DNA of 64,000 bases from Mobula hypostoma. Lineage: Eukaryota. This document shows positions 1-64,000 of the stretch, in pieces. A program made the position numbers and the translations under genes. Position 1 is the stretch's first letter, and every line of letters starts with the position of its first letter. Where the stretch lies: contig NC_086108.1 in assembly GCF_963921235.1 (NCBI RefSeq), positions 81,098,001-81,162,000 on the forward strand. Reading direction: 5' to 3'. The notes beneath the pieces were generated by a model, which did not search any database, was not told the origin of the DNA, and saw nothing but the letters and a program-made list of their open reading frames with translations.

Positions 1-445
1 GAGCACGGTAGGAGTAATGTTCTGAACTGCATATATACGTAGATTGGATTTTGAGTTTAGGACATGGATCAGCACGTGGAATTATGACATTGTAGCCATG
101 AGTGAGACTTGGTTGCAGGAGGGGCAGGATTGGCAACTCAGTGTTCCAGGGTTCCGATGGTTTTGACATGATAAAGCAGGAGAGATTAAAAGGAGAAGAG
201 TGGCGTTACTAGTCAGTGAAATTGTCATGGCAGTGCTCAGTCAGGACAGACTGGAGAGCTTGTCTAGTGAGATTTCATGGGTAGAATTGAGGAATAAGAA
301 AGGTATGACCATGTTAATGGGATTATATTTTAGACCATCTGATAGTCTGTGGGATTCAGAGAAGCAAATTCGGAGACAGGTAGCAGACTGTTGCAAGAAA
401 CATAAGGCTGTGATAGTAGTAATTCTAACTTTCCACATATTGACA
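1..445 (+). mobile_element. CR1/HER1-type LINE ORF2, endonuclease region remnant
   Basis: ORF 200-640 begins with an APE-like CR1 peptide (SEISWVELRNKKGMTMLMGLYFRP). It breaks at ~445, resumes briefly at ~1415-1440 and continues at ~5101. Confidence 0.85.
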
Positions 446-1410
446 CATCCAGAAGAAGATGGTGCCAACAAAGCTACCAAGGGTGCTATCCTCCAGACGG
501 ATCACAAGGCAACTCCGTTCACTTCTTTTACATCTCCTTCACATTTCAGATGTGGTTCTGCTGCAGTTGGAGCCTGTCACCTACATTCTGCATGTGTGCT
601 TTCTGGCCCATTGGACGATCTGGTGATTTGCTTTCTCTGAGAGGTTTCCACGAGGCTGAGAGTAAAGTGGGTGGCATAGAGGTCAGGAAGCCTGGAGACG
701 GGGCTTGAGCCCATCGTTGACTCCATCTCTCACCGATCTCACCAATTAAAGCTCTGCGGAAGATTGAAATCATCAAGGTGGATGCAGACACGAAGGTGCC
801 TGCGTGTGACTGTCCATCTCTTCCTCTCCCACTGTTCCCAAGAGAAGGTCCTTGCGTTCAAGTGATCTCACCGTCTCACTCGATGCTGTCAGAGGATGGT
901 GCGGGAGCAAGGTTTAGTTGATGCGGTTTGTAGATTGGACCCTAATTCACATTACGGTGTGTTCTATTTTCTGGTCGCTCCTTTTTATTGTTGCTCTTTT
1001 TGGGTGATTTTTGAATGGGGGCAGCCTGCGGATAATGACCACTGAGCTGAACTAAAATATGCCTTTGATTTTGTGCTTTTTGTTGCTGCTTGCATAATTT
1101 TTTTTGCGTGGGGAGGAGGAGAGGTTTGATGTTTTTTCATTGAGTGGGTTTCTTTGAATTGAATTGAACTGAATTGACTTTATTTCTTACTTCCTTCACA
1201 TACGTGAGGAGTAAAAATCTTTACGTTACGTGTCCGTCTAAATGTGCAATGTGCAATCATAGTAATTTATAATAATTTATAATAAATAGAACAGTCAATG
1301 TAACATAGACTGTTTTGAGTCAATCTGTGGGAGGGCAAATCTCAGGGTTGGATACGACACACATACTTTGATAAGAAATGTACTTTGAATCCTTTGATCC
1401 CTTTGTCTTT
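446..1410 (+). mobile_element. Non-autonomous retroelement with Rex/Babar-type 3' tail
   Basis: Starts with AAGATGGTGCC (456-466). Ends with CATACTTTGATAAGAAATGTACTTTGAATCCTTTGATCCCTTTG, a tail type also seen at ~20900, ~21910, ~37350, ~60960 and ~61300 (minus). No coding capacity. Confidence 0.6.
1156..1309 (-). mobile_element. 5'-truncated LINE 3' end with (TTCAA)n tail
   Basis: (GAATT)n microsatellite followed by TTTATT (AATAAA on the minus strand); interrupts the 446-1410 element. Confidence 0.5.
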
Positions 1411-1440
1411 GATTTGGACTCCCAAACTCTAACTGGGCTG

Positions 1441-3955
1441 TGTTATGTTTTGTAACTCCAGTTATGAACTAATTAAAATTAAGACTCAGAGCCAGGAATA
1501 GCACAACTTAGTTTCACTTTACATTAGTGAGACACACACTTATGACGTGGTGGTGTGATGACGTGCGCCATTCATGTACTTTTACATTTAACCCACAGTG
1601 CATTATATAAATAACGAAGAATGTTTGATTAAACAATATATTTACAAAAGTACTTAAATATTACTAAAATATTAAATACACAACACTCCTCCCTGCTTAG
1701 CTGTAAACTCCAACTCAATATAGATCGCACCTCAAATATATACACAGTATACTATATTATACAGCTACGAAAAAGACATCCATTGCATAATAAATTTTAA
1801 ATTGTTTCATTCAGGCCTAACAATTTAAACCCCGTGGAAGCTTTCTTAGGCTACGTCGACACTAGACCAGATAAATTCATAACCAAAGCTTTTTCTCTTC
1901 GTTTTGACCCTCCATCCACACTGAAATGGCGTTTTCCTCCCCCAAAAACGGAGCTTTTCTAAAACGCTCTCCAGGGTGTGTAAGTCTGAATACGCCGGAT
2001 GGGCGGTGTAGTGTGTACGGGGTTACCGGAGCGTTTTAAGAACGCTATCATGACGTGCCGGAGCAGATGGTGGTGGCAGCGCGGTATTTCATTGTTTTCT
2101 TGAACGCATATAACGTTCTTTATGGCCGTCGAGGATGTCATTATATTTGGTTTGGCACGACTCCCAGTCCATGTTCTCCACTGCTTTGCTGATTTTGTAG
2201 TCGTTGGTAACTCACAGAAGCAGCTTGGCTTCATCGCCTGTCCAAATGAAGAAGTCCAGTCTGCTTTTTCCAGTGGAGGTTTTCCTTGTATTCCTCGAAG
2301 ACATTGTTGAAAACTCTTTTTTTGCTGTTGTTGTAGGTACTCTAGTTTTTGACCAATGGAAATAGCACAATGGTGCCGCGGAAACGGAAATAGTATACTG
2401 TTTCCTCTTCGCTTGTTCTCTGTAGATGTGTCCTGTGCATGCCCGGTAGGAGGAAATTCGCCCAAATACCCGTTTTAATGTGGACGGAGGTATTTTCAAA
2501 AACGCCTGGTGTGGATGCCTATCGTTTTTATACAAAACCGACGTTTTCAAAATTATCTGGTCTAGTGTGGATGTAGCCTACTCTTGTTGGAAAATGTTTT
2601 TCCTGACCGGGGTGGGGGATGGGGGTCACTCTGCTTGCCAGGTGAGACTTGTGGCTGCGAAACAATCTCAGGTTCTGGGGCCTCCTCTGTGGTGGTTGAA
2701 GGAGTTGACTCTGCAGGAAATGGTTCTGACAGCTCTGGCCACCTTTCTTCCCTGACAATTGACTCTGCTCTTCTCAGCTGATCAATGTGTCGATTCAAGA
2801 TGATATCGGACACAATCTCCAGTGTGTAGGAGAGTGGTCCAGTTCTGTCAATCTTTCCAGGTATCCACTTTTGGTCATTTCTGTACTCCTGCGTTTTGTG
2901 TGCTTCTCCAGGAGTGAAACATCAAACCTCAATGTTCGAGGAGCCTTTAATTAGTCTCAGCAGTTTGTCTTGCAAATCCCTTCTGAAATTGGGTTTGAGG
3001 AGATCTAAATGTGAGCACAAGGGATGACCCAGGAACAGCAGAGCCATTGAGTTGTTGGTTCTGTAGTGTGCTGCATTGTAATATACAAGGAAGAAATTAG
3101 CGAGCTTGTGATTCCGTGTTAGTGCAGTGTGTTCTGCTGATGTTCTTTAGACTCCGAATAAACCTTTCTGCCAACCAATTTGTAGCTGGCTAGTTCTGTA
3201 CAGATGTAATATGTCTTAAACCATTCATTTTCAGGAATGATTGAAACTGTCCCAAAACTAACTGTGGTCCATTGTCACTGACTAGGTGTTCTAGAACACC
3301 AGTCATTGAGACGAGGCTTCTCAACGCATTAACAGTGTGCAAGGCTGTCGTGGAGGCAACTGGAAACACTTCTGGTCACTATGTAACTGCATCCACTACT
3401 ACCAAGAAATTTGTGCCCGTGAATGGTCCGGTAAAATCCACATGAATCTGCCAGTGCAGGCCGTTCCCAGGGATGGAGAGGCACTACACATGGCACATTC
3501 TGAATGTGTTGGCATCCCAAACAGTGCATGGCATGTTGCTCTAATCTGCAGATCTATCCCAGGCCACTAGACGAAGGTTCGAGCCAATATTTTCCATTTT
3601 GACCACATCTAGATGAATAGATGGGACAACAACTCTCAATTTAATCTCTTCATAAGGCAACCTCCATCAAGGGCAAGTTCATCCCAACACTGGTAAAGAT
3701 GGGGGAAACTGAGATTTCCACTGCACATATAGACCTGAGATAGTGTGGAGTCTAATCTGGTTTTCCATTGGGTCATCTCTGCCATAATAGGGGGACCTTT
3801 GATTTGTGTTAGGGATAATATGTTGAGGAGTATCCTCTTCTGTAAATTTTTCAGGTATCTCCTTTTCCGAGGGTAAATAAGACTATCCATTAACATTCGC
3901 ATGATAAGTTGTCCTCTTGAATTTGAACTTGTAACTGTGTCCACGAAGAAACAAA
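1441..3955 (-). mobile_element. Decayed Ty3/Gypsy LTR retrotransposon: 3' LTR plus integrase
   Basis: LTR TGTT...AACA at 1441-1685 with adjacent PPT (AGCAGGGAGGAG on minus, 1686-1697). Minus-strand integrase motifs WQIHVDFTGPF, HLVSDNGPQ, TNWLAERFI and RHIDQLR, broken by stops and frameshifts. Confidence 0.85.
1849..2578 (-). mobile_element. TIR MITE, PIF/Harbinger-like, carrying a Myb/SANT-like gene remnant
   Basis: 26-bp TIRs GGCTACGTCGACACTAGACCAGATAA / TTATCTGGTCTAGTGTGGATGTAGCC (2 mismatches) with TA duplicated on both sides. The minus frame from ATG 2304 reads FFIWTGDEAKLLL*VTNDYKISKAVENMDWESCQTKYNDI. Confidence 0.85.
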
Positions 3956-3959
3956 CCTC

Positions 3960-5015
3960 TTAGAATCACAGTGAAGTACAGCACAGAAACAGGCCCTTCA
4001 GCCCATCTGGTTCATGCTGAAAACCATTTAAACTGCCTATTCCCAAAGACCTGCACTGGGACCATAGTCCTCCATAACTCTACTATCCAAACTTCTCTTA
4101 AACATTGAAATGGACCACTTGTGCTGGCATCTCATTCACAATCTCATGACCCTCTGAGCAAAGAAGTTCCCCCTCATGTTCCCCTTAAACATCTCACCTT
4201 TCACTCTTAAGCCATGACCTCTGGTTGTAATTTCACCCAAACTCAGTGGAAAAAGCCTGCTCACTTTTACCCATATTTATACCCCTCACAATTTTGTATA
4301 CCTCTATCAAATCTCCTCTCAACAAATCTTCTCTGTTCTAAAGAATATAGTTTTAACTTATTCAATCTTTCCTTATAACTCAGGACCTCCAGACTTGGCA
4401 ACATCCTTGTAAGTTTTCTCTACACACTTTCAACCTTGTTTACATCTTTCCTGTAGGTTGGTGACCAAAACTGCGCACAATACTCCAAATTAGGCCTCAC
4501 CAATGTCTTATACAATTTCAACATAACATCCCATCTTCTATACTCAATACGTTGATTTATGAAAGCCAATGTGCCAAAAGCTTTCTTTATGACCCTATCT
4601 ACCTGTGACACCACTTTCAATGAATTATGTACCTGCATTCCCAGATCTCTTTGTCCTAAAACACTCCTCAGTGCCCTACCATTCACTGTGTAAGACCTAC
4701 CCTGGTTGGTCCGACCAAAGTGAAAAACCTCACACTTCTCTGCATTAATTTCCATCTGCCATTTTTCAGCCCATTTTTTCAGCTGATGCAGATCCCTCTG
4801 CAAACCCTGAGCCTTCGTCACTAAGCACTACACCCCCAGTCTTGGTGTCATCTGCAAATTTGCTGATCCAGTTAACCACAATATCATCCAGATCATTGTC
4901 ATAAAGATGACAAACAACAATGGACCCAGCACCAATCCCTGTGGCACACCACTAGTCACAGGCAAGCCTCTATGAGCACACACTGGCTTCTCCCACAAAG
5001 CCAATTCCTATTCCA
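3960..5015 (-). mobile_element. CR1/HER1-type LINE 3' fragment
   Basis: ORF 4420-4821 is the CR1 RT C-terminus (WAEKWQME...LYKTLVRPNLEYCAQFWSP); the 3' tail is at ~3960. Confidence 0.9.
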
Positions 5016-5100
5016 ACATATTTACCACATGACTCAAATATTACTGATATACAACACTTCCTCATCACACAATTATGTTTGTAACTCCAAAACATAAAAC

Positions 5101-6990
5101 TGGTTTTCAAGAGATATTGAGGCTCTGGTTAAGAAAAAGGAGGTGCATGGCAAGTAGGAACAAATCAGATATTTGAGGAGTATAATAAATGTAAAAGAAC
5201 ACTGAAGAAGGAAATCAGGAGGATGAAAAGAAGTCATGAAGCTGCCCTTGCAGACAAGGACCTAAGGACCTACAGATACGTTAAGAGCAAAAGGATAGCA
5301 AGGGACAAAATTGATCCTCTGGAAGATCAGAATTGTATCTCTGTGTGGAGCTGAAAGAGATGGAAGCATTTTTAAAATGGACTTTTTGCATTTGTATTTG
5401 GTTGGGAGATGGACATGGAGCTTATAGAAGTGAGGCAAAGCAGCAATGAGGTCTTCAACCCCATACAGATTACAGAGGAGGAGGTGTTTGTGGTATCCTG
5501 AGGCAAATTAGGGTGGATAAATCCCCAGTACCTGACAAAGTGTTCCCTCAGACCCTGTGTGAGGCTACTGCAGACATTGCAGGGACCCTAGCCAGACTTT
5601 AAACATCCTTAGCCATGTGTGAGGTGCTGGAGGATTGGAGGATAGCTAATGCTGTTTCATTGTTTAAGAATAAACCAGAAAATTATTGGCCGGTGATCCT
5701 GACATCAGTTGTGGGAATGTCATTGGAAGGGATTCTAAGAGACTGAATATTTAGGTATTTAGATAGACAGGGAAGGATAGTCAGAATGGCTTCGTATGTG
5801 GTAAATCATGTCTAACCAATCTTATAGAGTTTTTCATGGAAATTACCAGGACAGTTAATGAAGGCAAGAAAGTGAATGTTGTCTACAATTTGACAAGGAC
5901 TCACACATGAGGTTGCTTAAGGAGGTTCAGTTGCTTGGAATTCAAGATAAGGTAGTAAAATAGATGCCTCTCTGATTGGAGGCCTGTGACTAGTGACAGG
6001 GATTGGTCTTGCACCCATTGGTGCTTGTCATCTATGTCAACGATCTGGATATCAATGATAATGTAGTTAACAGGATCAGCAAATTTACGGATGATACTAA
6101 ATTTGGGGGTATAGTAGACAGTGAGGAAGACTATCAAAGTCTGTAGTGGGATCTGGACCAGCTGGAAAAATGGGCTGAAAATGGCAGATGGAATTTAATG
6201 CAGACAAGTGTGAGGCATTGCAGTTTGGGAGGACCAACCAGGTTAGGTTCTGCAAGGTGAGCAGTAGGGTACTGAGGAGTGTGGTAGAACGGAGGGATCT
6301 GAGAATACAGATCCATAATTCCTGGAGAGTGGCATCACAAATAGATAGGGCCATAAAGAAAGCTTTTGGCACATTGGCCTTCATAGATCAATATATTGAG
6401 TACAGGAGTTAGGATGTTATGTTGAAATTGTATAAGATGTTGGTTATGGCTAATTTTGAATATTGTGTACAGTTTTGGTCACCTGCCTACAGGAAAGATA
6501 TAAATAAGGTTGAAAGAGTGCTGACAAAATTTACAAAGACGTTGCCAGGACTTGAGGACCAGAGTTATAGGGGAAGGTTGACTAGGTTAGAACTTTCTTC
6601 TCTGGAACGTAGCAGATTGTGGGGAGATTTGATAGCATTATACAAAATTATGAGGGGTGTAGATAGGGTAAATGCCAGCAGGCTTTTTGCACTGAGGTTG
6701 GGTGAGACTACTACTAGAAGTCATTGGTTAAGGGGAAAAGCTGAAATGTTTAAGAGGAATTTGAGGGGAACTTCTTCACTCAGACAGCAGTGAGAGTGTG
6801 GGATGAGCTGTCAATGGAAATGGGGGATGTAGGGTCCATTTCAACATTGAAGAGAAATTTGGATAAGTACATGGATGGGAAGGGTATGGAAGTCTATGGT
6901 CCAGGTGCAGGTCAATGGGACTAGGCAGATTAATGGTGTGGCATAGTCTAGATGAGTCAAAGGGCCTGTTTCTATGATGTGGTGTTCTAC
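5101..6990 (+). mobile_element. CR1/HER1-type LINE ORF2 RT region and 3' end (continuation of 1-445)
   Basis: ORFs 6188-6412 and 6419-6793 are CR1 RT C-terminal peptides; 3' tail GGGCCTGTTTCTATGATGTGGTGTTCTA. Confidence 0.9.
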
Positions 6991-7365
6991 ATATTTGGTA
7001 GAATGATTGATGGTGGATGCATGAACTATGTGGTAACTTTTATGAATGAAATATATCTCGCGAGAAAGTAAAATAAAACATTTTAAACAATCTTAATAGA
7101 GTGATCTGAGTTATGTGCACCCACCTTGTACCTGCATCCATCCTGACGGACTCAGCAAGAGGCTTAATGCAACACAGAGACAAGGCAGAGGAGAGGACAA
7201 CATTGAACAGCACAAGATTTGGCTGGGAAGCTTTCTGCTTCCCGCTCTTGAATTATAACTATTGCAATCACCTCCTTTTTTGGAGAGTGTGGTCATCAAA
7301 ATTATATGGGATGTTCTATCAAAGTTCTTTCTCTGTTCCAAGCTGACTGATATTTGGCCTTGGCC

Positions 7366-7488
7366 TGAAATGTCAGCTGTTTACTCTTTTCCAAAGATGC
7401 TGCCTAGCCTGTTGAGTTCCTCCAGCACTTTGTGTGTGTTGCTTTGGATTACCAGCATCTGCAGATTTTCTCCTGTTTGTGATGTTTG
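7366..7488 (+). repeat. Penelope-like terminal repeat fragment
   Basis: GATGCTGCCTAGCCTGTTGAGTTCCTCCAGCAC...CAGCATCTGCAGATTTTCTC; same family as 43480-43590, 57998-58131 and 63581-63716. Confidence 0.7.
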
Positions 7489-7984
7489 ATTCCCGTCTTG
7501 CTGACAAGTGATTGTGTCCTTGAGCAGCACATGGCTGCCATGGAGACTTCCTGTCAGGTGTGGAGTAAGTCTGATGTGCTTGAGTCAGCACTTCCACAAC
7601 AGATGGGACTCCCTTGGTGATGACAGACTCAATTTTGTTCACCATCTTATGCTGTAATCCAGAGTCAGACCGCAGATTGTTGAGCTCCTGAGACTAGTTC
7701 CAAGTGACTTTTGGAGGTAGAGACAACCAGAGCTACGTGAGGTAATATTATTTGGCAAATGGTCTGACCGATCCTTTATTCCCTTCACTGGAGGGAAAAC
7801 AAGCCAATTGTCAAGCTTTGTGGAGAAAAAAACTGAGCTATATCATAGATAGACAACTTATGCTTTCATGTTACAGCAAATGTGATCTCACTTTGCTGTG
7901 GTGAGTTATCTGGAATTAGAGACTCTGATATTCAGTCTGAAGGATTGCAACTTATGCAGATAGAGAGTGAGGTTCTGTTTCCTT

Positions 7985-10192
7985 AAAGAAACATTAGGAG
8001 GGAAAAGATGAAATATGAAAGCAAGCTAGCAAACAATATCAAAGTGGATAGTAAAAGATTTTTCAAGTATGTTAAAAATAAAAGAGAGCTGAGAGTGGAT
8101 ATAGGACTGCTAGAAAGTGAGGCCTGAGAAATAATAACGAGGGGCAAGGAGGTGGCAGATGAACTAAATGAGTATTTTGCATCAGTCTTCACTGTGGAAG
8201 ACACTAGCAGTGTGCCAGATGTTGAATGGTGTGAGGGAAATGAAGTGAGTGCAGTTGCTATTACAAAGGAGAAGGTGCTCAAAAAACTGAAAGAGCTAAA
8301 GGTACATAAGTCACCCAAACTAGATGTGCTGCACCCTAGGGTTCTGAAAGAAGTAGCGGTAGAGATGGTGGAGGATTAGAAATGATATTTCAGAAATCAT
8401 TGAACTCTGGCATGGTGCCAGAGGACTAGAAAATTGCAAATGTCACTCCACTCCTTAAGAAAGGAGGAAGGCAGCAGAAAGGAAATTATAGATCAGTTAG
8501 CATAACCTCAGTGATTGGGAAGATGTTGGAGTCAATTGTTAAGGATGAGCTTATGGAGTACTTGATGACACAAGACAGGATAAGGCAAAGTCAGGATGGT
8601 TTCTTTAAGGGAAAATCCTGCCCTATGAACCTGCTAGACTTCTTTGAGGAGATTACAAGTAGAATGGATAAAGGGGATGCAGTGCATGCTTTATATTTGG
8701 ATTTTCAGGAGGCCTTTGACAAGGTGCCACACATGAGGCTGCTTACCAAGTTAAGAGCCCATGGTATTACAGGAAAGTTACTAACATGGTTAGAGCATTG
8801 ACTGATTGCTAGGAGGCAGCGGGTGGGAATAAAAGGATCCTTTTCTGGTTGGCTGTCAGTGACTAGTAGTGTTCCGCAGGGGTCTGTGTTGGGACCGCTT
8901 CTTTTCATGCTGTATATAAATGATTTAGATGATGGAATAGATGGCTTTCTTGCCAAGTTTTCAGACAATATGAAGATTGGTGGAGGGGTAGGTAGTGTTG
9001 AGGATGCAGGTAGGATGCAGAAGGGCTTAGACAGATTAGGAGAATGGGCAAGAAAGTGGCAAATGAAATACAATGTTGGAAAATGAATGGTCATGCACTT
9101 GGGTAGTAAAAATTAATGTGTGGACTATTTACTAAATGGGGAGAACATCCAGGAATCTGAGATGCAGAGGAACTTGGGAGTCTTTGCGCAGAACACCCTG
9201 AAGGTTAATTTACAGGTTGGGTCGATGGTGAGGAAGGCAAATACAATGTTAGCGTTCATTTCAAGAGGTCTAGAACACAAGAGCAAGAATGTGATGCTGA
9301 GGCTTTATAAGGCACTGGTGAGGCCTCACTTTGAGTATTGTGCACAGTTTTGGACCCCTCATCTTAGAAAAGATGTGCTGGCATTGGAGAGGGTTCAGAG
9401 GAGGCTCACAAGGATGATTCCAGGATTGAAAGGGTAATCATATGAGGAATATCTGATGGCTCTGTGTCTGTACTTGTGGCGTGTGGCCAAGTGGTTAGGG
9501 TGTTGGGCTCACAATCCGAAGGCTGCGGGTTTGAGTCTCGGCCAAGGCAGTGTGTTGTGTCTTTGAGCAAGGCACTTAACTACATACTACTCCAGTCCAC
9601 CCAGCTGAAAACGGGTACTGGCAAATGCTGGGGGTTAACCTCACGATAGACTGGCGTCCCATCTGGGAGGGAGTCTCGTACTCTCAGTGGCTTCACGCCA
9701 CAGAAACCGGCATAAGCACTGGCCTGATGGGCCACAAGGCTTGTGACAGACTTTAACTTTTTTTAACCATGTCAGTACTCACTGGAATTCAGAAGGATGA
9801 GGGGGGATCTCATTGAAACCTTCTGAATGTTGAAAGGCCTAGAGAAAGTAGATGTGGAAAGAATGTTTTCCATGGTGGGGGAGTCTAGGACATGGGGGCA
9901 CAACCTCAGGATAGAGGGTTGTCCATTTAAAACAGGAATGTGTGGGTTTCTTTAGCCAGAGGGTGGTGAATTTGTGGAATTTGTTACCACAGACAACTGT
10001 GGAGGCCAGGTTGTTGGATGTACTTAAGACGGAGGTTGATAGATTCTTGATTGGCCACAGCATCAAAGGGTATGGGGAAAAGGCCAGGGACTGGAGTTGA
10101 GGAGGGTTAAAAAAGGATCAGCCATGATTGAATAGGAGTGCAGATTCAATGGGCCAAATAACCTATTTCTGCTGCTGTGTCTCATGGTTTTG
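7985..10192 (+). mobile_element. CR1 LINE, 5'-truncated, decayed RT
   Basis: ORFs 8152-9437 carry RT motifs (YLDFQEAFDKVPH, VPQGSVLGPLLF, FSDNMKIGG); CR1 3' UTR at ~10120-10190. Confidence 0.92.
9475..9769 (+). mobile_element. tRNA-derived SINE with CORE-like segment, inserted in CR1
   Basis: A box TGGCCAAGTGG, B-box-like GGTTTGAGTCT and GTGTCTTTGAGCAAGGCACTTAAC; 10-bp TSD TGTCTGTACT (9465-74) / TGTCAGTACT (9770-79). Confidence 0.85.
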
Positions 10193-10194
10193 AG

Positions 10195-10790
10195 CCTCTA
10201 CTGGGCTTCATTATAACAGTGCAGAATGCTGGGTCAGAATGTGCGAGTGATGGAGAATTAAAGAAGCAGGCAGTTTGATTCTGAGAACTGAACTCTGCAA
10301 AAGTGATTACAACCTGATTTTGGTTTCTCTGATGCAGAGGAACACTGAATGTAGTAAGCCAGAAGCAAGGAATTAGTGTGAGTGTAATTGCTGCTTCATC
10401 TGTAAGGACTATTTAGGTGGATAGAGAAGAGGTGAAGAGTCTGGTATTGTATTGCAAAGAGTTATACAAAGGGTGTGGATGGTAGGAACTGAAAGCTGAC
10501 GAGGAAGCTGTGAAGGGATTGTTTAAAGAGGAGTGGAAGATGTGGTGGAATTTTTTTGAACCTGGAAGAAATTATGAACACTAATACGTTGAATATGGAG
10601 ACTGGTGGGGTGGAATGCGAGGGTCATGGTAAATAAATCTGCCCTTGCTCTGTCCAGAAAAAGAGGGGTGAGAGCAGAGGTGCAGGACATTGACAAAATG
10701 CTGTCAAGAACTCCATTAACCTTGATGGAGAAGACAGACACTTCAGTTCAGGAAGAAAGGAGCTATTTCAAAGGCACTTGTGTGCAAATT
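10195..10790 (-). mobile_element. Penelope-like element ORF remnant
   Basis: ORF 10523-10741 (LAFHPTSLHIQRISVHNF) resembles the PLE RT-to-GIY-YIG linker; similar peptide at ~27200-27390. Confidence 0.65.
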
Positions 10791-10811
10791 TCGGAATTAT
10801 CTGTGGAAGGA

Positions 10812-11097
10812 GATAAGTAGCAGTTTAGCGCAGAGCTATTACAGCTCGGGGCATCGGAGTCCGGTGTTCAATCCCGGCATCCATTGTAAGGAATCTCTGT
10901 ACGTCCTCCCTGTGGAATGCGTGGCTTTTCCCCGGATCCTCAGGTTTCCGCCCATGGTCCAAAGACGTACTGGTTAGGTTAGTTGATCATGGTAAATTGT
11001 CCTCTGATTAGGTTCGGGTTGTCAGCAGGGGCTGGGTGGTGTAGGTCCAAGGACCGGAAGGGCCTATTCCGTGCTGTATCTCTAAATAAAAATAAAA
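10812..11097 (+). mobile_element. V-SINE (HE1-like)
   Basis: tRNA-like head, V domain (TGCGTGGCTTTTCCCCGG...GGTTTCCGCCCATGGTCCAAAGAC), CR1-type tail GGGCCTATTCCGTGCTGTATCTCT and an A-rich end. Confidence 0.85.
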
Positions 11098-13231
11098 GAA
11101 GATGAGTTCACATTTCAGGTTGAGAATGACCATTCCTCAGAGTTGCCTTATGGCAGAAGACCCCAGCTTCCATTGTGGCACAGCAGAATAGCTTAGTTAA
11201 GATCGCAATAGTTAATCTTTAATGACTTGGACTTCTCTTAGTTTTCTTGAATGTGAACTGATTTCTGATTCATTTTGTGCAGCTTTGTTGTTTGTATGCT
11301 GTATCAAATCTACCGTGGATGATCAGTTTTTCATTAAAACATTTGATCGGAAAAAGTGAATGGGTGCTGCTTTTCAAGCCCTGTTTTCTGTCAGCCAAGC
11401 ACAGGATTCTGCTGCCAGGATTCTGAATTACCACAGTTAGCTGACACTCTGAGACTGCGATCCACCTCCTGGTGGACTGGAAAACCTGCAGATTCCCTAG
11501 TCTGGAGGAATAGTGGTGAGTCTGGGAAGGATGGCTGCTTCTGTCCCTGGTTGCATTGCGAGTCAAGTGGGCCCATGACTCAGCTTTTGACAGATAAGAG
11601 AGGGGAAAGAGCTCTATGACTAGACTTTCACAAAGAATATTTATAGCAGTCACTGCCCTCCTGAAGTCTGATGATTTGCAACTGACTGCTCAAGTGATTA
11701 CTGACCCTTAATTGCACAAATAGTACAAATGCAGGGACTAGTTCTGCCACTGTGTGAATACCATTTACATAACATGATTTGATTTCACAAAGGAGATTGT
11801 TGCAAGAGGCTCGCTAGTCCCTTTGTACATTCTATGAGTTTCACCTGCAGGCGTGGAAGTGCCCGACCAAGGGTTGCATCTGGTGCTTTGAGCTCTATAG
11901 TTGTCATTTATGCTTTGCAAATGACTTGCATGGCAAATCAATCTCTCAAATCTGTGCCATTAGTCAAACTTAAAAAGCTTGTACTACGTGGTTGAATTTC
12001 TAGGTCACAATGTTCTCCTAATCCTTTTCCTTTTAATCCTTTTCCCTTTTGAAATACTCCCTAAATTCCAAATCAGACAAATTGTGCAATATCTAGTTGA
12101 CTTGAATGTGGACTTCACAGTGTTTCTTAGTTCAGTTTTAAATGTGAAATGGGGCAATCATTGAAAGAAGGGTGAAGAATGGAGTTACCCTGTTTCTCAG
12201 CAAATACACTGGTGTTTTATAAACTGATATAACCATAACTTATAGACAACATAAACATATGTTCAGAACATAAGTTCTGAAATAAATCTGGCCTTGAGAG
12301 TCTGCATATGGAAGGAGTGAAGAATTTTTAAAAAGTCAATAGAATAGTCAATCTTTTATGAGTTGGAATTATTTTCCGTGAAGGTGAATGTTTCGCTGAT
12401 TTCTGATTCACCTTGTGCATCTTCTTGTGCAGGAACAGATCTGGTGCAGATGATTAAAGCATTTGATCAGTTGTCAAAGGGTGTATTTTCTTGTTTATCA
12501 AACTGAGTAAATCTCCTACTCAACTTGAATTAATCTAGCTTTACAACATGCACAAGAAATCCCTGCTAGAGCCCCTGTAATCAGTGTGTCTACACACTCC
12601 AGCCCCAATTCAACAACAAGGCATTCTGTTTATTCACGATAACCACAAACTGCCATTCCAAACATTTTAAAATGGCAGGTTATAATTCTTGTAAAGGAAA
12701 ATCCTTTCTCTTGCTGGAGAACAAAATAAGGGCCTCTGTTGCTTATGTTTTCAGAGCAAGCGATCTGTTTTTTTAATGTTATTGAAGTCAAGCCAACATT
12801 GTAATTTTGCCTCAAAACAACACAGTGCTGTATTGGTACAAAAGCAAAATTATGTGCTTCCTGGAATAAGAACAGAAAAATATAAGAAATAGAAACAGGT
12901 GTAGGCGTCTGTAGTATTGTTCTTCCCATGCTCTTACATTTAGTAAGATGACTGCTGATTTTGTGCCTTGAGTCCACATTCCCACTTGATTCACATATCT
13001 TCTGATTCCCCTAAATAAAATGTAAAAATGCTCAGTGTAGCAAACCAGAGCGTATGAAGAGAGATCAGCATTTCAGATTAGTAGTTGCTCATGAGTGATG
13101 TGACTATAGAACACCTTACACGATATAAGAAATTCAATAGAAGCCATACAGGCTGATAGAGGCGAAAGTGGTAAACAGAAATCCATCTAGAGAGGAGAGC
13201 CAAGCCCCTTCGAGGTTAAAATTCCTGGATG

Positions 13232-13345
13232 TAAAACTTTACAGATGTCTGGAAATCTGAAATAAAAACAGAAAATGCAGTTAACAGTGAAGCAGCATCT
13301 GTAGGAAGAGAAGCAGTTAATATTTCAGTTCCTTCTTCAGAACTG
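13232..13345 (-). repeat. Penelope-like terminal repeat with minimal hammerhead motif
   Basis: Minus strand 13345-13314 reads CAGTT CTGAAGA AG GAA CT GAAA TATT AACTG. Further degenerate copies occur at ~13620, ~13760 and ~14310. Confidence 0.65.
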
Positions 13346-14744
13346 GGAAAGAGGATGTTCTAGTCTTTCCAACTGTATTTACTCCAATGTAGATATGTGC
13401 TTCTTTAGTAAGGAAATCAAAACTGCACACACCACTCCAAACCTCCATGAAGGCTTCCTTACTTTTGCAGTCCTCTCTCCTTACAGTGATGGCCAACACA
13501 CTTATTATCTTTCTAATTCCTTCTTTTATGTGTATGTTTACTTTTTTTTAAAGTCGCAGGCCAAAATAATTCGTATGCTGGAGACAAAAGAGACTACACA
13601 TGCTGAAAACTCGGGGAATCTATTTACCTCCACAGATACTACCTGGCCTGCTGAGTTTCTCCAGTAGTTTGTAAGCCAATGTTCACTAGTTTTTCTTTTT
13701 CTGTTTTGTGTACTCTAGGATATAACAATCCTCCATATTTACCGCTACTTCCAGACTCATCTAAGATAGGCTCTTGACTTGAAATGATAGCTTTATTTCT
13801 CTCTTCACAGATGTTGTCTATTAGCTTAATATTTCAAATATTTTCTGTTTTTAATTGCTGTATGCAGTTAAGCAAGTGTTAATCTCAACATGTACTGCCA
13901 GGGAGTCCTTGCTCTCTTTCTTCACTTCACTATGGAAAAAACCCAATTTTCATTTCATTTCTGGAAAAGTAGCGCAGAAAGTTGGGAACAGCTCTGAGAA
14001 TTTCCCAATCAATGTAACAACCTATGCAACAATGTAGAAACAACTTTCTGACTCTCGGATCAAACCGATTTCAGGGTTCCAGGAATCAAGGTGAGGAATG
14101 TTTCCGAGATTAGCTGCCATGTTACTCTGCAGATGGATACGCACGGTGTACACTACAATGTTTAATTTCTCAGATGGGGTGAGCTTTCTTTCAGTCAGGC
14201 CTAGTCTGGATTTTGTCTCCTCTCTTTCCTTCATTGTCTTACAGACCTTCCCCTTTGTTTTCTTCAGCCCCTTATCCCTCAATCTTTATTTTTAACTTTT
14301 CCCCATTTTTGAAGATTCTTGGCTTGAAACATTAATTCTGCTTTTCTCTTGACAGATGCTACAGACCTGTTGAGTATTTACAACATTTTCTGTTTTATTT
14401 GAATTTTCTTTGAAGTTACTGTTGATCATTGGTATATAGATTTAGCAACATGAGAGCAAAAGATTAACACAAATGTGTTTCTAATGAATAGGTGGTTCTG
14501 CACAAGAAGTGTTTTACAAGAGTGTTAGGGCTGGCAGCCCTCGACTGTTTGGTCATGTGCTGCCAAAATAATTAATGAAGTCAACTCCAAGCAAATCCTG
14601 TTGAATTGGTGAAGCCTGTAGCTGGAAACATTTGGCTGCTTGAGAACAACAAGCTAGGAGCCTCCTTAATCTCGATACTCCTAGATATTCATCCAAATTC
14701 AACTCATCTACTTGAACTATCTCATTACAAACCGATCTATTGTT

Positions 14745-14955
14745 TGTTTAGAGATAAGGCAAGGTAACAGACCCTTGTAGCCCAACGAGCCTATGCTGCC
14801 CAATTACACCATGTGACCAATTCACCTCCTAAGCCGCAGATCTTTGAAACTGGAGCACACAGAGGAATCCCAAGCAGCCATGGGAAGAACACATAAACTC
14901 CCTACGGATAGCGGCAGGAAATGAATGCCAGTTGCTATGCCACTTTGCCGCCCCA
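14745..14955 (-). mobile_element. V-SINE remnant
   Basis: Reverse complement of the V domain (AAACTGGAGCACACAGAGGAATCCCAAGCAGCCATGGGAAGAAC). Confidence 0.65.
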
Positions 14956-14987
14956 TGCTCCTTTTATGGCTCGCTACTGTTAGGCAC

Positions 14988-15299
14988 GTGGTCAAGTGGT
15001 TAAGGCATTGGACTAGCTACCTGAAGGTTGTGAGTTCGAGACCCAGCCGAGGGAACGTGTTGTGTCCTTGAGCAAGGCACTTAATCACACATTGCTCTGC
15101 GATGACACTGGTGCCAAGCTGTATGGGTCCTAATGCCCATCCCTTGGACAACATTGGTGTCGTGGAGAGGGGAGACTTGCAGCATGGGCAACTGCTGGTC
15201 TTCCATACAACCTTGCCCAGGCCTGCGCCCTGGAAAGTGAAGACTTTCCAGGCGCAGATCCATGGTCTCGCAAGACTAATGGATGCCTTTACTTTATTT
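14988..15299 (+). mobile_element. tRNA/CORE-like SINE with RTE-type body and tail
   Basis: A box TGGTCAAGTGG, B box GAGTTCGAGACC and GTGTCCTTGAGCAAGGCACTTAA; TSD TTAGGCAC (14980-87 / 15300-07). The 3' half matches 37512-37853 (minus). Confidence 0.8.
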
Positions 15300-17137
15300 T
15301 TAGGCACACAAACACACTGCTTCAGGAACAGATCATGCACTTCTGAGGAAATCTATTCCCTACATTCTCCCTCTGTTCAACTACTGAATGGGTAACAAAA
15401 GTCTCCTAGAAAGGCATCTTTGATATGCATAGTCACCTTTCTCATATGCCTTCTGATGACTGCTTGGTTAAACAACCCCTTGCGTTAGGAACTCTGCAGC
15501 CACATGCAGTCTTAGATTTACCAGCAAGGCTATGGTTGTTCTTTTACTAAAAATATTTCACAGATAATCTCAGTTGCAAGAATAACCCTGACAGTCACGA
15601 TGAAAATTATAGGCATACTCAAAATTATTTGTGTGTTGATTATTCCAGGTTACCATAGGGACATTTATAAATAGCTAATCGCCTTTGTGCAGAAAATCAC
15701 TCATGCTTCCCTAAGGATAAGCCACAATAATTTTTCCTTTTACAATGGATAATTAACCAGAGAGCAGGGCAGTGCAGTTTCATTAATTCATCGGAATCTC
15801 CAATTCCCAGAGCATAAATGAAGGAATCAAGGTCGTGATGGAGAGAGAAGATTCTTATTTCATATTAGTTAATACTTTTCTCCGTGATCTGCAGCACCCT
15901 TAAGAAGTTGGAATTAATTACTTTCCCAGGATGACCACTTATTCTTTATAGCAGAACATAAGAAATGGGAGCAGAAGAAAGTCCTGCATTCAATAAAAAG
16001 ATAGCTAGCCTGACTTTGGTCTTATTTTCATGCCTGCCTGTCATAAATGTTAACCCCCTCATTGCCTAATAATCTCTTTCTCTCAGAATTGAGTATCTTT
16101 CTTGCCAAGGTTCAACAGTCTCTCAGCTAGAAAAACAAGCAAGGAATACTATTACCCGCAGGTTCCCATCCAATTCACACGCTACCCTGTCTTGAAAATA
16201 TATCATCATTCCTTCTAAATGCTGGAATCCTACCCAACAATAATTTCACCATGTAGTGGTTCAAGAAGCTGACACAAAGACAATTAAAGATGGACAGTAA
16301 ATAATGAATTTATCAAAGGTGTCTATTTTCTAGGAATGAATTGAAAATGCGTCGGTGTGATATTTTCCATCAGCCTCTTGCTTAGTGTTTTCTTTGACTA
16401 AACAAAAGGAGGTTGGAGAGCATCATGTAGATGGCTACGGCCAGAATCACTGAATCACTCTCACAGCCAGGATGTAACTACCCTGCTCATTCAAGTGACA
16501 GCAACCCTGCAGTATTGAAAGGGTTTCAGCTACTACTGAGAGTAAATTATCCTTCTATCCTGTCTTCAGGGAATTTAGGATATGTCTGACAAGGTGTGGA
16601 TTGTGTTCACGCTGCCACGAGTGAGAACAAGGGGTGCAGAGAAGTCATGACAGGGATGGTAATAGTCTTGAACCTTAGGCATGCTGTGATTTTAGCTTCC
16701 CTACCTCCCATACAGTATAATTGATGTTACTGCACAGTAGCAGAACAGCAACTTTCATGGGTATTGGGGAACTGGTAATTTCTGCGGCCTTGCTGCCTGG
16801 TCCTGCTTCTTTGTATTACTGTATACAGTTGGCATGCAGCACAGGGGTTAGCCTCACCCAAATCTGAGTCAGACCTTGAGCAATATCCCTCTAGTGGCTA
16901 TTTCAACATTTCACAATGTCGCGCTAAATTGGAAGAGTGACTTTCCTGGCCAGTACTCATGCAACACCTATCTGATACCTTTTCTATATCTCGGTAATTA
17001 AAACCTGATTTTTCCTTCTTCCCGAGTCAAAGGGCCGCCCTCATAGATTCTCAATTTAATGCTCATGCACCCTTCCTTTGGGCTTTGTGATCTCCCACTT
17101 ATGTAGCAGCATTCTTCTGAAGGTAGTTCTAGTCGAT

Positions 17138-20100
17138 TCATAAAAAATAAGAAATAGGAGCAGGAACAGGCCATCTGGACCATCGAGCCATTCTGTAAGA
17201 CATGGCTGATCTGGCCATGGACTCAGCTTACTAACCTGCCTTTTCCCCACAATCCCTAATTCCTCAGTTAATCAAAAATCTATCTAACTCTATTTTCAAT
17301 ATAATTAATGTTGTAGCCTCCACTGCTTCCCTGGGCAGAGAATTCTGCAGATTCAGTACACCCTGAGAAAAGCAGTTTCTGATAATTTCGTTCTAAATCT
17401 ATTCTCCTGAGTCGTAGGCCATAAGACATAGGAGCAGAATTAGGCCATTTGGCCCATCGAGACTGCTCCCCCATTCAATCATGGCTGATCCTTTTTTATC
17501 CCTTCCTCAGCCACACTGCCCTGTCCTCTTCCCGTAACCTTTGATGCCGTGGCCAATCGAAAACCTATCAATCTCCACCTTAAATACATCCAACAACCTG
17601 GCATCCACAGCTGCCTGTGGTAACAAATTCAACAAATTCACCACCCTCTTCGCATCTCTGTTTTAAATGGATGCCCCTCTATCCTGAGGCTGTGCCCTCT
17701 TGTTCTAGACTCCCCACCATGGAAAACATCTTTTTCACATCTACTTTGTCTAGGCCTTTCAACATTCAAAAGGTTTCAATGAGATCCCCCGCCCCCCCCA
17801 TCCTTCTAAATTCAAGTGAGTACAGACCCAGAGCCATCAAACATTCCTCACATGATATCCCTTTCAATCCCGGAATCATCCTTGTGAATCGTCTGGGAAC
17901 CCTCTCCAATGCCAGCACATCTTCTCTTAGATAAGGAGCCCAAAAGTGTTCACAATAATCAACGTGAGGCCTCACCAGTGCCTTATAAAGCCACAGCATC
18001 ACACCCCTGCTTTTATATTCTAGACCTCTTGAAATGAATGCTAACATTGCGTTTGCCTTCCACACCACCAACTCAACCTGCAAGTTAACCTTTAGGGTGT
18101 TCGGCACCAGGACTCCCAAGTTCCTTTGCATCTCAGATTTTTGGATTTTCTCTTCAATTAGAAAATAGTCTGCACATTTATTTCTTCTAACAACATGCAT
18201 TTTCCAACATTGTATTTTATTTGCCACTTTCATGCCTATTCTTCTAAACTTTCTAGGCCCATCTGCAGTCTTCCTTTTTCCTCAACACTATCTGCCCCTT
18301 CAACAATCTTCATATCATCTGCAATCTTGGCAACAAAGCCTTCTATTCCATCATCTAAATCACTGAGGTACTACATAAAAAGAAACAGTCACAACACAGA
18401 CCCCTGTGGAACACCATTAGTCACTGGCAGCCAACCAGAAAAGGATCCTTTTATTCCCACTTGCTGCCTTCTACCAATCAGTCAATACTCTAACTGTGCT
18501 AGTAACTTTCCTGTAATACCACGGGCTGTTAACTTGGTAAGCAGCCTCATGTGTGGCCTTATTTTCTAGTGGTCCTCTATCAACTCTTGTCAAAGGCCTT
18601 CTGAAAGTCCAAATATACAACATCCACTGAAACCCTTTTATCTATGCTACTTGTAATCTCTTCAAAGAATTCCAACAGGTTGGTCAGGCAGGATTTTCCC
18701 TGAAGGAAACCATGCTGACTTTCTCCTATCTTGTCCTGTGTCACGTAGTACTCCATAATCTCATCTTGGAAAATTTCCTCCAACATCTTCCCAGCCACTG
18801 AGGTCAGGCTAACTGGTCTATAACTTCCTTTCTGCTGCCTCCCTCCTTTCTTAAAGAGTGGAGTAATATTTGCATATCTCCAGTCCTCCGGAATCATGCC
18901 AGAGTCCAATGATTCTTGAAAGATCACTACTAATGCCTCCACAATCCCTAATGTTACCTCTTTCAGAACCCTAGGGTGCAGCTCATCTGGTCCAGGTCAC
19001 CTAACTTCTTTTAGGTCTTTCAACTTTTTGAACACCTTGTAATAGTAACTGCACTCACTTCTCTTCCCTCACACCCCTCAACACCTGGCATACTGCTAGT
19101 GTCTTCCACAGTGAAGACTGATGCAAAATACTCATTTAGTACATCCGCCAACTCCTTGTCCCCTGTTATTATTTCTCTGGCTTCATTTTCTAGCAGTGCT
19201 ATATCTACTTTCATCTCTCTTATATTTTTACCAATCTTGAAAAAGCTTTTACTATCAACTTTGATATTGTTTACTAGCCTTCTTTCATATTTCATTTTTT
19301 CCCTCCTAATGATTATTCTAGTTGCTTTCTGTGGGTTTTTAAAAACTTCCCAATCCTCTATCTTCCAGCTAATTGCTTTCCCTTTTGCTTTTACATTAGC
19401 TTTGACATCCCTTGTCAGGCACGGTTGTACTATATTGCCATTTAAGTAATTCCTTGTTTTTGGAATGTATTTATCCCGCACCTTCCTCATTTTTCCTGGA
19501 GACTCAAGGCATTGCTGCTCTGGTCATCCCTACAAACATCTACCTCCAATTTACTTAGGCCAACTCCTTTCTCATACCACTGCAATTTCCTTTTAATTCA
19601 CTGAAATACTGCTACATCAGACTTTACTTTCTCCCTATCAAATTTCAAGTTTAATTCAATCTTATTTTGTTCACTACCTCTCAAGGGTTCTTTTACCTTA
19701 AACGCCCTAATCACCTCCGGTTCATTACATAACGCCCAATCCAGTTTAGCTGATCCCCAGTAGGCTCAACGACAAACTTCTCTAAAAAGCCTTCTCATAG
19801 GCTTTTCAAATTCACTGTCTTGAGATCCATTACCAACCATATTTTGCCAATCTAGCTGCATGTCAAATTCACTCTTGGCTATTATAACATTGCCTTTTTG
19901 ACACGCCTTTTCTATTTCCTGTTGTAATCTGTAGTGCACATCCCAGCTACCGTTTGGAGGCCTGTACATATGTAACTGCCATCAGGGTCCTTTTATCCTT
20001 GCAGTTTCTTAATTCAGCTGACAAGGATACAACTTCTTCCAATCCTATGATCTTTCTGATGATTTGATACCATTCTTTACCAGCAGAGCCACGCTCCCCA

Positions 20101-20440
20101 CCCCGCACCCTACCTTCCTATCCCTCCCATACAACGTGTAACATTGGACGTTCAGCTTCCAACTACACCCATCCTTCAGCCATGATTCAGTGATGGCCAC
20201 AGCATCATATCTGACCATCTGTAATAGCGCAGGAAGATCATCCACCTTATTTCTTGTACTCCATGCATTAACACTTTACTTCCCCTTTTGATTCTGCTCC
20301 CTAATACACTGATACCCTGCTGGTTGCGATTTTACCCTGTTGCCTGTCTGCTCTTCCTGACAGTCTGGCTGTATGTTTTCTTTGCTTTTTCACCATCTGT
20401 CCTATCCTAAATCCCTTCACCCTGGTTCCCACTCCCCTTT
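17138..20440 (-). mobile_element. Long CR1 LINE (EN+RT, decayed) plus an adjacent older CR1 tail
   Basis: ORFs 20045-20245 (VAITESWL), 19766-19969 (YRPPN), 18580-18942 (YRPVSLTS, YLDFQKAFDK) and 17766-18233; 3' tails at ~17420 and ~17140. Confidence 0.92.
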
Positions 20441-20951
20441 ATAGATCCTTCTGTTGCTGAAAGATTGAAACTATTTATGTACTAATAATTATTTTTTATT
20501 TTCACATTGCACTCCGAAATTTAGGAGGAGCATGAGAGAATGTGCTCTAGAAAAGTGAGAAAGATTGTACATGTATTATGAGCAATTAAGTACCAGGAAG
20601 TGCAAACGTCTTTACATGAGGCATTAGGAGTACCTTTACACCAAGGAATGTGAATGATTACACACCATATATAGTCAAGGATTTCCAAATACTCCTGAAG
20701 GAACATAGGTGAGATTATACCAGCAAATGTATATTAGGCTATGAACATCTTTTTCAGTCACATAGTCTTTTATATTCTGTGCTTTTTGCCCGAACTTTTT
20801 TGCTTTTTTGTGTGGGGGAGAGGTATTTGGGTTTGATGATTTTGTTGCCGTTCTTTTCTTTTTTTTGTTTCATGGCTATCTGGGGAAGAAGAATTTCAGA
20901 GTTGTATACTTTAATAATAAATGACCTTTGAACCTTTAAATGGCATGCATC

Positions 20952-21310
20952 TGGGGTGACACAATAGTGCAGCTGGTAAAGCTACCAACTCACAGCGGCA
21001 GAGGTCCAGGTTCAGTTCTGACCACAGGTTTGGTCTGAGTGGAGGTTGCACGTTCCCTCTGTAATCAAGTGAGTTTCCTCTGGGTGCTTTGCTTTCTTCC
21101 CCCCCTCCCAAAGTCTTGCAAGAAGGTAGGTTGGCTGAGCACTGTAAATTGCCTCTAGTGTGTAGGTGAGTGATAGAATCTGGGGAAAGTGGATGAAAAT
21201 ATGGGAAGGAAAAAAGGATTAAGGTAGCATTAGCTTAAATAGGTTGTTGATGGTTGGAATGTACGGCGTAGGCCCAGGGGCCTATTTCAGTGTTGTATCT
21301 CTGTGACTCT
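20952..21310 (+). mobile_element. HE1-like V-SINE
   Basis: tRNA-like head with GGTTCAGTTCT, V domain GTTTCCTCTGGGTGCTTTGCTTTCTTCCC and HER1-type tail GGGCCTATTTCAGTGTTGTATCTCTGTGACTCT. Confidence 0.8.
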
Positions 21311-22046
21311 GTGCCAGCACGTGAGGCATGTTCAATTTTAAACCAGGTGTGAGCTACTATGCAGCCAGCAGTCTGCATAACGTTCCAACCTCTCTGGGAG
21401 AAACTTTGCGACTTTGTGCTGAACCGTGTAAGCAACTTTAATTACATGAGACAATGGCAATACGTTTACCTGAAAGCACTGTGTGCAGCAGTACTATGTG
21501 AACAACCTCACACCAGGGAGTGCAAGTAACTTCACACTAAATTTTGTGAGTAAGATTACCAAGCGAAGTGTGAAGCTGAACTATTGCAAAGCTCAACCAC
21601 AGCAGTCAGTACTCAGCACTCAGAGCTCCAGGAACCTGCGTTCAGTGCTGACTTAACGAGTTGTTTCTGTGGATTTTCAATAACTTCAATGTAATCGAGG
21701 GATTTTTTTGACTTTCAGTGAGTCGGCATATCATATTCTGGATATTTATTGCTTGTTTATTTATTATTATTATGTTTTTTTCTTTTGTATTTGCGCATTG
21801 ATTGTTTGTCCATCCTGTTGGATAAGGTCTTTCATTGATTCTGTTACGTTTCTTGGATTTGCTGAGTATGCCTTCAAGAAAATGAATCTTAGAGTTGTAT
21901 ATGGTGACATATAAGTACTTTGAACTGCCACAAAAGTAGTTCTTTTGTATAAGCTCAGTTCAAGAGACATGCAATCCTTGCTCTGGGTTCTGAAATCACC
22001 CACACTGTGGTACTCTTTTAAGCCCCAAATCTGTCTCAGCTTTAGA

Positions 22047-22446
22047 CATAGTCATAGTCATACTTTATTGATCCTGGGGGAAACTGGTTTTCGTTACAGT
22101 TGCACCATAAATAATAAATAGTAATAGAACCATAAATAGTTAAATAGTAATATGTAAATTATGCCAGTAAATTATGAAATAAGTCCAGGACCAGCCTATT
22201 GGCTCAGGGTATCTGACCCTCCAAGGGAGGAGTTGTAAAGTTTGATGGCCACAGGCAGGAATGACTTCCTAAGATGCTCTGTGTTGCATCTCGGTGGAAT
22301 GAGTCTCTGGCTGAATGTACTCCTGTGCCCAACCAGTACATTATGTAGTGGATGGGAGACATTGACCAAGATGGCATGCAACTTAGACAGCATCCTCTTT
22401 TCAGACACCACTGTCAGAGAGTCCAGTTCCATCCCCACAACATCAC
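22047..22446 (-). mobile_element. Rex/Babar-type LINE 3' fragment with (ATGACT)n tail
   Basis: ORF 22196-22438 is nearly identical to those at 40580-40987 and 45453-46028. Confidence 0.85.
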
Positions 22447-23092
22447 AGAGGATATTTAAACAGAATGATTTAGGTTAACATTGGTCTGCCTAACTCATCA
22501 TTTGCTCCACCTGTCTCTGCTTCTCCAGCTTCTCTGAGTGTGCTTTGCTCATTGCTCTTTTCTCTTTGTATGATTCCTTTGTGAATGAAATTTACATACT
22601 TATCATGTATGCATGCTTAAAATACAAGAAATGAACTTATTCAAAGCATTTCTCACCTTGAAACATTCAAATCTTTTTTTTGGAATAAATTGACTCCAGA
22701 TACAAATAAATAAGCAGAAACCAAGCTTTATAAACTGATCTCTTGCCTGTATATTGCGATTGCCAAACTGGAATCATTAACTTTCAAATGGAAACAGCAA
22801 TATGGGAGGTGAAATTAATTTTCAGTGATAGCACAAAATGCAAATTGGTGGACAATTTTAAAATTGTGTGAGATGGAAAACAAACAGTCCCTTTGCTATT
22901 CCCTCCCATACGGTATCACTGAAAACTATTTTTACTGTAATATCTCCACGAGGGGCTGTAAATTGGTCTGGTTTTGTTCTAAGATATTTACACATACTCA
23001 AGCTTTGAAAGATTAATGAATGGGTACAAATAGACCATTTCACATTTCTCTTTTCATTTCAATGTACCGTAGATTTTATGCCACAGATTGGA

Positions 23093-23372
23093 GCTCCACA
23101 GTAGCCTAGTGGTGGTTCAATGCTATTGCAACTTGCGGCATCAGAGTTCAGAGTTCGATTCTGACACTGTCTCTGAGAAGTTTGTACGTCCTTCCTGTGA
23201 GCACATGGTTTTCCTTCGGGTACTCTAGTTTCCTCCCACATTCTAAAGGCATACTGCTTAATAGTTTAATTGGTAATTGCAAATTGTTTTGTGATTAGGT
23301 CTAAAATAGGTGGGTGCTGGGTGTTGTGGCTCGTTGGGCCAGAAGGACCTCTTCCTCACTGTAATTAAAAAA
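23093..23372 (+). mobile_element. V-SINE
   Basis: GAGTTCGATTCT B box; V domain GGTTTTCCTTCGGGTACTCTAGTTTCCTCCCACATTCTAAAG. Confidence 0.8.
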
Positions 23373-23656
23373 TAGATTTGGGATTTTAGTCTCAATTTGA
23401 TAGTGCACTGAATGTAAAGATTTACAGTAAGAGCTACTTTAGTTTCAATTACTTTAATTTTTAAACATTTAAATCATGTTAAAATGTCTATGTTCTCTTA
23501 GAGTGGAGGTTACTTGTTCAGTTTGATATATTGTTAAGCAGATGAAAGTTACTGCAGGCTATTGAAAACGTTATTACATTAGTATTAGAATTTATTACAC
23601 GTTGGGCGGCAAGAAAAGTGCAAGCTGGGATCTTATTGAATTTGCTGCACTGCACA

Positions 23657-24000
23657 TGTGTATAAGATGATGAGAGCCTTTGATCATGTGGATAGTCAGA
23701 GGCTTTTTCCCAGGGCTGAAATGGTTGCCACAAGAGGACACAGGTTTAAGGTGCTGGGGAGTAGGTACAGAGGAGATGTCAGGGGTAAGTCTTTTACTCA
23801 GAGAGTGGTGAGTGCGTGGAATGGGCTGCCGGCAATGGTGGTGGAGGTGGATACAATAGGGTCTTTTAAGAGACTTTTAGATAGGTATATGGAGCTTAGA
23901 AAAATAGAGGGCTATGGGGAAGTCCGGTAATTTCTAAGGTAGGGACATGTTCGGCACAACTTTGTGGGCCAAAGGGCCTGTATTGTGCTGTAGGTTTTCT
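23657..24000 (+). mobile_element. CR1 LINE 3' end
   Basis: ORF 23658-23930 (TRGHRFKV...FTQRVVSAWNGLP) plus CR1 tail. Confidence 0.9.
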
Positions 24001-24959
24001 ATAATTAGAATGGCAATGCATTCCACAATGAAATTGTCATTGTTTTGTGGGGGTGGACTGTTCTGTCCACCCCAATTCACATCAGGTTTGCTTTATACCC
24101 CTAAAGAGTGGGCAGAGATGGTATAATTTTATTTTGATTGAGTGCTAGCCAATGTACAGAAGTCTCTGCCGTACCCTGAGGAAAAGGTATTGGAATGAAA
24201 AGGTTTGCCGTATCTCACAAGCACCTCAAAGCTTTTGGCATCTACTTTGTGGCTCGAGGTATAAAGGCAATTTTTTCAGTAGCCAACTTACACGTGGCAA
24301 AACTGCAATGAGTCCAATGGGATGTATTGTCAGTTCTGGTGACTGAGTGGAAGAAGGACTAATGTATATTCCTTGCTGATCTTTGAATTCTACCATTAAA
24401 TCTTTAATATTCACACAGAGCATTGAAATAACCTTTCAGCTTAGTATGACATCCAAAGAATGGAAATGAAGTGTGGAGCCATGAAAGGTTTTATCCTGTT
24501 ATAGTGGAAGTTATTTGTTCAGTTTCATAGACTGTTAAGCAGATGAACGTTACCACAGGCTATTGAATACATTAGTACATTAATATCAGAATTTATTACT
24601 TGATGGGCAGCAAGAAAAAACGTAGTGTAGGATCCAACTGAATTTGTAGCACGGTCTTCAAAATTTTTGCAGTGACCAGCCTCACCAAGTCTGGCAGGCA
24701 TATTTAAGAGTAACATGACTGAATTCTCAGAACTGAATCAACTCGGGAATGATCCAATTTTTCAGCCATTATATCTCATTCTGGAGAAAGGGAGAAGAGG
24801 GTAGGAGGCCTACTAGTTGACCTTATGTATCTTGTGGTTACTTTGGTGGTCAAGCCAAAATGCTATCAAAAGTGGCTTGGTATGTGCAAGAAGCTGTTCA
24901 TTTGGTGGTCCCCTTGCTTCTAAGACAGATGGTTGTGAGAGCAGGTATAGTTGCAGTGG

Positions 24960-25095
24960 TTTGAGCTCATAAATCTAGGTCGGCAATCCAGTGCAAATGC
25001 AAGGGAGGCCAATGCTTTTGCAATCTTTTATTATGAGATATTATATCAGGCTCCATTTCCTTCCCCAGGTGCATGAAAGAACTTTAGCCAAGTTG
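24960..25095 (+). mobile_element. Old Deu-domain SINE remnant (SacSINE1/AmnSINE-like)
   Basis: TTGAGCTCATAAATCTAGGTCGGCAATCCAGTGCAAATGCAAGGGAG...ATGAGATATTATATCAGGCTCC resembles the Deu domain as I recall it; not aligned. Confidence 0.45.
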
Positions 25096-25474
25096 GCTTG
25101 AAGAAGAATAAAGCACTTACCACCAGCAACTTGGTTAACATCTTGGTTGCAGATCAGCCAGCTCCATCATGGGCTGAACCTTCCCTACCGTCCGTGACAA
25201 TTTTCAAGAGGTGGTTCCCCAGGGAAACAGTATGCATTATTAAGAAACCTCACAATCTGGCCTACTTCTCATTACTGCCATCAGGGAGGAGGTACAGGAG
25301 CCTGAAGACCCACATTCAATGTTGCAGGAACAGTTTCTTCTCATTTGCCATCAGATTCCAGAACGGTCCATGAATCCAAGAACACTACCTTCACTCATTT
25401 TTTGCACTACTTTTTTGTTGTAACTTCAAGTAATTTGTTTTTGTCTTGCACTGTACTCCTGCTGCATATGTCAG

Positions 25475-26871
25475 TCCACTCTTAAAGATGGGAGGTAGGC
25501 AAAAGAAAGGAAATTATAGGCCAGTCAACCTAACCTCAATGGTCTATTATTAAGGATGAAGTTTTGAGCTACTTTGAGCTACTTATCATTAGAATAAGTC
25601 AAAACTAGCATGATTTCTGTAAAGGGAAACCTTGCCTGACAAATCCGTTAGAGTTCTTCGAGGAAGTAACAAGTAGGGTGGATGAAGAAAAGGCAGTGGT
25701 TATCATTTACTTGGATTTTTAGAAGGCGTTTGATAAGGTGCCACACGAGGCCGCTTAACAAGATAAAATCCCATGGCATTAAGAGGAAAGATACTGGCAT
25801 GGATAGGGGAATGGCTGACAGGCAGGAGGCAGCGAGTGGGAATAAAAGGGGCCTTTTCTGGTTGGCTTCCGGTGACTAGTGGTATTCCTCAGGGGTCAGT
25901 ATTGGGATCACTACTTTTCACATTGTTCGTCAATGATTTAGTTAATGGAATTGATGGCTCTGTGGCAAAGTTTGTGGATGATATGAAGATAGGTGGAGGG
26001 GTAGATAGTGCTGAGGAAGCAATGTGATTGCAGCAGGACTTAGACAAATTGGAAGAATGGGCAAAAAAGTGGCAGATGGAATACAGTGTTGGGAAATGTA
26101 AGATCCTGCATTTTGGGAAAAGGAACAATAGTGCAGACTATTATCTAAATAAGGAAAAGGTTCAAACATCAGAGGTGCAGAGGAACTTGTGCAAGACTCC
26201 CAGAAGGTTAATTTACAGGTTGAGTCTGTGCTAAAGAAGGCAAATGCAATGTTGGCATTTATTTCAAGGGGAATAGAATATAAAAGCAAGGAGATAATGC
26301 TGAGCCTTTATAAGACACCAGTCAGGCCACACTTGCAGTATAGTCAACAGTTCTGGGCCCCATATTTCAGAAAGGATATGCTGTCATTGGAGAGAGTTCA
26401 GAGGAGGTTCACAAATATGATTCCAGGACTGAAGGGGTTAACATATGGGGAGGGTTTGGCAGCTTTGGGCCTGTACTCACCGGAATTTAGAAAAATGCAG
26501 AGGGATCTCATTGAAATCCACCGAATGTTGAAAGACTAGATAGGATGGATGTGGAGAGGATGTTTCCTAGGGTGACGGTATCCAGAACTAGAGGGTACAG
26601 CCTCAAAATTGAGGGGCGACTCTTTAGAACAGAGGTAAGGAGGAATTTTTTTTGCCTAGAAACGTTCTGCCACAGACTGCAGTGGAGGCCAAGGCTATGC
26701 GTATATCTTAAGGTGGAAGTTGATTGTTTCCTGATCGGTCAGGGCATCAAGGGATACAGCGAGAAGGCAGGTGTGTGCAGTTGAGAGGGATCGGGGATCA
26801 GCCATGATGGAATGGTGGAGCAGACTCGATGGGCTGAATGGCCTAATTCTGCTCCTATGTCTTATGGTCTT
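25475..26871 (+). mobile_element. CR1 LINE RT and 3' end, nested in a Rex-type 3' fragment (~25140-25470, 26872-26928)
   Basis: ORFs 25773-26784 (GIPQGSVLGSLLF, FVDDMKIGG); tail ...CCTATGTCTTATGGTCTTA. Confidence 0.9.
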
Positions 26872-27049
26872 AAAACAACAAATTTCATGACATATGTCAG
26901 TAATAGTAAACCAGATTCTGAATCTGAACAGTAACGCCCCAATTACTATTTTTGAAGTAGATTATCTGGTCATTATATCATCCCATATGTGGAAGCTCAC
27001 AACGGGTAAACAGGTGCCTCCATTTCCCATTTTTAACAGTACTCCTCTT

Positions 27050-28195
27050 GCAGAGACTTTCCACCACTCCAAGACATGCAAAAGTTCTCTTTTTTCAGTG
27101 AATGGGTCTCAAACCCACCCACCCCACTGCTATCGACACAGCCCTCACTTGTATCTCTTCTATTTCCTGCACGTCTGCCCTCATTCCAACCCCTCCAAAT
27201 AATACAGGGATAGAGTTCCCCTCATCCCCACCTACCATCCATGAGCCTATGCATCCAATACATCATTCTTCACAACTTCTGCTTCCTCGAGTGGGATCCT
27301 TTGGGCACATCTGCCCCTTTCCTCCCCCTTCAGCTTTCTGCAGGGATTTCTCTCTCTGTTCCTCTCTTGTCCATTCATCTCTCCCCACCAATCAGATTCC
27401 ATGTCTTCAAAGGTTTCAAAGGTTACATTTAATGTCAGAGAAATGTATACAATATATATCCTGAAATGCTTTTTCTTCGCAATCATCCACGAAAACAGAG
27501 TGCCCCAAAGAATGAGTGACAGTTAAATGTTAGAATTCCAAGGTACCCCCCAGCTTCCTTCTCTCCCACGCGTAAGCGGCAGCAAGCAACGATTCCCCCT
27601 CCCCCCACCAACAAAAAAAAAAGCATCGGCCCCCACCACTGAGCACTCAAGCGTACAGCGAAAGCAACAGCAAAGACAAAGACTTGCAGTACTACAAAGA
27701 AGATGTGTTCACCCGGTATTCGACATACCACAGGTTCTCTCTCCTTCTCTCTAATAAGGGAGAAAGAGATATCTTGGTTTTCATGGTGAGAGGGGAGACA
27801 TAATAAACAGCTCACTGGTCTATGATGTTAAGAGTCCGCTGCATCGCTTTTTCCGAGCTCAGTGCCCAAAGATCTCAGGTCTCTGGGCACACAGCCAAAG
27901 ATCTTCCAGCTCTCACGATTTCAGCCCTTTGTCACTGTCACCTCCAGTTTCTTACATCTTCCTCACTCACCTGCCCCTCATACCCTTCTCACCTGGATCT
28001 ACCTATCCCCTTCCAGCTCTTCCTCCTTTTTATACTGGCAATTTCCCCTCTTTCTTTCCACTCATGGTGAGTTGTCTCAATCTGAAATGTTGACTGTCCA
28101 TTTCCCTCCATAGAAGCTGCCTAACCCATTGAATTCCTCCAGCGCTTTGTGTGATGATCCAGATTTCAAGCATCTGCAGTCACTCTTGTGCCTCC
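27050..28195 (+). mobile_element. Penelope-like element remnant with terminal repeat, interrupted by the 27405-27908 insertion
   Basis: DRVPLIPTYHP / IQYIILHNF / PPSAFCRDFSLCSSLVHSSLP peptides; pyrimidine-rich 3' region; terminal repeat at ~28060-28195. Confidence 0.7.
27405..27908 (-). mobile_element. Non-autonomous element with Rex/Babar-type tail
   Basis: Reverse-complement match to ~36980-37373 (GCTCAGTGGTGGG-GCCGATGCTTTTTTT; CATTTCTCTGACATTAAAT). Confidence 0.75.
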
Positions 28196-29025
28196 ATTTC
28201 TAAAATACAACCGTGTTCTAAAGAGAATTTGTAAGCCCTGAAATGGAGACAAAAGGAGCCATATAACTGAAAATCTTTATTTAATTTAGTTCTGGCAAAT
28301 TTTGTAAAGATGCAGCTGGAGAGGGGGGAAGCCATGGAACAAAACAGAAGCAATGTGAGTTACCTCACAGGAACAGCATAACTTAATGGCACATTCAGAC
28401 AATTTGCCCTACCTAATTATTCACTGCCCTGTACAGAGTCGCAGTACACATGTGAATAACATAGAAGAAGGGGGTTTTCTATAGGTGTAGCCCACTGTGG
28501 AACAGTATGCCAAGGTCTTTTAGCTCTTTCCTTTGTCCCCAGCCTAATTAATGTGTTGATTACATCAGCTGCTTTTGTCAGTTTACGTAAATGCTGATTG
28601 AGTAGAAGTCATCATAAATTCCAAATTGTTGACGGAAGGCAGGAATAATTTGGACTGAATCACAGGAAAGTCTTAAACTTATTTCATTTTCTATTTGCGT
28701 GTTTTGAAGGTAGTCTTAGCCAGTGTCAGCACGGTGTTTGGGATTCTATTAATTAAACAATGATGTAATAAAAAAGTAACTACATGGCAATGACAAGAAG
28801 CTTTGATCAGATATAGCAAAATCTCCTCCTGTATCATAAGACCCTAAGATGTAGGAGCGGACTTAAGGCTGATTTACACTTGTGCGTCAAATGTACACTG
28901 TAGGTTCAGCGTAGCCACTTCCCTACGCTGTACTCTATGCCAAACCCTATGCCGTAGCCTAATGCGCACCTCTCCCAAAATAAAACTACGCATCGCGGCA
29001 ACACAGACTGAACAACTGTGATTGG

Positions 29026-29255
29026 TGAAACACCTTCAATAACGCCAAAAGACTAGGTTAGGTAAAATACCGAAAGGCTTTTATTCGCTGTACAACAATA
29101 CGACCTCCATGGTGAGTGTCTGCCCCCGGACTGAGGGGGAAGGGCAAGGCGAAACACCTTTATACCGGACTCTGTGGGAGGAGCCACAGGGGCAGTCAGC
29201 AGAGGGACGTGTCCAGACAGTTAACCGAGTTACAACATATATATGGTTTACCACA
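29026..29255 (-). repeat. 3' LTR
   Basis: 230 bp; TATAAA (29164-59) and AATAAA on the minus strand; about 11 substitutions and 2 small indels versus the 5' LTR by manual comparison. Confidence 0.97.
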
Positions 29256-29324
29256 CTCACCCCTCCTTTTTTTAAAAAGAGCCCTGCGGGGTGAAGTGAC
29301 TGACAATATTTAAAGCAAGTATAT

Positions 29325-32155
29325 TTACAGGTCAAGTGTATCAGGCGGTCGAGTCCGTCGCTGTGATCTACGTAGCACTGGCGGTGATCGCATCGGCGAT
29401 GGCGGTTGTGCTGGCTCCGGCCTGACTTCGGGTGCCAGCACGTTAGGCGTTGTTGATCCCTTGTGCGTGTGCGTCGCACCCAGTATGGGAGTGTCGTGTG
29501 GTGTCTGTATAGGGTTTGGAGTGCGCGGTGTCTCGTGGGTACATACATCGGTGGGTACGGGGTCAATAGTCACCATGGAGTGTTCAGGGTAGGGGCCCGG
29601 AGCTCCTGCGGGCGCCAGGTTGCGGATGGAGACCGTATCCTCCCGCCCATCAGGTAAAACCACGTAGGCATACTGGGGGTTCGCATGAAGTAAGTGGACC
29701 CTCTCGACTATCAGGGAGTATTTATTGCTCCTTGCATGTTTCCAGAGCAGCACTGGCCCCGGGGATGTCAGCCAAGTTGGTAGGGTGGTTCCAGTGGTGG
29801 ACTTTCTGGGAAATGAAAAGAGCCGCTCATGAGGGGTGGCATTGGTGGCTGTGCATAACAGGGAGCGGATGGAATGGAGTGCCTCGGGAAGGACCTCCTG
29901 CCAGCGGGAGACCGGCAGTCCCTTTGACCTGAGGGCTAAGAGTGTGGCTTTCCACACCGTGCCATTCTCCTTCTCTACCTGTCCATTCCCCTGGGGATTA
30001 TAGCTCGTGGACCTACTAGTTGCAATTCCCCTCGCCAGCAGGTATTGGCGCAGCTCGTCACTCATAAATGAGGACCCTCTGTCACTGTGGATATAGCATG
30101 GGTATCCGAACAGAGTGAAGAGCTTGCGCAGGGCTTTTATAACTGACGTGGTAGTGGTGTCTGGGCAGGGGATGGCGAAGGGGAACCGCGAGTACTTGTC
30201 GATAACGTTAAGAAAGTACACATTGTGGTCTGTGGAGGGAAGGGGGCCCTTAAAGTCAACACTCAGTCGCTCAAAGGGGCGGGCGGCCTTGAGGAGTTGT
30301 GCCTTTTCGGGTCGGTAGAAGTGCGGTTTGCACTCTGCGCAGACTTGGCAGTCCCTGGTCATCATCCCGATTTCCTCAAGGGAGTAAGGTAGGTTCCGGG
30401 CTTTCACGAAGTGGAAAAGCCAGGTGACCCCCGGGTGACTCCTGGGTGGCAAAGATCTACATGTAGGGCGTATAGCCGGTCGATCTGCGCGCTGGCGTAC
30501 GTTCCCCAGGATAGGGCATCGAAGGGCTCGTTGAGCTTCCCAGGCCTGTACATGCTGTCATAGTTGTAGGTGGAGAGTTCGATTCTTCACCTCAGAATTT
30601 TATTGTTTTTGATTTTGCCCCACTGTTGGTTACTAAACATGAATGCGACTGAGCGCTGGTCAGTTAGCAGGGGTATGTGACATATCCCTACAAAACTGGG
30701 GATTGTAATTGGTGGGAGGGGCCAATCATACTCCATTGTCACGCTTTTCAGGTAGCTCTGGAAGTCGAGCCCCAATAGCACAGGGGCACACAGTTGAGGC
30801 ATGACCAGTAACGTAAAGTCTCGATATTCTGTGCCCTGCACCACTAGTGTCACTACACAACACCCCCGGATGTCTGTTGTATGCGACCTGGAAACCATGG
30901 CGACCCTCTGACTTACCGGCCGTATCATGAATCCGCAATGCTGCACCGTGGCCGGGTGGATAAAACTCTCCCTGCTGCCCGTGTCAAACAGGCAGCTTGT
31001 CCTGCGCCCCTCCACCAGGATGTCCATCATTGACCTTGCGAGCTGGTGGGGAGCGCTTTGGTCGAGGGTCACGGAAGCCAGGATGGGGTCGCTGTCTTGG
31101 TCCGGCGTGGTGGGGTGCCCTGTGAGCACCTGTTGGTCGTAGGCAGTGGGAGGTGGCGCCGACCAAGATGGCCACCCCCATGTCTCGCACGTGGTGGGGG
31201 CGTGCAGGGAAGATGGTGGCAGGCAAGATGGCAACCCCCATGTTTCACATGCGGCGCTGCTCGATCCCGCTCTTGGTTTTGACTTACAGATCTTCGTGAA
31301 GTGGCCCTTCTTTCTGCAGCTGGAGCAGGTAGCTTGTCGGGCCGGGCAGCATTTCCGGGGGTGCTTCTCCAGTCCGCAGAAGTAGCACTTCGCGGACTCG
31401 CAACTGGCAGCAGCCGAGGTCGATTCGCCAGCGGGTTGCGGGGACTTGCGACTGGCGGCAGCCGAGGTCGAATCGCCGGCGGGTTGCGGGGACTTGCAAC
31501 TGGCGGCAGCCGAGGTCAAATCGCCGGCGGGTTGCGGGGACTTGCGACTGGCGGCAGCCGAGGTCGAATCGCTGGCGGGTTGCGGGGTCTGCAGCGCCCA
31601 TGAGGCCATCAGGGAATTGCGTGCCTGGACAGCCTCAGAGTTATGCAGAGCGGCCTCCAGCATGTCGGCCAGCTCGATCGTGGAACTTAAGGTAAGATTG
31701 GCTTTTTCCAGCAGCCGCTGGCGCACATACACTGACCTGGTCCCCATGACGAATGCGTCCCTCACTAGGAGCTCTGCATGCTTTGCCGCCGTCAGCTCCA
31801 GGCAACTGCGGGCCCGTACGAGCGTCTATAGTGTCCGGATAAACTCGGCACTCGATTCCCCAGGCCGCTGGTGCTGAGTCGCTAATCGGTGCTGCGCATA
31901 GACGGCATTTATCGGCCACAGGTATTGTCTTCTGAGGGCGCTCATCACGCCATCGTAGCTCAACTGGTCTCTGACCAGCGAATAGACCCGTGGACTGACC
32001 CTGGAGAGTAGAACTCTGCGCTTCGCTACGGGGTCGGTCGCTTTAATCTCCTCTAGATACGCTTTGAAGCAGGCCAGCCAGAGTTCGAAAGCGTTTCCAG
32101 CTTCAGGTGTTTGCGGATCGAGGTCTAATTTGTCGGGTCTCAGTGTGTGTTCCAT
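29325..32155 (-). pseudogene. gag-protease-(RT deleted)-RNase H C-terminus-integrase polyprotein
   Basis: ORFs 32155-31826, 31765-30587 and 30452-29325. Zinc knuckles CYFCGLEKH and CSSCRKKGHFTKIC; protease LFDTGS; RNase H end LTDQRSVAFMF; IN HHCC with VDFKGP / HSDRG / NGQVEKEN. Disabled by two in-frame stops and an 11-nt duplication at ~30425-30447. Confidence 0.93.
31401..31587 (-). repeat. 48-bp coding tandem repeat (~4 copies) in gag
   Basis: Unit CGACTGGCGGCAGCCGAGGTCGAATCGCCGGCGGGTTGCGGGGACTTG, encoding SPQPAGDSTSAAASRK on the minus strand. Confidence 0.95.
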
Positions 32156-32181
32156 GCTTTAAAATGTACAGCGAATAAAAT

Positions 32182-32414
32182 TGAAGCACCTTCAATAACT
32201 CCAAAAGACTGAGGTTAGGTAAAATACCGAAAGGCTTTTATTCACTGTACAACAATACGATCTCCCTGGTGAGTGTCTGCCCCCGGACTGAGGGGGAGGG
32301 GCAAGGCGAAACATCTTTATACTGGAATCTGTGGGAGGAGCCACAGGGGCAGTCAGCAGAGGGGCGTGTCCAGACAGTTAACCCAGTTACAACATATATA
32401 CGTGGTTTACCACA
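32182..32414 (-). repeat. 5' LTR
   Basis: 233-bp direct repeat of 29026-29255; TATAAA at 32321-32316. Confidence 0.97.
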
Positions 32415-32445
32415 ATTGGTCGGCTTGGTAGCATTGCATTTCCTC

Positions 32446-32787
32446 CTACGCTGCAATAGCTTCCCACTGGGCGACTGAAGGGCAGGGAAGGAACTCTGGC
32501 TGCAATGCTTTCCATAAAGCTTTACAGACCTCCGAAATTACGGAGGACCCTGTGCTTGACGCCAGTTTGTAGCTAGCTGCTACAGCCTGTTGACTTCCAC
32601 CTGAAGCTAAAACTCGAATGGTGATTGCCAGTCTCTCAGTATACTGTGTGTACACTGATGCGAAATAAATGGTTGGAGATGATGAACCAAATCGTCAAAT
32701 CTACCTGCCGACATCTGAAAATATTTAAAATGCATTTCCTCGTCCCTGTCTCTCAGTGGCCGGACAAGCACAGAAAATTCACCCTCC
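32446..32787 (-). pseudogene. Harbinger transposase N-terminal fragment
   Basis: [34 protein letters not shown]...[25 protein letters not shown]...ISEVCKALW...[10 protein letters not shown], typical of the Harbinger/HARBI1 HTH region; no DDE core. Confidence 0.88.
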
Positions 32788-34309
32788 TTCAGTTTCAGTC
32801 GCCATTGTTTGAAGTTTGAGTTTCTTTGTGTTGAGTTTCAACACGAAGAAACTCAACACAGTGACATAGAAACCCCACCGCCAACTAGCGTTTTGGCGGT
32901 GAATTGCAGAGCGACGCAGACACACCAATGCACAAGTATAAATGCTCACAACGGCGTAGCCCACTTGCGTAGGCTGCGGCGTAAGCTAGTATGCACAAGT
33001 ATAAGTCAGCCTTTAGGCTTTTTCGCCCAATAAGTCTGTTCCACCATTCAATCATGGCTGATCTATTTTCCCTCTCCACCCTATTCGCCTGCCTTCTCCC
33101 TATAACCTTTGACACCCTTACCAATCAAGAACCTATTACTGTAATCTCCGCTTTAAACATACCAATGACTTGGCTGCCTCAGCTGCCTGTGGCAATGAAT
33201 TCCACAGATTCACCATGGTCTAGCTACATTGTACATAGTCAAAATCAAAAGGTGTCACCTCGACAACAAGTGATTACAGATCTGGATAGAAGGTCATAGG
33301 GTTTGTCGTTATTTTAAGTAAAGAATGCTTAATAAAAGAAAATAAGAAATGCTGCAAGAAAATACTTAAGTTGTTCAAATACAGCACTGTAGGAACAGAT
33401 GAGAAAGGGACACATTGTAATCTAACTGTTAAAAGGTTAGTGGATAAATGCCAAACCTTCACGACTTGAGACGTTTATTGAGCCACTCCGCACAATGGAA
33501 ACAAGGAAAATGGTAGGATTCTTTCAAGAATGCTTCTATTTAGCCTCTGTTTAATTGGTGCCCTTTCAGCACAGAGGAAGGACCTTTCATTTCGCACTTC
33601 ATATCGACTCAGAGAAAATCTGTGCCATGTTCAAGATGTCCCCCCCACCCTCCTATCTGTCACCAACCTTTTTTTAAACAGTGCTTTCAGCCACCGGGGA
33701 ATCTGTAGCTTAAGATACACTATTTCCTATTGTTTTGACTACTGTTTCCAAGACTGCTATGATAATAGAAGGAAGGCATTTTATAATACACAGCCTGATG
33801 AGTCAATTGAGCCTGTGCCAGAGGCATCAAATAGAGCTTTTGTCAAAGTCTTGTTACCCATCTTTTCCCACTAGTTGAGTGGGAATAATCAGCCTTTGAA
33901 AAACAAGTGTGATATTCCCTTTTTAACCGGTTTGTGTAGGCTGACTGCAGAAAATATAATTTACTTTTTTAATAATCAGTCATTTTTCCCGGTACATGTT
34001 GATTCACATCACAAGTTATGAATTTTGTGACATTTCAGTGAAACCATTCTAACAATCTCCCTTGTTGAAGCCCTTTCTTTTATTCTTTTTAGGTCCTATG
34101 TTCCATTCCCAAATTTCACTCTTATTCTGATAATAATAATGCCTTGTTATTGCTTCATTATTTCTCCCCTCTGCTTGGTGGAACATCTTGATAATATGGT
34201 CCATCTGCTTACTACTCCCTGGAGAATCAGCGGCACAAAGCCATTTTTAACCAGGTAACATATTAAGCTATCTTAGGCTTTACGAAGAAGTGTACAGGAG
34301 TGAGATAGA

Positions 34310-35430
34310 TCAATTGGTTGAGTTGTGTGACAACAACAAAAACCTTGCGCTCAACATCAGCAGGAAATTAATTGTGGACTTCAGGAAGGGGAACGCATAC
34401 CAGTCATCTTCGAGGGACCAGCAGTGGAAAGGGTGAGCAGTTTCAAGTTCCTGAATGTCAACATCTCTAAAGATCCTATCTGGAGATCAACGTATTGATG
34501 CAATTACAAAGAAGGCGCGTCAGCAGCTATATTTCATTGGGAGTTTGAGGAGATTTGATCTGTCACTAAGGACCAGCAAATCTCTGCAGATGTACTGTGG
34601 AGAGCATTCTAACTGATTGAATCACTGTCTGGTACAGAGGATCAGAAAAAGCTGAAGAGTGTTGCAAACTCATCCAGCTCCATCACCAAAGTCCAAAGTA
34701 AATTTATTAGCTAAGTACATATATGTCACCATATACAACCCTGAGATTCAATTTCTTGCGGGCATTCACAAAGAAACACAATAGATTCAATGAAAAAACG
34801 CACACAAGGTGGCAAACAACCCATGAGCAAAAGACACCAAACGAATACGATAACAATAATAGTAAATAAATAAGCAATAAATATTGAGAAAATAGGATGA
34901 AGAGTCCTTAAAAACTGTTATGGGAACAGTTCCGTGTTGGGGTGAGTGAAGTTATCTCCACTATTTCAAGAGCCCAAAGGTTGAGGGGTAATAACTCTTT
35001 ATAAACTTGGTAGTGTGTGCCCTGAGGCTCCTGTACATCCTTCCTAATGACAGCAGCGAAAAGAGAGCATGGCCTGGATGGTGGGGGTCCTTGTTAATGC
35101 ATGCTGCTTTCCCGCGATACCGCTTCTTGTAGATGTTCTCAGGGGTGGGGAGGGCTTTACCCTTGATGGACCATCATAGACTTCCCCAGTGTTGATGTTA
35201 TCTTCAAAAGGTAATGCCTCAAAAAGATGACATCCATCATTAAGAACCCCCGTCAGCCCGGACATGCCCTTTGCTCATTGCTACCATTAGGGAGGAGGTA
35301 CAGGAGCTTGAAGACACACACATGTTTCAGCAACAGCCTCTTCACCTCTGCTATCAGATTTCCCCATGAACACTAGAGGACGTCACTGTTATTTGGGTCT
35401 CTTTTTACACCACTTATATACTGTATTTGT
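34310..35430. mobile_element. Nested Rex/Babar-type LINE fragments (plus copy interrupted by a minus copy at ~34690-35170)
   Basis: GTGGACTTCAGGAAGGG, TTCAAGTTCCTG and GGGAGGAGGTACAGGAGC motifs shared with ORF 52600-53349. Confidence 0.7.
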
Positions 35431-35689
35431 GTAACAATCTACAGGGAATCCGGAACAAAGAAAGCATTGACTGCTGTATGGGAGAGAAGCAATCAGAATT
35501 CTGTCCATTCCTTTCGTCTATAGTGTATATTATTTAATTTTACCCTTTGAACTCAATATCTCCATTTGTCTTTTCTTGAGGTGGCAAGTTAAATTACGAA
35601 AAGTAATGCTCAGATCTCAATGTCTGTTCCTCAGTTAGTGCTGGATAAATATTTGAAACAGCAATTTATGAATTACTTCCTTAAGCTTG

Positions 35690-36170
35690 TCGTAGTTCCC
35701 AAAGGCATGCATCTCAAATAGCCTCTGATAATCAAGTCCAACTCTTGGCCTTCATGTGAGGCTTAGCTACTAAGCCCCGTGCAATGATTTCTACTGACAG
35801 GAGAAGGGGCTTAAAACCAATTGCTGCTGGCAGAGGGGACTCATCAGTTGTGGTTTGGCAACCCAACTTGGAGAAGGAAAACTCTGACCTCAAAACTCCA
35901 CTGCTTTGTGCCTTTACCCAGTCATGGACAAGGCTTCAAGAGGAAAAACCCGGAGCTGGAGTCCCTAAGGCAATCCTACGTTGAGTTCAATGCTGACAGG
36001 CAAATCCCGCAACGTCACTGGTGCCAGACTGTATCAGTCTCTGTTGTTCCTTTGAGTTCATCAGCTGCGTGGGGAAGGGGAGTCTGCTGCACAGGCAGTA
36101 GCTTGGCTCCATATTGTACTGCCCTGGCTTGCGTATCGATTGATGGCGTTGCCCAGCTAGGATGCAACAT
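35690..36170 (+). mobile_element. Non-autonomous RTE-type element
   Basis: Shares GGAGAAGGAAAACTCTGA, TCCCTAAGGCA and CACTGGTGCCA blocks with 37512-37853 (minus); the last block is also in the 14988 SINE. Confidence 0.55.
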
Positions 36171-36699
36171 TCCTGGTTGACCCTGCCCAATGCAGGGCCT
36201 CAAATTTATGAACTTAACAATTACTCGGCAACTACCTGAGAAAGAAAGGAAATATTTACTGGAAAGGGGCACTGAGCACACCTGTCAAATGTAGAAATAC
36301 TGTTATTTATTCTCCAGTAATGATGGTTAATGTGGAGACAAGGCTAAAAACCTAATGTTACTGGAGAGCTGACACTCAATTCTCTCTCTTACAGTTCCTC
36401 CCCATATGAAAGCAGTAAGAGATACAGGTGCAGGAGACAACAATTGTTTGTAAATGCTGTACTAGTTAAATCTGGTTTATACCTGGCTGTTAGGCTGAGA
36501 AGGGATCTAGATGGTTAAAAGGTATAAGGAAAAGGACAGTGCAGGAAGTCTATGCTTTCACTCAGCAAGATGGTGAAATCTGATCTGTTGCAACTGGTGT
36601 CTTGGCCAATAAGAAGGTTGGATATTACTCCAGGCACAAAATACGAGATGTTGTTGACAATTGAAGTTTTTCTGTGAAGGTTATAAAGGGACTAAGATG

Positions 36700-37373
36700 A
36701 GAAGCTCAATTTCCATCTTTAATATCTTTATTTTTCCCTTTCAGGGTTCTTTCGAAGACCCTGACCTGGAGTTACACACTGACTTTGGTTCTTTGTGGGA
36801 ATGGAACCCGCTTTCGGGGTTTCACAACCAGCTGTTGTTGTTTGGTATGCCAAGGGCTTGGCTTAACAGTCCGGCTCGGATTTGGAAGCCTAGGATCTCG
36901 GGGCTCTGGAGACGGGCGGATCGAGGGTTGGTGTCATGACAGGAGACCCGTGTGTTGTCAGGGGGAGTTGTGCGGTTGTGTACCTAGATTTTTGGGTACA
37001 GAGCTTGAAAAAAGCAACGTAGTGGACTTTTAGCATCGTAAACCAGTGAGTTGCTTGTTATGTCTCCCTGATCGCTGGGAAAATGAAGACAACGAAGTGG
37101 TATGTGGAATACCGGGTGAAACACGAAGTCTTTGAGGTAACTGCAAGTCTGTGTCTTTGCTCTTGCTTTGCTCATGCTTGAGTGCTCAGTGGTGGGTGCC
37201 GATGCTTTTTTTTGCTGGGGGGGTGGGAGCTGGGGGTTACTTTGGGGTTCTAACATATGACTGTCATTCATGCTTTGGAGCACTTGTCTGTTTTCATGGA
37301 TGGCTGCGAAGGAAAAGCATTTCAGGATGTATATTGCATACATTTCTCTGACATTAAATTGTACCTTTGAACC
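36700..37373 (+). mobile_element. Non-autonomous element with Rex/Babar-type tail
   Basis: Matches 27405-27908; ends CTGACATTAAATTGTACCTTTGAACCT. Confidence 0.7.
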
Positions 37374-37511
37374 TGTGAAGAATTTTGGTGGAGGTGGTGT
37401 AGAGGGCAAAAGTTAGACAGAACGACCAGATGGTTGGTGGGGAGAATTTTGTCAGCCATATGATGGAAGACTGTCAAGAAGATAGTTGGGAAGTTAAGAT
37501 AGATGTTATGA

Positions 37512-37853
37512 TAGTAGTAGTAGGCAGCCGTCGATCCCAGGGATCATGGGTTTGCACCTATGGAGGACGATGTCCTCTCCAGGGCGCAAGCCTGGGCAGG
37601 AAGAAATGAAGCAAGTTTTCCTATGCAGTGGGATCACCCTCTCCACATCACTGATGTAGTCCAAGGGAAAGGCCATCACCGCCACAGCTTGGCACCAGTG
37701 TCGTCACAAAGGTTGCCAGAGTGAAGCTGTAAACAACATCAAACTGCCTTAGGGACCCCACCTCCAGATTTCTTCCTCAGGGTTTACTCCCGAAGCCTTT
37801 CCCATGGGTGGGAAGGCAGCGGAGGTTTAAAATCAGAGTTTTCCTTCTCCTGA
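37512..37853 (-). mobile_element. Non-autonomous RTE-type element, 3' part, with (CTA)n tail
   Basis: Reverse complement contains CCTGCCCAGGCTTGCGCCCTGGAGAG and GACGACACTGGTGCCAAGCTGT, matching the 14988 SINE. Confidence 0.6.
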
Positions 37854-38232
37854 TATGATAGGGACTAGACATTACAGTTACAGAACTGTGCAATGTAGAA
37901 TAAGTCCTTTGGCCCATTGTGTCTATAATGACCAACAAGCCCACCTGTACTAATTCCGATTTCTTAATGCCTTGCTCATTCAAGCCCCTGTAAAAATGTC
38001 TCAAATATTGTTACTCTTCCTGCCTCCACTATCACCTCTGACAGTTCATTCTAGATACAACTTTTCTTTATGTGGAAGATCGAACCCTCAACCTCCTTAA
38101 GCATCGCTACTCTCACCTTAGACAACCCTACCATAGGAAACCAACACAATCTACTTTTACTCATACTTCTGTATACTTCTACCGTATCTCCTCTTGATCT
38201 CCTTCACTTCAGATTAAACAGACCCACTTTTT

Positions 38233-39034
38233 AGCTTAATCAGTTAATTGGGGAATATTGGGACCAGTGAGTTTTGGCCAAATTAAACAACAACCCCAAT
38301 TAGCTGAAGCTTCATGGAAATAGTTAAAAAGACAAATTGAGGAATAAGTTATGTACTTTGTATTTAAATGAAATATGGAACAAATTAAAACATTACCAAT
38401 TGTACTACAGTACTATAAAACTGTGTATTAGTTCCTAATAGTTATTAATGAAAGAATTCATCCATTGTATGCAATGAACAAAATCAGTGCAGCCGCCTAG
38501 TGCAGATAATGGACTGCCTTCATACAGTGCTGTTGACTATTGCATCTTCTAAATCTTCATTTTAATTGTAACATTTAAGATGATTGTTGATACGTTCAAA
38601 TTCTTTGTAGTTCCTAACTTGTTGAAGTAGTGAAATTGTTTCATTTTTTTTCTCCTGGCTGTTTCTGGCATCTTCAAGCCTCAACGATTGAAGCTGCAGT
38701 GAGCAAAACAGTTCAGAGTTGTCTTACTGCTTATTTCTCCCCAACCATCAGTGACATAAATCACTGTTTATTGAAAACAAGCACATGCAATTGATGCTAT
38801 TCCAAAACTGTTCACGTTAAGCACGGTATAGTGTCTAATGGCCACACAAGTGCACGCGACTAATGCTAGTTAGAGCGTTTTCAGCAAGACTCCTGCCCCA
38901 ATTAAGCAACATAGTTTCCCAAATAAAAGAAGGGAATCCCAACAGTTTTCTCTACTTGTTTTTGTTCTTTAAGAGTTGTCCCAAATAAGTGGCTGCTCTG
39001 ATTAACTGATGGCCCAGTTAACTGGAATCCACTG
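38233..39034. mobile_element. pogo/Tigger-like non-autonomous DNA transposon in an old CR1 (~37865-39520, minus)
   Basis: Right end GGCCCAGTTAACTGGAATCCACTG followed by TA; subterminal (C)CCAATTAA repeats at both ends; left TIR eroded. Confidence 0.6.
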
Positions 39035-40436
39035 TATTTCCGCTGTACTGCATGTTGACGAGAACTGCACCCATACTCCATGCGCAGTATGACTTAACAT
39101 AATAACTCAACTACTATACTCAGTGCCTTGGCTAATGAAGGCAAATAGCCCATAGATCTTCCTCACAACTCTGCCGCCCTGTGTTTTCAGTTTTAGGCAA
39201 CTGCTAAATTCCATCTACCATTCCCTTGTCTGTAATCCCAGTTAATCTAGAACCTGTTGGAACCTTACACAATCTCCTTCAGTATCTACTATGCCACCAA
39301 TTTTGGCACCATCTACAAACTTACCACTCATCCCACTTCTATTTTCATCCAACAATATATATGACAAACAAGAGAGGATCCAACACTGATCCCTGCAGCA
39401 TGTTACTGGTCACAGGCCTCCAATATGAAAAACAACGTTTCACTAATACCTTCTTCTTCCTAGCAGCCAATAAGTGTGGTATCCGATTTACTAAGTCATT
39501 CTGCATCCAATCTATTCTGAACTTAGAACCAAATAGTGTATTGCCCATAACGCAGACAACACAATCTTGTTTTACAATGAAGTGAGGTCTTATTGTAGGA
39601 TCTTAAGCGTACAATATGCATCTAATGTGGGCATCAGGCCTGGCATTTAATCATTGCCTCAATGCCATTTTTTGCAAAGTCAGGGACTTTAGAAAATGAT
39701 AGGCCTCTCGATGTATTTGAAAAATGTTGACAGAGTGCCAAACACCCTTGCCACTGTGTCAAACTTAAAGCAAATTGTGGTCAGTGTGTGCATAGAGATT
39801 CCAAAAGAATTTTGGTTTTCTACAAGATTGGGTGAATTGTGGAAACAGTACACATTGCAGTTGTGTTCAGGATGGCTTAGCCAATGACCCTTTCTGGGAC
39901 TGTGGTGGTTACTCTGAAAACTTGAGTTGTGAACAATTTTACCAGAGGAGATTGAAACCCAATTGCTCTTGATGTGGTACAGCCACATCTGATAATGGAT
40001 GCTTAATCCAGTTTCATGGCTTAAAGAGTAAGTTGCAGTGTGAACAAACAACTCATTATTTTATGGGACAACACCTTGGAGCACAAAGTCCTTTTCTAAG
40101 TTGACTGAACTGGAGTGTGTTTCTGGATTTCAGACTCAGTTGAAATGCAGTCACCTGTAAGAAATAGATTAACAATACAGAGTTCTTGCCTTTGGCATTA
40201 CAGGCATTAGTGCTAAGTTGTATTGGTATTAAGGTGAAATCACTATATTAGAGTTGAGTGTTCCTTGGAGAATTGTGGAAATAACTCTCCACTCCTCATG
40301 CTTCACTTCTGCAAAATTCACCTGTATTCTGCACCCGAATCTATGAGTTGTTTCCCATACACTCTCTCAAGTTTATTGTCATTCAGCCATACACAGGAGT
40401 ACAGCTAAATTGAACATCGTTCGTCTGGGGCCAAGG

Positions 40437-40905
40437 TCATAGTCGTAGTCATAGTCATACTTTATTGATCCCGGGGGAAATCGGTTTTCGTTACAGTTGC
40501 ACCATAAATAATAAATAGTAATAGAACCATAAATAGTTAAATAGTAATATGTAAATTATGAAGTAAGTCCGGGACCAGCCTATCGGCTCAGGGTGTCTGA
40601 CCCTCCAAGGGAGGAGTTGTAAAGTTTGATGGCCACAGGCAGGAATGACTTCCTATGATGCTCTGTGCTGCATCTCAGTGGAATGAGTCTCTGGCTGAAT
40701 GTAATCCTGTGCCCACCCAGTACATTATGTAGTGGATGGGAGACATTGACCAAGATGGCATGCAACTTGGACAGCATCCTCTTTTCAGACACCACCGTGA
40801 GAGAGTCCAGTTCCATTCCCACAACATCACTGGCCCAACGAATGAGTTTGTTGATTCTGTTAGTGTCTGCTACCCTCAGCCTGCTGCCCCAGCACACAAC
40901 AGCAA
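40437..40905 (-). mobile_element. Rex/Babar-type LINE 3' fragment with (ATGACT)n tail
   Basis: Same family as 22047 and 45391; possible TSD CAAGG (40432-36 / 40903-07); sits inside an older Rex-like remnant at ~40367-41330. Confidence 0.85.
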
Positions 40906-42559
40906 GGCACAGTACATATAGTCGCACACAGCACACAGCATGTATAGTTATGATCCAGCAGATACATCTGTAGTTACAACCCAGCACATACAGTCACAAA
41001 ATAATATCAGCTTAAGTCCCTGAGTGACATGGCCTGAAGCTTGATGGTGCATGGGATGTTGTCCTGAGCCAGATTTCTGTAAGGATAAGCTCATCTCACA
41101 CTGGATAACTTGCAAATGAAGGCAATCCAGGGGTTAGCCTTTAACCCAGCATGGATTCCAGCGTGCTTGTCACGCTCCTGTGTTCTCTCACATTGCTTCC
41201 GGCGCCTCCTCCCCTGGGTGGCTGTAACAGGTGATGCTGCGATATGAGGGCTGGGTCCGAGGCTACGCAGTTTCTCTGTTGCTGGTCTTGCCAATGACCT
41301 AATGCACTGGACTTGCAGTATTTTGTATCATTAATGTGCAGAGTCTTGCAACCATAAGAAAAATGTTTAAGACAAACATTTTCACCATTTGCCAGACTTG
41401 GAGAGGCTGCATGACTTAAGTGCACCACTACTTTACACTTCCTGAAGATGATCCTAACGGGATTGCATTTTGCTAAGTAAAATGTCAGTACTTCTCTTTT
41501 TAATTTTGTTCTGCTGCCTCTTGTGGCTTGTGAAAGCAGCACTAGTCAAAAGCAACAGGAGCTTTCTTTCTAATCCAGCAACAATATGGCATGATTACTC
41601 AAATCTCTGATTTCTTTCGTATTTCTGTCCTGGTAAGTAGTATAGAATTATTGCAACAACATGTGTCAGACTAGTAGACTGCAGCTTGCCCAACACTGAG
41701 TTCTCTGTTTAAAGAGGAGGCTACAAAAGGGGAACGGGGATCGTGAAAGGGTCAAAGGACATGTTGAGGGGGTGGCAAGTTGAAAGCTGTGGCATGTGAT
41801 ACTTTGGCAGGGAGGACCTAGTCATTTTTCTTCTAGGAATGGAGATACAATCAACGAGCACTGCACCACTTCCTGTGCTTTTGGTGCATGCAACTTGCAA
41901 AGTACATCGTGCAGTAGTCTGATAATATTTGTAAATCTCGTGCTGGAGTCAATGAAAGAAAAAGTGCATGCAGTATCCTCACCTGCCACCAGGTGCCACT
42001 CTCCTCAGCAGCTGTGGGGAGAAATCACGGACTCAGCTTCAGATGTAGCAACTCCTTCAAGGCAAATTTCCTTGCAAATACATCTTTTAAACCAACACAA
42101 TCATACATGCAAACTCTTAACCTGGCATTAGCGTTGCAACTACATGCCATTTTGTCAGTCATTCAGAAGGAAAATCAGTTACTGCAAGGGCTGAAAGTTG
42201 TCAAAATGAACCATTTGGATGATTTGGAACGCTCAGCTGGATAGTATAAGAACCAAATATATATAATTCACCACAGAATATTTGTACATAATTTAGAATT
42301 AGATTTACTTTTGTTTCTTCTGTTCATTTCCTCCTTTTGTCCTTATCAATTCAAACACCAAGCATTTTATCACATTGGCGTCTGGGAGCTTTAGCAGCTA
42401 TTTTTCTCTGAGTAGAGCCAGCTCATTTCTTGTTTATTGGATGATACTACTTCCAACAAAGCTTGAATTGCCAGCTTGAGTTAATAAAAAAGATATTTTA
42501 AATGAATCCTAATGCTGTGATAGCGAATGGGAATGGTGGATATACTAGACGCCATCATC

Positions 42560-44720
42560 CAAAATTCCAGAGTCAAGAACTATTCCCACAAATTGGAAAG
42601 TAGCAAATAATGGCATTACTTAAAAAAAGGAGGAAGAGAGAAAATAGTGATGTACAGACTGGATAACCTTAGGGAAAAATGACAGAACTGGTTATCAGAG
42701 CTGGTTAGAGTTGATATGGATTTATGAAAGGGAAATCACATTTGACAAATCTGCTAGAGTGTTTTGAGCTGAATCGATGGGGGTGGTGGTGGTGGTGGTG
42801 GAGGGAGAATAGTGAAATGTTGAGCATTGGGACTTTCAGAAGGTCTTCAAAAAAGTGCCACACAAGATGCTACTAAATAAAAAATGAGCACAAGGGGCTG
42901 TGTGTTGTAACTTGCATGGGTTGAAGAACTGGTTAATGGATATAAAAAAGATATAGCAATCCTCGTATCATTTTCAGTGCTGGAGCTTCCGACGTTCAAG
43001 GTTGATGTCAGTGATTTGGAAGAGGGGTGCAATGAATCCAAAACTGTTGGTGATCCAAAACTGGATGGCAATCTGAATGGTGAGGAAAATGCAACGGGAT
43101 TTCAGAGGGATGTAGACAGGCTGAGTAAATGGTCAAGGGCACGGCTGACAGAAAATAAAATGAAGAAATGCAAGTTATCCATTTTTGTTGATAAAAATAG
43201 AAAGTAGGGGAATTTTTTAATGGACAGAAATTGAAAAGTGTTGAAAGGGACCTATATAGCCTTGTTCCCAAGTCACTGTACATTAACGCTCATTATAGCA
43301 AGCAATTGGGAAAGCAAGTGGTATGTTGGCAAGAAATTTTTAGTACAAGAATAAAGATTCTCACCACAATTATGTTTAATCCTAGTGAGAGTGCACTGGG
43401 AATACTGTGGATATCTCTTCATAACTGAGAAAGACCATGCTTTCAATAGGTAGATTTATGAGATAGAGGGAACACGTGCAAAATGTTGACTGTACTTTTC
43501 TCCATATATGCTGCCTGGCCTGCTGAGTTCCTCCAGCATTTTGTGTGTGTTGCTTGGATGTCCGACATCTGCAGATTTTCTCGTGTTTGTAATGAGATAG
43601 AAGGTTGTCTAATGAGAAGAATTTTGACCAATATTGTTTTGAGCTCAGAAGAATGAGAGATGACTTCACTGATACTTACTAAAAATCTTCTTGTTTTTGA
43701 CAGACTAAATGCAAGAATGATTTCTCTACTGCTGGTGCATCTAGAACCATGAGAGGTGGTCCCAAAATATGAGATTGACCTTTTGGAACAGAGATGATGA
43801 GAAATTCTTTAGAATCTTCAGACCTAATAATATAGATCCATAATTCCTTGAAAATGGCATTACAGGTAGATAGAGTCCTAAAGAGAGCTTTTGACACACA
43901 GGTCTTCATGAACAAGGCATTGAGTACTGGAGTTGGTGAGGCTTAATTTGGAGTATTGAGAGCAGTTTTGGGCACCTACCTACAGGAAGGTATCAATAAG
44001 ATTCAAAGAGTGCAGAGAAAATTTACGGGGATGTTGCCAGAACTTGAGGGCTTGAGTTATAGGGAAAGGTTGAATTGGTGAGGATTTTATTCCCTGGAGT
44101 GTGGGAGAATGAGGGAAGATCTTACAGAGTATACAAAATTATACTGTAGGGTTATAGACAGTGTGAATACATGAAGGCTTTTTCACCTCAGGTTGAGTAA
44201 GACCAGAACTAGAGTCATAGGGTTAGAGCAAGAGGTGAAATATCTGAGGGGAAACTACTTCCCTCAGAGCGTGGTGCAAACGTGGAATGAACTGCCAGCA
44301 GAAGTGGTAGATGAGAATACACTTAAGAGGAGTTTGGACAACATGGATGGGAAGGTTTGGAGGAATATTGACTGGGTGTAGGTAGCTGATACTAGGCGGA
44401 AAATTATGTCAGCATGGACTGGATGGATGGGTTGAATGGTTTCTGAGCTGTAATACTCTATGACTTATAATTCTCTATGCCAGAAGGCTGATTATATTCC
44501 AGAAAGAGTTTAATAATATTTTGCATATAATAGGAATCAAGGAACATGGGGTCAGTAGAGGAAAATAGCACCATGGCAACTAAGTAGCAATGAGCCAAAT
44601 GAATAGTGGAGCCAGTTAAAGACAAAAAATAGCCTTCTCCTTCTTCTATTTAGTATTAAAAATAAATCAGCCATGATCGAATGGCAGAACAGACTCGATG
44701 GGCTGAATGGCCTAATTCTG
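42560..44720 (+). mobile_element. Old CR1 with a nested HER1-type CR1 fragment (~43820-44465) and a PLE repeat (43480-43590)
   Basis: ORF 42977-43207 (FQRDVDRLSKW) and ORF 44193-44381 (FPQSVVQTWNELP); CR1 tail at ~44660-44740. Confidence 0.8.
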
Positions 44721-45390
44721 CTTCTATGCATTATGGTCATATTATTTTATCATGCTGATGTAAATGTTCCCTCTAACTTTTATAGGAGTTTTCAATGGAA
44801 GGAGATCCATAAGCTAATGCAACTATTTCTCACCACCCCTTTCTACCATTCACCCTATTTTCAGAATACAAAATTGACAGAGGAAGATATAAAGTTAAAA
44901 TCTTTCTCGGAGGGCCAGAGCTGTATACTCGCTCAACATTTTCTTCACCTGTTGGTTTAATGGATAGTGTTAACATACATTTTAACCTTGAGGTTTCCGT
45001 TACCACTTGCACTTTCAATTGTATGAAATGTCAAACCCCTTCAGGGAAAGAGAGATGAGGGAGAAAGAGAGAATAGGAGTAGGTATCCAGAGCGAAAGAC
45101 AATGAGTAAATGAATGCAGTTATAAAGAAGGAAATGGTTGTGCTGAGGAGGGAGAAATGATCTGCAACTGTGTATGATGCCTTTGGGAGCGAGGGGGAAA
45201 GTCCGAGGTCAGCCCGTCACTGAGGAAGTTTTACGGTTGGGGGTTTGGTGGTGTTGGTGGTGGGGTGAGGGGAAGGAGGAGTCATGCATTAACTGAAGGA
45301 GAGCGGAAGAAGAGTATCAAGATGAATCAGACTGTGCTCATTGGGTTTGGAGATTGAGGACTACCAGCCTGCTTAGTTTAGAGGGAAAGA

Positions 45391-46008
45391 AGTCATAGTC
45401 ATAGTCATAGTCATAGTCATACTTTATTAATCCCGGGGGAAATTGGTTTTCGTTACAGTTGCTCCATACATAATAAATAGTAATAGAACCATAAATAGTT
45501 AAATAGTAATTTGTAAAGTTTGATGGCCACAGGCAGGAATGACTTCCTATGACGCTCAGTGCTGCATCTCAGTGGAATGAGTCTCTGGCTGAATGTACTC
45601 CTGTGCCCACCCAGTACATTATGTAGTGGATGGGAGACATTGTCCAAGATGGCATGCAACTTGGACAGCATCCTCTTTTCAGACACCACCGTCAGAGAGT
45701 CCAGTTCCATCCCCACAACATCACTGGCCTTACGAATGAGTTTGTTGATTCTGTTGGTGTCTGCTACCCTCAGCCTGCTGCCCCAGCACACAACAGCAAA
45801 CATGATCGCACTGGCCACCACAGACTCGTAGAATATCCTCAGCATCGTCCGGCAGATGTTAAAGGACCTCAGTCTCCTAAGGAAATAGAGACGGCTCTGA
45901 CCCTTCTTGTAGACAGCCTCAGTGTTCTTTGACCAGTCCAGTTTATTGTCAATTCGTATCCCCAGGGTTTTGTAATCCTCCACCATGTCCACACTGACCC
46001 CCTGGATG
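45391..46008 (-). mobile_element. Rex/Babar-type LINE RT C-terminus and (ATGACT)n tail
   Basis: ORF 45453-46028 (YKTLGIRIDNKLDWSKNTEAVYKKGQSRLYFLRRLRSF); (AGTCAT)5 at 45391-45420. Confidence 0.9.
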
Positions 46009-46679
46009 GGAAAAAGGAAGCATGGCAAACTAAACTAATGAGACAGAAATAGTCATTCCCAATCATAATGGAAGTTATTTTGGGGAGTTTTTAAAGGGGG
46101 CACTGATGGAGACACCAAGTTTTCTACTCTTAATTCTAAATATAAAGCTCTGTAAGTATGCCTCAGCCTTCCCTTTACCTGCCCAGCAGCTGAACTCAAT
46201 CACTGAGACAGGAGTGATCTACTGACACATTGTCCTTCATCACCCACCCATGTTTTAAATTCATTTCATTGAAGATGATTTATTTTCACTTATAATTAAG
46301 GCAAGGGGTGTCCAATAAGGAAATGATGGAGATAATAACATTTAGATTCTTTTTTCAGGTGCTAAGAGACTTCTTATGTATGGCCAATGTTTTCTGTTTA
46401 TAACTCTGAATTCCAGCAATTGCAATTTCTCTTCTTGGTGCCAGTTCCTCATTTCTATGCTTTGAAGGTGCATTGTAGGAAATTGGCACCCATGGTCTAT
46501 GGCCCTTTGTTTAAAAAATAGTCCTAGGAATGATATACCTTTTGAATCCTTGCCTATGGTGAGGTGTGTGACTGGTATGTCTGTAGAGACAGAAAAATAA
46601 ATTAATACGGCAGATGGATAATTTTGCTGCCAAATTGGCCATACTTAACGGCAACAGAAAAAACAAGTTGCCTGAATGG

Positions 46680-47000
46680 TTGAATCCTGAAGCCTGTGAT
46701 ATGCCCAGAGAGGTGTTGGTCCTCAAGCTTATATTAGGCTTTATTCAACAAATGCAGGAGGTCACAGACAAGTAGATTAGAGTGGGAGTGGGATGGAGGA
46801 TTAAACTGATGGACAACCAGAAGCTGTAGGGTGACCCCGTGGTTTGAACGGAGATGTTTGTCAAAGTGGTCACCCAATCGTTTCTCAAATGTAGAGTAGA
46901 CTACATCACAGGCGTCAAATACAGAGACTAGATTGGAAGAAGCACAGTTGAATTGCAGCTTCACAAGGAGTGACTGTCAGAATCCCTGAAAAGATGGATG
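46680..47000 (-). mobile_element. Penelope-like GIY-YIG endonuclease remnant
   Basis: ORF 46734-46964: FNCASSNLV...KRLGDHFDKHLRS...VVHQFNPPSHSHSNL. Confidence 0.75.
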
Positions 47001-50000
47001 AGGACAAAGTGCTCAGGTAGTGCCTGATTAACTGTCATTTCCTTTCAAAAGAAAAATAGAGAGTCCAGCATACCTGAGATCCATTAACCGACTCAGCACA
47101 GACAAAAATCAAATTTTCTTTATTTGTATTTTCATCATCATGCATCTGTTACAGATGTTAGCGAAAGGCACCCTCCTACCCCATTAATCATCTGCAACAC
47201 ACACATCTCTGTCTCATACCATAAAGGACTGGCATGTGTGTACCTTCAAAATCTGGTCACCTTTTTTGACTGCTCGCGTTTGCACAAGAAGGAATGAAGA
47301 ATTTGAGCACCAGTTGTCTCATACATCTCAACATTTTTAAGAAAAGAAGGGAGAAAATGATAAAACCATTGTGAGGCAAGCCAAAAGTGGGCCGTCCAAG
47401 AAAAAGAAACACACTGCAGAGAAATTTCAGGAACCTATGTAACTCAACAAACTCATAGAGTTTTTTTTTACAGGGTTTAGAGCTACATCAAAGGCTGTTA
47501 AAGTGCCTGGGATATCTTGGGAAAAGTACGTTACTCCTTTGGTGGAAGAAGACCGTGTCAAGGAACAGCTGGACAGGTTCAGCCTGTTTGTCTGGAAAGC
47601 AGGTTCTCCATCAAAGTTACAGTTTAATACCTGACACACTATGTCGAGACTCTTGGGGAACTGGGCGGTGAGATCCATCCTAATTAATGGCCAGTCACTC
47701 TGATGGTGATTATAGAACTGGAATGTAAATACCTTGGGGACAGTGATTAGAACAGGTCATCCTAAAATAGGCCCTATGTTTAAATAAAAGAAGAGCAGGA
47801 TATATGCATGGAAATGTTTACTTAATGTTAGACTTTACAACATCTGTCCTGTGTATGCACGTGGTTTCTATTACTTAGTTTTAGTGATGTAATGAACTGA
47901 TTTCCTCTTTGGCAGTGATGGTTAGGAAACAGTCTTATGCTGGCTACGATGCTTTTCTTGGGAGGAGAGATCAATTGCAAGGAATAGGGCCTATGGCTCC
48001 ATTTGTAATTAACCAACACAGGCTGCTGGAATCAACATTTAGGGCTGGGTGAGTGAGGCGAACGTGCTTGCAGTTCTTGAGATCTCTGGGCGCAAGGATG
48101 TTGGGAGCATGAGACCATGAAACAGCATGAAAAATAAATGTCCGCCCTAGCTCCTAGATTGATACCAAAGCCGTAAAATGACTGTTGGATAGGGAATGTT
48201 AGAAAAAAAGAAATCCCTTCAGGAAATGCAGCATGTCCTACCTATGCATCTAAGGTCTCCTTGCAGCTACTGACATCAGCTCTACACAGAGGATGATTCT
48301 ACCTGTCAATCTGCTTGTTAAAATGATTGAAGGATTAAAGCCAGATGAAAGTAGTTATTATTACTCACAGACAAAGCTGTTCGAGGTTGGAATGGAAAAT
48401 TGTTTTGTGGAATGTTTAATTATGCCTGCCTTCCCTAAATTAAAATGAACAGTAGAGCATCTGGGGAAGTACAAACAGGATGATAATTTAGGCAGCACTA
48501 AAACGAGAATTTTAGGAAAAGCACTGTCAGTGGTAACGCTATAAAAAATACAAGCTCACCAGGAAACAATCACAAAACCCCCATAGTGCTTTCTTGAGGT
48601 TCAATTTTTATAAAATGAAAGAGTTAATCAGTCTGCACAGATCACTGCTGTCTCCTCGCTGTCGTGCCTCTGCAGCAACAAACTTCGCTACATCTGATGC
48701 TGGTTAAAAAGGATCTATGAGGAGTATTTCCTGTGGTTTTACTACGAATACTTGGGTTTATCACTCTGATGGCCTCTTTCATCCTGATGAACCCCTCTTT
48801 TGAAATGACCCTCTTTGACGCACTCTGCAGCTTAACATATTGCTCTCTAGATTGGGAAATTAGTTCATCTTCCAGTCTCATTCAGCAGATAGTATCAGAT
48901 GGTTTCCTCGCTTGTGATCACTTGAAGGTCTGCACAAAGTGGAGATCGTTTTCATGCTGTGTTTTATGACTCTGCGTTGAGATGTGGTTTTTATTGCTGT
49001 TGTGTGTGAGAGGGGGCCAGAAGCCTCCTCTGTCACGCAAGGGATAAGGACTACTACAGGCTGCGGTTACAGCAAACTATGCAGTCCCAGAGACACACCA
49101 GCACTAATGCTGGGGTTTGTGATCAATCAGATAATGCAGAGTAGGCTTACAGTAATGAAATTCAGATCAGTGTAAAAGTTATCATGTTATCATTCTAAAT
49201 CCACTGGGTACATGAGTGGTATAGGAAAGTATTAAAAACCTTATGAAAAGTCCTCTGGGACGGTTTATTAAAGGGACTTTTCGAGGAAAATGTAATACTA
49301 GATATTTATTGCTATATTGTAATTAAGCTCTTATTCATATTCAAAAATAGAAATTTACTGCTCAGCTAAACTAAGATAAATTCTGGCAGATTTTCCCTTT
49401 CTTACCACAAGCATCATGAGACTAATTATAAGTTCCAAAAAGCTACCCTGTTGAAAACAGTTATCTCAGCACAGACCAGGTGGTATATGAGGGACTTTTG
49501 CAGATTGCATGACTCAGTGCCGTAGACATTGTTGTCGTTGCTCAGTTAAATGCTCACGGTTGTCAAGTATGAGCTTGCATGAACTCTGAGAGCACTGGCA
49601 TTCAAGGTGAGAATCGAAACGCAGACAGCCAAATAACCAGAAAGTGAATTCCTGGAAAAGGTGTGCAGAAAGCTGCCTCTAAAATGCTTATTGAGCTCTC
49701 AGTGACACGCAAGTCTAACGGTACTTTTTTTTTTAGAATTAATCAAAGTTCCTTGTGGTTACGTATGCATCCTGGGATGATGTTCTGTCTGAGGTAATCA
49801 GTTCTTGACTTATATCATCACTTCAGCACATAATTTACTAAACCCACAGTTGATAATCTTATAATTGTATTTGTGATGAAAAGAAAAACTCCAAGGATTT
49901 AAAATAGAATCTGTGGCCCAGAAATTCATTGGTGAATTTTTTTCTGGCCTTTAGTAGACGCCAAAATGCTGCCTCAAATAGGCCTAAAAACTAAAAATCA

Positions 50001-50488
50001 TTGATGTTGTTTCCAAAATCACATTAGCTGGTTCCTTCCCGTAACGTTACATTGTTCCTGTATAAATGGGTGGTGGAATTTCACATGTAAAGACCAACTT
50101 TCTTCATAGTTCTGACCTGATGAAGAAAGCCTTATAGAGTTGAACTCTAACAGCCAGCATTCTTTCAGCTACAGGCAAGGAAAGAGGGCAAATTACAGTG
50201 ATGGAGTAAGGAAGTGTCGAGTCCTCCCTGGGCATCTAAAGAAACTGCCGAGACCTCTAATGATTAGTGTGCAGACCAGGTAACTTTCCTATACAAAGAC
50301 ACTCAGAGAAGGAAGTCTGGTAGAGCTTCTGCAATGTAACAGTGAGTAGCCAAGTTTCAAAAGTAGCATATTTCAACAGAAAGAACCACAGCTTTGACAA
50401 GGGATGATACTGTGTCAGAAGAATAATCAAATTTGGCTATAAACCGAAGAATCAAAAAGAAGTGCTCAGACTGTTTGGGTGTACTATA

Positions 50489-51017
50489 CATTCAGTGGCC
50501 ACTTAATTAGCTACCTCCTGTACCTGATAAAGTGGCCATTGGGTATATGTTCATCGTCTTCTGCTGCTGCAGCCCATCCACTTCAAGTGCCATGCGTTCA
50601 GAGATGCCCTCGTTCACAGATGTTCGGAGTGCATACCACTGTTGTAACATGTGGTTATTTGAGCTACTGTCACCTTGAACTCTCTCACTAACATGGCATT
50701 TTCACCCACAGGTCCGCAGCTCACTGGATGTTTTTTGTTTTTCTCTCTGTAACTCTAGACAGAGACTGTTGTGCATGAAAATCCCAGGAGGTCAGCTCTT
50801 TCTGAGATACTCAAACCACCCTGTCTGGGACCAACAATCATTCCGTGCTCAGAGTCATTTAGATCACATATTTTCCCCATTGGTCTGAACAACAGCTGAA
50901 CCTCTCCACCACGCCTGGATGCTTTTATGCATTGAATTGCTGCACATGATTGGCTGATTAGATATTTGCATTAACGAGCAGGTGTATAGGTGTACCTAAT
51001 AAAGTGGCCACAGAGTG
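50489..51017. mobile_element. Tc1-type non-autonomous transposon
   Basis: TIRs CATTCAGTGGCCACTTAATTAGCTAC / GTACCTAATAAAGTGGCCACAGAGTG; TA at the left end (right TA mutated); an extra internal TIR copy at ~50520-50545. Confidence 0.8.
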
Positions 51018-51149
51018 GAGGCTCCCAACTAGGCAGGACTTCAAATTTACAGGCAAAACACAAAGGAGATTACAAATACCCCAGTATTTAAATTTGGTGG
51101 GAATAGCCAATATAGAAAGATATTGAGAACTGTGGAAGAACAGAGTACA

Positions 51150-51281
51150 CCAGAGACTTCAAATGCTGGAATCTTGAGCAAAAAAAACCAAACAAATTGC
51201 TGTAGGAACTCAGTAAATTGAACAACATCCGTGGAAGGAAAGGAATTGTCAACATTTTGGGTGGGCACCCTGCATCAGGAC
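51150..51281 (-). repeat. Penelope-like terminal repeat with degenerate hammerhead
   Basis: Minus strand 51281-51248 reads GTC CTGATGC AGGGTGCCCACCC AAAA TGTT GAC. Confidence 0.65.
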
Positions 51282-51629
51282 CGAGAGAACCTTGGAGCAT
51301 ACTTCCATAAATTTTCAAGAGTAGCTGAACAGGGCAATTGGCATTTAAAGATCCAGTGGCATTCTTTCTTCATCAACAGAAGAGGTAGGAGGAGTAGAAT
51401 AGACAACCCTTTACACCTGATCCACCATGCTTTACGATCAAGGCTAACCTTGCACCTCAAGAATTATCCCTATATCCCTTATTTTTCCATTACCCAAAAA
51501 TCTATTGGATTCTGTATGAATGTAACAACCAGACTTCCACAGCTGGCAAAATCACCTTCTAAGCGATAAGCTCTAAAGATAAGTAAGAAGTTGTTACCAT
51601 GGGATGATTATCAATTCCAAATAGCTAAT

Positions 51630-52085
51630 GATGGCTCTTGGCCTGTACTCACTGGAGATTAGAAGGATGATGGTGGGGAGGGGTGGGAGACTTGGGAATC
51701 TCATTGCGGTCTACTGAATATTGAAAATCCTAGGTAGAGTGGACATGGAGAGAATGTTTCCATTAGAAGGATAGTCTAGGACCAGAGGTCACAGCCTCAG
51801 AATAGAAGGGTGTTGCTTTAGAACAAATATGAAAAGGCATTTCTTTAGCCAGAGGGTAGTGAAGGTGTGGAATTCATTGTCACTCAAGGCTGTGGAGGTC
51901 AGGTCATTAGGCATATTTAAAGTAGAGAGTAATATGTTCTTGATTGGTAAGGGAGTCAAAGGTTATGGGGAGAAGGAAGAGGAATGGGGTTGATGGCAAA
52001 AATAAATCAGCCATGATCAAATGGTGGAGCAGACCCGATGGGTCAAATGGCCTATTCTGCTCCTATAGTCTTATAGTATTATGGT
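51630..52085 (+). mobile_element. CR1 3' end
   Basis: Matches 9780-10190 and 26460-26871. Confidence 0.85.
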
Positions 52086-52322
52086 TTAAATAGCTCACCC
52101 CAGTTCTAAAGCTGTGACCCCTGGTTCCACTCTCTTCTTTCAGGGGAAATAACTTCCCTGCATCTAGTCTTTCAAGGCCCTTTTATTTGTAAGTTTTAAT
52201 TCACCTAAACTTAAAAAGAATAGAGTCATGCAGCATACCTGCCATCCCTAGAACCTGTCTAGTAAACCTTTGCTGTGCTTCCTCTATGGCAAGTACAACC
52301 TTCATGGTCAGGAGACCAAAAG

Positions 52323-53496
52323 TGTCATGAGCCCGTTGGGCCTATGTGGCTAACCGTAATTTATTGGGCTCTAAGGTTTGTAGAATCAGAATCAGGTTTA
52401 TTATCACCGGCATGTGACGTGAAATTTGTTAACTTAGCAGCAGCAGTTCAATGCAATACATAATCTAGCAGAGAGTGAAAAAAATAATAAATAATAATAA
52501 ATAAACAAGAAAATCAATTACATATATTGAATAGATTAAAAAACATGCAAAAATAGAAATATTGTATATTTTTAAAAAAGTGAGATAATGTCCTAAGCTT
52601 CAATGTCCATTTAGGAATCGGACGGCAGAGGGGAAGAAGCTGTTCCTGAATTGCTGAGTGTGTGCCTTCAGGCTTCTGTACCTCCTACCTGATGGTAACA
52701 GTGAGAAAGGGGCATGCCCTGGGTTCTGGAGGTCCTTAATAATGGACACTGCCTTTCTGAGACACTGCTCTCTAAAGATGTCCTGGGTACTTTGTAGGCT
52801 AGTGCCCAAGATGGAGCTGACTAGATTTACAACCTTCTGCAGCTTCTTTTGGTCCTGTGTAGTAGCCCCTCCATACCAGACAGTGATGCAGCCTGTCAGA
52901 ATGCTCTCCATGGTACAACTATAGAAGTTTTTGAGTGTATTTGTTGACATGCTAAATCTCTTCAAGCTCCTAATAAAGTACAGCCACTGTCTTGCCTTCT
53001 TTATAACTACATTGATATTTTGGGACCAGGTTAGATCCTCAGAGATCTTGACACCCAGGAATTTGAAACTGCTCAATCTCTCCACTTCTGATCTCTCTGT
53101 GAGGATTGGTATGTGTTCCTTTGTCTTACCCTTCCTGAAGTCCACAATCAGCTCTTTCGTCTTGCTGACATTGAATGGCAGGTTGTTGCTGTGGCACCAC
53201 TCCGCTAATTGGCACCTGCATCTGTTAATTGTGGTCTTAACTAGAGTCATTAAGCCCTCGTGCTTTCTGTTTAATCCTGTCAAGTTTATTTGACTGGTTT
53301 TCCGCGTTCTGTGATTACTTGAATCAGACTCCTGATTAGCGCTCATCACAGATTCCCTGTTTTGAGAATGATTCGTCTCACAGTGTCGCTCGGTCGAACC
53401 ACTGACGTCCTGTTGGAATACCTATGTATAAACTCTTGCTTCCGTCCCTATGTGTGAGTCTGTCATGTTCAATCGTTGCCAATGTTCACTGTGACA
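52323..53496. mobile_element. Solo LTR (~350 bp) interrupted by a Rex-type LINE, inside an old CR1
   Basis: TGTCA...TGACA termini with flanks AAAAG / AAAAC. Removing it restores the CR1 sequence GGAGACCAAAACTGTACACAATACTC. Confidence 0.7.
52381..53205 (-). mobile_element. Rex/Babar-type LINE RT C-terminus with (GATTCT)n tail
   Basis: ORF 52600-53349: WCHSNNLPFNVSKTKELIVDFRK...FKFLGVKISEDLTWS...FRNSFFPSAVRFLN. Confidence 0.9.
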
Positions 53497-55417
53497 AAAA
53501 CTGTACACAATACTCAAGGTGTGGTCTTTCCATGACTATACAGTACACAATTTCAAAAAGATTTCTTACCTCCTGTTAAGAAATACTAATAAAAGCTAAC
53601 ATACCATTTGCCCTCCTAATCTCATCCTTAGGAGGCTAAAGAAATTTGGCATATTCCCGTAAACCCTTAACGATTTTTACTGATACTTCACAGAAAGCAT
53701 CCTGTCTGAATGTATGATGGCGTGTTATGACAACTATTTCACTTGTGACTCCAACAAACTGCAGAGTTGTGGACACAGCTCAGCACATCACAGAAAACAG
53801 CTTTCCCTCCATGCACTCTGACTATACTTCCCATTGTCACAGCATAATCAAAGACCCCCCCCCCCCGCCCACCCTGGACATTCCCCTCCACCCCTCCCCC
53901 ATCCGGTAGAAAATACAAAAGCCTGAAAGTACATTCTCCCAGGCTCAGGGCTGTTTCTGCCCCACTGTTGTAGAATACTGAATGGTACCCTCATTATAAA
54001 CTTGGACCTTACTTTCTACCCACACTGCACTTTGTCTGAATTCTGGTATTGTTTCAACCTAATACCACATCAATGCATTGTGTAATGATCTGATCTGTAT
54101 GAATAATACGCAAGACAAACTTTTCACTTTACCTTGGTACATTATGACAATAATAAACCCATTCCAATTCCAGTATTGGCCTTCAGTGACTTGGGTACAA
54201 AAGCCATAGAACATCAGCGTTCTCCAACCTTTCATCATTTAACAAATATCTGCTTTGCTAATAAGTGCACACAGTGGATGACTTTACGTTTTTCCACATT
54301 ATACTCCATTGACCGTGTTTTTGTCCATTCACCCACTCTGACAATATCCCAATACAACCTCACTGCAGCTTCCTCTGTACCTACAGTGCCACTCTGTTTA
54401 GTAGCATGATTGAACTTGGACATAAGATAGTTTATCTTCTTGATCAGATTGTTAATGCAGATTATGAATAGATAAAGCCCCAGCATTGATCTCCATAGTA
54501 CTTCTCTAATCTTAGCCTATTTATCCCACCCTGATGAATAAACACTCGATGTTTTGGACTGAGATCCTTCATCAGCAACTGTTCATTCATTTCCATAGAT
54601 GCTGCCTGACCTGCTGAGTTCCCCTAGCATTTTGTATATATTACTCTGGATTTCCAGCATCTGCAGAATCTCCTGTGTTTATTTATTCCACGTTTTGCTT
54701 TCCACCCAATAGCCATTTCTCAATCCATATCAGTACCTTATCCCTAGTACAATGTGCAGGACTTTATCAAAAGTCTTCTGGAGATCCAAAAGCACCATAT
54801 TCACTGGTTCCCTTTGATTTATTCTGCTAATTAAATCATTCATAACTCCATGAAGATTCTGCTTCCAGACATTCTGTTTCTACAGCCTTCGTGACGGTTT
54901 CCAGCAGTATTCCTGCCACTGATGAAAGGCTAATCAGTTGGTAATATTCTGTTTTCTCTCTCCCTCCTTTCATAAATATTAGAATCACATTTGCCACTCT
55001 CAGATTCACAGGAATGATTCCAGATTCTGCAGAACTTTGAAAGATGATAACTCAAACATGCACTCTCTTCAAATCCACCTTTATTCAAACTCTAGGAAGC
55101 AAATCATTGGATCCTTGAGATTTCATGTTCAGAAAGTTCTCAAGTTTTATCTTTTGGCTAATATAGTTCCTTTAGCCGCTCATTCTCACTAGACCCTTGG
55201 TAATCCACACAATACATATAAAATGCTGGAGGAACTCAGCAGGTCCAGCAGTTTCCATGGAGAGGAATAAACAATCAATGTTTTAAGCCGGGACAGTTAT
55301 CAGGTCCAGATACTGTCCTGAAATAGGATAAATGACTCCAAATGTTGGCCATCCCTTTATTTCCACAGATGCAGGCTGACCTGTTGAGTTCTTCCAAAAG
55401 TTTATCTTTAGCTGCAG

Positions 55418-55982
55418 CAGATGGGGCGTATGGGGTGTCAGGGAAGGGTAGCACCTGTGTTGGGGGAACATGTTGCGTCCTTTTCAGGGCGGTTAGTCCA
55501 CCTTTGGTCCCCACCTGGCACTCAGCTCTCACCTGTGGCTCCCCGTAGCTGTTTGCATGCGACAGCGGCCACACCCCGGGCAACGGCTTTGACAAGCCGG
55601 CTAAACCAGGTGAGGGTAGCCGACGGGTCTCAAACCCTCGGTGAGATAGGGAGTTGTCTATCCCAGCATGTGAAGACAGACTGGTGGATTGAGCGGATGA
55701 GATCAATGGAAGGTCCAACGGTCAAGAAGGCGGTCTCTGCCAGTGTTGTGGAACGCGTAGAGCACGACATGATACAGAAGATGTCCTGGTCATCCACTGC
55801 GCTTAGTCCCATCTCCAGCCGTCTCGACTCTTGTCTTGCCACTGGATCCAGATGGGAATTGGGAAGAGAGAGTGAGGCTGACGCTGCGCAACTCTCCCTC
55901 ACTTAAATCCAAATCACGCTCTAGTCTCGACACCATCATTAAATGGTGTCGAGGTCTTCAGCGACGACGATGGATGAACAAC
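55418..55982 (+). mobile_element. Complete 565-bp non-autonomous RTE-type retroelement
   Basis: Perfect 8-bp TSD AGCTGCAG (55410-17, 55983-90); GC-rich; 11-bp-stem hairpin at 55926-55953; short (AAC)n tail; no tRNA head. Confidence 0.75.
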
Positions 55983-56894
55983 AGCTGCAGTAGGTGAGAG
56001 TATTGCATTACTGTTGTAGCCAGAACAATGCTCAAAGCTTGTAATATCATGAGAATTGGTTCAGAGGAGATTTCTGTTAGTGCCTGCAGCAGGAGCTGAT
56101 TTGTTAAATTTATGAAGTAATGTATACTTTATGTTATCTGAGGGGAAATTTCACTGAAGTATATCAAATTATGCATGATCAAGAGAAATATGTATTTTCT
56201 TGAACAAAAGGTTGAACAACCTAGCAGTGTGATGGATAGGTACATATTTGGTTTCTCCAAGATACTCTCTGCTATTTTACTGAAGTTGGAATACAACATT
56301 CATAGAGGCAGAACAAAAATTCTCTCACTACTAGTTTAAATATTTTCGGAGCAGTCACCAGCTGCACCCAGAGTTCATCAATGCAGAGGGGGACTATGGA
56401 GGTGCAGGATGTGGTCGTTTGTCCAGAATATTGAAAGTATGTCGCTGTGTAATAATAAGACTTACTCAATCTCTCAAACCGAGTGTGAATAAGTAATCTT
56501 TCCAAATGAAAGATCCGTGCAACCTTGGCATTCCTCTTCTTGTACTTTCAACAACAGTCACAAGGAACGACTGAAGCCTGAGGAAGGATTGTCCTCCTCA
56601 ATCATTTCCAGATTAAATATAGCAGATTATATTTCTGTGAGATGAGTTCTATCGTCACATGAAAATGATGAATGAGAGAATGAACCAGTAGGTTAAGTAT
56701 ACATTACTCTGCTTGAAATGGTCTCAGTAATAGCAGTGGGTCCCTGTATATCCTTACATCAAAATAAAATATAGCATTCCTAATGAGCTGTTGCCTTCAC
56801 CAAATTGAGACAGATATGCTACAGAATGAAATAATTTTCTACATTTTACCTACTTCCTGAAAGTACAAGCAAAACAAAATCAGTTTATTTAAAT

Positions 56895-57530
56895 AAGGCA
56901 TAGGAGCAGAATTAGGCCATTCGGCCCATCAAGTCTGCTGTGCCATTCCATCATAGCTGATTTTTTTTATCCCTCTCAGCTCCATTCTCCTGCCTTCTGC
57001 CTGTAATCTTTGACACCCTGACTAATTAAGAACCTATCTACCTCCACTTTAAATATACTCAATGACTTGGCCTCCACAGCCACCTGTGACAATGAATTCC
57101 ACAAATTCACCACCCTCTGGCTGGGTTACAAAATACACATGGACTAAGATGTTAACTGTCCTGTGCTATCACCAGTGGGATCACCAGTTGATCTGCCACC
57201 TGTCTTCAGGAGTTTCGGCCCACTTATGATCAAGACTCCTAAGGAAATTCCTCCTCATCTCTGTTCTAAAGGGACATCTGTCTATTCTGAGGCTATACCT
57301 TCTGGTCCTAGACACCCCTAATATTGGAAACATGTACTCCACACTTACTCTATCTAGGCCTTTCAATATTCAACAGGTTTCAGTGAGATACCCTCCTCCC
57401 CATCCCCCTGCATTCTTCTAATCTTCAGTGAGCACAGGCTCAGAGCCATCAAATGCTCCTCATACATTCACCCTTTCAGTCCAGGAATTGTTCTTGTGAA
57501 CCTCTTCTGGACATTTCCAATGCCAGCTCA
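56895..57530 (-). mobile_element. CR1 3' end with a ~115-bp foreign insert (~57124-57238)
   Basis: ORF 57181-57366 has a CR1 C-terminal peptide; tail CATAGGAGCAGAATTAGGCCATTCGGCCCATC. Confidence 0.85.
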
Positions 57531-57537
57531 CCTTTTG

Positions 57538-57748
57538 GGGAGGCATGGTAGTGTAGTGGTTAGCACAAGGGTTCAATTCCTGCTGCTGTCTGTAAGGAGA
57601 TTGTGCATTCTCCCCGTGACTGCGCGTGTTTCCTCTGGGCTCTCTGGTTTCATCCCATAGTCCAAAGACATCCCAGTTGGTAGTCTAACTGGTCATTATA
57701 AATTGTCTTGCGATTAGGCTCAGATTAAATCAGGGGGTTGCTGGGTGG
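57538..57748 (+). mobile_element. V-SINE
   Basis: A box TGGTAGTGTAGTGG, B box GGTTCAATTCC and V domain. Another copy lies on the minus strand at ~61000-61160. Confidence 0.8.
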
Positions 57749-59210
57749 CTCCCAAGTCCCTTTGCAGCTCTGAATACTTAATATATTCCTATCTTCTCTG
57801 TGCTGCCAAATGTTTAGTAGTCAGTTTCTGTGGCGAGCCTCCTCATGCTACATCAATGTTGTACTGCTTCCATTTCCAGCGGAGAAGAAAACACAACAAG
57901 CCACAACATGGAAAAGAACGTCCTAAAGGCACTTGAGCCAGATTCTCAGCAAATGATGCATCATCTATTCCAACGCACACAACATGCTGGAGGATGAAGT
58001 CCTAATGAAGGGTCTTGGCCCAAAACGTCAACTGTTTACTGATCTCCATCGATGCTGCCTGGCCTGCTGATTTCCTCCAGAATTTTGTGTGTGTTGCTTT
58101 GGATTTCCAGCATCTGCAGATTTTCTCTTGCCTGCAATTCACTCCAAGATATTTTCTACCCAATTCATGAGTAAATGTTCACCCAAGATTACATCCAGAC
58201 CTCCAGAAGTAAATAAAGTGGAACCTCATCAAACATATAGTCTGACTTTGCGTTTTCTATTGACGTTCTCTACAGTTTACCTTAATAGCATAATTTTGGC
58301 AAAAATAGGTCTGAAATTATACTTCATGGAATATTTGACCTATAATTTTCAATCTTCTTGTTAGTAAATAATTTTCTTGTTATTCTTTTCAATTGTACAC
58401 GTGGAAACATAGGCAGCCACTTCTTCAGCATGGTTTTGAGGTCAAAAGACTTCCAATATGGGTAAGCCTTAACTGTTGCTTAATTGATATGTTGTTACTT
58501 ATGGTCTTAAAAGACTTTTTTTTTCCTCTCTTGTGGACAGTAGAATGACTAATCACTACCAAGAAGTGAGAAACGAAATTGCAGATGCTCTGATAGAAAG
58601 TTTAATGCTGCTAGCCTGAAGGACATAAACTCTGCAGGATTTTGTCTCTTGATGCTCTTAGATTCATTTTGTGTATTAAATCTCTGATGCCTGTAATAAA
58701 TATCATAACTCTGCAATGCCTATCACTGAGTGTTTACACAAAGTGGTCTTAATTTTAGCATTGTGAATTGTCTGGATACCTGGGGAATAAACTGTCAGCC
58801 TCTAGAACACCAAGTGCTCTCAATCATTCTTCTAATCATGATTTGGTGATTAAAAAGTAAATTTGGACCATTTTTGAAACTCTGTGTAGCCTCATGTATG
58901 TCTACTTCATTGCATAGAATGGTCTGATATTCTTTGGAGGCCTGAGAGGTGAGTTGAATGAACTGTTCAAAATTCTTCTAGAGTTTGACATGGTGGATGT
59001 AGAGAGGCTGTTTTCCCTGACAGGAGTACCTGGAATCAGAGGTATAGATCAAGGTAAGTGGCTCACCAGCATTTTGGACTGAGATGAGGAGAGACCTTTT
59101 CACACAGAGGATTATTTGTTGCTTTTTTATTTATTCAGAGATACAGCACTGTGACAAGCCCTTTCAGCCCGATGAGCATGGGCCGCCTAGCTACACCCGT
59201 GACCAATAAA

Positions 59211-61000
59211 TAATATGGTGCTGGCGACACGTGGCGACGTTAGCAGGTTGCTCATTAGACTTCGAGACATACCTTCTCTGAATTACTATCACTGCTACCT
59301 GCAGCTTGTATTTTCCCTCTATGTAATGTACGTTAAGCCGTCCTAGCAAACTAGCGGTTCTCCAATATCCTGAAGGACTCGGCAGACTCGACCCTCAGGA
59401 ATGCAGGTATGGTACCTTTAAGCGGACATAGGTAGGATACATCACTATGGCCGGAAGAGGAGGAGGAGGAAAGGACTCCAAGACAGACTAAAACAATGGG
59501 GTGTAAAGCTTCCTCCACTCAATATCTTGTTAGCAAATGTACAGTCTCTTGAGAACAAGTTGGATGACCTAAGGTCAAGATAGGAGGGAAACGATTAATT
59601 GCTGCTTTCTCTGTTTCATGAGATGTGGCTCTCTTCGGGTCTGACTGACACTGAATACTTTGGTCAGACCCAGAGCTTCTTGTTCCATTGACCTCATACA
59701 TCTGATGATTAAGTGCTGCCTGTTCTACTTACCAAGAGAGTTCTCCTCCATGATGTTGACCTCAGTTTACATGCCACCGAAGGCCAATGTTAAGCAAGCA
59801 CTCGAGGTATTGAGTGTTGCGATTAACAAACAAGAAAACAGCTCACACCACTACCTTTCAAATCATTGCTGGGCACTTAAATCTGGGATGTTTGAAGAAA
59901 TTTCTGCCCAAACATCATCAACACATCACCTGCAGCACCAGGGGTCCAAACATACTCAACCATAAGGAGTGCTTACCGTTCCATTCCCAGAGATGGTCCT
60001 CCTCCAGAAGTTAAAGAGGAATACTCAAGAGACAATGAAGCGGTGATTGCAGGAGGCAGAGGACTGGGCCATGTTCAAGAACTCATCAAAGAATCTGAAC
60101 AAATATGTCACAGTTGTTACAGACATTATACAGTCAGTTGTGAACAAGTGTGCCCCAACAAAATAATTTAGAGTTTCCCCAACCAGAAGCCCTGGATGAA
60201 CCAAGAGATCTGCATTCCACAACCCGAGGGCCAGGTCAGTGGTGTTCAGGTCTAGCAACCACATAAAATACAGGAGGTCCAGGTATGACCTCCAGAAAAC
60301 AATCTCACAGGTGAAGTGGGAATCATCTAAAACTGTGACAAACTTCTATAGATGTGTGGTAGAGAGCATATTGACTGATTGCATCGCAAGCTGGTATGGA
60401 AACACCAATACCCTTAAACAGAAAATCCTACTATAAATAATGGATGCAACCCAGTCTATCATGGGTAAAGTCCTCTCCACCATTGAGCACATCTACAAGG
60501 AGTGGTGTTGCAGGAAAGCAGCATCTTTCATCAAGGACCCCCACCATCCAGGCCATGCTCTCTTCTTACTGATTGCCATCAGGAAGGAGGTACAGGAGCC
60601 TCAGGACCTACAACACCAGGTTCTGGAAGAGTTATTACCTCTCAGCCATCAGGCTCTTGAACCAAAAGGAATAACTTTAAACAGAAGGAATAACTACTCA
60701 TCTTCACTCACCCCAGAATTGAACTGTTTTCACGACCTAGGGACTCACTGTCAAGGTCTCTTCACCTCATTGCTCTTGGTATTTATTACTTATTTATTAT
60801 TATTTTGCTTTTTTTTCTTTGTATTTGTACAGTTTGCTGTCTTTTGCACATTTGTTATTTGTCCTTGTTGAATGAGGTTTTTCACTGATTCTATTGTGTT
60901 TCTCTGTATTTACTGTAAATGCCTGCAAGAAAATGAAACCTAGGGTTTTATATGGTGGCATATATGTACTTTGATAATAAATTTACTTTGAACTTTGAAT
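59211..61000 (+). mobile_element. Internally deleted Rex/Babar-type LINE (5' UTR, EN remnant, RT C-terminus, 3' tail)
   Basis: ILLANVQSLENKLDDL; IKCCLFYLPREFSSMMLTSVYMPP; NFYRCVVESILTDCIASWYG; tail TACTTTGATAATAAATTTACTTTGAACTTTGAA. Confidence 0.85.
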
Positions 61001-61277
61001 CTGTACGTCTTTGAAATGTGGGAGGAAACTGTAGCACCTGGAGGAAACACACACAGTCACAGGAAGAAAGTGCAAACTCCTTACAAACATTGGAAGAATT
61101 GAATCCGTGTTTCTGGCACCATAATAGCGTTATACTAACCACTACACCACCATGCCACCCCAATTATAAAAAATTACTCATCTTTAGAATTCTTTACACC
61201 AAAAATCTGAATGCACAGATGTCATGTACATTCTTTATAGTGATAGCTTCTTGGAGCTAAGGAAATAAACGAATATG

Positions 61278-61935
61278 TTCAAAGGTTTCAAAGATTCAAT
61301 TTATTATCAAAGTATGTATCCGAATACAACTCTGAAATTCATCTTCTCCAGATAGCCACGAAACAAAGAAAGAACATGAAAGTCATTCAGAGAGAAACAA
61401 CAATTCCCCCCTCCTCCCACAGCTTGCACAAAAATGAACAGCACCCAATCATCAATCCCCAAACCCCCTCCCTTTGCACAAAGTGCACCAAGGACATCAA
61501 CCCCCAAAACACCTCCCCTCGCACAACAAAATGGAAAGGAACAGACAAAAAAAAAACACAGAAAAAGTCTGAAAAACTCCACAGTCCATAAACACAATAG
61601 TCCATTCCATAAACGCGAAAGCATGTAACATCCTCCAACATCACTGATGTTCTTTGAAAGAGAGAGACACTACACAAGGCAGAGGTTTCAAAGGTTTTTA
61701 GCTTTCTTTGAATCGAGGCTGTCCAAGTACATGCTGGCTTCCCGGAATCCTCCTGGAGACAGCAAAGCGCTGGATCACTCTATTGATCTCCAAACTGTAA
61801 ATTGTAGGTCCTGACAGTCCCGGAAACACATTTAAGATGAAAAACAGAGGTAAAAGAAGTAAAATAGGCATTTTTGTGAGCTATCTGGAAGACGTTGACC
61901 AGAGGAGTGTTGTGCATTGGTGCCATCTTGACTGT
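61278..61935 (-). mobile_element. Non-autonomous element with AAGATGGC 5' end and Rex-type tail
   Basis: Minus strand starts CAGTCAAGATGGCACC and ends CATACTTTGATAATAAATTGAATCTTTGAAACCTTTGAA. Confidence 0.7.
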
Positions 61936-62622
61936 AAGTGTGCTTGCTGATGGTGAGATTCAGGCATTGACTGGCTAAAATAAGCTCAAAATGTTTGTGG
62001 ATCACACCCATTTAATTTGCAATTCGGTATTTGTGGATCTCATGACGATAAAACCAACAGAGATAATTTTCCCAAAACCTTTATCTTGGAATTTGATTTG
62101 GAGATAGTACATCAGTGGTTGTTGGAGCAAATGGCTAATGCAGCAGCTACATCGGCAGAAATTTTAAGATCACCTGACCCATTCAAGGAACAAATCACTT
62201 CAATCATTATTCCCCCTCTCACTGTAAGTAAATAATTCCTTCCACTAATTTTTTTATTGCCTTGTGAATTATTCATTGATGTTGAATGGTTTCCTTGTGT
62301 TGAAACTGGTCTGTTCCCAATGTGCATGTCTTTAATTATTTTTAACATGAGAGCAATATAGTCAGCGTCAGAGGTCTGTCTGATTGCAATCAATTTTTGT
62401 GTGCTTACACTTAAAATAATAAACTTTCTCTGAATATTACAATTAGAGGTATGTGTGAGGGTTAGTGTAACTTTAAGGACTAGATATGCCATATTGATGA
62501 CTTCTAGATTATTGTTACAGCCTTTGCTCTTACTTGGACATTGACTTCCTTCAGTATAAGTAGCCAACCTTCTGTTTTTGTCTATGAAACCCCTTTTACT
62601 TGGCATCTCTGGAAATGCAGCT

Positions 62623-63325
62623 TGTTAGTCCCTCACTAACAGCCACGGGATTTCACAGCGAGAACCCACCTTTCTCCAGCGTTATACGTTTAGAGAGTAT
62701 ATGACCTTGGTCCCACCAAATCCATGGGGTTGGGATGTCTTGCTCAGCCAGACCCAGATTTGTGTGAATGCTGTGTGATCAGCATAAAATAACAGATCGC
62801 ACACTGCACACAATTATAAAGTATATTTGTGAATGTTAACTTAACCTAAGAGTTAGTAAAGAGAAGAAATGATAAAAAAAAAAGGGCCCATTATAATTAA
62901 ACAGTCAAATGTGCAAAGGCTGGAGCTCAAATCTTCCAAAAGCCATATTCACCAATCCTCGGTGAGCTCCGTGCCCGGGCTCCATTGATTCATATTTCCC
63001 CACCAAATTGAATCCTACAACAGATTCTCTCCAGCATCTTCTCTCTTCATCTTCTGCTGGACAAAGACCAAGAGCCACCACCAGTGTCAGTCACAAAACC
63101 GCTCCCCCGGCCTTCTCTGGAGCCTTCTCCACGTTCCACTCTCCTGATTGGATAGCCCACATTCCTATACATCGCTTATCCCCAACAGTAACTCAAACAC
63201 TGCTTCTACAGAAAGACCATTACTTGAAATGCCTTGCAACATTAGCAGTAAAACCTTTACCAGGATGTTACACCTACAGAAGTAGCAGGACCAAAGAGCC
63301 GACAGTGATACCTCTGGGGTGTTAG
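62623..63325. mobile_element. Possible solo LTR
   Basis: Begins TGTTAG and ends GGGGTGTTAG; LTR-like composition, but no clean CA end or TSD. Confidence 0.35.
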
Positions 63326-63348
63326 TGCTTGGGACAGCATCAAGCGAA

Positions 63349-63716
63349 AAACACAAGAGATTCTGCAGGTGTCGGAAAGCTGGAGCAATGTAGAGAAAAT
63401 GCTGGAGGAACTCAATGGATCGGCCAGCGTTTATGGAGGGAAATGAATAGTTGATGTTTTGGTGCTGAGATCCTTCATAAGGATTCCAAATGTGGAGTAA
63501 TTTGACAGAGTGGTCCTGGAGGTAGGCTGTGATAATAGCAGGCAAAGGAAGCAGGCAAAGATATGTCAGCAAACCCAAGACAGTCCTGATGAAGGGTCTC
63601 AGCCTGAAACGTTTACTATTTATTGCTGTCCCTTGAGGCTGCCTGATCTGCTGAGTCCCTCCAGCATTTTGTGTTTATTACACTGGGCTTACAGCATCTG
63701 CAGAATCTCTTGTGTT
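63349..63716. repeat. Inverted pair of Penelope-like terminal repeats
   Basis: 63349-63485 (minus) and 63581-63716 (plus) are diverged inverted copies separated by ~95 bp. Confidence 0.8.
63581..63618 (+). ncRNA. Minimal type-I hammerhead ribozyme motif
   Basis: CAGTC CTGATGA AGG gtctcag CCT GAAAC GTT TACTA: intact CUGAUGA/GAAA core, 3-bp stem II, palindromic ACGU in place of stem III, GUU site; stem I partly eroded. Confidence 0.7.
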
Positions 63717-64000
63717 TAAGCACAAGGAATTCAACCATTTCAGTCATTTTCCCCTTTTTTATGGAATGAGTGGATTTTTTTTCCTGAGGGTGAATGGTGT
63801 AATGTTTCTATTCCCGAGGAGGACGCAGGAGCAAGTTGGGTGACTACACATGAGAGTAGGAAGGTGATATTAGTGCTGGTATCACAGACAAAAGAGTCAT
63901 TGGTGAGCCTACAAGTATCTCAAACCATGACATCTCATATGGCAAGTAAGAGGAAAAGGCTGGTTAATGAGAGGTCAGCTGAACTCGGTGGAAAAAAGGA

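Follow-up and report, generated by a model that had tools for sequence, protein, structure and literature searches.

Gypsy retrotransposons of a lineage without a chromodomain, found here as a family in Mobula hypostoma, probably prime reverse transcription in a Tf1-like manner with a piece of about 50 nt from the 5′ end of their own RNA, and some form of self-priming, all versions taken together, is very likely. In these elements the primer-binding site (PBS) behind the 5′ LTR pairs with a segment of the element's own LTR; the pairing exceeds chance and is lineage-wide. Self-priming has been placed in the Tf1/sushi, Tcn1 and TAR lineages, as far as the accessible portions of the literature go (PMC6317226, PMC3601003, PMC4600332, PMC6238403, PMC7175516, PMC10085805, PMC2864245, PMC13402810). 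A literature search outside subscription papers and Repbase returned no paper on the present lineage, on a primer ending at a poly(A) signal or on a Gypsy reverse transcriptase (RT) with YLDN. Some animal Gypsy families are described as self-primed in Repbase annotations.

Anatomy of the window copy

The window, that is, the whole stretch of DNA analysed, comprises 64,000 nt of Mobula hypostoma (GCF_963921235.1, NC_086108.1:81,098,001-81,162,000, forward strand). It contains a Gypsy copy on the minus strand at 32414-29026, flanked by CCAAT target-site duplications (TSDs), with the following features:

32415-32419, minus strand: target-site duplication CCAAT, other copy at 29025-29021
32182-32414, minus strand: 5′ LTR, TGTGG...TTCA, 233 nt
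32316-32321, minus strand: TATA box, at LTR nt 94
32285-32291, minus strand: initiator-like TCAGTCC, predicted start A at 32289 (LTR nt 126)
32236-32251, minus strand: self-complementary segment, LTR nt 164-179, predicted primer 3′ end, AATAAA at 32242-32237
32229-32235, minus strand: GCCTTTC, 5′ strand of the second helix directly after the predicted cut, from RCCT conservation and the partner test
32186-32193, minus strand: GAAGGTGC, predicted 3′ strand of the second helix, in U5
32165-32180, minus strand: PBS, TTTTATTCGCTGTACA, no TGG, 1 nt past the LTR, conserved core 14 nt
30587-32155, minus strand: gag (double Cys-His knuckle) and protease, stop codon at 31828-31826
30657-30672, minus strand: junction of a deletion of about 1.2 kb, RT and most of RNase H lost
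29325-30557, minus strand: integrase frame, no chromodomain
29256-29273, minus strand: polypurine tract (PPT)
29026-29255, minus strand: 3′ LTR, 230 nt, second segment copy at 29094-29079

The TG...CA LTRs, TSD and PPT of a Ty3/Gypsy element are all present, and the two LTRs agree at 219 of 230 aligned letters. Because of the stop in gag and the deletion across RT and RNase H, this copy is dead. A 48-bp tandem repeat has expanded in gag at 31391-31630, to a copy number private to this copy. The element is enclosed by another repeat at 33012-28866 on the minus strand, which has terminal inverted repeats of about 20 bp and TAA on both sides; we take it to be PIF/Harbinger-like, and empty-site joins are seen for it.

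Pairing between the PBS and the LTR

On the minus strand the 5′ LTR ends in CTTCA, followed by A (32181) and then by TTTTATTCGCTGTACA (32180-32165), so that the first-pass annotation was right in reading no TGG and no tRNA site here. The same 16 nt are, as it also stated, the exact reverse complement of 29094-29079 in the 3′ LTR and match 32251-32236 in the 5′ LTR at 15 of 16 positions. The remaining position had been read as a U-G wobble: the mismatch is real, but it is no trait of the family, being a private CG to TG decay in the 5′ LTR only, and most family copies keep CG at this site. The segment copy in the 3′ LTR could pair with the PBS too, which had been overlooked. In shuffled LTRs the longest Watson-Crick run has a mean of 3.7 nt and a maximum of 10 (3,800 shuffles). 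Folding of the whole region is unremarkable (z-score -1.29), and the case for the pairing therefore rests on covariation and not on energy.

Covariation between and within families

Scans yielded 88 loci outside the own genome, 50 of them without a gag start and 3 with too little upstream sequence. Covariation of PBS and LTR segment among relatives had been proposed as a check on the initial reading, and 28 of the 35 testable relatives carry at least 10 Watson-Crick pairs just after the CA, while a damaged version of the duplex is present in four and no pairing was found in three (L065, L093 and L097). With the LTR pair as an independent boundary, the duplex appears in 19 of 24 rows; four of the five misses were truncated or mis-set LTR ends at which the duplex was found later, and the fifth was the pair of another element. 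Repeat pairs or hairpins at L084, L124/125, L131, L136 and L137 were rejected as not being LTRs of the element.

For 19 families, a partly selected set in which eight were chosen through the hairpin search and whose family statistics are inflated by this, paired runs average 14.1 nt with the own LTR, 4.7 nt with other LTRs and 3.7 nt with shuffles, and the own LTR is the best match for the PBS in 18. The PBS lies at offset 1 in all 19, none of which has TGG, and every one of the 209 cells for its positions 1-11 is paired, one of them by G-U. L086 and L087 are separated by one compensatory change, and in L052 the pairing extends over 22 nt. The Tf1/sushi trait of a PBS complementary to the element's own LTR-derived RNA is hence found in this lineage, and covariation between families, like that within the genome, strongly supports the self-priming geometry first proposed from the window copy.

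The family is large in its own genome, with 2,569 first-look candidates and 454 exact normal junctions. An older subfamily carries a T to A change in the PBS, and the matching A to T change in the LTR is seen in 16 of 17 readable copies (14 of 15 when fold-backs, described below, are left aside). Conversely, the 30 LTRs with the T variant include two 5′ LTRs, both followed by the matching PBS. Other changes have no counterpart in the LTR: PBS positions 15-16 vary in six copies of one variant and in a G16 subfamily, and a change at position 6 is common to three copies. The constrained core of the PBS is therefore about 14 nt, and the uncompensated changes speak against perfect templating.

The junction, the second helix and the poly(A) signal

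RCCT comes directly after the segment in 15 of 19 families, giving a conserved AAA/RCCT junction (the slash marking the predicted cut). An exact downstream partner of RCCT bases 2-4 is likewise present in 15 of 19 families versus 5.2 when shuffled (0 of 5,000 shuffles), and two families change both sides of this second helix, which in length alone is no longer than control helices. The partner is about 40 nt downstream both in this family and in L116, past the expected poly(A) site, and the helix would therefore form only in the 5′ copy. A third, 'pretzel' duplex was not found in the 19 families (mean z -0.12).

AATAAA or ATTAAA lies within the segment in 11 of 19 families, and the other 8 are without a canonical hexamer. 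Pairing probability in this family is 0.98-1.0 over most of the duplex and 0.56 at the last A of AAUAAA. Going by these folds, masking of the poly(A) signal by the duplex is plausible in this family; by the hexamer counts it is not universal across families, and it would likely be a side benefit for the 5′ AAUAAA wherever the segment holds a hexamer. Given that only 11 families have one, masking is not the conserved core of the arrangement, whereas the fixed offset and the junction are.

The predicted RNA start

TATAAA is present in 50 of 66 family LTRs and AATAAA in a further 12, and the distance from TATA to the A of the initiator-like TCAGT is 31-33 nt in 57 of 60. The predicted start, LTR nt 126 (32289 in the window), is 38 nt upstream of the segment. 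A TATA-predicted start about 40 nt before the segment had been suggested from the window copy, and it is supported by the conserved TATA-initiator pair and by three aberrant fold-back insertions that end at LTR nt 125-127. Two of these switch template at microhomology, and one (L210) ends with three extra letters and then the TSD; as read from their sequences, the three ends would fit an RNA 5′ end at this point. L174, considered as another stop at the start site, was dropped as an interrupted arm. Relatives outside rays show no clear TATA, and none at a fixed distance.

Fold-back insertions

Besides the normal junctions, 36 exact junctions continue as the element's own LTR in inverted orientation, versus none in the reversed control, and 34 of the 36 junctions that leave the normal leader are of this inverted-LTR kind. 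With up to 3 mismatches allowed, at least 56 fold-back loci are found in the genome (G000; for example L159, L162, L176, L187 and L210). They consist of an LTR, an A and an inverted LTR from nt 176 to nt 1, about 406 bp in total, many with a 5-bp TSD. They look like MITEs yet have two U3 ends.

The 61 loci examined comprise 27 complete palindromes flanked by a 5-bp TSD, 13 insertions in which the arm is full but no TSD can be read, one head-to-head LTR pair and nine insertions that stop early (at nt 127, 127, 125, 5, 6, 7, 13, 22 and 158). The remaining 11 were flagged as continuing into the PPT, two of them doubtfully, and about 9-11 reach the PPT and integrase. Two aberrant copies jump at the PBS end. 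In L189, L190 and L195, all TSD-flanked, either a whole element lies in inverted orientation between direct LTRs, or the template was switched several times.

Since TSDs are present, the fold-backs arose during reverse transcription. Fold-back at a replication fork after insertion was considered for the palindromes and rejected, given that each arm ends at LTR nt 1, with the TSD directly next to it. The fold-backs do not prove the source of the primer, because mis-annealing of any PBS copy yields them too.

Protein domains and lineage

Complete family copies measure 4.2-4.6 kb, with the order PR-RT-RH-IN and no chromodomain, and the Gypsy domain order PR-RT-RNase H-IN is found in family copy L036 and in four homologues. 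The absence of a chromodomain, noted earlier for the window element, is confirmed by domain searches with zero matches to Chromo, and the precomputed domains of 120 homologues hold none either. RNase H motifs are present in homologues. The window copy has the double Cys-His knuckle, and so have 75 of 121 stored proteins; Gag is missing from many of the remainder.

Most RTs carry the motif YxDN: 81 of 111 scored homologues have it, as do 28 of 32 scored copies from the own genome, and among the latter YxDD is absent. YxDD and YxDN sequences intermingle on a quick RT tree, which contains relatives only and has no root for clade placement. The PBS-LTR duplex is not confined to YxDN elements, being present in the YxDD families L062 and L107 as well.

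The closest named proteins are from rays and catshark, followed at 55-63% by those of a sea anemone and by unnamed ones from metagenomes. Queries of the own genome with distant proteins led to the same family again, and the viral contigs searched contained no relatives. The lineage is likely a self-priming Gypsy lineage of marine animals, and the dead window copy has apparently live relatives in many other genomes.

Discussion

Cleavage, priming and poly(A) masking are steps that we infer from sequence. In the cycle we favour, a capped RNA would start at about LTR nt 126 and its segment would fold onto the PBS. Cleavage at AAA/RCCU or close to it, perhaps by the element's RNase H in analogy to Tf1, would free the 3′-OH of a primer of about 50 nt, the extension of which would copy U5 and leave about 20 nt of R for strand transfer. 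The primer would remain attached to the minus strand and be copied during plus-strand synthesis, so that the PBS would be rewritten from the LTR in each cycle. Should plus-strand copying run too far, its end would resemble minus strong-stop and could transfer onto R to give a fold-back. Retention and copying of the primer in this way would account for the covariation as well as for the high frequency of fold-back insertions.

About 9-11 of the 61 fold-backs, the read-through products with PPT and integrase, are more simply accounted for by a primer at the 3′ end of the RNA. In such a scheme the 3′-LTR segment at the tail of the genomic RNA would pair with the PBS, be trimmed after AAUAAAA and prime, the RNA forming a circle. 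The segment is indeed present in both LTRs, and these products run through U3, the PPT and internal sequence, in L189 and L192 up to the PBS, like copies of a whole attached RNA. We nevertheless consider this scheme unlikely: the 5′ segment is only 54 nt from the PBS and pairs with it at a probability near 1 in local folds, in this family the second helix depends on U5 sequence from past the expected poly(A) site, the ends of three products fall at the predicted cap site, and R-mediated transfer of a plus strand copying the 5′ primer would yield equal read-through products. Slightly less probable again is a mechanism identical to that of Tf1, with the RNA starting at the segment from a second start site and a primer of only 11-16 nt. 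The TATA-initiator pair conserved 38 nt upstream of the segment argues against it, as do the three products ending at nt 125-127 and the 22-nt pairing in L052, although normal PBS complementarity ends at 14-16 nt, where the two aberrant copies jump, relatives are without a TATA at a fixed distance, and Tf1 uses its first 11 nt, according to the accessible part of PMC7175516.

Priming by a host RNA, either a tRNA half or a small RNA, with the duplex only regulating polyadenylation or persisting as a relic, is very improbable. In its favour, 11 of 19 families have a canonical hexamer at the end of the segment, and the host tRNA sample is tiny (9 distinct sequences, all tRNA-Lys(TTT)). However, TGG is absent, the PBS differs from family to family and follows the LTR of its own family, even to single compensatory changes within one genome, masking has no need of a fixed offset from the LTR end, and 8 of 19 families do without a canonical hexamer. 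Beyond the favoured cycle, a broader proposal is that a widespread non-chromovirus animal Gypsy lineage evolved its own self-priming, with a long capped primer whose end lies at the poly(A) signal and which silences that signal in the 5′ LTR, a cut at the conserved AAA/RCCU, a PBS rewritten each cycle and a DDN-type RT, the fold-backs being the fossil record of the primer. We offer this tentatively, and rate it at somewhat under an even chance.

Like Tf1 and Tf2 of S. pombe, Tj1 and Tf1/sushi elements, the lineage has a PBS by the 5′ LTR that is complementary to its own LTR-derived RNA, in place of a tRNA site, and a further helix beside the primer duplex, as those elements are described in the accessible text (PMC7175516, PMC10085805, PMC4600332). 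It works like Tf1 yet lacks two Tf1/sushi features, the chromodomain and a detectable third duplex. Its RT is mostly YxDN, unlike that of Tf1/sushi, and its segment ends at a poly(A) hexamer in 11 of 19 families; unlike in Tf1, the paired segment is about 38 nt inside the predicted RNA and not at the 5′ end. Self-priming was likewise predicted for plant Tcn1 (gypsy) and TAR/Houba/Osr-1 (copia), where a stretch of the 5′ LTR can pair with the bases just downstream of that LTR, but they belong to other lineages in other hosts, and the portion of the report available to us mentions neither a poly(A) overlap nor fold-backs (PMC6317226).

The first-pass annotation overlooked the second helix flanking the predicted cut and the YxDN RT; new here, besides these, are the AAA/RCCT junction, the TATA-initiator pair and the fold-backs. 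A Mag-related placement of the lineage is possible. Mag elements carry a double Cys-His knuckle in Gag as a lineage feature and, unlike the present lineage with its probable self-priming and mostly YxDN RT, are tRNA-primed with a YxDD RT. The short single ORF, double Cys-His knuckle, 5-bp TSD and short LTRs with AATAAA are shared with Mag, SURL and Jule, some of these features being described in PMC3601003 and PMC6238403. The Asn in place of the last catalytic Asp of YxDD is also that of Ty1 RT D211N, which polymerises in vitro and abolishes transposition unless RNase H mutations suppress the defect, as stated in the accessible part of PMC2148107. Unlike D211N, YxDN is the majority state of a lineage with hundreds of copies, and such a natural enzyme makes the Ty1 result testable in an evolved setting.

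If the proposal is true, a separate animal lineage with a longer primer would mean repeated escape from tRNA dependence, and with it escape from silencing aimed at tRNA-type primer sites. One structure could also answer how the poly(A) signal of the 5′ LTR gets ignored. The fold-back insertions suggest that an element's RNA start and primer can be mapped from accidents left in the genome, with no bench work. Eight bacterial MAG contigs (L131-L138) carry animal-type retrotransposons of this kind, probably as host contamination.
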